From sequence record DRR723986_23114: DNA of 39,139 nt; one strand, written 5' to 3'. The translations under genes and the position numbers were made by a program. The notes under the pieces were generated by a model. That model made no database searches. It was not told the DNA's origin and saw only the letters and a program-made list of their open reading frames with translations. Positions 1-39,139 of the stretch are shown here, piece after piece (the first letter of the stretch is position 1; each line of letters opens with the position of its first letter).

Positions 1-59
1 GAGTGGCTAGGCAGAGGTCTGCAAAACCTTCTACAGCGGTTCGAATCCGCTCTCGACCT
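1..59 (+). tRNA. tRNA-Cys (GCA), 5'-truncated by the window edge
   Basis: Anticodon arm GAGGT-CTGCAAA-ACCTT (GCA at 21-23); T-arm AGCGG-TTCGAAT-CCGCT; 3' acceptor strand CTCGACC plus U discriminator; CCA not encoded. Confidence 0.95.
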
Positions 60-63
60 CAAC

Positions 64-94
64 AAAAAGCATCTGCCGCGGCGGATGCTTTTTT
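64..94 (+). terminator. Intrinsic terminator after tRNA-Cys
   Basis: AAAAAGCATCTGCC-GC-GGCGGATGCTTTTTT hairpin with T-tract. Confidence 0.85.
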
Positions 95-208
95 ATTTTA
101 AGTCATCTGTATTTTTAAGATGGCTTTACCTTAAGTGGGTTAAATATATTTTCCGCATTGCATTTCCAGTGGACATTCATTAGTTTAAATTTCAAACTAC
201 TGATAATC

Positions 209-679
209 ATGCCACAAGACATTACCCTACATGTCAACGGGAAAACCAAAACCATATCCGCTGATCCCCAAGAACCCCTTTTATATATTCTGAGAGAGGA
301 ATTTGGGTTAAAGGGCGCAAAATATGGCTGCGGTCTTTTGCAATGTGGCGCATGCACAGTCATTGCAGATGCTCTGGCAGAGACTACATGCGTGAGACCT
401 TGTGCCAGTTTTGAAAAGGTAGAAATCACTACGTTAGAAGGTTTGAGTAAAAATGGTGAGCTTCACCCAGTTCAAAAAGCTTTCATTGAAACCCAAGCTG
501 CACAATGCGGCTATTGCGTGAACGGGATGATCATGACCGCTGTAGCACTTCTGAAAGAAAATTCTTCTCCAACTGAGAATGAAATACGTGAGGCTTTGAA
601 TCCTGTTATCTGTCGCTGTGGCACCCATTCGCGATTTATCAAGGCGGTGAAGATGGCATCAGAAAACATAAAGTCTTAA
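209..679 (+). CDS. (2Fe-2S)-binding small subunit of a xanthine-dehydrogenase-family molybdoenzyme (IorA/NicA/CoxS-like)
   Basis: Motifs GAKYGCGLLQCGACTV, QCGYC and CRCG; start moved from 158 to the ATG at 209 (MPQDITLHVNG). Confidence 0.92.
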   Translation: MPQDITLHVNGKTKTISADPQEPLLYILREEFGLKGAKYGCGLLQCGACTVIADALAETTCVRPCASFEKVEITTLEGLSKNGELHPVQKAFIETQAAQCGYCVNGMIMTAVALLKENSSPTENEIREALNPVICRCGTHSRFIKAVKMASENIKS

Positions 680-681
680 TT

Positions 682-2919
682 ATGGAAGGAGTTCAGCACT
701 ACAACTCGAGTCGCCGGTCTTTCCTTAAAAGCACTGGACACCTACTAATAGGTTTCAATCTTTTACCACTCACATTCTGCCAAACAAAAGGTTCTCCAAA
801 TGAAATACCTCCCTATTCTGGCATTCCTTTTCGCCCAACTATCGACAATAAATTAATTGATTCTTGGATTAGATTGGATGCAACAGGACACCTGACAGTA
901 CTTTCAGGTAAGCAGGAGTTAGGGCAGGGTATAAAAATCGCCTTAATCCAAATTGCAGCAGAAGAACTAGATATTAATCCGGATCGCTGCCATATTATCA
1001 ATTCAGATACTGGTCAAACTCCAAATGAAGGATTCACCGCTGGTAGCAATTCCGTAGAAGGTAGCGGAAGCGCTATCCGCCAGGCTGCAGCTGAGGCAAA
1101 ACACCATCTATTAAAAATGGCTGCGGAAAAATGGAGTGTAAATCCGGAAAACCTAAGCGTAGAAGATGGGGTTATTATAGCTAACTCTGGTGAGAAAGTG
1201 AGTTATTGGGAGCTTTTGCAAGGCAAATTTATAGAGGAGAGAATCTCTGGAGATATTAAACCAAAAAAACCAGAAAACTACAAATATGTAGGACAACCCT
1301 TGCATAGGGATGATATCCGGAAATTGGTAACTGGCGAATCTCATTTTGTCCACGATCTACAAATGCCAGGGATGGTCCATGCACGAGTGCTTCATCCACC
1401 TTCCTACGACGCCACCTTAGAATCCATAGACCTTACCCAAGTTGAAGCTTTGCCTGGAGTACTCAAAGTAATCAGAAACGGGAGCTTTTTAGCAGTAGTC
1501 ACCGAAAGGGAATACCAGGCAGTAAAAGCAAGGGAAATGCTAAAAGAACTAACAGTCTGGAAAAAGTCTCCAATCGCAATACTTCCAAGGCAATTAATGG
1601 ATAACGTCCTAACTACTTCAGGAAAACCAGAGGAAGTAGAAATCTCACCAGGAATTGCAGAGCTTATTTCAAATTCAGCCATACATCATCAAGCGGATTA
1701 TTTCCGCCCCTATCACATGCATGCCTCCATTGGACCATCGTGTGCAGTCGCACTTTGGGAACCAAACCTCCTGACCGTTTGGTCAGCTACTCAAGGAGTA
1801 TATCCCGTCAGAGATTCAATAGCAGATCTGCTTTCTTTGGATAAAGAAAAAGTCCGATGTATAGGTGTTCCTGGTTCCGGGTGCTACGGACACAATGGCG
1901 CAGATGATGTGTCGGGAGAAGTTGCTATCATAGCCAAAGAATTTCCAGGTAAACATGTACGACTTCAATGGATGCGTGAAGACGAACACAAGTGGGAACC
2001 ATACGGTACAACTATGGCTTTTCGTCTATCTGCAGGATTAGATTCAGCTGGAAAGCTCCTAGGCTGGGACAGCATAGTCTGGTCAGATTCTCATAGTACA
2101 CGACCAAATGGAAGTGGCGGGAGTTTCATTGTGGCAAGAACTTTGGAACCGCCAGTTGAATTTAGAAAGGGCGGTTGGTCAGGTGGATCCCATCGAAATG
2201 GAGTTCCAGAATACAATTTCGAAGCCAAGCAACTCTACCTATTCAACTACGAGGGTCCACTCAGAACCTCATCACTTAGAGGCTTGGGTGCCTATGCAAA
2301 TACCTTTGCCATGGAAGCGTTTATGGATGAGCTGATCCACAAAGCTGGAAAAGACCCGATTGATTTTCGGATAAAAAACTTGGAGGATCCACGTGCCAGA
2401 GCCGTTTTGGAAGTGCTCGCTCAAAAGACCAATTGGAAATACAGATCTAAAGTCGCTAAAAACGGATTCGGAGTTGCCTATGCTAGGTATAAAAATGCCA
2501 CCTCCTATTTTGCTGTATTAGCAGAAGTGGAAATCGATAAGGCAGCCAAAAACTACAAACTCAAAAAACTCACTGGCGTAATCGACTCTGGGTTAACGAT
2601 AAACCCGGACGGGTTAAAAAACCAGACAGAAGGCGGAATGATCCAATCTGCCAGCTGGACCATGATGGAAGAAGTGCAGTTTGACAAAGATGGAATCACG
2701 AGTGTAGATTGGAATACTTATCCTATTCTACGGATGAAGGATATACCGGAAGTAGAAGTCCATATTATAGACCGACCAGAAGAAAAGCCGATGGGAGCAG
2801 GTGAAGCAGCTATGGGACCTGTCGCGGCGGCAATTTCAAATGCTGTGTTTGATGCAACCGGAAGTAGAATTAGGAATCTGCCGATTAAGGCTGATAAGAT
2901 AGATTGGACAAAAGTTTAG
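682..2919 (+). CDS. Molybdopterin-binding large subunit, xanthine dehydrogenase family (IorB/NicB-like), Tat-exported
   Basis: SRRSFLK twin-arginine motif; ELGQG, QIAAEEL, GCYGHNGADD, LRGLG, QTEGG and GAGE motifs. Confidence 0.9.
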   Translation: MEGVQHYNSSRRSFLKSTGHLLIGFNLLPLTFCQTKGSPNEIPPYSGIPFRPTIDNKLIDSWIRLDATGHLTVLSGKQELGQGIKIALIQIAAEELDINPDRCHIINSDTGQTPNEGFTAGSNSVEGSGSAIRQAAAEAKHHLLKMAAEKWSVNPENLSVEDGVIIANSGEKVSYWELLQGKFIEERISGDIKPKKPENYKYVGQPLHRDDIRKLVTGESHFVHDLQMPGMVHARVLHPPSYDATLESIDLTQVEALPGVLKVIRNGSFLAVVTEREYQAVKAREMLKELTVWKKSPIAILPRQLMDNVLTTSGKPEEVEISPGIAELISNSAIHHQADYFRPYHMHASIGPSCAVALWEPNLLTVWSATQGVYPVRDSIADLLSLDKEKVRCIGVPGSGCYGHNGADDVSGEVAIIAKEFPGKHVRLQWMREDEHKWEPYGTTMAFRLSAGLDSAGKLLGWDSIVWSDSHSTRPNGSGGSFIVARTLEPPVEFRKGGWSGGSHRNGVPEYNFEAKQLYLFNYEGPLRTSSLRGLGAYANTFAMEAFMDELIHKAGKDPIDFRIKNLEDPRARAVLEVLAQKTNWKYRSKVAKNGFGVAYARYKNATSYFAVLAEVEIDKAAKNYKLKKLTGVIDSGLTINPDGLKNQTEGGMIQSASWTMMEEVQFDKDGITSVDWNTYPILRMKDIPEVEVHIIDRPEEKPMGAGEAAMGPVAAAISNAVFDATGSRIRNLPIKADKIDWTKV

Positions 2920-2946
2920 CGTGTTGTTGCAAGATTTGAATAAAAA

Positions 2947-3543
2947 TCAAAAATTATACCCAACTCCAAATTGAACTCCAATCTCCTGTAAGATTTGCTT
3001 GTAGTTACCTCCCTTTTCAAATGGAATCACGTTGTGCCTTTTGTAGTTGGGAAAAATAGAAAAGGAAAACTGCTCAGTATCCAACTTTGCACCAATACCG
3101 CCCAAATAGCCAACTCCACTTTGATCTGAGAAATTATTCCCTTCGGAAAGCTGGAAATCTACAACAGGACCAGCTGCAGCATAAAAAATCTTCCCAAGTG
3201 AATATTCTGCATAAATAGGAATTGAAAGCAGCTTGAAATCAGAATTATGAGAATAGCCATACAAGCAATTTATACATGGAGGGAAATTAGGATTGTATTT
3301 TATTTGCGCAAATGAATAATTTAAACTTCCACTCAGCGAGAATTTCTCACTTATACTTTTCGAAAGCAAAACACCAACCTCCATTAAGTTTTCAATATCC
3401 ACAGAGCTAGCTCCATCCAAATTTTCGTTCCAGTTGGCCATAGCTCCCGAAGCTCCAAAATAGCCTTTCACTTCTAACCCAGATTGTGCAGTGACCGAAA
3501 TACTAATTAAAAGGATAAAGAATAGTAAAAGTGCATTTTTCAT
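2947..3543 (-). CDS. Outer-membrane beta-barrel protein (PorT-like/OMP beta-barrel)
   Basis: Signal peptide, alternating beta-strand pattern, LSIPIYAEY motif, C-terminal GVGYNF. Confidence 0.75.
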   Translation of the reverse strand: MKNALLLFFILLISISVTAQSGLEVKGYFGASGAMANWNENLDGASSVDIENLMEVGVLLSKSISEKFSLSGSLNYSFAQIKYNPNFPPCINCLYGYSHNSDFKLLSIPIYAEYSLGKIFYAAAGPVVDFQLSEGNNFSDQSGVGYLGGIGAKLDTEQFSFSIFPNYKRHNVIPFEKGGNYKQILQEIGVQFGVGYNF

Positions 3544-3578
3544 AAGATCGAAATTAATGATAAAAATAGTTTAGCCAA

Positions 3579-3605
3579 GACGAAAGAAGTAGCACGTGTG
3601 CTACA
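3579..3605 (-). promoter_or_regulatory. Putative ECF-sigma promoter for the OMP gene, overlapped by a palindrome
   Basis: Minus strand TGTAGC-N17-CGTC; palindrome GTAGCAC-GT-GTGCTAC at 3589-3604. Confidence 0.45.
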
Positions 3606-3673
3606 AATGAATGTCACGAAGGATCTTTTCTATAAGCAAGTCCAGCTTCTGGAGAAGCAGGATAACATATAAA

Positions 3674-3716
3674 ACTGCGCTCTTTGCGCTTTCTCTGTGA
3701 TCTTTGCGGTTCAAAA
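3674..3716. repeat. Short degenerate repeat tract (CTTTGCG-type units)
   Basis: ACTGCG-CT-CTTTGCG-CTTT-CTCTGTG-AT-CTTTGCG-GTTCAAA. Confidence 0.55.
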
Positions 3717-3724
3717 TTTTTCAC

Positions 3725-3757
3725 AAAAAAAAACGCCGACTTTTCAGCCGGCGTTTT
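3725..3757 (-). terminator. rpsA intrinsic terminator
   Basis: Minus strand AAAACGCCGGC-TGAAAA-GTCGGCG-TTTTTTTTT. Confidence 0.9.
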
Positions 3758-3771
3758 CCATATATTAAGTA

Positions 3772-3804
3772 AGTCTTGATTCTAATGTCTAGAATCTAAC
3801 GTCT
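3772..3804 (-). repeat. Heptamer tandem array immediately after the rpsA stop
   Basis: Minus strand AGACGTT AGATTCT AGACATT AGAATCA AGAC. Confidence 0.7.
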
Positions 3805-5573
3805 TACTTTTTACCTTCCATTTGCTCTTTCAATTGAGTCAAAGCGTCCAAGTCACCAAGAGTTGACTTCTCAGCTGGAGCAGAAGTAGTAGAAGTAGAA
3901 CCTGAATCAGATTTCTTCTTAGCTTCTTTCTTAGCTGGCTTCGCTTCTTCTCTGAACATTGCTGTGTGAGAAAGAACGATTCTCTTATCATCTTTAGAGA
4001 ATTCAGTTACTTTGAAATCCAAAGACTCACCAACCTCTACTTGAGATCCATCTTCTTTTTCCAAGTTCTTCACTGTAGCGAATCCTTCAAGACCGTAAGG
4101 CAATTCAAGAACTGCACCTTTGTCATTCTTAGAAACTACAGTACACTTGTGCTCAGATCCGATAGGGAATACACCTTCGAAAGTATCCCATGGATTCTCT
4201 TCCAATTGCTTATGACCAAGAGCCAATCTTCTGTTGTCTACGTCAAGCTCAAGAACAGCTACTGCTAGCTCGTCTCCTACTTTCACAAACTCAGATGGAT
4301 GCTTGATTTTCTTAGTCCAAGAAAGGTCAGATACGTGAACCAAACCGTCGATACCTTCTTCCAACTCAAGGAATAGACCGAAGTTAGTCAAGTTTCTTAC
4401 CACACCTGTGTGCTTAGAACCTACAGCGTACTTAGTACCCATGTCGTTCTTAGTCCATGGATCTTCAGTCAATTGCTTGATACCAAGAGACATTTTTCTG
4501 TCGTCTTTGTCAAGAGTCAATACTACAGCTTCGATTTCGTCACCAACTTTCACAAAGTCAGCAGGATTTCTCAAATGCTGAGACCAGCTCATTTCAGACA
4601 CGTGGATCAAACCTTCAACACCTGGAGCAAGCTCAAGGAACGCACCGTAGTCAGCTACGTTTACGATCTTACCTTTAACTCTAGATCCGATTTCAAGGCT
4701 AGACGCCAAAGAATCCCAAGGATGAGCAGTAAGCTGCTTCATACCCAAAGAAATTCTCTTCTTATCATCATCAAAGTCAAGAACCACAATCTGAACTTTC
4801 TGATCAAGTTGCAATACTTCTTCTGGATGATTGATACGTCCCCAAGAGATATCTGTAATGTGAAGAAGACCATCTACACCACCTAGATCGATGAATACAC
4901 CGAAGTTGGTCATGTTCTTGATCACACCTTCCAATACTTGACCTTTCTCAAGGTTGTTCAAGATCTCAGCTTTTTGCTTCTCAAGATCTTTCTCGATCAA
5001 CACTTTGTGAGATACTACTACGTTATCATTTGCGTGGTTGATTTTCACCACTTTTACTTCCATTTTCTTACCTACATAGATATCGAAATCTCTGATAGGC
5101 TTCACGTCGATCTGAGAACCTGGCAAGAATGCTTCTACACCGTAGATATCTACGATCAAACCACCTTTAGTTCTTCTTTTCACCAAACCTTCGATCACGT
5201 TGTCATGCTCAAGCGCATCTTCGATGTCTTGCCATGCACGTACGATCTTAGCTTTCTTACGGGAAAGGATCAACTGTCCAAGTGCGTTTTCCTGCTCTTC
5301 GATGAATACCTCTACTGTATCACCTGGCTTGATGCCATCAAGGTCACGGAATTCGGAAAGAGGAACTAATCCATCAGATTTGAAACCGATGTTGATGATT
5401 ACATCCTTATCATTTACACCTACTACAGTGCCTTTGATAACTTCTTTCTCAGTGATCTCGCCCAATGTATTCTCATACATTGCAGCCATTTGCTCACGCT
5501 CTGCTTTGGAATAACCTTCTCCAAAACCTTTGGTTTCGAAGTTGTCCCAGTTAAAATCTTCTTGTTTTGACAT
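3804..5573 (-). CDS. rpsA: 30S ribosomal protein S1
   Basis: Six S1 repeats (FKSDG, AFLPGSQID, FGVFIDLGGVDGLLHITDISW, GLIHVSEMSW, GLVHVSDLSW); C-terminal STLGDLDAL. Confidence 0.98.
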   Translation of the reverse strand: MSKQEDFNWDNFETKGFGEGYSKAEREQMAAMYENTLGEITEKEVIKGTVVGVNDKDVIINIGFKSDGLVPLSEFRDLDGIKPGDTVEVFIEEQENALGQLILSRKKAKIVRAWQDIEDALEHDNVIEGLVKRRTKGGLIVDIYGVEAFLPGSQIDVKPIRDFDIYVGKKMEVKVVKINHANDNVVVSHKVLIEKDLEKQKAEILNNLEKGQVLEGVIKNMTNFGVFIDLGGVDGLLHITDISWGRINHPEEVLQLDQKVQIVVLDFDDDKKRISLGMKQLTAHPWDSLASSLEIGSRVKGKIVNVADYGAFLELAPGVEGLIHVSEMSWSQHLRNPADFVKVGDEIEAVVLTLDKDDRKMSLGIKQLTEDPWTKNDMGTKYAVGSKHTGVVRNLTNFGLFLELEEGIDGLVHVSDLSWTKKIKHPSEFVKVGDELAVAVLELDVDNRRLALGHKQLEENPWDTFEGVFPIGSEHKCTVVSKNDKGAVLELPYGLEGFATVKNLEKEDGSQVEVGESLDFKVTEFSKDDKRIVLSHTAMFREEAKPAKKEAKKKSDSGSTSTTSAPAEKSTLGDLDALTQLKEQMEGKK

Positions 5574-5683
5574 AATGTACTAACCCTGAATAGCAATAGT
5601 CCCCGGGTCAAAGAACTATCGTTTTTAGTTGTAAATCAATGCGTTAAGCAAACCCAACACACTCCATCCACTCGAACGGACTG

Positions 5684-5691
5684 CAAAGGTA
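5684..5691 (-). promoter_or_regulatory. Bacteroidota housekeeping -7 promoter element for rpsA
   Basis: Minus strand TACCTTTG matches TAnnTTTG, about 110 nt upstream of the ATG. Confidence 0.75.
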
Positions 5692-5878
5692 TGGAATTAT
5701 TGATAAAGGAGGTGTTTCAAGTAAAAAAAAGCATAGAATTGAAGGTGAAGCCCAAATAAGCTTTAGCTAGCAAGTTTTCTTATAACCATTTTTTTTTGAA
5801 TTGATTCAATGGCTCAAAGGAATAGGATTACAATAGCCACTACCCGCTGCAAATACCTATTTCCGAAAAATCCCGCCT

Positions 5879-5915
5879 AGCGTTCGGACAATTTTAGAAC
5901 AGGTTCGTCCAATTT
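5879..5915 (+). promoter_or_regulatory. LytTR-type direct repeat
   Basis: AGCGTTCGG(ACAATTT) and CAGGTTCGT(CCAATTT) with a 21-bp period. Confidence 0.55.
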
Positions 5916-6094
5916 AGTTTCGATTTCAGCTTTAATTTCAAGTACTTCAGAGAAGATCAAAAGCAGGAAAGTTGACAACCCCTACTTTTGGCCGCCTATT
6001 TTATAGAGGCACTTTTGACTATTCAATATTATATGTATTGAAGCCACCAACATATTAAGACTATTTTTTTGATAAAGGGTGATTGCATTTTTCT

Positions 6095-6144
6095 ATCAAT
6101 GCTGTTTGGAATTGCAAAATTTTGAACGGCATTGATTTTTTTTT
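6095..6144 (+). terminator. Long intrinsic-terminator-like hairpin with no upstream ORF
   Basis: ATCAATGCTGTTTGGAAT-TGCAAA-ATTTTGAACGGCATTGAT then T8; 18 bp including 4 G-U pairs on the + strand. Confidence 0.7.
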
Positions 6145-6285
6145 GAACCGACTTCGTCAGGCAGTGCCAAGACAGGGTAGCAGTTTTTGATTAAATAATT
6201 TCCTGTTTGCCACTACTAATTCGCATGAATTATATACTAGAGAGAAATCATTTCGATTTTATAGTTGCTCTGATAAAATAACCAA

Positions 6286-6318
6286 GCAGTTAGGACATTT
6301 TTGAAAGGCATTCGTCCT
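6286..6318 (+). promoter_or_regulatory. LytTR-type direct repeat upstream of the DUF418 gene
   Basis: GCAGTTAGG(AC) and GGCATTCGT(CC), 21-bp period; same pattern as 5879-5915. Confidence 0.55.
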
Positions 6319-6405
6319 AAACCAGTTCATGTTTTTCTTGTAAATGAATAGCTTAAATAAGCTACTGGAAGGTTTAAAGCTATCAGCATAGCAACAAAAC
6401 AAACT

Positions 6406-7722
6406 ATGGAACAACCCCTCACACAAGAACTGATTCCTGTTAAGCAATCAGATCGAATACTTTCCTTGGACGTAATGCGCGGGATTGTACTTTTTGGAAT
6501 ACTCTTGATGAACATCAATGGGTTTGGTTTAGCGCTAGCCTACGAAGACCCAACGGTATCTGGAGGGTCTACCGGTCTGAATCTGTACACTTGGATGATG
6601 ACCAACCTATTTTTTGAGGGGACTATGCGGGCCTTGTTCTCCCTGCTTTTTGGGGTTGGGATGTATATTTTTCTGGATCGATTACTTAAAAAAGGCGCAG
6701 GGATCAAGGCAGCAGATGTTTATTTCCGAAGGCTAATGTGGCTTTTGCTGTTTGGATTAATTCATGGATACCTCCTGCTCTGGGTGGGGGAGATCCTCTA
6801 CCAATATGCATTAATGGGGTTTTTGGTGTATTCTTTTCGCTCAATGGCTCCAAAATATCTCATTGTAACAGCAGTGATACTTTTTAGTATTGGGACTCTT
6901 TGGAACTATATAGACTACCAGAAAGGCAAAAAATGGATAGCAGAGGTAGCAGAAGCACAGGCTTTACTTGTAACAGAAGAAGAACTTCCCAAAGAGTTAA
7001 AGGCCGCTAATGAAGCTTGGGAAAAGCGGGAAACTGAACGAAGCCCAGAAGCAGTAGAGGAGTTTAACGAAGAAATGAGAAAAGGGTACTTTTCTGTAGT
7101 AGCTTTTCTCGCTCCCACCAATTACGACTTCGATGTCAACTGGCCTTATCGAGGTGATGTTTGGGATGTACTGAGCATGATGCTGATTGGGATAGCTCTT
7201 TTCAGATGGGGAATACTAACGGCTGAAAAATCTTTTGGATTCTACCTCACTTTGGCAGCTATGGGATATGCAATTGGTCTTACCATTAACTATTATGAAA
7301 TGATGCTGGTCTTAGATGACAACTTCTCTTTGCTTTCATTTAGTAAGTCGAATATCACCTACTACTGGGGAAGAGCTTTTGTAGCGATGGGCCATGTGGG
7401 ACTAATTATGCTTTTCTGTAAAACTCCGATTTTGGGCTGGCTGAAAAACGGTCTATCCGCTGTCGGCAAAATGGCGCTGACAAATTACATGATGCATTCA
7501 GTGATCTGCATGATTGTCTTTACAGGTGTAGGTTTTGGGATGTTCGGAAAGCTAGAGCGCTACGAGTTGCTTTATGTGGTTTTTTCTATTTGGGTTTTTC
7601 AATTCATTCTAAGTCCAATTTGGCTCAGGTACTTTCACTATGGACCTATGGAGTGGATTTGGAGAAATCTGAGTTACATGAAAGTTCATCCATTGAGAAA
7701 AGGACCACCTCTGACACTTTAA
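6406..7722 (+). CDS. DUF418 (YeiB-like) multi-pass membrane protein
   Basis: RILSLDVMRG, LFSLLFGVG, GKMALTNY and GPMEWIWR motifs. Confidence 0.9.
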   Translation: MEQPLTQELIPVKQSDRILSLDVMRGIVLFGILLMNINGFGLALAYEDPTVSGGSTGLNLYTWMMTNLFFEGTMRALFSLLFGVGMYIFLDRLLKKGAGIKAADVYFRRLMWLLLFGLIHGYLLLWVGEILYQYALMGFLVYSFRSMAPKYLIVTAVILFSIGTLWNYIDYQKGKKWIAEVAEAQALLVTEEELPKELKAANEAWEKRETERSPEAVEEFNEEMRKGYFSVVAFLAPTNYDFDVNWPYRGDVWDVLSMMLIGIALFRWGILTAEKSFGFYLTLAAMGYAIGLTINYYEMMLVLDDNFSLLSFSKSNITYYWGRAFVAMGHVGLIMLFCKTPILGWLKNGLSAVGKMALTNYMMHSVICMIVFTGVGFGMFGKLERYELLYVVFSIWVFQFILSPIWLRYFHYGPMEWIWRNLSYMKVHPLRKGPPLTL

Positions 7723-7759
7723 TGTTTAAAACAGTAAGAAAATATACAATCCAGTTTTC

Positions 7760-8617
7760 ATGAAAAAAGTACTAGTCACAGGATCAAACAGAGGTATAGG
7801 TTTAGAAATCGCACTTGCATTTGGCAGAGCTGGATATCAGGTCTTTGCGACTATGCGTACTCCCTCCAAAGCGACTACACTCTCTGAAACAATCAAAGCA
7901 GAGGAACTACCTATCAGCATGCACAAGATGAATGTCAATTCAGACATATCCGTGAAGGCGATCATGGATGAAATACTCTTGGAAGATGGCCCAATCGACA
8001 TCTTAGTCAATAATGCGGGAATAGGTTTGAATGGATCAATAGAAGAAATGCCTTTATCCGAATTCAAAGGGGTTTTTGAGACCAATGTATTTGGAGCTGT
8101 ACGATGTATTAAAGCAGTTATCCCGTCGATGAGAGAGCAAAAAAGTGGATGTATTATAAATATCACTTCTGTGTCTGGACGACTAACTAGTTCTCCATTG
8201 GGATGCTACTCTGCTAGCAAATTTGCGCTGGAAGCAATCAGCGAAGCACTAGCCCAGGAGGTAAAACCATTCAATATTCGAGTAGGAATAGTAGAACCTG
8301 GAATCATTGATACCGATATGGCTCACGAGATTAGAGGAGCTTCCTCTTCCATTTACCCTACCTCTAAACGTATGGCAGATCTTTTCCATGCCTCTCTGAA
8401 GAACCCAACATCAGCTGCGCTAGTCGCTGAAAAAATTCTAGAATTCGCAGAAAGTGACTCTTGGTACCTGAGACATCCTGTTGGCCCAGATGCCCTTCCA
8501 TATATCCAATGGAGGCAATCTATGACTGATGAGGAATGGATAAATAGGCATAGCCTCCCAGAAGAAGAGTGGTACAATTCCATAGAGCGCGATTTTGGAA
8601 TGGATGCTAGGAGATAG
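7760..8617 (+). CDS. Short-chain dehydrogenase/reductase
   Basis: TGSNRGIG, NNAG, YSASK and VEPGIIDT. Confidence 0.93.
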   Translation: MKKVLVTGSNRGIGLEIALAFGRAGYQVFATMRTPSKATTLSETIKAEELPISMHKMNVNSDISVKAIMDEILLEDGPIDILVNNAGIGLNGSIEEMPLSEFKGVFETNVFGAVRCIKAVIPSMREQKSGCIINITSVSGRLTSSPLGCYSASKFALEAISEALAQEVKPFNIRVGIVEPGIIDTDMAHEIRGASSSIYPTSKRMADLFHASLKNPTSAALVAEKILEFAESDSWYLRHPVGPDALPYIQWRQSMTDEEWINRHSLPEEEWYNSIERDFGMDARR

Positions 8618-8651
8618 GAAGTTGGAAGACAGGAGAAAAGACCATCTCCTA
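8608..8651 (+). repeat. Short-repeat hairpin after the SDR gene
   Basis: Units GGAGATA GGAAGTT GGAAGAC closed by TAGGAGAT...ATCTCCTA. Confidence 0.5.
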
Positions 8652-8695
8652 AAATAGTTTAACGGTTAATATCAATTCTAAAAATTTACAATACG

Positions 8696-9700
8696 ATGAA
8701 AGTATCAGCATTTGCGGCCGCTGGCCCACAGGAAAAACTTGAAGCTTTCTCCTACGATATGGGAGAACTAGGATCGGAACAGGTCGATGTAAAAGTAATC
8801 AATTGTGGAATCTGCCACTCTGACCTAAGCATGATTAATAATGATTGGGGGATGACGGCTTATCCAATCGTACCTGGTCATGAAATTATAGGTGAAGTCA
8901 TCGCCACAGGAGATGCTGCAAAAAACATCAAAGTCGGTGACAAAGTAGGTATTGGCTGGTTTTCAGGATCTTGCATGGCATGCCACGAATGCATGGATGG
9001 TTCACATCATCTATGTGCATCTGCTGAATTCACCATTGGAGGAAGACATGGGGGCTTCGCTGATTATGTTAGAAGTCATTGGTCTTGGGCGATTCCACTT
9101 CCTGAAGGAATTGATTTGGCAAAAGCCGGACCTTTACTTTGCGGAGGAATCACAGTATTTAACCCCATCATTTTAGCGGGAGTAAAAGCAACAGACAAAG
9201 TCGGGGTAATTGGTATCGGTGGTTTAGGTCACATGGCTTTGAAATTCCTCAATAAATGGGGATGTGAAGTGATTGCTTTTAGCTCCTCCCCCGGTAAGAA
9301 AGAGGCAATCTTAGCAATGGGAGCAACTAAGGTGGTTGACTCAACTAATCCTGATGAATTAGCTACCATCGCTGGATCATTAAATTTCATTCTTAATACC
9401 ACTAATGTAAGCTTAGATTGGAATTCATACCTGACTGCTTTAGCTCCTAAAGGGAAATTCCATAATGTAGGTGCTGTTTTAGAGCCAATGGCAATTCCTG
9501 CATTTTCATTAATCACAGGAGAAAAGTCTGTAGCCGGAAGTCCTTTGGGAAGCCCTGCTCTTACTCGAACCATGCTTGAATTCTGTGTAAGACATGATAT
9601 TTATCCAATAACGGAAGAGTTCCCTATGTCAAAAGTAAACGAGGCTTTGGAGCATTTGAAATCGGGAAAAGCTAGGTACCGCATCGTATTAAAAAATTAA
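8696..9700 (+). CDS. ahr: Zn-dependent NAD(P)H aldehyde reductase/alcohol dehydrogenase (Ahr/YjgB-like)
   Basis: CGICHSD, PGHE, CxxCxxC structural Zn site, GPLLCGGITV, GIGGLGH and ARYRIVL. Confidence 0.88.
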   Translation: MKVSAFAAAGPQEKLEAFSYDMGELGSEQVDVKVINCGICHSDLSMINNDWGMTAYPIVPGHEIIGEVIATGDAAKNIKVGDKVGIGWFSGSCMACHECMDGSHHLCASAEFTIGGRHGGFADYVRSHWSWAIPLPEGIDLAKAGPLLCGGITVFNPIILAGVKATDKVGVIGIGGLGHMALKFLNKWGCEVIAFSSSPGKKEAILAMGATKVVDSTNPDELATIAGSLNFILNTTNVSLDWNSYLTALAPKGKFHNVGAVLEPMAIPAFSLITGEKSVAGSPLGSPALTRTMLEFCVRHDIYPITEEFPMSKVNEALEHLKSGKARYRIVLKN

Positions 9701-9807
9701 TTTTTAGATAAAGGCGTTCGATCTCATAAACTTCAATTTTACAACAAATAGGTTCGGTAGTTCCCTACGATTGATCGCCCCTACTAATCAGGTAAATTTA
9801 ACTAACC

Positions 9808-10200
9808 ATGAAATCAGAAAAACCAGAGTATTTCTGCCTCAGACCTGAGGTGGAAAAAGCATATGGCTACAGCCATGCTGTCAAGATTGGACATAGTATC
9901 AAAGTTTCCGGTGCAGTCAGCATGGATGAGGAAGGTACGCCAACAGCAGTTGGTGATCTTCTTCAGCAAATGAAAAACTGCTACAGTGATCTGGAAAAAG
10001 TATTAGCTCATTATGACTGCACCTTTGAAGATGTGGTTGCAGAGAATGTATTTACCACAGACATGCCTGGATTTTTAGAAAATGCTGCTTATAGAAACAG
10101 CATTTACACACAGCACTTCCCTACAGGTACATGGCTGGAGGTCAAAGGTCTGGCATTACCCGAATTTCTGATTGAGATTGAATTGGAAGTACATAAATGA
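9808..10200 (+). CDS. RidA/YjgF-family protein
   Basis: YSHAVKIG, VSGAV, R...FPTGTWLEVKGL and IEIE. Confidence 0.88.
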   Translation: MKSEKPEYFCLRPEVEKAYGYSHAVKIGHSIKVSGAVSMDEEGTPTAVGDLLQQMKNCYSDLEKVLAHYDCTFEDVVAENVFTTDMPGFLENAAYRNSIYTQHFPTGTWLEVKGLALPEFLIEIELEVHK

Positions 10201-10252
10201 TGCATTTCAGAAATCATAAATAATTAAATAAACCCACTAAAAGAATAGAAAT

Positions 10253-10654
10253 ATGGCAACTACAAACATGTCTATCATAGATGGACTTTACCAAGGATTT
10301 GCAGTCGGAGACATCCCGACTGTCCTGGGAAGTATGGATTCAAACATTGCTTGGAACGAAGCAGAAGGCAATGCCTATGCTGATGGCAATCCCTACATAG
10401 GACCTGACGCGGTACTGAACGGCGTTTTTGGTAGGATAATGCAGGAACATGAATATTTTAATCTGAAAGATATCGAGCTGCACGAGATGCTCAACGATAA
10501 AGTTTTGGCCACTTTGCGCTATGACGCCAAATACAAAGAAGGGAAGACTTACAATGCCCAAGTAGCACATTTATGGACACTAAAAGATGGAAAAATCGTG
10601 GCTTTCCAACAGTATGTGGACACCAAAAAATTACACGAAGCAAATACGAAGTAA
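10253..10654 (+). CDS. NTF2/SnoaL-like protein
   Basis: Y..F..GD, W.EAEG, HLWTLKDGKIVAFQQYVDT. Confidence 0.88.
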   Translation: MATTNMSIIDGLYQGFAVGDIPTVLGSMDSNIAWNEAEGNAYADGNPYIGPDAVLNGVFGRIMQEHEYFNLKDIELHEMLNDKVLATLRYDAKYKEGKTYNAQVAHLWTLKDGKIVAFQQYVDTKKLHEANTK

Positions 10655-10803
10655 ATAATCTCTATTCCCCAATGAGCACGGAATAGGAATTCCAATTCTG
10701 AGCTCATTGGGATCCTTTCACAGTTGTAGGCTTTAAACGTAAACACCCCAGAACAACCTGTTTATCAATAAACTACTATGAAAATTTAGTGAATCAACAA
10801 TCT

Positions 10804-11535
10804 CTACACCTTATTCATGAGCTTATACAGCTCGTCCTTGTACTGTTTTCCAATGGGAATGAGTTTATCCTTAAACTCTACATGAGAATCGGCTACGGCC
10901 TCCAATTTGGAGAAATTGACCATGAAGGATCTGTGGATTCTTACAAAGCGCTTTTGATCTATTTTTTCGCAAAGCTTATTTAAAGGACTGACGATGGTAT
11001 AGGATTGCTGCGTGGTAATTATTTTACAATAATTCCTTTCGGCCTCCACCCACAGAATTTCGTCCAGCATTACCTTTACCAATTTATTTTGGCTCCTGAT
11101 AAAAATCCTGTCTTCCTGAGCTTCTACAGAAGTATCCATGGAAGAAATATCTGCTGGATTTTTTTTAATTCTTTCCTCTACTAATGCAATTGTCCTTTCT
11201 AGATTTTGCTTGGAAAATGGTTTGGAAATAAAGGCAAAGGGATGGGTCTCTTTTGCTTTTTGAAAGGTAGAATCATCTTCATTTGCCGTTAGAAAAATCA
11301 AGGGAATATCCAAAAATTTATGGATTGTGTGGGCGACGTCTATCCCTGTAGCTTTTCCTTTCAATTGAATATCCATCAAAATAATGTCCGGCTTAGTCTC
11401 CAGTGCGTGATGGATGGCTTCTTCTCCCTTTGTTTCTATCCCAGTGACTTCATAACCTAGATTGGTTAACTGCAAACTGATATTCGCAGCTATAATCATA
11501 TCATCTTCTACAATCAAAATTCGAGTTGCACTCAT
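10804..11535 (-). CDS. LytTR-family response regulator
   Basis: REC domain (ILIVEDD, LMDI, FLTA, KP) plus LytTR domain (VEAERNY, RIHRSF, IPIG). Confidence 0.95.
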   Translation of the reverse strand: MSATRILIVEDDMIIAANISLQLTNLGYEVTGIETKGEEAIHHALETKPDIILMDIQLKGKATGIDVAHTIHKFLDIPLIFLTANEDDSTFQKAKETHPFAFISKPFSKQNLERTIALVEERIKKNPADISSMDTSVEAQEDRIFIRSQNKLVKVMLDEILWVEAERNYCKIITTQQSYTIVSPLNKLCEKIDQKRFVRIHRSFMVNFSKLEAVADSHVEFKDKLIPIGKQYKDELYKLMNKV

Positions 11536-13478
11536 GCGGCATTGTTTAGTAAAAATTCAAAAGAAAACTCCGTTCCTGAATCATTAATCAAGGTCATCCT
11601 TCCATCTAACTGGCGAGTAAGCAAACTGATCAGCTCTCTTCCAAAACCTGTACCCTGTGCAGTAGGATTATCCTGTATCCCAATTCCATTATCAGAAACC
11701 TTCAAGATAAGGTTTCCCTCCCTTTCAAATAGACTTACTGAAATCTTACCAGACTCTTGGTTGGGGAAAGCATACTTCAGGGAATTGGAGATCAATTCAT
11801 TCACAATCAAACCAATTGGGATAGCCACATCCACATCGAGTTCTAAGACTGGCATTTCTGCTGAAAAATCAATTCTATTCTCTGCATCAAAAGTATCCAA
11901 AATGAATCTCCCCAAGGCTTCAAAAAATGCTTTCATCTCCACCTGTTTTAGGTTACCCTCTTTATAAAGACTTAAATGAATCATACCCATACTTTGCACT
12001 CGGGTATAAGTTTCCTCCATCACTTGCTTAAACTTCGGATCATCAATTTTGGCGATCTGAAGGGTAAGTAGGCTTGAAATAGTTTCCAGATTGTTTTTGA
12101 CCCGGTGATGAATTTCTTTGAGCAAAAACTCTTTCTCCTTGTTCTTCTTCTCCAATAGTACGCTGTATTTCTTTTTCCGAAGGAACACTCGATAAAGCAG
12201 AAATAAGATCACTACCAATACGCCTGCGAGGGTAAGGTAAAATACCTGCAAAATGCGTTGTCTACTCAATGCTGCTTCTTGTAGCATTATGGTATTTTCC
12301 TTTTGAGCAACGTCCATCTGGGTCTGGAGTAGTGATATTTTTTCCTCCGCCTCTACAGTGAAAACATCATTTCGAAGTTCATCTGATTTCCTCGAAGCAA
12401 TCAGCGCTTTTTGAAATGATTCAGCACCTTCATAGGCTTTACTCAATTCCTCGTAGACCAAACTCAAGTAAAATTTATCCCCAAAGTTCTCGGTGGCTTC
12501 GACAATACTGGTTTCTAAATAGTCCGCTGCTTTAATAAAATCTCCGGACGCGTTACTTACTTTCCCTAAGGCCATATAGGAACGCATAATCATAAATTCG
12601 TTTTGCAGTAGCTCAGCATATCTCAGTGCCTCGAGACCGGAATTTTGAGCTTCTTCATAAGCTTCCTTTTGAGAATGAAGGTTGGCTAGCGCAATAAAGG
12701 TATCACTCAGATTATTATAAAAACCGTAGCGTTCTCCGATTTCTATGGAGTGCTGAAAATAGGTAACTGCTTCTTTCGGTCTATTTAAATCAACCATGTA
12801 TTGCCCTAATAAATGTAGGGTGAAATCATAATCAAGATCGTCAAGCCCCCTTTTTTCAAATATTTCAAGTGATTTTAGACCGTAATTCAGCGCGGCATCA
12901 AACTTCCCCTGTTTCCAAAAAAGATTACTCATATCGGAATATGCCATAGCAATCGCTTTGCTATCTTCATACTTTTCTCCTAGCTCAAGAGTTTTGGATG
13001 CATAGGTAAACGCCTCACCCAGCAATCCCTTTCGCTCATAGACATATCCTAAATTGGTATACAGTAACCAGCCTTCACTTTCTGGGATTTTGGTGATAGC
13101 GTCTGTTAACGCCTTTTCAGCCAAATCCAATTCCTCCATTCTCAGCAAAACAGCGCCTTGGGATACCAATAATTTTCCTTCCCAATACGATTCATTTTTG
13201 TCTCTGGCTTCCTGTAAACCCATTTCAATATACTCCAGAGCAATTTTCAGGTTTCGTGTATGATAATAATAGCCAAGATCATTTATCACCTGCAATCTTA
13301 AAGGGGAATCTTTTGGCATTTCAAACACCGCAGCCTCCATTTTATTCAAATAATCTTCTTGAAAATCATCCGATATTACAAAAACCTCATTGTAAAGGAA
13401 TAATCCATTTTTCACTTCGATTTGAGCAAATCCCGCGAATGAAATCAATAAAAAAGCTACTGAAAAAAAAATCTTCAT
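11532..13478 (-). CDS. TPR-containing sensor histidine kinase (HisKA_2 type)
   Basis: Signal peptide, TPR-like periplasmic region, one TM helix, EIHHRVKNNL, NELISNSLKYAF and DNGIG; overlaps the regulator start. Confidence 0.93.
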   Translation of the reverse strand: MKIFFSVAFLLISFAGFAQIEVKNGLFLYNEVFVISDDFQEDYLNKMEAAVFEMPKDSPLRLQVINDLGYYYHTRNLKIALEYIEMGLQEARDKNESYWEGKLLVSQGAVLLRMEELDLAEKALTDAITKIPESEGWLLYTNLGYVYERKGLLGEAFTYASKTLELGEKYEDSKAIAMAYSDMSNLFWKQGKFDAALNYGLKSLEIFEKRGLDDLDYDFTLHLLGQYMVDLNRPKEAVTYFQHSIEIGERYGFYNNLSDTFIALANLHSQKEAYEEAQNSGLEALRYAELLQNEFMIMRSYMALGKVSNASGDFIKAADYLETSIVEATENFGDKFYLSLVYEELSKAYEGAESFQKALIASRKSDELRNDVFTVEAEEKISLLQTQMDVAQKENTIMLQEAALSRQRILQVFYLTLAGVLVVILFLLYRVFLRKKKYSVLLEKKNKEKEFLLKEIHHRVKNNLETISSLLTLQIAKIDDPKFKQVMEETYTRVQSMGMIHLSLYKEGNLKQVEMKAFFEALGRFILDTFDAENRIDFSAEMPVLELDVDVAIPIGLIVNELISNSLKYAFPNQESGKISVSLFEREGNLILKVSDNGIGIQDNPTAQGTGFGRELISLLTRQLDGRMTLINDSGTEFSFEFLLNNAA

Positions 13479-13552
13479 CTTTAAATGTAAGAAATTGATT
13501 CATTTGAAAATCAGTTTTTTGTATATAAAATAAGCTTTGGCAAATATTTAAC

Positions 13553-13582
13553 GCAGTTGGGGAACAAACGAGCTACGTTCAT
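13553..13582 (+). promoter_or_regulatory. LytTR binding-site pair upstream of the NTF2 lipoprotein gene
   Basis: GCAGTTGGG-N12-TACGTTCAT; the second half-site fits [TA][AC][CA]GTTN[AG][TG] exactly. Confidence 0.6.
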
Positions 13583-13672
13583 ACTAGATCGTTTTTCATT
13601 TGACTTAAAAAAATCCAACTTCTCTTCCAGTAAACCTATTTATTGACTCACGAACTCTAAAAATCAAGTCAC

Positions 13673-14191
13673 ATGAAAAATTTAATTATTGCTATGCTGT
13701 TTCTTTTGACGATGGCATGCACTACTCAAACAAGGTATACTCAGCAATCTGCTGAGATCGAAACCGTCAAATCTGCAATTACTAATTATGCCAATGGTGA
13801 TTGGGACAATTATGCAAGTAATTATGCAGAAAATGCCGCGATCTTTTTTAACGCAACAGAAGAAAATCCAGCAACTGTCGCGGAAACAATTGCTAGCCAA
13901 AAACTCTCTGTAGAGCCATTTTCCACTTACACTTTCGATCGGGAAAATGATGAATATGAAATGGTGGTAACTGACGAAGGTGAAACTTGGGTGAATTTCT
14001 GGGGCACATGGAAAGGAACTCTTGCCGCAACTGGAGAAGATTTTGTAATTCCAGTACACCTTACCTACCAATTTGTAGATGGAAAAATTGTAAAAGCGCA
14101 CGGATACTGGAATAATACTGCAGTTCAAATGACTTTGATGGAACTGCAAAAAGGAGCAGAGGAAATGGCGGCTATGGAGACCCCTGAATAA
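13673..14191 (+). CDS. NTF2/SnoaL-like lipoprotein
   Basis: Lipobox-like MAC; WVNFWGTW and IPVHLTYQFVDGKIV. Confidence 0.8.
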   Translation: MKNLIIAMLFLLTMACTTQTRYTQQSAEIETVKSAITNYANGDWDNYASNYAENAAIFFNATEENPATVAETIASQKLSVEPFSTYTFDRENDEYEMVVTDEGETWVNFWGTWKGTLAATGEDFVIPVHLTYQFVDGKIVKAHGYWNNTAVQMTLMELQKGAEEMAAMETPE

Positions 14192-14286
14192 AACCACTTA
14201 ACGCATTTTTTTAATTTCCAGGAGGTGGCTCATTGAATAAGCAGAGCTATCCTCTTGGAATCAATCCTTTACTTTTCAAAAAGCAA

Positions 14287-14316
14287 TAAAAAAAGCCAGT
14301 GTCACCACTGGCTTTT
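14287..14316 (-). terminator. Terminator of the trp/aroF operon (probably bidirectional)
   Basis: AAAAAAAGCCAGTG-TCAC-CACTGGCTTTT. Confidence 0.85.
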
Positions 14317-14324
14317 GAGCTTCT

Positions 14325-15344
14325 TTATAACAAATCAAATCCTTTTCGCATCGCGAAACTTTCCCTGATCCAGCTTGCGAGTCTTGCACTTTGAGCAAAA
14401 TCCAAGGTCTGCTGTCCATCTGAGTAAGCTTTCTCAGGAACTTCATGAGATTCATAGATTATTCCGTCAGCTCCGGACATCACTCCCGCCAATGCCATCT
14501 GAGGCACATAGGCACGAATCCCTATTCCGTGCGAAGGATCTACAATAACTGGTAAGTGTGATTTAGCTTTCAAAATCGGAATAGCATTTAGGTCCAATGT
14601 ATTTCTGGAAGCTCTTTCATAGGTTCTGATCCCTCTTTCACATAAAATCAGTTTCTCATTTCCTCCTGAAAACACATACTCAGCGGATTGCAAAAGCTCT
14701 TCGATTGTACCTGAGATACCACGCTTGATCATCACTGCCTTATCTACTTTCCCAAGTTCATCGAGAAGGTTGAAATTCTGGGAATTTCTAGCTCCCACCT
14801 GATACACATCCACGTAAGGATACATTTCTTCTATCTGGGAAGTTTGCATCACTTCGGTGACGATCTTAATCCCAGATTCACTGGCGATTTGATGCCAAAG
14901 TTTTAGTCCTTCCAAACCCAAACCACGGAAAGCATAAGGGCTACTTCTAGGTTTGAAGACCCCGCCACGCATCATCTTAATGTCATTTTCCACGCAGTGG
15001 GCCACTACGGCACGGATTTGCTCTTCCGTCTCGATGGAGCAAGGCCCGGTGATCACAGCCATTTCCCCTTCTTTGATGAATACACCATCACCCAAATCAA
15101 CAGAAGTTGGCTTAGCTTTCCACTTTTTGGACACCAACTTATACTCGTCAGAGACGATATGAATATCGATGATTCCGTCCATCTGGCCGATTTTACGGAT
15201 ATCAAATTCCTTTTTACCAATACCGATTAGGTAGTCTCCTAATTGTGTTTTGACTTCTGTGGTCTTATAGCCGATTCCATTGACCTCATTGATCAATTTA
15301 TCTTTTTGGCTATCGGAAATATCGGGTTGAAGTTGAATAATCAT
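14325..15344 (-). CDS. aroF: DAHP synthase, type I-beta with N-terminal regulatory domain
   Basis: GPCSIE, KPRSSPY, QVGARN, KRG, LCERGIR, DPSH and SDG motifs. Confidence 0.93.
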   Translation of the reverse strand: MIIQLQPDISDSQKDKLINEVNGIGYKTTEVKTQLGDYLIGIGKKEFDIRKIGQMDGIIDIHIVSDEYKLVSKKWKAKPTSVDLGDGVFIKEGEMAVITGPCSIETEEQIRAVVAHCVENDIKMMRGGVFKPRSSPYAFRGLGLEGLKLWHQIASESGIKIVTEVMQTSQIEEMYPYVDVYQVGARNSQNFNLLDELGKVDKAVMIKRGISGTIEELLQSAEYVFSGGNEKLILCERGIRTYERASRNTLDLNAIPILKAKSHLPVIVDPSHGIGIRAYVPQMALAGVMSGADGIIYESHEVPEKAYSDGQQTLDFAQSARLASWIRESFAMRKGFDLL

Positions 15345-15349
15345 TATTA

Positions 15350-15380
15350 AGTACGATTTATGAAATACGATTTACGAGGA
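15350..15380. repeat. TTTACGA-type heptamer array directly before the aroF start
   Basis: Plus strand AGTACGA TTTATGA AATACGA TTTACGA GGA. Confidence 0.8.
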
Positions 15381-15431
15381 TGTCTTCAATTGAAATTTGT
15401 TGGCGAAGTTATTTATATGGGTATTTATGTT

Positions 15432-15842
15432 TCAATCCTCCCAGAATTTATCATCAAATAGAAAGTTTTGAATCATCCACTTATCATCTGCTTTGTAAAA
15501 TAAAAAGGTGAACCTTAGTGGTTGTCTATCATATTTAGCAAAATAGACAAGTTTTATTAGGCTCTCCCCTCTTTCCATTTGTGATATTTTTTCATACCCT
15601 CGATAATCACCAATTATTCCTAAGGCTCCTTGTAGCTGAACTTTCACCTGATCCAATGCTCCTGGATTTTGAGTTAGCCATGGATTATCCTCAAACAATG
15701 CAAGCAAGGCTTCATTAGGAGATTTTTCGTAGGCATTAAAAAATTCCACAACTATTTTCTCAGGATCCGTCTGAGAAAAAGCTTGTTGGGAGAATGACAA
15801 AAGCGTAAAAACAAAGAAAATAATCAGAATATAGAATTTCAT
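15432..15842 (-). CDS. Hypothetical secreted protein inserted between trpA and aroF
   Basis: ORF with a signal peptide from MKFYILIIFF (ATG 15842); no recognisable trp function. Confidence 0.75.
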   Translation of the reverse strand: MKFYILIIFFVFTLLSFSQQAFSQTDPEKIVVEFFNAYEKSPNEALLALFEDNPWLTQNPGALDQVKVQLQGALGIIGDYRGYEKISQMERGESLIKLVYFAKYDRQPLRFTFLFYKADDKWMIQNFLFDDKFWED

Positions 15843-15880
15843 AAGGCGATGAGAATTTAAATTTCTGTAACGATACATTT

Positions 15881-16660
15881 TCAATTCACCACTGATTGAA
15901 TGTAATTCTGGATATCTTCACTCAGATTTTTCGAATCTTTTATTGTCTTGATGAAAGCCGAACCTATAATGGCTCCATTACTATAATTGGAAGCGGTGGT
16001 AAATGTTTCCGAATCTGAAATCCCAAATCCAATTAATCTAGGATTCTTAAGATTCATAGCTTTTACCCGCTCGAAATATGCAATCTGCTCCTCGGTGATT
16101 CCTGCCTTCGCACCTGTGATGCTATGTGAAGAAACCATGTAGATAAAGCCAGAGGTATTTTCGTCTATCTCTCTAATTCGCTTTTCGCTGGTTTGAGGTG
16201 AAATAAGAAAGGTATTGACCAAGCCATACTGCTCAAACAACTGCTTATAATCATCCAAATATTGCTGCATAGGTAGGTCAGGCAAAATCAAACCATCCAC
16301 TCCGACTTCTTTGCACTTTTGGCAGAAAGCCTCCATTCCGTACTGCATAATTGGATTGAGATAGCCCATCATCACTACTGGAATATGGATTTTGGCACGA
16401 AAACCTCTCAGTTGCTCAAAGATCTTTTTCAATGAAATCCCGTTTTCCAGCGCAATCATATTGCTATCCTGAATAGTTGGTCCATCCGCCACTGGGTCTG
16501 AATACGGCACGCCAATCTCAATAATATCAGCTCCTCCAGCCTGGGCAGCCTCCATGATCGGCATCGTATCTTCCAATGCCGGAAAACCTGCAGTGAAGTA
16601 GATTGATAATACTCTGGAGTCCTTTTCTTTAAATAATTTATGTATTCGGTTCATTTGCAT
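15881..16660 (-). CDS. trpA: Tryptophan synthase alpha subunit (start at 16660 or 16654)
   Basis: IEIGVPYSDPVADGPTIQ, MGYLNP, PDLP, IGFGIS and IIGSA. Confidence 0.97.
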   Translation of the reverse strand: MQMNRIHKLFKEKDSRVLSIYFTAGFPALEDTMPIMEAAQAGGADIIEIGVPYSDPVADGPTIQDSNMIALENGISLKKIFEQLRGFRAKIHIPVVMMGYLNPIMQYGMEAFCQKCKEVGVDGLILPDLPMQQYLDDYKQLFEQYGLVNTFLISPQTSEKRIREIDENTSGFIYMVSSHSITGAKAGITEEQIAYFERVKAMNLKNPRLIGFGISDSETFTTASNYSNGAIIGSAFIKTIKDSKNLSEDIQNYIQSVVN

Positions 16661-16981
16661 TTACGATTTAGGATATTGGATTTACGAGCGCCTCTTTAAA
16701 ATTGAGACTTTTTCCCATTCCAGCATCAACTATTTTAGTTCAACCCTTTCAGGGTTGGTATTCAATTTTAAAATTTCTTTCTCATGGGTTGCCCCCATGG
16801 CTAATCTTGGTTAACCCCTTTTAAGGTTAATAGTGAAAGGTTCGTCTCAGGTTTCGGTCACTTCATTATTCAGCCTTCAACATTCTTCATTCACTATTAT
16901 TTTGTTTAGGAAAAGCATGAATTATACGATGACGATTGAAGTTCAAAATGTCCTCGTAAATCCGATATCATAAATCCCAAA
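16660..16981. repeat. trpB-trpA spacer bounded by inverted heptamer arrays
   Basis: 16660-16688 TTTACGA TTTAGGA TATTGGA TTTACGA G versus the reverse complement of 16953-16981, TTTGGGA TTTATGA TATCGGA TTTACGA G (25/29). Confidence 0.85.
16741..16830. repeat. REP-like palindrome cluster
   Basis: CAACCCT-TTC-AGGGTTG, CATGGG-TTGCC-CCCATG and TTAACC-N8-GGTTAA. Confidence 0.65.
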
Positions 16982-18160
16982 TCAATACTGCCCCCATTTA
17001 ATATAAGTGTCCAGATCCTTATCGCCTCTTCCTGACAAGTTGATCACAATCACATCATCTTTGGAATATTCAATCAAGTTTAATGCATGTATCGCATGAG
17101 CAGATTCGATTGCTGGGATTATCCCTTCCAATCTACTTAACTCAATTCCTGCAGCCATTGCATCTTTATCCTCCACTGCTACGAATTCACCTCTTCCTAC
17201 ATCAAATAAATGAGCATGAACAGGACCGATTCCAGGATAATCCAATCCAGCAGAAATAGAATGTGGCTCTACAACTTGCCCGTCCTCTGTCTGCATCAAA
17301 ATCGTCTTTGATCCATGCAAAACACCTGGAGTTCCAAGAACAGTAGTTGCGGCTGATTTCCCAGACAAAACGCCCAGACCAGCAGCTTCCGAAGCAACTA
17401 AGCGAACTTGCGGGGTATTATAATAGTGATAAAAAGCACCAGCAGCATTTGATCCTCCACCCACACAGGCAATCACGATATCCGGATTTTCTGTTCCTTC
17501 TTTCTCTTTGAGCTGCCATTTGATTTCCTCCGAAATCACGGATTGAAATCTGGCCACCATCTCTGGATAAGGGTGCGGTCCTACTACCGATCCAATGATG
17601 TAATGTGTATCCACAGGGTTATTGATCCAAGCTCGCATAGCTTCGTTTGTAGCATCTTTGAGTGTTTTCGAACCCGAAGTAGCAGGCACAACTGTAGCTC
17701 CCAAAATCTTCATCCGCTCCACGTTTGGATGCTGACGTGCGATATCTATTTCGCCCATGTATATGGTACACTCCATCCCCATCAGCGCACAAACTGTTGC
17801 TGTTGCCACACCATGTTGACCCGCTCCGGTTTCTGCGATGATTCGCTTTTTCCCAAGCTTCTTCGCCAAGATGATCTGACCTATGGTATTGTTGACTTTA
17901 TGAGCTCCGGTATGACAAAGATCTTCTCGCTTTAAATATACTTTTGCCCCGTACTTTTCTGAAAGTCTAGAAGCAAAATACAAAGGAGTAGGCCTGCCTA
18001 CATAGTCTTTCAGCAATCCTCTGAATTCATCCTGAAACTCCTGCGAAGCCATGATTGACTCGTAGTTTTCTTTCAGCTCTTCCACGTTTGGGTGCAACAT
18101 TTCGGGGATATAAGCTCCTCCAAATTTGCCGTAAAAACCCTTTTCATCTACTTTGATCAT
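16982..18160 (-). CDS. trpB: Tryptophan synthase beta subunit
   Basis: [12 protein letters not shown] (PLP lysine), [22 protein letters not shown] and NLSGRGDKD; start moved to ATG 18160. Confidence 0.98.
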
Positions 18161-18163
18161 AAT

Positions 18164-18212
18164 TCTATAGTTGATGGCTGATAGACCATGGACCATGGAC
18201 TACCAACTATGG
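18164..18212. repeat. Head-to-head heptamer hairpin in the trpF-trpB spacer
   Basis: Transcript TAG TTGGTAG TCCATGG TCCATGG TCTATCA GCCATCA ACTATAG; outer ATAGTTG pairs with CAACTAT. Confidence 0.7.
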
Positions 18213-18833
18213 TCTAATTTTATTTTTAAAACTCTTCAGTTTCTCTATATTCTTTAATCCAGGAGCATCCTCAAATTTGGAATTCAAATCAACCCCTACC
18301 ATCTGAGGCATTTTCTCTGCAAGGGAAAGAATTTCAGAAGCGCTCCCTTCATCCAGTCCTCCGCTAAGCAGGAATCCCTTTTCAAAGGGATAGCTTTCCA
18401 GTATTTGCCAATTGAATCTTTTCCCCGAACCCCCATGTTTTGGTGTGGCTGTATCAAAGAGGAAGTTTTCAACTAAACCCACATAATTTCTTAATGTTTC
18501 CCAATCAATCGAATCTCCAACTGAAACGACTTTCCAAAGTTTTTTACCGGTTATCAACTTCAGTTCACGGACATATTCTGGACTTTCGTTTCCGTGCAAT
18601 TGGATTACAGATAGGTTAAACTCATCAACTTTGGATAAAACAAACTCAATAGTCTCATTAACAAAGACCCCAACTTTCGGAATACCAGTCTCTGGGAATG
18701 ACTCTGCAAAATCAGCTGAAACATATCTCGGAGATTGGGAATAGAATATCAACCCAATCCAATCAGGTTTAACTTCTTGAATTAGACGTTGGACATTTTC
18801 AGGATCCCGCATCCCACAGACCTTGATTTTCAT
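18207..18833 (-). CDS. trpF: Phosphoribosylanthranilate isomerase
   Basis: KVCG, SPRYV, VGVFVN, QLHG, GGSGKRFNW, LSGGL and DLNSKFE. Confidence 0.96.
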   Translation of the reverse strand: MKIKVCGMRDPENVQRLIQEVKPDWIGLIFYSQSPRYVSADFAESFPETGIPKVGVFVNETIEFVLSKVDEFNLSVIQLHGNESPEYVRELKLITGKKLWKVVSVGDSIDWETLRNYVGLVENFLFDTATPKHGGSGKRFNWQILESYPFEKGFLLSGGLDEGSASEILSLAEKMPQMVGVDLNSKFEDAPGLKNIEKLKSFKNKIRP

Positions 18834-18926
18834 AGGATTATAATTTGATTTTTATAGGCCATATGGAATCTCGCATGTGTGATAATTACCGCGGTTTGAG
18901 ATTCTTTGAGTCATGCTCGATTTCAT
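18830..18926. repeat. ~90-bp dispersed element, copy 1 (trpC-trpF spacer)
   Basis: Shares GATTATAATTTG, GCCATATGGAATCTCGCA and GCTCGATTTCAT with 23340-23434. Confidence 0.85.
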
Positions 18927-19744
18927 CAGATACTTACGGTTGATTCTTTAGCCGAAAGCTTCTTGTATTCTTTGATGAAATTGTAAGCTGCCTGTTCAGG
19001 TCTGCTCGATTTCATAAAGTTTTCTCCTATAAGAAATCCATCAAAACCAGCTTTTTTTAACGTGATCAGTGTAGCAGGATCAGAAATTCCACTTTCAGAA
19101 ATCTTCACGAAATCACCTGGTATTTTGTCAACCAAATCCAAAGAGGTTTGTAATGACACATCAAATGTTTTCAGATTCCTATTGTTCACGCCAACCAAGT
19201 CTAATTCATCACAAAGGCTTCTTTCCAGTTCTTCCCCATCATGCACTTCCATTAGGATTTCAAGTCCCAAACTTTTTGCGAAAGCTGCTAATTCCTTCAA
19301 TCTAGCGGGCTCCAAAGCCGCTGCAATTAGCAAAATACAATCCGCGCCTATAGACTTTGCTTCTAGAATCTGATATTCATCCACCACAAAATCCTTTCGA
19401 AGAATCGGGCAAAAATTGAATTTACGGGCTTCCTTCAGATCGGTATTACTGCCTCCAAAAAAGTCAGTATCCGTCAAAATCGATAAAGCCGAGGCACCTG
19501 CCTGCATGTATCCTATACTTACTGCTTCTACCGAAGCAGAGCCATTGATCAAACCTTTGGAAGGGGATTTTCTTTTGAATTCAGAAATGATTCCAGACTT
19601 CTCAGGATCACACACATACTTTTTCATGGATACCACTTGACCGTCAAAAAAGACACTTTTTTCAAGCATCTTTGCAGGCACCAAACTTTTCTTTTCTGCT
19701 ACTTCTACGTGTTTTTGAGCAATAATTTTATCTAAAATATTCAT
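18926..19744 (-). CDS. trpC: Indole-3-glycerol phosphate synthase
   Basis: EFKRKSPSKG, LSILTD, LRKDF, GVNNRNL and SESGI. Confidence 0.97.
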   Translation of the reverse strand: MNILDKIIAQKHVEVAEKKSLVPAKMLEKSVFFDGQVVSMKKYVCDPEKSGIISEFKRKSPSKGLINGSASVEAVSIGYMQAGASALSILTDTDFFGGSNTDLKEARKFNFCPILRKDFVVDEYQILEAKSIGADCILLIAAALEPARLKELAAFAKSLGLEILMEVHDGEELERSLCDELDLVGVNNRNLKTFDVSLQTSLDLVDKIPGDFVKISESGISDPATLITLKKAGFDGFLIGENFMKSSRPEQAAYNFIKEYKKLSAKESTVSI

Positions 19745-19750
19745 ACAATT

Positions 19751-20761
19751 TTAAGCTAATGAAACTGAAGTTTTGGGATTAACGAGGCCTTCAAAAACGG
19801 CTAAAGCCTTGCCAGAAAGCAGCACATCTTCGGCTTTTGCCACAGCATCAGGGAAGGACAATCCTTCTTCGGCAGTGACCAATGCCGCAGCTGAGTTCGC
19901 CAATACCACAGCATTTTGACTCTTTGTTCCTTTACCTTTAAGTATTGCTTCAAAAATTCTGGCAGATTCCTGAATGGTACCTCCTCCTTTGATTGATTCA
20001 GCATTAAGTTGTGAAAGCCCTAGATTTTCAGGCTTCAATACCTTTTCGCCTTCGTTTGAAATCATTTTGAAATCCCCAGTCAAGGAAATCTCATCGTAAC
20101 CATCCAAAGCATGTAGGATGGAGAATCTACCGTTCATTTCCTGATACAAATAACCATAAAGCCTGGCTAACTCCAGACTAAACACACCCACCAATTGTTT
20201 ATTCGGAAAACTCGGGTTCACCATTGGGCCAAGCATATTGAAGAAGGTCTTTACGCCAAGATCTTTTCTGATTGGCCCTACATGCTTCATTGCAGGGTGA
20301 AATAGTGGTGCATGCAAAAAGCAAATCCCTACCTCATCCAAACTTTGTCGGATTTTATCAATGTCGTTGGTAAATTCATACCCAAAATACGCTAGTAGAT
20401 TAGATGACCCGCAAATGGAAGAAACCCCAGTATTACCGTGTTTGGCTACATTCTGACCAGCTCCAGCGACTATGAAAGAAGATAAAGTAGAAATATTAAA
20501 TGTATCCTTTCCATCACCTCCTGTACCACAAAGATCCATTGCGTCATATTCAGCGATTTCGACAGGAATGCAACGCTCTAGCATAGCTTGTCTAAATCCC
20601 GAAAGTTCCTCCACAGTGATACTTCTCATCATATATACGGTCATAAAGGCCGCTATTTGGCTTTGATTATAAGTACCAGCAGTAATGTTTTTCAATACCT
20701 CACGTGCATCTTCCCGCGTCAATGTGCGATGTTCGATGAGATGATTTAATATTTCTTTCAT
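19751..20761 (-). CDS. trpD: Anthranilate phosphoribosyltransferase
   Basis: CGTGGDG, NIST, KHGN, FHPAM and DGYDEI. Confidence 0.97.
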   Translation of the reverse strand: MKEILNHLIEHRTLTREDAREVLKNITAGTYNQSQIAAFMTVYMMRSITVEELSGFRQAMLERCIPVEIAEYDAMDLCGTGGDGKDTFNISTLSSFIVAGAGQNVAKHGNTGVSSICGSSNLLAYFGYEFTNDIDKIRQSLDEVGICFLHAPLFHPAMKHVGPIRKDLGVKTFFNMLGPMVNPSFPNKQLVGVFSLELARLYGYLYQEMNGRFSILHALDGYDEISLTGDFKMISNEGEKVLKPENLGLSQLNAESIKGGGTIQESARIFEAILKGKGTKSQNAVVLANSAAALVTAEEGLSFPDAVAKAEDVLLSGKALAVFEGLVNPKTSVSLA

Positions 20762-20793
20762 AATATTTAGGGAGTAGGTGGGTGGTTTGATTC

Positions 20794-21360
20794 TTAATTC
20801 TCCAACCAGTTTTTGAGAATCTGCACTCCGTTTTCAGTAAGAATACTCTCTGGATGAAATTGTACGCCCCGGACATCATACTTCTTGTGCCTCAAAGCCA
20901 TGATTTGATTGTCGGGTGTACGGGCAATCACTTCCAAGTCTGATGAAAGGGTGATTTCATTAACGACCCAGGAGTGATACCTACCAATACTAAATGTATC
21001 GGGAACGCCCTTGAAAAGCAAGTCATCTTCCACTTTTACAATAGAAGCCACCCCATGAAGAACTTCTGATAAGTTAATTAAATCTCCACCAAAGGCTTCA
21101 CCGATTGCTTGATGCCCAAGACAAACTCCCAATATTGATTTAGTGGAAGCATATTTCTTCAAAAGCTCAGGCATTATTCCAGCATCTTCTGGTACTCCAG
21201 GTCCAGGAGAGAGAATTATTTTATCGTATTGAGAGACATCCTCCAAGCTGATTTTATCATTTCGGAACACATCCATATCTGCCCCATAACCAAGCTGGCG
21301 GACGATATATACCAAGTTGTAGGTGAAGGAATCGTAGTTATCTAGGACGAGAATTCGCAT
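20794..21360 (-). CDS. trpG: Anthranilate synthase component II (glutamine amidotransferase)
   Basis: DNYDSF, SPGPG, GVCLGHQ, RYHS and QFHPES. Confidence 0.96.
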   Translation of the reverse strand: MRILVLDNYDSFTYNLVYIVRQLGYGADMDVFRNDKISLEDVSQYDKIILSPGPGVPEDAGIMPELLKKYASTKSILGVCLGHQAIGEAFGGDLINLSEVLHGVASIVKVEDDLLFKGVPDTFSIGRYHSWVVNEITLSSDLEVIARTPDNQIMALRHKKYDVRGVQFHPESILTENGVQILKNWLEN

Positions 21361-21384
21361 ATAATTTTATCGTTTTAATAGGTA

Positions 21385-21424
21385 ATTCAGGTTGAAAGGT
21401 GGCAAAGTCGAAAAGTGGTAAAGT
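21385..21424. repeat. Octamer array, downstream arm of the four-helix-bundle cassette
   Basis: Transcript ACTTTACC ACTTTTCG ACTTTGCC ACCTTTCA ACCTGAAT. Confidence 0.85.
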
Positions 21425-21463
21425 CCACTTATCCCCAACCCTTGCAATCCATTCCGTTTTACT

Positions 21464-21832
21464 CTATTCTTTCTTATTTTTCAAATAGGTCATTAAAGCT
21501 TTAATCTGCCTTGACAAGACAATTAACTCTTCTTTTAATTTTAAATATGTCTCTTCCGAAACTCTGTTTACTTTAACTAATAGTGCTAATTGACTTCTTA
21601 ATTCACCTGCTGATCCCTTCGCATAGCCTAGAAATCTAATGAACTGAAGCTTATTGTTGTATTCAAATCCTTCGGCTATATTATTCGAAATCGATATTGC
21701 ACACCCAATTAATTGATCTCTAGATTTGTAGTCGCTTTTGAGAGGTACTTGATCAGAAAGAGAATAGATCTCTACTCCAATCTCAATTGCTTTTTGCTAA
21801 ATGTGTAATTCTTCAAAACTGTTAGCCTTCAT
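21464..21832 (-). pseudogene. Four-helix-bundle protein (23S rRNA IVP/TIGR02436-like) with an in-frame TAG at codon 12
   Basis: Hand translation: MKANSFEELHI*QKAIEIGVEIYSL...DQLIGCAISISNNIAEGFE...FIRFLGYAKGSAGELRSQL...LMTYLKNKKE*. The TAG at 21797-21799 replaces the W of the family's 'F..L..WQKA' motif. Confidence 0.9.
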
Positions 21833-21871
21833 ATTCAAAGATTTATATCAAATATTTTCAAGAATACTCAT

Positions 21872-21911
21872 TATACCACTTTACAACCTTCCTACTTTAA
21901 AACCTTCCAAC
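21872..21911. repeat. Octamer array, upstream arm of the four-helix-bundle cassette
   Basis: Transcript directly after the trpE TGA: GTTGGAAG GTTTTAAA GTAGGAAG GTTGTAAA GTGGTATA. Confidence 0.85.
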
Positions 21912-23324
21912 TCAAATATTCTCCGCCGCCCGCAATGCCACTCGCAGCGCTTCCAGTTTATTTGCGACTTCTTGCAATTCAGATGGGATAGTTGATTTGG
22001 CGACTACACCCGCACCTGCTTGGAATCTGAGTTGATTGTTTTCAGAAACAAATGATCTGATCAAAATCGCGTGATTGAAGTCACCATTGAACCCTAAGTA
22101 GCCAATCGCTCCACCATAGAACGTTCTAGAAACATTCTCCAACTCGTCTATCAGCTCCATAGCTCTATATTTAGGAGCTCCGGAAAGTGTACCTGCAGGA
22201 AAGGTATCAGCTACCAACTGAAGTGGATTTGTTCCTTCTGGTAATTCTCCCGTCACTTTAGATACTAAGTGAATCACATGTGAATAGTATTGAATCTCTT
22301 TAAAGACATCCACGGTAACTTTCTCTGAGGATCTGCTGAGGTCATTTCTCGCCAAATCTACAAGCATCACATGTTCTGAATTCTCTTTTGGATCATCATA
22401 AAGTTTGCGGGCCAAAACTGCATCTTCCTGATCATTACCCGTTCTGCGGAAAGTGCCTGCAATTGGATATATGGTTGCTTTTTTGTCTTTCACAACGATT
22501 TGTGCCTCAGGCGAGCTACCGAAAACCTTAAAGGAACCGTAATCAAAATAAAATAAATAAGGTGAAGGATTGACAGATCTAAGGGCACGATATACATTGA
22601 ATTCGTCACCTTTGAAGGCAGTGGAAAACCTTCTGGAAAGTACAATCTGGAACACATCACCTTTGAAGCAATGCTCCCGTCCTTGATTCAGAATTTTGAG
22701 AAACTCCTCATCGGTGTAGTTTGAGCTTTCTTCTCCTACTCTCTTAAACGAGTAGCTTGGAATATTTTTATTTGAAAGCAACCTTTCGATCTCATCCGTT
22801 AATTCCGGATTCTCCGCACCTGCCACTCTATGCTCTAATAAGTGAAGCTCATTTTTATAATGATCTACCACGATGATATTCTGATAAACTGAATATTGCA
22901 TCATCGGCACCTCAGATGCCTTTGTATTCTGCAGATTGATATCTTCGAAATAGGCTACTGAATCGTATTGGATGTATCCAAAAAGTCCATTCGAGCTAAA
23001 TTTAAAATTATCCTGACCCGTATCAAACTTGTTCCCAAAAGCTCTAAGGCTCTCCATCAGTTTCTGATCCGAACTCACTTTATAGGATACAGAATGCCCC
23101 AATGGTAAGGTTTCTTTCACTTCTCCAGCATTGAAACTGAACGTTGCCAAAGGGTTAAAACAGATATAAGAATAACTATTTTCCTGACCATGATAATCTG
23201 AACTCTCGAGCAGAATAGGATTTGCAAAACGATCCCGAATCTGCAGATAAATACTCACAGGGGTGATTGTGTCCGCTAGGCGCTTTCTGTAAGTAGTTAA
23301 AATAGGTAGTTTAATATGAGTCAT
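21912..23324 (-). CDS. trpE: Anthranilate synthase component I
   Basis: LLES, GDVFQIVLS, NPSPY, SSPE, PIAGT, EHVMLVDLARND, PAGTLSGAPK and QAGAGVV. Confidence 0.97.
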   Translation of the reverse strand: MTHIKLPILTTYRKRLADTITPVSIYLQIRDRFANPILLESSDYHGQENSYSYICFNPLATFSFNAGEVKETLPLGHSVSYKVSSDQKLMESLRAFGNKFDTGQDNFKFSSNGLFGYIQYDSVAYFEDINLQNTKASEVPMMQYSVYQNIIVVDHYKNELHLLEHRVAGAENPELTDEIERLLSNKNIPSYSFKRVGEESSNYTDEEFLKILNQGREHCFKGDVFQIVLSRRFSTAFKGDEFNVYRALRSVNPSPYLFYFDYGSFKVFGSSPEAQIVVKDKKATIYPIAGTFRRTGNDQEDAVLARKLYDDPKENSEHVMLVDLARNDLSRSSEKVTVDVFKEIQYYSHVIHLVSKVTGELPEGTNPLQLVADTFPAGTLSGAPKYRAMELIDELENVSRTFYGGAIGYLGFNGDFNHAILIRSFVSENNQLRFQAGAGVVAKSTIPSELQEVANKLEALRVALRAAENI

Positions 23325-23339
23325 TTCGTGGTTATTTTT

Positions 23340-23434
23340 TCATATGATTATAATTTGGCTTTTAATGCCATATGGAATCTCGCAGCGATTATAATCATGT
23401 TAGTGTGTGACTTTTTAGTGTAGCTCGATTTCAT
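23340..23434. repeat. ~90-bp dispersed element, copy 2 (between attenuator and trpE)
   Basis: Same conserved blocks as 18830-18926. Confidence 0.85.
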
Positions 23435-23435
23435 G

Positions 23436-23469
23436 AAAAAAGGCTTACCGGAAATCCAGTAAGCCTTTT
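23436..23469 (-). terminator. trp attenuator terminator
   Basis: Minus strand AAAAGGCTTACTGGA-TT-TCCGGTAAGCC-TTTTTT; upstream AAAGCC (near 23502-23507) can pair with GGCTT as an antiterminator. Confidence 0.88.
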
Positions 23470-23507
23470 ATATAATGTCGTAACGCAAAATTAAATGCAG
23501 GGGCTTT

Positions 23508-23570
23508 CTAAACTTCCTTTTGGAAAGAGTAAGAATGCCACCACCAATATTTGTTTGCGATTGTTTTCAT
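23508..23570 (-). CDS. trpL: trp operon leader peptide MKTIANKYWWWHSYSFQKEV
   Basis: 20-codon ORF with TGG TGG TGG, upstream of a terminator and trpE. Confidence 0.9.
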   Translation of the reverse strand: MKTIANKYWWWHSYSFQKEV

Positions 23571-23581
23571 AAGAATGGGAG

Positions 23582-23611
23582 CAAATTTAGAAAGGGATTG
23601 TTAAGGACAAA
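23582..23611 (-). promoter_or_regulatory. Bacteroidota promoter of the trp operon
   Basis: Minus strand TTTG-N18-TAAATTTG. Confidence 0.75.
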
Positions 23612-23746
23612 GCATCTGCACATCTTTTTTATCAAAAATTTACAGATACTAATTCAAAAACTTAAGCAAATGGGCTTCATAGTGGCTAGAATCTGAAACT
23701 AAAACAGTCTTAAAACGTTGACGACTAGGGAATAACCGCTACTGAA

Positions 23747-24301
23747 ATGAAAAACACCCTATCCATCCTAATTCTTATTTTTGTGATTCAGGGAATTGCA
23801 AAGGCACAAAACGCAGCAGAATGGACTGCTCCCATGCATCAAGTAAATTTTAAAGCTGATTCAGGAGAAGAAGCTAAAATGGAAATTGATAGGGGATATC
23901 GTTACGCTGACCTTGATTTTGAAGGAAGAACATTCCATTTGTTTTTCAACCACGACGATAATCAAATAAAGAAAGCGCGAATTGTAGAACCTAAAACCAA
24001 TCTACAAATTGCCAGAGGAAAGGGAAGTTACTTCTGGGGTAGTGCCCGATTTGAATTTGTAGATGGAGAAGTCTACAAAGTAAAAAGGAAGCGACATACA
24101 AACGGATATGAGATAATAGGCCCAAACGGCATACTTTTCAAGGTAGAAAACCACGCAATCAGCCCAGTAAAGCCTTTAAATGAAAAAGATTTTTTGGCTC
24201 AGGCATTTTATGTTTTTGAAAGGATAAAAATAACCCAAAGCAATCCCTCAGATGTGATGATTTATTACTCAAGTTATTACCCAATTGGACCGAATGAGTA
24301 A
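23747..24301 (+). CDS. Hypothetical secreted protein
   Basis: Signal peptide ending AKA-Q; preceded by TGAAAC-N16-CGTT (23694-23719). Confidence 0.75.
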   Translation: MKNTLSILILIFVIQGIAKAQNAAEWTAPMHQVNFKADSGEEAKMEIDRGYRYADLDFEGRTFHLFFNHDDNQIKKARIVEPKTNLQIARGKGSYFWGSARFEFVDGEVYKVKRKRHTNGYEIIGPNGILFKVENHAISPVKPLNEKDFLAQAFYVFERIKITQSNPSDVMIYYSSYYPIGPNE

Positions 24302-24327
24302 TTTCGCGAAACAAACGCTCTAACATT

Positions 24328-24558
24328 ATGGCAAAAGCATTTCCACAGTATTTCAAGCGAGTTTTTGACGATTACCAAGTTTTGGTACAAGTTGAACCTG
24401 AGACGTTCACAGGGATTGAACTAATAGTGCATCCAGATGGAAAAATAGAAAAGACAGAAATGACCTTTGATGAGGAGATTTTTGAAGACCTAGCAGAGGA
24501 CGAATTTATCCACTGCAATGTGTTGGAATTCCAGATGCACTTCGCTAAGACGAAGTAA
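24328..24558 (+). CDS. Small acidic hypothetical protein
   Basis: 76-aa ORF with plausible composition, co-directional with the upstream gene. Confidence 0.7.
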   Translation: MAKAFPQYFKRVFDDYQVLVQVEPETFTGIELIVHPDGKIEKTEMTFDEEIFEDLAEDEFIHCNVLEFQMHFAKTK

Positions 24559-24667
24559 TTTCAAATCTCAAATCTATAATTTGAAATTAATCCCCCTCAC
24601 AGTCAGCGCTAAAAGCGATCGATTCGGTAATCCTAAGTAAGATTATTGTAAAGATTAATATTCTCCT

Positions 24668-24675
24668 TACTTTTG
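24668..24675 (+). promoter_or_regulatory. -7 promoter element of SRP RNA
   Basis: TACTTTTG immediately upstream of the RNA. Confidence 0.75.
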
Positions 24676-24679
24676 CACC

Positions 24680-24760
24680 GGCGGCACGACCAGCTCCTGC
24701 TGAATCCCCCAGGTCCGGAAGGAAGCAAGGGTAGGTGGTTGAGCGGTGCGATGCCGCTTC
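24680..24760 (+). ncRNA. ffs: Signal recognition particle RNA (4.5S, small type)
   Basis: Helix-8 signature CAGGTCCGGAAGGAAGCA; closing stem GCGGCA...TGCCGC followed by a T-tract. Confidence 0.93.
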
Positions 24761-24951
24761 TTTTTTTGCCCTATTTTTTTCTCGGGGTCTCCAATCAGGT
24801 TCCAAATCTTGATTAATCTTCTAACTTTGTTTCTTACAATCAAATCCATTTGGAATCATCCTTCTACATGGCTTATACCCTGTTTTTTATTTAAGACAAG
24901 AATAACAAAGCTTAAGAAAAGAGGTTTCAATACCTATTAAACAATTTAAAC

Positions 24952-25611
24952 ATGAAATTCTTTATTGACACAGCCAATCTTAGTGACATTCGCGAAGCTT
25001 ATGACCTAGGTGTTTTAGATGGCGTAACTACCAACCCTTCCTTGATGGCCAAAGAAGGCATCAGCGGAGATGAAAAAGTAAGAGCTCACTACAAAGCGAT
25101 CTGTGATATCGTAGATGATAAAGTTAGTGCTGAAGTAATCTCCACAGATTTCGAAGGTATGGTAAAAGAAGGAAAAGAGCTTGCTAAGATCGATGATAAA
25201 ATCGTCGTGAAAATCCCAATGATCAAGGATGGCTTAAAAGCACTTAAATATTTCCAAAGTGAAGGTATCCGTACCAACTGTACCTTGATATTCTCTGCAG
25301 GCCAAGCACTACTTGCCGCTAAAGCTGGAGCATCTTATGTATCTCCTTTTATCGGAAGATTGGATGACATTTCTTTTGATGGAATGGAATTAATCGCCCA
25401 GATCGTACATATCTATGGTAACTACGGCTTCGAAACTGAAGTTCTAGCCGCATCCGTTAGACACAGCATGCACTTACTGAAGTGTGCTGAAGTTGGCGCA
25501 GATGTAGTTACTTGCCCATTGAAAGTAATCACCAGCTTATTAAATCACCCCTTGACAGATTCAGGTTTGGCAACGTTTTTGGCAGATCATGCCAAAGCAG
25601 CTGGCAAATAA
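24952..25611 (+). CDS. fsa: Fructose-6-phosphate aldolase / small transaldolase
   Basis: [34 protein letters not shown] and HPLTD. Confidence 0.93.
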
Positions 25612-25616
25612 TAAGT

Positions 25617-25645
25617 AAAAGGCCGGCATTTGCCGGTCTTTTTTT
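25617..25645 (+). terminator. Terminator after fsa
   Basis: AAAAGGCCGGCA-TT-TGCCGGTCTTTTTTT. Confidence 0.8.
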
Positions 25646-25656
25646 CAATTTCCCCT

Positions 25657-25860
25657 ATGTATATCATCAAAGTAAAAGGCAAAGCGAAAATCCCTGACTA
25701 TATACAGATCAGAGACGAAAACTTTGTATTAGTAGCCTATTTCAGGGCAGATAGGCCATTGAAAAAAGTGGAGAAATTTGGCTTAGAAGGAAAGGAAGAT
25801 GAATTAGAAGCGTTAATAAAGGATCTTCCTTTTGGAAAATTGCAAAAACTAGAACTATAA
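25657..25860 (+). CDS. Small hypothetical protein (MYIIKVKGKAKIPDYIQIRD...)
   Basis: 67-aa ORF from ATG 25657, ending 2 nt before ftsE. Confidence 0.75.
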   Translation: MYIIKVKGKAKIPDYIQIRDENFVLVAYFRADRPLKKVEKFGLEGKEDELEALIKDLPFGKLQKLEL

Positions 25861-25862
25861 GA

Positions 25863-26573
25863 ATGGATTTCAGTACACAACCTGTACTTCAGGTAAATCA
25901 AGCAACAATCTTTCAAGGAATTGACCCTATCCTTACAGATGTAAACTTCTCTGTCGAGCAGCACGAATTTGTGTTTCTAATCGGTAGAACGGGGAGTGGA
26001 AAAAGCTCCTTGCTTAAAACACTTTATGCCGATTTGGAGTTGAAAAGTGGAACTGCTGAGGTAGCAGGTTTTAATCTGAAAAATATTAAAACCAAGGAAA
26101 TCCCCTTTCTAAGAAGAAAAATCGGTATAATTTTCCAAGATTTCCAACTCTTCAACGATCGATCAGTCGCGGAAAATTTAGCGTTTGTGATGAGAGCTAC
26201 AGGCTGGAAAGACAAAGCAAAAATAAATGCCCGTATGGCTGAAGTTCTGCTGTTAGTTGGATTAAATAACGCCTCCAGCAAAATGCCTCATCAACTTTCA
26301 GGCGGAGAACAACAACGAGTAGTTATAGCAAGGGCTTTGCTTAATGAGCCTTCAATCTTACTAGCAGATGAACCTACTGGAAATCTTGACCCGGATGTTG
26401 CCGATGGTATTTTCAAGCTTTTCCAGGAAATAAATAAAAAAGGAACTGCAATCTTAATGGCAACCCATAATTATGATTTACTTCGTAAGTATCCATATCG
26501 AGTATTGAAATGTGAGAAAGGAGAACTGCAGGATAGTCAGACACACGACGTTTCTTTTGGTTCCTCTTTTTGA
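25863..26573 (+). CDS. ftsE: FtsE-like ABC ATP-binding protein
   Basis: GRTGSGKS, IPFLRRKIGIIFQDFQL, LSGGEQQRV, ADEPTGNLDP and ATH. Confidence 0.85.
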   Translation: MDFSTQPVLQVNQATIFQGIDPILTDVNFSVEQHEFVFLIGRTGSGKSSLLKTLYADLELKSGTAEVAGFNLKNIKTKEIPFLRRKIGIIFQDFQLFNDRSVAENLAFVMRATGWKDKAKINARMAEVLLLVGLNNASSKMPHQLSGGEQQRVVIARALLNEPSILLADEPTGNLDPDVADGIFKLFQEINKKGTAILMATHNYDLLRKYPYRVLKCEKGELQDSQTHDVSFGSSF

Positions 26574-26640
26574 TATTTCGAGTTAAATATCAAACGATTA
26601 TGCTAATTGCAGCGTTTATATTCACCCTAACATCCCAGAT

Positions 26641-28035
26641 ATGAAATCTTCCCTATTCTCAAGATCTTTACTATTGATTATCCTCAGTGGACTGCTTTGG
26701 AGCTGTAAAGATGATGACAAAGATCCTGTCGTAGATTCTGAGTTAACGCTTGAAGAAGAAATCAACAATTGGATATTTGATGTGATGGATGAGGTGTATT
26801 ATTGGAGGCTCAATATGAAGACTCCAATTGCGGAGACTTCTGATCCTACAAATTATTTCAACTCCCTTCTTTATACGCCTACAGATCGCTTTTCTGTAAT
26901 CTATCCTGATTACCAAGAATTAATCAATTCCTTACAAGGGATTTCGCTGGATCCGGGCTACGAATTCAAATTGTACAGAATGTCTGATTCGGATAATGTA
27001 TATGCTGAGGTAATCTATGTGAAAAAAAATAGTCCCGCTGCTGCAAAAGATCTAATGCGAGGTGATGCGATAGTGGCAATCAATGGTACCCAAATCAACA
27101 TTAATAACTATAGAGAGCTTCTTCAGCAGACAGAAACGACTCATACAATTACTCCACTCAGATTCAGTGATGATGCAGGAGTCTATATCGAAATGGATGA
27201 TATTTCCATTACTCCAGTACAATTTTCGGAAGACCCGAATTTTCTAGACTCTATTTACACCGTAAATAATCAAAAAATCGGATATGTGATTTACAATTTC
27301 TTTGCCCCTGGCACTACGGCAGACGCTACTAAGTATGACAAGGAAATGGATGCTGTTTTTGCTAAAATGAAAGCAGAGAATATCAATAGCTTGATATTAG
27401 ACTTAAGATACAATGGAGGAGGTTATGTATCATCTGCTGTAAACTTAGCCAGTTTGATTGGCCCTGGTGTCACCAACGCTGATATTTTCTCTAAAACTAA
27501 ATACAATGCATTCCTTACTGAGAATGTTGAAGCGTTAAGAAATGTCCAAACAAAATTTCTAAATAAATCCCAAAACCTAGGCAACACATTATCCGGAAAT
27601 CGTATGTATGTGTTAACCTCCGCTGGAACGGCCTCAGCTTCAGAACTCATCATCAATGGGCTAAAACCTTACATGGATGTTTTCTTGATAGGTGATGTGA
27701 CCTATGGTAAAAATGTAGGGTCGATTGCAATTGAGGATGAGGACAATCCAGACAATCTTTATGGATTACTTCCAATCGTCACCCAAAGCTTTAACAGTTT
27801 GGATCAGTCTGATTACAGCACCGGATTCACCCCGAATATAGCTGTGAATGAAAATACAGAACGATTGAAAGAGCTGGGAGATGTAAGTGAGATAATGCTC
27901 AGAACAGCAATTGAGCAAATCACTGGAGTGCCATCATCAGCCAGAGTTACCAAATTGGATCGAATAGAACTCGCAAATACCTTGGAGGGAAAAACCCGGA
28001 TGGGACAAATGATAGAATCCCCAATCAAAAAATAA
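26641..28035 (+). CDS. S41-family peptidase lipoprotein with PDZ domain
   Basis: Lipobox LWSC; SPA..GD PDZ segment; DLRYNGGG, TASASE and TYGK. Confidence 0.9.
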   Translation: MKSSLFSRSLLLIILSGLLWSCKDDDKDPVVDSELTLEEEINNWIFDVMDEVYYWRLNMKTPIAETSDPTNYFNSLLYTPTDRFSVIYPDYQELINSLQGISLDPGYEFKLYRMSDSDNVYAEVIYVKKNSPAAAKDLMRGDAIVAINGTQININNYRELLQQTETTHTITPLRFSDDAGVYIEMDDISITPVQFSEDPNFLDSIYTVNNQKIGYVIYNFFAPGTTADATKYDKEMDAVFAKMKAENINSLILDLRYNGGGYVSSAVNLASLIGPGVTNADIFSKTKYNAFLTENVEALRNVQTKFLNKSQNLGNTLSGNRMYVLTSAGTASASELIINGLKPYMDVFLIGDVTYGKNVGSIAIEDEDNPDNLYGLLPIVTQSFNSLDQSDYSTGFTPNIAVNENTERLKELGDVSEIMLRTAIEQITGVPSSARVTKLDRIELANTLEGKTRMGQMIESPIKK

Positions 28036-28041
28036 GTTCTT

Positions 28042-28068
28042 AGCCCCGAAAATTCGGGGCTTTTTTTT
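28042..28068 (+). terminator. Terminator after the S41 peptidase
   Basis: AGCCCCGAA-AA-TTCGGGGCTTTTTTTT. Confidence 0.85.
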
Positions 28069-28187
28069 GCCTTTACCTGCGCATCCAGAATTGGTTAATT
28101 CATATAATTTCCAGATATTATATGGACAAACTGCTCTAAGTACCTATCAAAGAGTTAGTTTATTAAACAAATTAACCACTTCATATT

Positions 28188-29414
28188 ATGATCAACCAAA
28201 AACAACTATGGAAAAAACCTGCACTATATGCAGGAATCCTCATTGGCGCCCTTGCTTTCTCTTGCCAGCAAGAAGCAGAGTCTCCTATCACCGGAGATTC
28301 AATGGAATTCGTGAAATATCAGTCGGGTGATGTCATTCCTGGGAAATACATTGTTACGTTAATGCCTACAGGGATTAGTTTCAGAAAAGACCTGTCCTAC
28401 ACTGCAGCCCAAGCTTCTATGAGAAAAACCGGTTCTGATCTTTTGGCAAAATATAGAATCGATCAAGAAAATCTAGGACATGTATACGGTAGCAGTATTG
28501 AAGGTTTTGCTGTTTCATTGACGGATGAGCAATATCAAGCAATCTCCAAAGATCCATCAGTAAAAGCTATTGAACAAGATCGTGTGATCGCATTAGCCCC
28601 ACCCCCAGGCAAAGGACCAGGTAATGGTGGAGGAGGAGGAACTTCTTCACAGGAAATCCCCTATGGTATAGCAAGAGTAGGCGGAGGAGCAACCTATGTG
28701 GGAAGTAATAAAGCTTATGTCATTGATTCTGGAATTGACGCTTCGCATCCCGATTTGAATGTGGACGTAAATTTGGGATTTAATGCATTCACCAAAGGAA
28801 AGGATTCCAATCTTTCAAGTGATGGAAATGGTCATGGAACCCACGTAGCAGGGACCATTGGAGCAATAGATAACGAAATTGGCGTTGTCGGTGTAGCTGC
28901 TGGAGTAAAAGTTGTACCCGTAAAAGTACTGGACTCTAGAGGTTCCGGATCTTATTCTGGTGTGATCGCAGGGGTTGATTTTGTGAAGGCAAATGCGGCA
29001 TCTGGAGATGTTGCAAACATGAGTCTTGGAGGCCCAACATCGGCAGCACTTGATGCTGCTGTAATCGCACTTGGTAATGCTGGAGTAAAAGTAGCACTTG
29101 CTGCTGGCAATGAAAGCACCAATGCTAATAATTCATCTCCGGCCAGAGTAAATGGTGACAATATCTTTACCGTTTCTGCCATTGATAGCAACGACAGATT
29201 TGCATCTTTCTCTAACTTTGGCAATCCGCCTATTGATTTTGCGGCGCCTGGCGTAGGTGTTTTATCTACCGTTCCTGGCGGATACGCAAGTTATAATGGC
29301 ACTTCCATGGCCTCTCCGCACGTCTGTGGATTATTACTTTATGGCACCCCAAGAGACGGAGGAAACGCAATAAATGATCCATCTGGACCTGCAGATATAA
29401 TAGCAATAAAATAA
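28188..29414 (+). CDS. S8 subtilisin-like serine protease (lipoprotein, I9 propeptide)
   Basis: AFSC lipobox; catalytic IDSG, HGTHVAG and GTSMASPH; AAGN. Confidence 0.93.
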   Translation: MINQKQLWKKPALYAGILIGALAFSCQQEAESPITGDSMEFVKYQSGDVIPGKYIVTLMPTGISFRKDLSYTAAQASMRKTGSDLLAKYRIDQENLGHVYGSSIEGFAVSLTDEQYQAISKDPSVKAIEQDRVIALAPPPGKGPGNGGGGGTSSQEIPYGIARVGGGATYVGSNKAYVIDSGIDASHPDLNVDVNLGFNAFTKGKDSNLSSDGNGHGTHVAGTIGAIDNEIGVVGVAAGVKVVPVKVLDSRGSGSYSGVIAGVDFVKANAASGDVANMSLGGPTSAALDAAVIALGNAGVKVALAAGNESTNANNSSPARVNGDNIFTVSAIDSNDRFASFSNFGNPPIDFAAPGVGVLSTVPGGYASYNGTSMASPHVCGLLLYGTPRDGGNAINDPSGPADIIAIK

Positions 29415-29420
29415 TAACCT

Positions 29421-29453
29421 AAAAAAGGTGATTCAAATGAATCACCTTTTTTT
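29421..29453 (+). terminator. Terminator after the S8 peptidase
   Basis: AAAAAAGGTGATTCA-AAA-TGAATCACCTTTTTT. Confidence 0.85.
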
Positions 29454-29536
29454 GCTCATTATCAAATTGTTAAGTTTCTCTTTTTCAAAAGCATTGGTTT
29501 GAATTGCTGTTAAATTTGGAGTTCAAATTAACAATC

Positions 29537-29749
29537 ATGGAAATCGCAGCAAGTTTCGCCCTTATACTATCTATTTACTTTCTAGGGTGCTTAGCACTAA
29601 TTCAAGAAGTTGTAAGGCCAAACCGGCAACTTATAGTAGAAGGAAACACAAAAAAAGGTCAATGGGTAACAAATTATTCTAAGATCCTACTGATGAGTTT
29701 CGGGATTTCATTACTGACGACCTTTCTCGCATATTATCTGTTTTTATAA
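29537..29749 (+). CDS. Small two-TM hypothetical membrane protein
   Basis: 70 aa from ATG 29537; TAAATTTG -7 element at 29511-29518. Confidence 0.7.
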   Translation: MEIAASFALILSIYFLGCLALIQEVVRPNRQLIVEGNTKKGQWVTNYSKILLMSFGISLLTTFLAYYLFL

Positions 29750-29777
29750 CGGAAAGTATCAGTCCCACATAAAACCG

Positions 29778-29813
29778 AAAAAGGCTACCAATTAAATTTG
29801 GTAGCCTTTTTTT
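29778..29813. terminator. Bidirectional terminator
   Basis: AAAAAGGCTACCAA-TTAAAT-TTGGTAGCCTTTTTTT between convergent genes. Confidence 0.88.
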
Positions 29814-29828
29814 ACGCTAAACTTGTTG

Positions 29829-32597
29829 CTATTCGAACAAATCAAATTTCAAACCAAAGTTCAATCGCGCATTGTAATATTCTGCCTGCATTGTTCTCGA
29901 TTTGATTCCTTGATAATATCTCAATGGCTGGTTAGTCAGGTTATTTCCTTCGAAAAACACCCTCCACTTTGGCGTGATAGCATAGGAGGCATTTACATCC
30001 AAAAATGTCTGCTGGTTATAGTAACGATCTTCGAAAGCTTCTCCGCCCAACTCATCCAAATAATCAGAAGCAAAGTTTAAAGATACACGTGCTACAAACT
30101 TCCTGTTCTCAAAAGATAAAGAAGCGTTGAACATGTTGTCCGCTGTACCTGGTAATTCAATATCATCATTGTCTCTGCCTTCAATACCAGTTGTAGATGA
30201 CTTGGTGTAAGTATAGTTTAGGTAAATTCCGAATCCTTTCCATAACTGACGCTGTATAGATGCTTCAAGCCCATAGATTTTTGCAGTGCCCCCATTTTCT
30301 GGGCGGGAATATTGAAGATCGGAACCAAACTGTGGATCACTATATCCTTGAGAGGTGATCGTGTAGACAAAATCATCAACATCCTTATAAAAACCGCCCA
30401 ATGAAAATAACCCTACGTTGTCAAAGTACTGCTCCCCCATCAAATCAAAATTCATTGCAGTTGCTGGTCTCAAATTTGGGTTGCCACGAGCAAGCTCCTC
30501 ATCTTCTGGACTAAACTCCGCATAAGGAACCAGATCAAAGTAATTTGGTCTGGCAATGGTATTTGTCCAAGCAAATCTTAGGACTGAGTTTGAATTCATA
30601 TTGTATTTCAAATGTACTCCAGGCAAAAAGTTGGTGTAGCTTTGCTCGCCTTCTGCAGATGAAATCTCTTCGTTATCTATATCAAAAATATTCCCGACGT
30701 AGTCAATTGCTGTATGCTCTAGTCTCACCCCAGCTATCGCTGAGAATTTTTCTGAAAACTGATGATCTGCCATCACATATCCTCCTGTAATGGTTTCCTT
30801 GGCATTGTAATTTCCTGGCGCATACTCTTCCGGAATATCACTTTCTTCAAATAAACCCGAGTTTTTGAAATCCAAACCACCCAAATACTCCGGCGTCATA
30901 AATGTGCCTACTTGGTATTGTGAACCTACTAGGAAATTAGGATCTGAGTAATTATCATTTGGAACGTCTGCTATTGTTTCTCCGAAAGCTTCTTCATCCA
31001 AAGGTTCGTATTCATAGAAATTATTCTCACGTTCTTTATCCTTTCCTCTGTACCTCAAACCATACTGAAGAATACCTTTAGGGCTATATGGGAGTTTAAA
31101 ATCCAATTTCGCATTTAGGTCGCGGTCAGAAGTGTAACTACATTGTTCTGAAAGGCTATTAAATCCAATCGTAAGATTATCAGCTGGATCAGTTAGATAT
31201 GCATAAGGCTTCTCAGGATTTGAAACATCTACAGTAACATTTTGCCCAGATGATCTGTAAGAAGTATAGCGCTCAAATGGTCTTTCTTCGGATGCCTTCG
31301 CATAAGTTGCTGACCAATCCATTTTCAGTTTGTTGAATATATGACTACCGCCCAGTGTCGTGTTATATACTCGCTGATCTTCCAGTCTAGCCGCTTTATT
31401 TCTATCGCTATCCAAACCACCTTTGGTCTCGTATTCTACGCGGCCTTTCGTGAGGTAATTCCCGGAACTGACCTCAGTAAAATCACCCTCATCAAATGAA
31501 TCATCCAACTGGCTAACTCTCATTCTGAATCTATTTTCCCAGTCATCCCGGTGATTATACATTCCGGAAAGGAAAAGTGTATGATTGTCATTGATCTCAT
31601 AATCGAAAGCAACTGAAGCAGATCTACGCACACGCTGCACTCTATACTCTCTAATATCAAATTCTTCCAAGGCGACCCCATTATCGTACTCTTTCCATAC
31701 TGCCTCGATATTGTCTGAGCCAAATCGATGATTATTGTAAGAACCTGAAAAAATGGCTCCCAGTTTATCATTAAAGAATCTGTTGCCAATAATCAAACCT
31801 CCAGTCCAGATTGGTTTATTAGAAAGTAAATTGACGCCCGATGCTGCAGTTCCAGATATACGCAGGGAATTTGGAGCTTGTCGGGTTACTAAGTTAACTG
31901 AGCCTCCAATTGCATCAGCATCCATACTTGGTAAGACAGCTTTGTTCACTTCAATGGTCTGGATCATGTCTGATGGAATCAAATCCATTTGTACATTTCT
32001 GTTATCCCCTTCAGCAGATGGCAATCTTTCCCCGTTCAAAGTCACAGAATTAAGCTGAGGCGCAAGACCTCGGATAATGATATTCCTTGCTTCACCCTGA
32101 TCATTTTGCATGGTGATACCAGGAATTCTTTTCAGTGCATCTCCAATATTGGCATCAGGAAACCGACCAATTTGATCAGAGGATACCACATTTGTGATAT
32201 TCGCATTGTTCTTCTGCTGATTGAGCGCTTTAGCTTGCCCTTTAAGCCGATCTCCCATCACCACAAATTCCAGGCTTTCTATCGTAGTTTCATCCAATTT
32301 GAAGTTCAGAATCGTGGTTTGACCATTTTCTACCTCCGTATCATGGAGTAAAGACCCATAGCCCAAGTATGAAACTTCTACTTCATAAGTTCCAGCCGGA
32401 AGATCAACAATAGAAAAATCTCCAGTTTGATTGGTAATAGTACCGATTGTAGTGCCCTTCAAAATAACATTTGCACCTGGCATAGATAGGTTCTGTGCAT
32501 CGATAACCCTACCTCTTAAAACACCCTGAGCTAGCATCTGATGGCTCAGGCAAAAAGCCGCGATCAAGGTAATCGCTCTTAGTAATTTGTTTTTCAT
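29829..32597 (-). CDS. TonB-dependent receptor (phytase-linked type)
   Basis: Signal peptide, CarboxypepD-like N-terminus, plug (PDANIGDALKRIPG, IEVNKA, DAIGG), ARGNPNL and NNLTN. Confidence 0.93.
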   Translation of the reverse strand: MKNKLLRAITLIAAFCLSHQMLAQGVLRGRVIDAQNLSMPGANVILKGTTIGTITNQTGDFSIVDLPAGTYEVEVSYLGYGSLLHDTEVENGQTTILNFKLDETTIESLEFVVMGDRLKGQAKALNQQKNNANITNVVSSDQIGRFPDANIGDALKRIPGITMQNDQGEARNIIIRGLAPQLNSVTLNGERLPSAEGDNRNVQMDLIPSDMIQTIEVNKAVLPSMDADAIGGSVNLVTRQAPNSLRISGTAASGVNLLSNKPIWTGGLIIGNRFFNDKLGAIFSGSYNNHRFGSDNIEAVWKEYDNGVALEEFDIREYRVQRVRRSASVAFDYEINDNHTLFLSGMYNHRDDWENRFRMRVSQLDDSFDEGDFTEVSSGNYLTKGRVEYETKGGLDSDRNKAARLEDQRVYNTTLGGSHIFNKLKMDWSATYAKASEERPFERYTSYRSSGQNVTVDVSNPEKPYAYLTDPADNLTIGFNSLSEQCSYTSDRDLNAKLDFKLPYSPKGILQYGLRYRGKDKERENNFYEYEPLDEEAFGETIADVPNDNYSDPNFLVGSQYQVGTFMTPEYLGGLDFKNSGLFEESDIPEEYAPGNYNAKETITGGYVMADHQFSEKFSAIAGVRLEHTAIDYVGNIFDIDNEEISSAEGEQSYTNFLPGVHLKYNMNSNSVLRFAWTNTIARPNYFDLVPYAEFSPEDEELARGNPNLRPATAMNFDLMGEQYFDNVGLFSLGGFYKDVDDFVYTITSQGYSDPQFGSDLQYSRPENGGTAKIYGLEASIQRQLWKGFGIYLNYTYTKSSTTGIEGRDNDDIELPGTADNMFNASLSFENRKFVARVSLNFASDYLDELGGEAFEDRYYNQQTFLDVNASYAITPKWRVFFEGNNLTNQPLRYYQGIKSRTMQAEYYNARLNFGLKFDLFE

Positions 32598-32615
32598 AAC
32601 TATGAGGTTGAATGA

Positions 32616-33704
32616 TTAATTTTTTGATTTTAGAATGTCACCGGCCATATCTTCCCAGCGATAGATCTGGAAGGTTTTATCATCAGACATGGCTACAAAA
32701 AGTCCATGAGGAAAATCAGGTCCCAAAGCCAAACTGATGGATTCAGATCCATCACTGGATATTGTACTTGTGGCGATTTTGGTAATTAAACTATGCTCAT
32801 GTGGATTGGAAGCAGATCCTTCTCGTGGGAAAACGTGGAAAAGATTTGAACCCTGATCTGAAACTAAAATGTACCCGGTGGCATCATCCAGTTTGTAAAT
32901 AGAGATTCCCTCGTGGTCGTCAGAAAACTCTTCCTGCGCAAAAAATGCCAGTTCTTCATTCCCCTTCTCAGGATCAGCATAGTACTTTTTCACCCCAACT
33001 CCTTCGTCGGAATAATAGATATATCCCAATTCAGCATCTACTGCTATGGCTTCGATTTCTTTTTTACCAGAGTATGAGCCAAACTTCCGAACAAGATTAA
33101 GATTGATTTGACCACCCTTTCCGAGAATCTCATATTGCCACAAATAAGTCCCATCTGTAGGGCCATTTTTTCTACCAGCGATCACATAATTCTTTCCGGT
33201 GGTTTTGTCTTGAAAAAGAGCAACTCCCATCAGATCTCTGAAATCAGGGCCGGATTCCCCTTCATATACTTCTATTCCTCCAACATTTATTTCCTTCATA
33301 TCCGGAAGGCTGAAAAATCTTAATTTGGAGGTCATTCGCTCTCCAGTAACTGCAAAGTCAACCGTTCGATCTCCTAGATCCAATCCGTAGCCTATATCCA
33401 CATTGTTTGGACGCTGAATATCTCGGACAATCAGGGAATCTATTGTATTTCCTTTCAGATCGAATACATACAAAGCTCCCTCGGCATCTTTATCTGTTCC
33501 GATGATTAGGCTTTTGCTTGGATCGGAAGGATTCACCCAAATAGCTGGATCATCGGTATCATGGATTACCGAGTCAGTAGTATAAATTGGCTTCACCAAA
33601 ATTTGCTGCTCGGTTTGTTCTTCTTTTTGTTGGACGGGCTCGCTGCAGGAACTCGCAAAAATCCCTAGGGCGGACAAGCCATAAAGTAGTCTGTTTCTTG
33701 TCAT
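32616..33704 (-). CDS. phy: Beta-propeller phytase (3-phytase), lipoprotein
   Basis: DTDDPAIW, IIGTDK, PNNVD, EIEAIAVD, DHEGI, VSDQG, SDG and FPHGLFVA; lipobox ASSC. Confidence 0.93.
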   Translation of the reverse strand: MTRNRLLYGLSALGIFASSCSEPVQQKEEQTEQQILVKPIYTTDSVIHDTDDPAIWVNPSDPSKSLIIGTDKDAEGALYVFDLKGNTIDSLIVRDIQRPNNVDIGYGLDLGDRTVDFAVTGERMTSKLRFFSLPDMKEINVGGIEVYEGESGPDFRDLMGVALFQDKTTGKNYVIAGRKNGPTDGTYLWQYEILGKGGQINLNLVRKFGSYSGKKEIEAIAVDAELGYIYYSDEGVGVKKYYADPEKGNEELAFFAQEEFSDDHEGISIYKLDDATGYILVSDQGSNLFHVFPREGSASNPHEHSLITKIATSTISSDGSESISLALGPDFPHGLFVAMSDDKTFQIYRWEDMAGDILKSKN

Positions 33705-33896
33705 AATTTTTAAATGGTTTTGATGCTACAATGTTAGCTCGGACTGTACCTTCAGACTAGAAATGACTGTTATCAAATGAGCAACAATGAGGAAAGTGAC
33801 CGTTAACAAAACCTAAACAGAATTTCTAAAATTAGACTTAACTATTTCAAAAACAGAATATTACACTGTGTTAAAAACAGATTAACAAATTGTAAA

Positions 33897-35540
33897 TCAT
33901 ATACAAAGAAGAAATTGCTGTAAACTATCCTCCTTTTTTAGGTTCAATTTTTTACGTAGTCGATAGCGCGAAATCCGTAAACTATCCATAGAAATCCCGA
34001 GCGAAGAAGCAATCTCTTTAGAGTTTAGATTCAGACGCATCAGACTGGCAAGTTTCATCTCTGCTGGAGTCAGCCCTCCAGATCTAGTTTGTATGTTTTT
34101 GAAAAAATCCTGATGTACTCTTTCAAAAGTCTGCTTGAAATCATCCCAATCTGAGTCATGCGAAAAATTAAAATCTATCTGCTTAATCAAATTACGAATC
34201 CTTTTCTTTTGCTCTTTAGGATCTTCTTCTAAAATACTTTTCAGTTTTGCCTGAATGTCTTCCAGCATTTGGTTCTTGTCTATGACATGTAGCGTCTGAG
34301 CCGTTAGAGATTTTGAGTGAGCTTTATCCTCAGCCTCCATTTTCAATTCCAGCAGCTTTAGATTTTCTTTCTCTGTGGTGATCAATTGCTCCTTTACCTT
34401 CAAAATCTCTTCTTGCCGCTGCAACAATTCTCTATTGCTCCTAATTTTTAGCTTTTGTCGATTGAAAATCACCCAACCTAAAACACACAAAAGACTCACT
34501 AAAAACAGGAGTAACCATTTCACTTTTGCATCAAAATTCTTTGTTTGCTCCAGCTCCTTGATTTGCTGGTTTTTGGTGAACAGATTATACTGAGCCTCCT
34601 GAATTGCCAGCTGACGTGTGGACTCTTCCGAAAAAACCATATCGCTCAACTGTCGGCTTTGCTCTAGGTATTTGAAGGCGCTTTCGTAATCCTCCATTTC
34701 GGCATATGCCTTGGAAATATCTACCACAGCTGATTTTTGCAAGGTAAGCACCCCTAACCTTTGGCTCATTTCCGCAGCTCTTTTGGAAAACTCCAAACTT
34801 TTTGACGCCTCTCTAGTTTTGCGAAACACATCCCCTAGATTATTAAGATTTCCTATCACCCGAAGACTATCACCCAATTCTGAATTCAATAAAAACGCCT
34901 GTTCAAAATTGAATTTGGCAGAATCGTACTTTTCAAGGTCTTCGTAGATGCTCCCGATATTTTCCCTAACAAACGCTATCTCGGATCTCATTCCTAAGGT
35001 CTCGAACTGCTGAAGTGACTCCCTTTGATACTCCAAGGCTTTTGGGTAGGCCCCGATTTTCTCAAACATCCCACCTATGTAACTTTTAGTCTCGGCTTCT
35101 CCAGCATCATCATTGATTTGTTGATAGATCTTCAGTGCCTGTTCATGACGTAGCAGGGCGCTTTCTGAATTCTTGATTTTATAATAAACTTCGCCCAGTA
35201 AATTATTTACCTGAGCCAGGTACTTCATTTTGCGGGTTTCACTAAATATGTGCTCAGCTTCATACAAGGCTTCGGTAGCTTCCTGAAACATTCCAAATTG
35301 AAAAAGTATTTTACCCCTCAAAAGCTGGACTCTACCGGTCAACGAGTCAACTTTATTGGTTCGACTTTTTCCTAACAATCCAGATGCAGCCGCAAATGCG
35401 GATTCGGGGGCACTTTTAGAGATAAGCCATGCTGAATCAAGTTGCACAGCCAATGATTGATGGCTTTGCGCCAAAGAAATTGTAACGCAAAAACACGAAA
35501 AAATTGATGCTAAAATGCATATTCGTTTGAGACCTTTCAT
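33897..35540 (-). CDS. Membrane-spanning TPR sensor with C-terminal LuxR-type HTH
   Basis: Signal peptide, TPRs, one TM helix, coiled coil, LTPAEMKLASLMRLNLNSKEIA...RYRLRKKL. Confidence 0.88.
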   Translation of the reverse strand: MKGLKRICILASIFSCFCVTISLAQSHQSLAVQLDSAWLISKSAPESAFAAASGLLGKSRTNKVDSLTGRVQLLRGKILFQFGMFQEATEALYEAEHIFSETRKMKYLAQVNNLLGEVYYKIKNSESALLRHEQALKIYQQINDDAGEAETKSYIGGMFEKIGAYPKALEYQRESLQQFETLGMRSEIAFVRENIGSIYEDLEKYDSAKFNFEQAFLLNSELGDSLRVIGNLNNLGDVFRKTREASKSLEFSKRAAEMSQRLGVLTLQKSAVVDISKAYAEMEDYESAFKYLEQSRQLSDMVFSEESTRQLAIQEAQYNLFTKNQQIKELEQTKNFDAKVKWLLLFLVSLLCVLGWVIFNRQKLKIRSNRELLQRQEEILKVKEQLITTEKENLKLLELKMEAEDKAHSKSLTAQTLHVIDKNQMLEDIQAKLKSILEEDPKEQKKRIRNLIKQIDFNFSHDSDWDDFKQTFERVHQDFFKNIQTRSGGLTPAEMKLASLMRLNLNSKEIASSLGISMDSLRISRYRLRKKLNLKKEDSLQQFLLCI

Positions 35541-35653
35541 AACCTATAAAGATCTGCGTCAGATGCTTAAAAGCTGTTAAGGAATAGTTTCCTTTCAATT
35601 AAATTTCATCTGACGATAGGTGATGCGGCCGATTTTCACAATCGTCATAAAAC

Positions 35654-35683
35654 AAAAAAAAACCGGTATATCTACCGGTTTCC
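35654..35683 (-). terminator. Terminator after the TPR protein gene
   Basis: Minus strand AAACCGGTA-GATA-TACCGG-TTTTTTTTT. Confidence 0.8.
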
Positions 35684-35703
35684 TTTTACTGAGACTAAAT
35701 TGA

Positions 35704-36408
35704 TCAATTTGTCTTAGCAAGGTTTTCTTTGGCGAAATCAAATGATGGATCCAACGAAATGGCTTCCTCAAATGCGGCCTTTGCTTCAGTTTTAGAACCT
35801 TGATCCAAGTAGATCATTCCTTTCAGATTCAACGCTGCTGCCTTCATACTAATTTCCAGAGTTTCTGTTTGAGACTTAGGAAAACCAACTTTATCCTCAG
35901 GCTTAGCATTTTTGATCAGCATGTTCATAGAATTCAACGCCTCCGGGTATTTTTTCAAGCTGTATTGAAGATAACCAGTTTTATAAAGGCTAAAATTATC
36001 TCCGCTGAGTAGGTAAAGACTTTCAAAGTATGGCAGTGCCTTTTCCAAAGCTCCAACTTGTTCTAATGAATAAGCTGCGATTTCTAAAGAAGCGATACTT
36101 TTATCATTGACCTTCAGCACATCCATTGAAACAAGAGCTGCTGACATGGACTGCCCTGATTCATAATAAAGTGAGCCCAACATTTCAATGTAACGAATAT
36201 CTTCGGGGTTTCTTACGATCAATTCATACAGAAAACTTTTAGCAGAAGCCATATCATTGTAGCGCATAGCCAACTGATAGGCAGCCTGATCCGCTGCATT
36301 CAAGGTTTTTTTGAGTTTTGGATCAAGTCTGGAGACAGAATCGGCAGTCTGGGCAATAGTAGTGCTGGCGCAAAAGGCCATAAGCAGCATGAGTAATACG
36401 TGCTTCAT
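35704..36408 (-). CDS. Secreted TPR-repeat protein
   Basis: Signal peptide; TPR-like helices (e.g. KGMIYLDQG...AFEEAISLDP). Confidence 0.8.
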   Translation of the reverse strand: MKHVLLMLLMAFCASTTIAQTADSVSRLDPKLKKTLNAADQAAYQLAMRYNDMASAKSFLYELIVRNPEDIRYIEMLGSLYYESGQSMSAALVSMDVLKVNDKSIASLEIAAYSLEQVGALEKALPYFESLYLLSGDNFSLYKTGYLQYSLKKYPEALNSMNMLIKNAKPEDKVGFPKSQTETLEISMKAAALNLKGMIYLDQGSKTEAKAAFEEAISLDPSFDFAKENLAKTN

Positions 36409-36432
36409 TTTAGATGGATTTTTTGATTTAGT

Positions 36433-37875
36433 TTACGAATTTGGGCGATCTAATACTGGTGACAATCCTTTGGATTTGGCAATTTCCAGCATTAATTCAC
36501 GTGCCTGATCAGGATTATTGTGAATTTTGCCCTCCAATATAGCTTCTTTAATTTCTTCTTTAATATCTCCAACGATTTTTGAAGGCTTCAATCCAAAAAC
36601 TCCCATGATTTCCTCACCAGAAATTGGGGGTTGGAAATTTCTGACTTGGTCTTTTTCTTCTACTTCGATAAGCTTCTGAGCTACTTTATCAAAATTCTCC
36701 AAGTAACGTTTCACTTTCTTGTTATTCTTAGACGTGACATCAGCACGACAAAGTTTCATGAGATCATCAATATCATCTCCTGCTTCGAAAAGCAACCGTC
36801 GCATCGCTGAGTCCGTCACTTCATCTTTGACTAAGGCTATGGGACGTAGATGAAGTTTCACGAGCTTTTGCACATATTTCATCCTGTCATCCATAGGAAG
36901 CTTTAGTCTCTTGAAAATCCCAGGTGTCATTCGAGCTCCTTTGTCTTCATGACCATGAAATGTCCATCCGACCTTTTTGTTGAAGCGCTTAGTAGCTGGC
37001 TTTGCTATATCATGTAGAATAGCTGCCCAACGAAGCCAAAGATCATCACTAGTTTGACACACATTATCAAGAACTTGCAGCGTATGGTAGAAATTATCCT
37101 TATGTGATTTATCATCTACAGAGTCAACTCCCTGCAAGTCCACCATTTCCGGGAAAAACTCATGAAGTAACTTCCCTGCAAAAAGTAATTTAAACCCATA
37201 AGAAGGCTTTTTGACTTCAATGATTTTGTTGAGCTCGACAATAATTCGTTCCGAAGAAATGATATTCAGACGATGTGCGTTTTCACTTAATGCAAAGAAG
37301 GTAGCACTGTCTATATCAAAATCTAGTTGAGCTGCAAATCGGACTGCTCTAAGCATACGAAGTGGGTCATCTGAAAAGGTGATATTGGGCTCAAGTGGTG
37401 TACGTATCAATTTCTTTTTGATATCAGAAAGCCCATCAAACGGATCTAACAAATTGCCGTAATCTTTATTATTTAAAGAAATAGCCATTGCGTTAATCGT
37501 AAAATCCCGCCTTTCTAAATCTTCCTGAAGTGTCCCCGATTCGACAATTGGTTTTCTTGAATCCGATCTATAGGATTCCTTTCTAGCTCCTACAAATTCC
37601 AATTCCCAATTATCGAGCTTAAGCATGGCGGTACCAAAATTCTTAAAAACAGAAAGTGGCACATGTTCATCGTATTGTTTGGCTACTTCTTTGGCAAGCT
37701 CAATTCCGCTACCCACACAGGTAAAATCAATATCTTTCAGCCCATCTTTTTCTCTTTTCAAAATCAAATCTCTTACATAGCCGCCTACCACGTAAGTTTC
37801 CAACCCCAGATTAGAAGCAGCTTTTGCTACTTTATCGAAGACTTCGAATTTGTCAAGATGCGATTTGAAATTCAT
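36433..37875 (-). CDS. cca: CCA tRNA nucleotidyltransferase with HD domain
   Basis: VGGYVRD, DID, RRDFTINA, DDPLRMLRAVRF and LHDIAKP. Confidence 0.9.
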   Translation of the reverse strand: MNFKSHLDKFEVFDKVAKAASNLGLETYVVGGYVRDLILKREKDGLKDIDFTCVGSGIELAKEVAKQYDEHVPLSVFKNFGTAMLKLDNWELEFVGARKESYRSDSRKPIVESGTLQEDLERRDFTINAMAISLNNKDYGNLLDPFDGLSDIKKKLIRTPLEPNITFSDDPLRMLRAVRFAAQLDFDIDSATFFALSENAHRLNIISSERIIVELNKIIEVKKPSYGFKLLFAGKLLHEFFPEMVDLQGVDSVDDKSHKDNFYHTLQVLDNVCQTSDDLWLRWAAILHDIAKPATKRFNKKVGWTFHGHEDKGARMTPGIFKRLKLPMDDRMKYVQKLVKLHLRPIALVKDEVTDSAMRRLLFEAGDDIDDLMKLCRADVTSKNNKKVKRYLENFDKVAQKLIEVEEKDQVRNFQPPISGEEIMGVFGLKPSKIVGDIKEEIKEAILEGKIHNNPDQARELMLEIAKSKGLSPVLDRPNS

Positions 37876-38342
37876 CCTTTAATAATTTTAACATCCCCAT
37901 CGGGGCCTAAATACATTTCTTTTGTACTGGGACTCAGCAGTGGAAATAATAAAGGTGTTTGTTGGCCAGACATTTCCTTGGAGTTCAAATTCACAAGAAC
38001 TGGCTGGGAAATTTGAAATAATAATTTGTTCCAGTTTGGCTCTAAAATGAGACTGAATTTTAGCACTCCATTCACAATAGGTCCATTCTTAATAATACGA
38101 TTCGCAGGACTATGATATACCGTTGGCTTGTTTGCATATTCTACGATATCCAATGAAACCTCTGAGAATGGCTCACAAATGGTGCGGATCTGAAATAAAT
38201 CAAAAAGTAAAAATGTCCAGTCTTCACCCATTTCAGGTTTCCAAAGCTCTGGTTTCATTAGGGTGATTACTTTCCCGTTTCCTTCTTTCAGGTGAAGAAA
38301 ACCTTTTTCTCTAAAAGCTGATAGTAATTGTGCGTGATCCAA
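37872..38342 (-). CDS. Highly diverged YrdC/Sua5-like protein, coupled to cca
   Basis: Probable TTG start at 38342 after the -7 element TATTTTTG (38359-38366); DIVEYANKPT and LGPDGDVKII resemble Bacteroidota YrdC-like proteins; ATGA overlap with cca. Confidence 0.5.
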   Translation of the reverse strand: MDHAQLLSAFREKGFLHLKEGNGKVITLMKPELWKPEMGEDWTFLLFDLFQIRTICEPFSEVSLDIVEYANKPTVYHSPANRIIKNGPIVNGVLKFSLILEPNWNKLLFQISQPVLVNLNSKEMSGQQTPLLFPLLSPSTKEMYLGPDGDVKIIKG

Positions 38343-38404
38343 ATTGATTATTTTTTCACAAAAATAATCAGAATTTTGAGAGGAAGCTGTTTTGGGGTAA
38401 AACC

Positions 38405-38435
38405 AAAAAAAACCTTCCCTGAAAAAGGAAGGTTT
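38405..38435 (-). terminator. Terminator after the DUF6249-like gene
   Basis: Minus strand AAACCTTCC-N7-GGAAGG-TTTTTTTT. Confidence 0.8.
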
Positions 38436-38457
38436 ATGAAAAGAATTTAATGAGGTC

Positions 38458-38799
38458 TTATTTCTCCTCCTTATCAAGTTTTCGGTTCATGAAAAAACTT
38501 GACATCAAGCCTATACCTCCGAAAATAAAAATGCAAGAAGTAAATGCGATTCCTTCTTCGATTCCGAAATTATTGAATAGTGCTCCTACTAACACTCCAA
38601 CTCCTACCCCAATTGCTAGAAGCGCCAAATTCAATATAAATTGACCAAAGCCATACTTTTTACCAGAGTTAAAGAGCTTTGCATCCGCACCGTTTTCTAT
38701 CAGTGCTAGCCTTTCCTTGTTGCGGGTGGTCAAGAAAATAAAGATGACGCCGAAAATACAAGAGAAAATAATCAGGGTTACTAAGATGGTATCTGCCAT
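38458..38799 (-). CDS. DUF6249-like small membrane protein
   Basis: RNKERLALIENG.DA motif and three TM segments; divergent from an ECF sigma gene. Confidence 0.8.
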   Translation of the reverse strand: MADTILVTLIIFSCIFGVIFIFLTTRNKERLALIENGADAKLFNSGKKYGFGQFILNLALLAIGVGVGVLVGALFNNFGIEEGIAFTSCIFIFGGIGLMSSFFMNRKLDKEEK

Positions 38800-38822
38800 A
38801 TGCTATGTGTTTTTTCTTCTAT

Positions 38823-38893
38823 GATGTGGGTAGCATTGGAAAAGGTTACAAGTCCAATGAAAAAACTGTAACTTTTTTTCAGGTTAATGCATC
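38823..38893. promoter_or_regulatory. Back-to-back putative ECF promoters
   Basis: Plus strand TGTAAC(38867)-N17-CATC; minus strand TGTAAC(38850)-N18-CATC. Confidence 0.6.
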
Positions 38894-38903
38894 CAATGTA
38901 AAA

Positions 38904-39139
38904 ATGCGATTCCAGGAAGACCAGCTATATATAGAACGAACATTACGGGGTAATATGAATGCTTATGGACAATTGATCCAAAAGCATGAGAAATATGTAT
39001 TCACTTTGGCAATGAGAATTCTAAAAAACAAGGAAGAAGCCGAGGAAGCGAGTCAAGATGCCTTCATGAAAGCGTATCATTCCTTGAAAACATTTGAAGG
39101 AAAATCAAAATTTACTACTTGGCTCTATACAATTGTATA
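38904..39139 (+). CDS. ECF-type RNA polymerase sigma-70 factor, 3'-truncated (missing from the ORF track)
   Basis: Hand translation MRFQEDQLYIERTLRGNMNAYGQLIQKHEKYVFTLAMRILKNKEEAEEASQDAFMKAYHSLKTFEGKSKFTTWLYTIV corresponds to sigma region 2. Confidence 0.9.
   Translation, partial: MRFQEDQLYIERTLRGNMNAYGQLIQKHEKYVFTLAMRILKNKEEAEEASQDAFMKAYHSLKTFEGKSKFTTWLYTIV

Follow-up and report, generated by a model that had tools for sequence, protein, structure and literature searches.

What kind of DNA has come to lie between the two tryptophan synthase genes of an Algoriphagus trp operon, and what might it do to the expression of the second gene? The question is raised by a 39,139-nt stretch of DNA (DRR723986_23114, referred to below as the window), in which the co-directional genes trpB and trpA are separated by a gap of 321 nt, and the spacer at this stop/start junction can fold into a long stem. 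The original prediction described the spacer as a cassette without cargo, the stem of which joins the trpB stop to the trpA start and thereby makes the insertion nearly neutral, or else marks it for processing. We have followed this up by comparing the spacer with those of relatives, by folding it, and by searching for the repeats of which it is made.

The trpB-trpA junction

All features described here lie on the minus strand unless stated otherwise, and coordinates are those of the window. The trpB gene (tryptophan synthase beta; 16982-18196) is an open reading frame that matches Pfam PALP (2.2e-44) and the TrpB proteins of relatives (81-100% identical), and its TGA stop codon occupies 16984-16982, the third base falling within the stem. 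The longest open reading frame of trpA (tryptophan synthase alpha; 15881-16660; Pfam Trp_syntA, 1.8e-75) begins at an ATG that is specific to the lineage and is supplied by the last unit of the 3' arm of the stem. The codon equivalent to ATG 16660 is ATG in just 2 of the 80 relatives used for the start codon comparison, whereas the conserved trpA start codon, at 16654-16652, is ATG in 80/80. The spacer itself is 99% identical in the nearest genome (G001) and is found in six related genomes.

TAnnTTTG is a promoter consensus motif, and a motif scan of the sense strand of the spacer gave no match to it; nor does this strand carry a terminator-like site. The spacer is thus most likely transcribed as part of the trp operon. 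One terminator-like site lies on the antisense strand, at a hairpin (B2) of the repeat described below, and the sigma-70 model that was also used to scan for promoters is ill-suited to Bacteroidota. Contigs assembled from two RNA runs (X18 and X19) are short and lie within trpB and trpA, none of them extending across 16637-16971. A search against Rfam gave no family at the gathering threshold, and in 16600-17040 matches at E up to 10 were sub-threshold noise only.

A stem between stop and start

An inverted-repeat search places the arms of the stem at 16659-16699 and 16942-16982 (41 nt, 78% complementary, with 242 nt between them). In the transcript the 5' arm (16941-16983) is a row of degenerate 7-nt units, TTTGGGA TTTATGA TATCGGA TTTACGA, followed by GAGG...TTGAAC, and at its inner end lies the near-palindrome TTGAACTTCAA (16936-16946). 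It is opposed by the units TCGTAAA/TCCAATA/TCCTAAA/TCGTAAA of the 3' arm (16658-16701, reading ...CTCGTAAATCCAATATCCTAAATCGTAAATG). Folded as an RNA duplex, the arms give 35 pairs (8 GC, 24 AU and 3 GU) and -35.5 kcal/mol, with a z-score of -7.7 against 200 shuffles, and the fold of the whole spacer has a z-score of -4.39, which was equalled by 0/100 shuffles. The stem is real and goes beyond chance.

Its outermost pairs are A16982-U16659, in which A16982 is the last position of the trpB stop codon UGA, and U16981-A16660; in the minimum-energy fold the helix extends further, to 16655, directly before the conserved trpA AUG at 16654. The predicted joining of the trpB stop to the trpA start is therefore borne out in so far as both are found at the foot of one helix in the fold. 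The ATG to which it joins the UGA, at 16660, is however not the conserved start, which is the one at 16654.

A family of heptamer arrays

Both arms consist of the 7-nt unit TTTACGA, repeated in arrays that are inverted with respect to each other, and the inner end of each outer array is marked by a near-palindrome, TTGAAsTTCAA. Further arrays of the family (L069, L070, L073, L076, L080, L082, L086, L088 and L092) share the motif TTGARGTTC-N-CTCGTAAATC, and in G001 we counted 27 occurrences of CTCGTAAATC against 15 for the reversed control. Twenty of these 27 sites are accompanied by at least three heptad-like units, and 20/20 are intergenic. Inverted pairs of arms are found four times in this genome, at hisH-hisA, hisA-hisF and trpB-trpA and once on contig 10; the remaining arrays are solo, and five of them end no more than 27 nt from the ATG of an open reading frame. 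The window also holds a solo member of the TTTACGA family, CCTCGTAAATCGTATTTCATAAATCGTAC (L088; 15345-15380), which stops 8 nt before the ATG of DAHP synthase.

Within the outer arms, a second array of 7-nt units (16857-16899) reads TGAAnnn in the sense direction and TTCAnnn on the plus strand. Its TTCA starts at 16862, 16869, 16876, 16886 and 16890 give a periodicity score of 6, compared with a shuffle mean of 0.07 and reached by 0/2000 shuffles, and Tandem Repeats Finder did not report this array at a score of 30. The inverted partner of its first unit is located at 16828-16837 and pairs perfectly with 16890-16899 over 10 nt. The second TTCAnnn array and the short inverted remnant that had been noticed in the loop are hence both genuine.

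Two further candidates from this part of the spacer were discarded. Outer arm and inner array, taken together as a composite left module, are not met with again in combination in the rest of G001, where only the sub-modules are found. An antisense mini-ORF, running on the plus strand out through the trpB-side arm, would encode the peptide MTIEVQNVLVNPIS, and a similar MSIEVQFNLVN is encoded in a his element; it was rejected because in other copies of the motif that frame is interrupted by stops or lacks a start. As judged from these copies, the conserved entity is the DNA motif TTGARGTTC and not a peptide.

A dispersed three-hairpin repeat in the loop

The loop had been taken for non-coding debris, which is wrong because it contains a REP-like element. 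A full copy of a dispersed repeat that we call R1, with hairpins B1, C and B2, was delimited by alignment and folding at 16719-16842 and fills 124 of the approximately 240 nt of the loop; it scores 107.2 bits over model positions 1-124, being itself part of the seed of the model. All three hairpins, which are capped by tetraloops, are predicted by folding, and at 8 of their 17 pairs one or more of 13 sequences carry a compensatory change. The R1 covariance model finds matches in 54 of 61 Algoriphagus genomes, about 590 in total, with a maximum of 28 per genome and 12 in G001. They occur in either orientation, and many form inverted doublets or lie at the ends of contigs; doublets are present in L208 and L174, but the trp spacer has a single, unpaired copy. 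A strict pattern for hairpin B, with four sites in G001, had suggested a low-copy element, a view that was abandoned when the covariance model revealed a large family.

Six R1 copies lie around a 148-aa open reading frame that matches PF01797 (1.8e-23), the family of Y1 (IS200-like) transposases, and since R1 flanks a gene of this kind we regard it as REP/RAYT-like. In at least 16 genomes an R1 match lies no more than about 300 nt away from an orthologue of the transposase (at least 61% identity), and 14 of the 40 genomes that have no close orthologue still contain at least five R1 matches. The putative link between repeat and transposase is one of neighbourhood.

A proposed tolerated mosaic and its probable consequence

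Taken together, we propose, with a probability of roughly 0.6, that the spacer is a mosaic in which small repeat DNA of three or more kinds has accumulated at a once-tight junction, and that it is a passenger whose stem may couple trpA to trpB. Counted in favour of this proposal are the anatomy and SIGNIFICANCE of the stem. The outermost component would be a gene-less hairpin element with inverted TTTACGA arrays as its ends, the inner TGAAnnn array and its 10-nt partner remnant would constitute a second component, and one 124-nt, three-hairpin REP-like copy a third. Within the RNA of the trp operon, folding predicts that the outer arms form an AU-rich stem of 35 pairs that holds the trpB UGA in its foot, with the conserved trpA AUG starting at the first base beyond it. 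Such a stem would owe its existence to the inverted-repeat design of the element rather than to any requirement of the trp operon.

The most likely consequence, we infer, is structure-dependent translational coupling, in which a ribosome terminating on trpB would melt the foot of the helix and free the 10-15 nt before the trpA AUG, with the remainder of the helix keeping the two gene ends together. Coupling that depends on RNA structure is known in MS2 coat-replicase and in rpmI-rplT. The likeness would be that the trpA start region is predicted to pair with the end of trpB and that a terminating ribosome would open this pairing; the modelled trp pairing would differ, however, in deriving from an inserted repeat, in spanning 240 nt, and in being missing in most relatives. 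On this reading the insertion is a tolerated passenger rather than a purpose-built switch: a mosaic of selfish repeats, the stem of which may couple the translation of trpA to that of trpB. As DNA, the spacer is of a fairly ordinary bacterial repeat kind.

The stem in relatives

We folded 78 spacers, that of the window and those of 77 relatives, at minimum energy. The stop-to-start stem is kept in 32/78 and absent from 46/78, and among the stemless spacers are some of 278 to 639 nt with trpB and trpA intact; that of L103 measures 278 nt, and L131 has a spacer of 79 nt that consists of a hairpin alone. A long spacer is therefore tolerated without the stem, contrary to the original prediction, in which the stem is what makes the insertion nearly neutral. 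The duplex z-score is below -3 in 29 of 103 spacers, a set in which some species occur twice and for which the control was a mononucleotide shuffle that may undercount AU-rich arms. For the trp operon itself the stem would matter very little: both genes are undamaged, and some relatives have the stem while others get by without it.

These comparisons also bear on the possibility that the stem and the three hairpins are a selected intercistronic regulator that sets the TrpA:TrpB ratio, either by protection from 3' exonucleases or by providing an RNase III site. REP elements shield upstream mRNA from 3' exonucleases in enterobacterial operons, and the stems of 23S rRNA intervening sequences offer RNase III sites. 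Selection at this locus would be consistent with the persistence of both stem and REP-like core in the clade nearest to the window (L094, L096, L100, L106, L107, L108 and L112; TrpA identity 88-97%), all of these loci having kept a terminal stem, with the pairing of 89% of stem cells across six orthologues, and with the covariation of hairpins B1, C and B2. Copies of R1 are dispersed, however (about 590 matches, 61 genomes searched), so that its covariation reflects the family and not the trpB-trpA locus. Covariation within the stem is weak: the six orthologous spacers show 23 unpaired, that is pair-breaking, cells versus 3 compensated ones, and a count of 3/35 compensated stem pairs is reached by 53/500 shuffles. 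With changes in the arms mostly uncompensated, and with the stem missing from more than half of the spacers folded, we consider a selected regulator unlikely.

Relationship to four-helix-bundle cassettes

The same operon contains, 4.5 kb upstream of the trpB-trpA spacer, a cassette of like design: the trpE-trpG spacer (21361-21911) carries a four-helix-bundle gene between inverted repeat arms of its own, and the open reading frame (21464-21832) has already been interrupted, its codon 12 being an in-frame TAG. The gene belongs to PF05635 (23S rRNA IVS protein/Avd-like), and a full-text literature search found no description of heptamer-armed cassettes of this family. In both spacers an operon stop/start junction is filled by short tandem repeats (7-8 nt) that are arranged as inverted arrays, which makes it conceivable that a PF05635 gene once lay between the TTTACGA arms and was lost, the REP-like element landing in the loop later. 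In line with such decay, all 11 PF05635 genes of G001 lie between short-repeat arrays, and the inner TGAAnnn array is 88% alike over 33 nt to arrays beside one of these genes (L060).

Against this, we searched six-frame translations of 104 trpB-trpA spacers (the window, 25 loci designated by handle and 78 named loci, a set in which certain species are counted twice) with an HMM built from 12 four-helix-bundle proteins, and found a gene or remnant in 0/104 (best E 0.76; best tblastn E 0.12). Conversely, TTTACGA-type arms were present on 0/40 of the PF05635 cassettes examined (11 from G001, 28 from other Algoriphagus and the one in the window), so that no gene-bearing sibling was found either with these arms or at this junction. 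The other paired arms, those of the his operon and of contig 10, likewise form gene-less elements, of 120-150 nt. That the spacer is without cargo was rightly predicted, and 'cargo-less' is apt as a description only; the search for cargo at the same junction of relatives came back empty, which is one half of the outcome named with the original prediction as refuting it, and neither count supports the derivation of the spacer from a four-helix-bundle cassette. We therefore view a decayed cassette as improbable. The trp spacer also differs from these cassettes in that its loop is occupied by a REP-like repeat, and from the intervening sequences of 23S rRNA in that it lies between trpB and trpA, with no rRNA in the window.

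A broader idea would embrace both spacers, and we put it forward tentatively, as somewhat speculative. Heptamer-armed hairpins might be a class of elements, mobile or able to renew themselves, that have become adapted to operon junctions in Bacteroidota poor in Shine-Dalgarno sequences; their arrays would be recopied from each other and so provide a permanent stop-start stem that keeps coupling across any insert. The loop would then act as a landing pad, for four-helix-bundle genes at trpE-trpG and for the REP-like element at trpB-trpA, and solo arrays before start codons might be halves retained as translation leaders.

Turnover of arrays at the junction

The trpB-trpA spacers measure 4 to 321 nt at the 25 loci designated by handle and 60 to 639 nt at the 78 named Cyclobacteriaceae loci, and they are assembled from differing short-repeat arrays, with GTCCGAT, GAATTAT, TTTACGA and GAGACAA among their units. 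The junction is a repeat hotspot. It might accordingly be asked whether the inverted arrays matter at the level of DNA only, where recombination, transposition or replication slippage would act on the cruciform or hairpin that they form, with no consequence in RNA. Quick turnover would agree with this: units differ between species, a contig of run X6, with a loose end at 16656, has a different array upstream of trpA, and the window and G001 do not share the same trpE-trpG cassette despite flanks that are 93-99% identical. The element is nevertheless located inside an operon, shows neither terminator nor promoter consensus and is very probably transcribed, and silence in RNA is hardly expected of a 35-pair stem over a start region, which makes a role confined to DNA quite improbable. 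Chance complementarity in AT-rich intergenic DNA, which AU-rich arms of low complexity with 24/35 A-U pairs might bring to mind, is refuted by the z-scores of -7.7 and -4.39 against shuffles, by the recurrence of the arms as inverted pairs at three other G001 junctions, and by the near-identity of the spacer in G001 and its presence in related genomes.

About a hundred Cyclobacteriaceae genomes constitute a natural series at one junction, with spacers of 4 to 639 nt made of different short-repeat arrays, with and without a stem, and with and without a REP-like passenger. This series allows a direct test of whether repeat-built hairpins preserve translational coupling without Shine-Dalgarno pairing, and it is also suited to the study of array turnover.

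Comparison with known repeat families

STRR repeats have cyanobacterial hosts and consensus units of their own. In filamentous cyanobacteria, hairpins made of such heptamer repeats lie between co-transcribed subunit genes, e.g. hupS-hupL, with transcript stability or translational coupling offered by the authors as guesses at their role (PMC2670836). They resemble the trp element in having tandem 7-nt units, two inverted arrays and a hairpin between two subunit genes that are co-transcribed, in the case of the trp genes probably so. The trp element differs in its occurrence in Bacteroidota (Algoriphagus) and its unit TTTACGA, in the conserved near-palindrome at the inner end of its arms, in belonging to a small family that includes solo arrays before start codons, and in arms that enclose 240 nt with other repeats.

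R1, for its part, has much in common with the REP/REPIN-RAYT systems (PMC3116915, PMC3337134, PMC6006769), being a short, hairpin-forming, multicopy intergenic repeat with copies on the flanks of an IS200-like Y1 gene of low copy number. Inverted doublets, the REPIN form, are frequent in the R1 family, but the trp copy is a singlet inside another element. Its unit of three hairpins and 124 nt is unlike the classic REP, which is one palindrome of 20-40 nt. The R1-linked Y1 protein (148 aa, with DHLH, WQ and YIKNQEEHH) appears to resemble subclass 1.2, which PMC6006769 lists without a REP. For work on REPINs and RAYTs, the interest of R1 may lie in a three-hairpin family tied to a Y1 subclass that reportedly has no REP partner (PMC6006769).

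Organisation of the trpB–trpA spacer

To judge from the closest TrpA loci, the host of the window is an Algoriphagus (Cyclobacteriaceae, Bacteroidota); 91% of sampled words are common to the window and G001, the nearest genome compared, and the two trpB–trpA spacers are 99% identical. The minus-strand operon runs trpE, trpG, trpD, trpC, trpF, trpB, trpA, followed on the same strand by a 150-aa ORF, which matches no family significantly, and by a DAHP synthase gene, and 321 nt separate the TGA of trpB (16982–18196) from the first ATG of the longest trpA ORF (15881–16660). We conclude that this spacer is a hairpin element with heptamer arms and no gene, into which a REP-like repeat has also been taken up, and that it belongs to known kinds of bacterial repeat DNA.

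The geometry first described for the spacer is real and in fact slightly more exact, while its interpretation needs trimming. A repeat search places inverted arms of 41 nt at 16659–16699 and 16942–16982, 78% complementary and with 242 nt between them. In the predicted fold, the arm RNA forms a duplex of 35 pairs (8 GC, 24 AU, 3 GU; −35.5 kcal/mol) whose outermost pairs join A16982, the last base of the UGA, to U16659, and U16981 to A16660. The z-score of this duplex is −7.7 against 200 shuffles and that of the whole-spacer fold is −4.39, with 0 of 100 shuffles folding as well. The second TTCAnnn array reported in the loop was confirmed, with starts at 16862, 16869, 16876, 16886 and 16890 and a periodicity score reached by none of 2000 shuffles, as was the short inverted remnant near it, an exact 10-nt partner at 16828–16837.

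The right arm was said to end at the trpA ATG, and it does reach the ATG at 16660; this is, however, not the conserved start. At the codon aligned with 16660–16658, only 2 of 80 related loci have ATG, those of the two closest relatives, whereas the codon aligned with the third trpA codon of the window (16654–16652) is ATG in all 80. Moreover, the ATG at 16660 is the final unit of the repeat array, where the window reads TCGTAAATG and other sequences read TCGTAAATA or TCGTAAA. This places the conserved trpA start at 16654, and since the annotated-length ORF begins at an array-made ATG, gene callers will probably make trpA two codons too long in this lineage. The shift makes little difference: the helix of the minimum-energy fold runs on through the CAA at 16657–16655, which pairs with the UUG ending in the stop codon, and the conserved AUG would begin right after the helix, at the first unpaired base.

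A REP-like repeat in the loop

The view of the loop as non-coding debris has to be abandoned, as a covariance model (R1) identifies a single, complete copy of a repeat family at 16719–16842. Its three-hairpin core (B1, AACCC-TGAAA-GGGTT; C, CCATGGG-TGCA-ACCCATGG; B2, CAACCC-TGAAG-GGGTTG) is common to the spacers of related species. When 13 copies are aligned (11 from trp spacers, a Mongoliibacter copy and a copy from a different G001 locus), the core folds into B1, C and B2, and 8 of 17 pairs show compensatory changes in one sequence or more. The model has 12 matches in G001 and, with no more than 58 candidates scored per genome, about 590 in 54 of 61 Algoriphagus genomes, the largest number in one genome being 28. 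Both orientations occur, and many copies form back-to-back inverted doublets or sit where a short contig ends, as a dispersed repeat would show.

Six R1 copies surround a 148-aa ORF in G001 that matches the Pfam family Y1_Tnp (IS200-like transposase; 1.8e-23). Within this locus (L208, G001:C1:738500–742500) inverted doublets flank the ORF (1995–2441), the copies lying at 1199–1323, 1392–1518, 1614–1738, 1807–1933, 2365–2491 and 2493–2619. By comparison of coordinates, at least 16 Algoriphagus genomes carry a Y1 orthologue (at least 61% identity) with an R1 match within about 300 nt, and at least five R1 matches are present in 21 of the 21 genomes with an orthologue of at least 60% identity versus 14 of the 40 others, these genomes being related rather than independent samples. 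Together, this shared neighbourhood and the counts argue that R1 is a family of REP-like repeats linked to a RAYT-like gene. Systems of the REP/RAYT kind are well documented in the literature. The motifs DHLH, WQ and YIKNQEEHH and the length of the Y1 protein fit subclass 1.2 of PMC6006769, an assignment by motif likeness only; Table 1 of that paper lists the subclass without a REP partner.

The arm family and four-helix-bundle cassettes

Both arms are degenerate arrays of a 7-nt unit, TTTACGA in one and TCGTAAA in the other, and TTGARGTTC usually sits at an arm's inner end as part of the near-palindrome TTGAAsTTCAA. For CTCGTAAATC there are 27 sites in G001 versus 15 for the reversed control. 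At least three heptad-like units occur at 20 of them, all intergenic; five of the remaining seven lie inside ORFs. Inverted pairs number four in G001 (hisH–hisA, hisA–hisF, trpB–trpA and one on contig 10), and the three outside trp are just 120–150 nt long and hold no gene. Those at hisH–hisA and hisA–hisF (1390–1540 and 2285–2440 of locus L002) are gene-less hairpin elements of about 140 nt each with TTTACGA arms. The other G001 arrays are solo. Of the 20 sites with three or more units, 11 have a same-strand ORF start at most 125 nt downstream and 5 have one at most 27 nt downstream. In the window, a solo TCGTAAA-type array (15345–15380) precedes the DAHP synthase gene; like arrays at four G001 loci (L070, L073, L080 and L088), it has TTGARGTTC ahead and stops 8–27 nt short of the next gene's ATG. 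Such solo arrays may represent retained halves of hairpin elements, now acting as translation leaders.

As a description, the term "cargo-less cassette" used in the original prediction is apt, in that the spacer is gene-less and bounded by inverted arrays like those of the trpE–trpG spacer in the same operon, where a PF05635-type four-helix-bundle ORF is flanked by inverted arrays of its own; in G001, 11 of 11 PF05635 genes are flanked by short-repeat arrays. Derivation from a gene-bearing cassette, however, is not supported by the sequences compared. The gene that was to be sought at this junction in relatives was found in none of 104 trpB–trpA spacers, some up to 639 nt long, when an HMM of 12 local proteins was run on six-frame translations (best E 0.76). 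These are the window, 25 handle loci and 78 named loci, all Cyclobacteriaceae with TrpA 52–98% identical, and their species overlap, so that they are not independent genomes. Likewise, TTTACGA arms were seen in 0 of 40 four-helix-bundle cassettes (11 from G001, 28 from other Algoriphagus, where a 29th locus was too short, and one from the window). One pattern-flagged cassette with apparent TTTACGA arms was rejected, as it proved to carry a GTAC-type array. Full-text searching of the literature found no paper linking PF05635 genes to heptamer arrays.

The trpE–trpG cassettes of the window (21361–21911, minus strand) and of the G001 locus L057 (G001:C7:202061–205375) align over just 118 nt (77%); their proteins are about 55% identical and their arm repeats differ, as against identities of 99.3% for the trpG flank and 93.4% for the trpE flank. 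Either the cassette was replaced at a junction that stayed fixed, or it diverged very fast. Codon 12 of the window ORF is an in-frame TAG, at a position where a W is conserved in relatives. A GTACnnn-armed cassette occupies one junction in many species (L209–L217 and L230, from various Algoriphagus), between a gene ending ...LLFGV* and one beginning MYDVIVIGSGPGG; some cassettes are thus old and vertically inherited, arms included.

Stem, coupling and turnover at the junction

That the stem is what makes the insertion nearly neutral is not borne out by the other spacers. A stop-to-start stem, counted where the minimum-energy fold pairs 8 or more of the 20 nt that follow the stop with the 20 nt that precede the start, is present in 32 of 78 spacers (the window and 77 named loci, one having been dropped for an N run) and missing from 46, including spacers of 278, 293, 318, 348, 390, 397 and 639 nt; long stemless spacers are therefore evidently tolerated. 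Duplex z-scores fall below −3 in 29 of 103 spacers, with a mononucleotide-shuffle control that may undercount weak AU-rich arms. Across six orthologous TTTACGA-armed spacers 89% of 210 cells are paired, and a compensated change occurs in 3 of 35 stem pairs, a number reached by 53 of 500 shuffles; another 12 pairs vary solely by pair loss. The stem persists in the nearest clade, with no clear sign of selection on pairing in these alignments.

The sense strand of the 321-nt spacer contains no match to the promoter motif TAnnTTTG and no terminator-like site, and the spacer would be co-transcribed with the trp operon. In the RNA, the stem would form, its foot containing the UGA and its end lying just before the conserved AUG. 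A ribosome ending trpB would open the lower helix turns and free the region before the trpA AUG, the upper helix meanwhile holding both ends close, and translational coupling would be preserved across the 327-nt insert. Coupling by a heptamer hairpin has been speculated on in print for the cyanobacterial STRR between hupS and hupL (PMC2670836). In our view the stem is incidental to the construction of the element as an inverted repeat, and coupling is its consequence, likely yet dispensable. The spacer is more useful as one of a natural series of trpB–trpA spacers in which coupling by repeat-built stems can be tested.

The junction is a hotspot: nearly every species has a short-repeat-array spacer, with units that differ by species and include GTCCGAT, GAATTAT, GGATGAC, TTTACGA and GAGACAA. 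To judge from these, the host junction of the element is one where short-repeat arrays come and go. Of four sequencing runs compared with the window, the two RNA runs gave no contig over the spacer. A contig from the DNA run X6 departs from the window at 16656 and goes on with a different short-repeat array, which fits array turnover among strains. Whole-module tandem duplications are seen in the trpB–trpA spacers of four loci (L112, L160, L156 and L171, the last from Belliella): L112 (Algoriphagus sp. 4150) has two copies of an arm-plus-inner-array module, L160 three 100-nt units in tandem and L171 a 400-nt run of GAGACAA-type heptamers. Elsewhere, the window has an Rfam match to the Bacteroidales small SRP RNA (24674–24764; 69.9 bits) and a partial tRNA (1–59).

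Follow-up and report, generated by a model that had tools for sequence, protein, structure and literature searches.

Why should a small four-helix-bundle gene lie between trpE and trpG, enclosed by inverted arrays of an octamer, and how are the arrays related to the gene and to its product? The family in question, PF05635, is very large and related to Avd, a protein of diversity-generating retroelements; its first description, inside rRNA intervening sequences, reportedly dates from 1993, and we know of no function assigned to it so far. For the copy considered here, which is found in a 39,139-nt stretch of DNA from DRR723986_23114 (the window), an initial annotation had proposed a small mobile element without transposase, inserting at the gene junctions of conserved operons and concealed in the transcript by an RNA stem that its arms would form. 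We analysed the locus itself, its counterparts in the genus Algoriphagus and beyond, and the distribution of the repeat.

The cassette between trpE and trpG

The features of the locus are as follows (positions are those of the window).

20794-21360, minus strand: trpG (glutamine amidotransferase), ORF; Pfam GATase, E 1.7e-51
21391-21424, minus strand: 3' arm, complement of the four octamers, pyrimidine-rich on the sense strand; 30 nt from its end to the trpG start codon
21464-21832, minus strand: four-helix-bundle gene (PF05635/TIGR02436), type B, 122 codons plus stop, now a pseudogene; identified by Pfam, TIGR02436 and PDB relatives
21797-21799, minus strand: in-frame TAG at codon 12, TGG (Trp) in relatives; single G-to-A change at 21798
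21833-21877, minus strand: leader of 45 nt, from the 5' arm to the start codon
21878-21911, minus strand: 5' arm, four octamers GTTGGAAG GTTTTAAA GTAGGAAG GTTGTAAA plus GT, purine-rich on the sense strand; period 8
21912-21914, minus strand: TGA stop codon of trpE
21912-23324, minus strand: trpE (anthranilate synthase component I), ORF; Pfam Chorismate_bind, E 4.4e-77, and Anth_synt_I_N, E 8.1e-30
23458-23593, minus strand: probable trp leader upstream of trpE, given as context; Rfam Bacteroid-trp, 42 bits for a gathering score of 49, E 0.026

All the trp genes are on the minus strand, and Pfam also confirms trpD, trpB and trpA in the window. The gap between trpE and trpG amounts to 551 nt and holds the 122-codon gene, which reads, on the minus strand, ATG (21830-21832), 11 codons, TAG, 110 open codons and a stop (21464-21466). 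With the TAG read as tryptophan, the 122-aa product matched PF05635 at positions 1-105 of the 106 of the profile (E 1.5e-29; 102.8 bits versus a cut-off of 33.8) and TIGR02436 over the full profile (E 3.1e-28; 98.2 bits versus a cut-off of 24), which bears out the identity first proposed for the gene. No Pfam family other than PF05635 was matched by the window protein, IS200/IS605-like tyrosine transposases included. Its relatives by sequence in the PDB are 2GSC (E 3.8e-10) and 2RLD, each an entry with five chains. The accessible text of PMC3936711 gives the signature of the family as GxxRxxxSxxxNxxE; by eye, the window protein, which reads ...QLIGCAISISNNIAEG... in that region, has the S, N and E, and a G where relatives such as L188 carry the R. 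Likewise by eye, the Algoriphagus A and B proteins (see below) carry IG at the site where the relatives have the conserved RR of the family.

The first base of the 5' arm is the base right after the trpE stop. The two 34-nt arms are 76% complementary (26/34), and their eight mismatches comprise four G-U pairs on the sense strand and four transversions, i.e. 30/34 positions are paired by our own count when G-U is included; these are the same values as originally given. A single arm can be described as two 16-nt units or as four 8-mers. The arms are not a chance match: local alignment of the flanks gave a score of 28, a value reached by none of 300 shuffles (mean 16.3, sd 2.1, maximum 25), and the arms outscored all of the 22 mismatched flank pairings made with 11 other cassettes. 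The octamer pattern itself occurs six times in the window, for 0.75 matches expected, and five of the six are inside the two arms.

The minimum-energy fold of the whole insert pairs the two arms, each of which is unstructured when folded alone; the insert as a whole folds unexceptionally (z -0.79, 21 of 100 shuffles being as stable). A search against Rfam gave no match in the arms or in the other spacers, the sole match being the sub-threshold trp leader. The cassette shares with the ORF-bearing rRNA intervening sequences the terminal inverted repeats around an ORF and the short tandem repeats; its site, between trpE and trpG, is not one of the insertion sites in helix 25 or 45 of 23S rRNA.

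History of the junction and of the window copy

The nearest genome, G001, is 97-98% identical to the window over 33 kb. At the same junction it carries a gene of the same family, which differs from that of the window (54% protein identity) and is flanked by ATTGnAAn arrays in place of the GTTGnAAr arrays of the window. The G001-like gene with ATTGnAAn is called type A hereafter, and the window-like gene with GTTGnAAr type B. Of 61 Algoriphagus genomes with a completeness of 90% or more, 30 had an A or B gene (18 A and 12 B, both together in none), and all 30 genes were located at trpE|trpG. In-frame stops or truncations affect six of the 18 A copies, in addition to the B copy of the window. 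The intact copies have a dN/dS of about 0.05-0.06, dS being close to saturation.

A first sample of 15 same-genus genomes gives an idea of the states of the junction. It was empty in 10 of them, with 11-17 nt from the trpE stop to the trpG start, and filled by type A in three; G014 has a 61-nt scar in which the type-A 3' arm alone was kept, adjoining trpG, and in G003 a type B cassette is nested in the remnants of type-A arms. B cassettes nested in A arms were also found in G072 and G045, and remnants of the A-type 3' arm follow the B arm in G044 and G061. On a metagenome contig from a related organism, the trpE and trpG flanks are joined with 72 nt between them. The life-cycle series that had been read from the window can thus be followed at this single junction, where gain, decay and loss are represented by empty sites, intact cassettes, nonsense cassettes and one-armed scars. 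The same survey goes against present-day insertion. Since the A/B genes are at one junction in 30 cases out of 30, and since other IVP (PF05635) families of the genus are syntenic as well (105 of 120 pairs in one of them have homologous flanks on both sides), a currently inserting element is unsupported; the initial annotation had itself counted a syntenically fixed gene as evidence against its proposal. Near-identical copies at several sites, as in transposons or MITEs, were not found for the gene-bearing cassette in this set of genomes.

The association with the trp operon extends beyond the genus. Out of 80 wider relatives from species-representative genomes, 33 were at trpE|trpG, plus two on truncated contigs, and among these trpE|trpG relatives are other Cyclobacteriaceae genera as well as Ohtaekwangia/Chryseolinea-type records; the remaining 45 occupy other places, with a few contexts that recur (13, 9 and 4 loci).

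On the trpG tree, the A and B labels need 10 changes, for a shuffled mean of 10.1, and strongly supported branches force at least seven of these. A mosaic pattern runs through the flanks, which in some A/B pairs (G047/G035 and G003/G048) remain 91-99% identical up to the edge of the cassette. Divergence between the window and G003 is alike for the B cassettes (75%) and for their flanks (76%), so that there has been no recent sweep. These comparisons point to A and B as an old dimorphism, re-assorted by recombination, and not as the outcome of a recent sweep.

The window copy provides one instance. Its identity to G001 is 99-100% on either side of the junction and 87-95% over positions 21905-22800. 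Conversely, the junction differs from that of G062 at only 4 of 551 positions, and from that of G078 at 13. One of the four differences is the nonsense change (junction position 114, A in the window versus G in G062 and G078), and the window protein is 99% identical to the intact copies of these two genomes. Four DNA runs were checked, and in three of them (X1, X4 and X5) the contigs holding the B cassette have the TGG form at 21798. The 400 nt of trpE and the first 100 nt of trpG that adjoin the cassette are closer to G062 than to G001. A G062-like tract of about 1 kb therefore lies within a G001-like background, and this arrangement explains the arrival of the allele by homologous recombination: the B allele of the window was apparently imported in that manner and not by transposition. 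To judge from the same alignments, the TGG-to-TAG nonsense mutation, a single G-to-A change, is very recent and would be what broke the window copy.

The octamer word, its arrays and their carriers

PF05635 genes are present in 59 of the 61 genomes, at about 8-10 per genome (11 in G001, 10 in G062). We examined the flanks of 41 such loci, and inverted arrays were found at nearly all of them, with a period of 7, or of 8 at the two trp-junction loci. Each orthologous IVP family of the genus keeps its own repeat unit. When 12 distinct cassettes were compared with mismatched flank pairings, eight beat every one of these, two were borderline and two failed. The layout is also recurrent. The genes on either side have the orientation of the cassette in 36 of the 41 cases; of 15 family representatives, 14 have a 5' arm rich in purines on the sense strand, and in 11 of 14 this arm begins between -4 and +6 nt from the upstream stop codon.

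The relation between repeat type and protein had been singled out for testing in the annotation. TTGNAA at least twice upstream, together with its complement at least twice downstream, was found at 48 of 76 usable loci of the subfamily versus 2 of 39 loci of other Algoriphagus IVP families; the 76 loci are not independent, but cover five or more genomic contexts, and the titles of their records name Bacteroidota, Chlorobiaceae and Ignavibacteriae. The medians at the subfamily loci were 3 upstream and 2 downstream, and 0 and 0 in the wrong orientation. The TTGnAA word thus goes with the protein subfamily at different loci and in different phyla.

The word is also dispersed in the absence of the gene. 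A search for three successive ATTGnAAn units, with at most two mismatches, gave 74 matches in G001 versus 5 for the reversed control, and 39-76 matches in four relatives; across the 61 genomes the reversed controls gave 0-2 per genome. GTTGnAAr arrays are likewise frequent, over a higher background. Twenty G001 loci were sampled, none of them near any of the 11 PF05635 genes of that genome. They hold 17 A-type arrays of 3-7.5 units (mode 4, most having 4-5 units). When read on the pyrimidine strand, 10 of these precede the ATG of an ORF of 70 aa or more by 44 nt at most (nine of them by no more than 12 nt); four follow a stop codon. At several gene-less loci an A-type and a B-type array are adjacent, and their order is that of the nested trp cassettes. 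The genes led by arrays show no functional theme (three MacB-like permeases, a LeuD-like protein, the N-terminal region of PurL, GH3, PfkB and others) and, being unrelated, give no sign of a coherent regulon. The initial idea of repeat units specific to each insertion is not supported: the same octamer word is present at dozens of gene-less sites per genome and goes with the subfamily. What emerges is a gene flanked by inverted copies of a genome-wide dispersed repeat, as in the REP/REPIN-RAYT systems.

Three other junctions of the window carry arrays.

3767-3803, minus strand: one-armed heptamer array right after the rpsA stop, then a terminator-like hairpin
3804-5573: ribosomal protein S1 (rpsA), from Pfam
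14325-15344: DAHP synthase, from Pfam
15345-15374, minus strand: one-armed array of the TCGTAAATCGTA type, directly upstream of the DAHP-synthase gene
16659-16982, minus strand: gene-less hairpin across the trpB-trpA junction; arms 16659-16699 and 16942-16982, 41 nt, 78% complementary, GATTTAC-type units

The debris reported at trpB-trpA is a gene-less hairpin, and the one-armed junctions are confirmed as arrays before the DAHP-synthase gene and after rpsA. The trpB-trpA junction is also filled by array-armed gene-less inserts in G001, G014, G015 and G003, with different units in G003 and in the 3' arm of G014. The DAHP-synthase array is conserved in G003, G014 and G015, the latter having both arms. 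At the rpsA junction, 14 of 28 species have the same array and four have another array type. Apart from the trp locus, no synteny was found between the genes of the window and other IVP loci, so that the rpsA array cannot be linked to any known cassette.

The abundance of the octamer arrays (at most one mismatch) was then compared with gene carriage in the 61 genomes.

A carriers, 18 genomes: median 45.5 matches
B carriers, 12 genomes: median 27.5 matches
Neither gene, 31 genomes: median 13 matches

Carriers exceed non-carriers, with a Mann-Whitney p of 1.4e-4, or of 0.008 once 8 matches are subtracted for the cassette's own arms, kinship being ignored in both cases. A second family behaves in the same way: with two genomes containing gene fragments alone left out, the median number of GTACnAn arrays is 22 in 17 carriers versus 5 in 42 non-carriers (p 1e-6, kinship ignored; 9e-4 after subtracting 8). 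The cross-comparisons, i.e. the arrays of each family against the gene of the other, are null (p 0.78 and 0.22). Arrays are thus commoner in genomes with the cognate gene. Two genomes display large expansions (236 and 125 matches), non-carriers can be array-rich (up to 79 octamer matches in G033 and 47 GTAC matches in G035), and G062 and G078, which carry B and not A, have 47 and 40 A-type matches.

Do the arms owe their sequence to pairing with each other, or to the word that they repeat? The asymmetry between G-U and A-C mismatches had been expected to favour an RNA stem, and the result did not. Across the cassettes, the mismatches between arms comprise 26 sense-strand G-U, 32 A-C and 88 transversions; the 4-to-0 ratio of the window is therefore not general. 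Arms paired with their own partner are no more stable than arms paired across species (-21.1 versus -20.4 kcal/mol for type A, -40.7 versus -41.1 kcal/mol for type B), and solo arrays having no partner arm are many, as at the rpsA junctions and the gene-less G001 loci. Arm identity is higher in register than when shifted by one unit (85%, 563/664, versus 73%, 723/988, in the register chosen by the aligner), an excess consistent with a degree of register-specific pairing. What the arms repeat is a conserved word; they are not a stem co-evolving from lineage to lineage. Periodicity, and the conservation of a word at such distances, are not required of a stem; repeated sites for an oligomer would require both.

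Readings of the cassette and related systems

The reading that we prefer, and to which we give an even chance of being correct, is that the window element is the B allele of an old resident cassette whose presumably ring-forming protein would recognise TTGnAA arrays, in an arrangement resembling that of REP and RAYT. The cassette would be a long-standing resident of the trpE-trpG junction in Algoriphagus and other Cytophagales, made of a PF05635 gene and inverted arrays of about four octamers. The ring-shaped protein would bind the arrays with approximately one unit per subunit, probably, in a geometry that we infer, on single-stranded nucleic acid. Its gene would be placed between two arrays of its own sites, as a RAYT gene is between REP sequences, and the protein might maintain, spread or regulate through the dispersed arrays, possibly with an effect on downstream translation. 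The arms could in addition pair in the polycistronic RNA, being complementary to each other and adjacent to the trpE stop and to the trpG leader; the gene would then be looped out as in rRNA intervening sequences. Recognition of the arrays is suggested by the joint travel of word and protein, by the length of the arrays (4-5 units) and by the pentameric state of a relative: Xcc0516, a PDB relative of the window protein, is described in the accessible text of PMC4990558 as a homopentameric toroid. Against this reading, something other than the protein, such as a function as leader element, could account for the persistence of the word.

A wider version can be envisaged, which we regard as speculative and would not bet on. 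PF05635 proteins in general might be sequence-specific ring binders of periodic 7-8-nt words, each family having its own dispersed arrays, in a REPIN-RAYT-like system built on a non-transposase fold. They would act on many transcripts through leader and post-stop arrays, in the manner of TRAP or of a ring RNA chaperone; rRNA intervening sequences would be a special case, and A and B a long-maintained polymorphism of two specificities.

The proposal that comes closest to the initial one is that of a mobile, transposase-free intervening cassette of mRNA, the arms of which would mainly form a stem cleaved by RNase III in the trp transcript, so that the insert is excised or insulated and the trpE stop is kept near the trpG start. 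Several features fit with it: the arms adjoin the upstream stop in most representatives, and the downstream leader; the predicted fold pairs them, with a B arm duplex at about -40 kcal/mol; most cassettes are co-oriented with both neighbours; and the coupling of the two genes could matter, considering that just 11-17 nt separate them at empty sites. There is also a precedent, since the Coxiella intervening sequence, according to the accessible text of PMC4990558, has terminal inverted repeats and, upstream of the S23p ORF, tandem heptamers (GACAGAT) that are held in its stem, the RNase III cut being at the first repeat. But G-U pairs are not in excess over A-C on the sense strand, the arm energies reveal no lineage-specific compensation, a stem has no need of periodic identical words, and many arrays lack a partner arm. 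Moreover, the duplex is weak in type A, at about -21 kcal/mol, the insert as a whole folds no better than shuffles, and with all 30 A/B genes at one junction no recent movement is seen. We consider this explanation unlikely as the main one, and rate similarly low the possibility, modelled on the Coxiella element, that RNase III processing exists as an additional layer. Seen as a whole, the initial interpretation was right about the family, the rRNA analogy, the gain, decay and loss of the cassette and the flanks of other members; insertion-specific units and recent mobility were not supported, and neither was a selected RNA stem.

Two other explanations were considered. The arrays could be host or neutral intergenic repeats unrelated to the protein (leader or promoter-proximal elements, for example, or simple sequence prone to slippage), the gene merely happening to be in a repeat-rich spacer. 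The dozens of gene-less arrays per genome, many of them just before the start codons of unrelated genes, the array-rich genomes without A or B gene, and the gene-less arrays conserved across species at the rpsA and DAHP-synthase junctions are what one would expect in that case. Independence from the protein is nevertheless hard to reconcile with a word that follows the subfamily over loci and phyla, with arrays inverted around the gene in a fixed polarity, with a distinct unit for each IVP family, with an abundance that tracks the cognate gene and not that of the other family, and with reversed-pattern controls near zero; we hold it to be improbable. An exchange at the DNA level, in which the inverted arrays act as recombination or homing sites and A is replaced by B at a fixed junction, in the style of an integron cassette or a homing element, would account for the scatter of A and B labels on the trpG tree, for the flanks that stay nearly identical to the cassette edge, and for the B cassettes inside A arms or followed by A remnants. 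However, the cassette has no recombinase or nuclease gene, and ordinary homologous recombination acting on an old dimorphism suffices for the mosaic flanks; the B cassettes of the window and of G003 are as diverged as their flanks, and the order A-array then B-array is also that of gene-less loci, i.e. the nesting may be a standard two-tier build. We see this last explanation as very improbable.

In our literature search, for which most subscription papers and all supplements were beyond reach, we found no general account of a gene combined with such arrays, nor of cognate arrays dispersed over the genome or of a dimorphism of alleles. What is new here is the genus-wide junction series, the A/B dimorphism, the negative stem tests and the link between gene-less arrays and gene carriage. 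The notion of a hairpin cassette becomes testable, in the form of a cognate 7-8-nt word for each subfamily, dispersed over the genome, whose abundance follows the gene. Should the binding proposed for the preferred reading be true, it would account at once for the PF05635 family and for a class of short tandem repeats, so far unexplained, that are found at gene junctions in Bacteroidota. The junction series (empty, A, B, nested, nonsense and scars) constitutes natural experimental material within one genus.

Among known systems, the 23S rRNA intervening sequences (in Leptospira, and in helix 45 with S23p in Coxiella burnetii) are the nearest by protein family: as far as the accessible descriptions go, they have in common with the trp cassette the PF05635 gene and the inverted repeats around it and, for the Coxiella element, the short tandem repeats between outer stem and start codon and an ORF prone to decay, and the analogy drawn at the outset is sound in these respects. 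They differ in that the trp cassette is inserted in a protein-coding operon, has octamer units, and takes its arms from a genome-wide dispersed repeat family; RNase III excision was demonstrated in vitro for the Coxiella element (PMC4990558, accessible text). Other surroundings are on record for the family, with IVP genes wedged into cas operons (PMC3936711, in the part available). PF05635 also resembles Avd, the accessory protein of diversity-generating retroelements, by fold and family (4DWL versus 2GSC in the PDB; PMC10053308, in the part available). In contrast to what is seen with Avd, no RVT_1 match was found in G001 or G062 and template and variable repeats are not evident; G078 has three RVT_1 matches, none close to the cassette by coordinates. 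An Avd-like role with a reverse transcriptase is thus unlikely here.

The ring protein TRAP of Bacillus has triplets at regular intervals as its binding sites, in trp leaders and at the start of trpG. As in our preferred reading, a ring-forming protein is linked to short periodic repeats just upstream of trpG in the trp operon; the fold is unrelated, the array-led genes have no tryptophan theme, and a trp leader of the leader-peptide type is probably present upstream of trpE. The likeness is one of working principle only. In REP/REPIN-RAYT systems, a short repeat dispersed in intergenic regions is also found, in inverted copies, on both sides of a vertically inherited single-copy gene; the RAYT protein is an IS200/IS605-type transposase, and the REP repeats are palindromes of about 20-35 nt. 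The protein of the trp cassette belongs instead to a four-helix-bundle family, would form rings and has no catalytic fold that is known, and its repeats are tandem arrays of a 7-8-nt word. The two systems are nevertheless alike in the layout and vertical inheritance of a single-copy gene, in that each gene family has its own repeat, and in that the abundance of the repeat is linked to the presence of the gene.

Local divergence from the nearest genome

When the window was aligned to the nearest of the compared Algoriphagus genomes (G001), additional local dips in identity, down to 80-94%, were found at 17400-18000, 22400-22600 and about 26800, within a background of 99-100% identity. Dips of this kind, surrounded by nearly identical sequence, point to frequent short recombination tracts in the window's species, as judged from the alignment. 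Positions 1-5734 of the window gave no alignment to the 40 kb of G001 around the trp locus that were compared, and there may be a rearrangement or insertion boundary near position 5735.

Small elements at the octamer arrays and in the trpC-trpF spacer

At several unrelated loci a small GC-rich hairpin, about TCCGCCACGGCGGA plus short flanks, lies within or adjoining octamer arrays, and it has the look of a second miniature insert with the arrays as its target. Certain type-A cassettes (one of the two allelic cassettes of the trpE-trpG junction) carry an extra insert of 100-160 nt that separates the gene from the 5' arm and has its own inverted repeat or one more array inside.

Inserts found with the arrays (G, genome; L, locus)
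GC-rich hairpin near arrays: L139, L142 and L143 in G001; junction L103 in G039
Extra 100-160-nt insert: trp junctions L101 (G035), L107 (G082) and L102 (G076)

The spacer between trpC and trpF is filled by an element of about 90 nt (window 18834-18925; pattern …GAAATCGAGCAT…GCGAGATTCCAT.TG.CC…), for which an Rfam search returned no match. The element likewise fills the spacer in G014; in G003 and G015 the spacer is nearly absent. A look-alike of this element adjoins an octamer array at the unrelated locus L142 (G001:C3, about 189.3 kb).

PF05635 genes across the genus

In the genus-wide list of matches, pairs of PF05635 genes on the same strand, spaced by 1.2-1.7 kb, are frequent, as if one cassette stood on each side of a single host gene.

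Examples of same-strand PF05635 pairs
G069:C2, 245263 and 246901
G081:C8, 244238 and 245908
G001:C1, 747193 and 748533

The PF05635 gene of locus L008 (G001:C3:50413-50727) is antisense relative to both its neighbours, and the GGTTGGTG-type arrays on either side of it are in direct, not inverted, orientation. Arrays of GTACnAn, the word of another PF05635 family, are strongly expanded in two genomes, G004 (236 matches in 2.6 Mb) and G041 (125 matches), most other genomes having 0-30.

As for the proteins themselves, those of the trp junction in Algoriphagus and close genera have IG, or a similar pair, at the position of the conserved RR that precedes the S...N..E motif; the RR of the family is retained in the relatives from Ohtaekwangia, Mucilaginibacter and Pedobacter.
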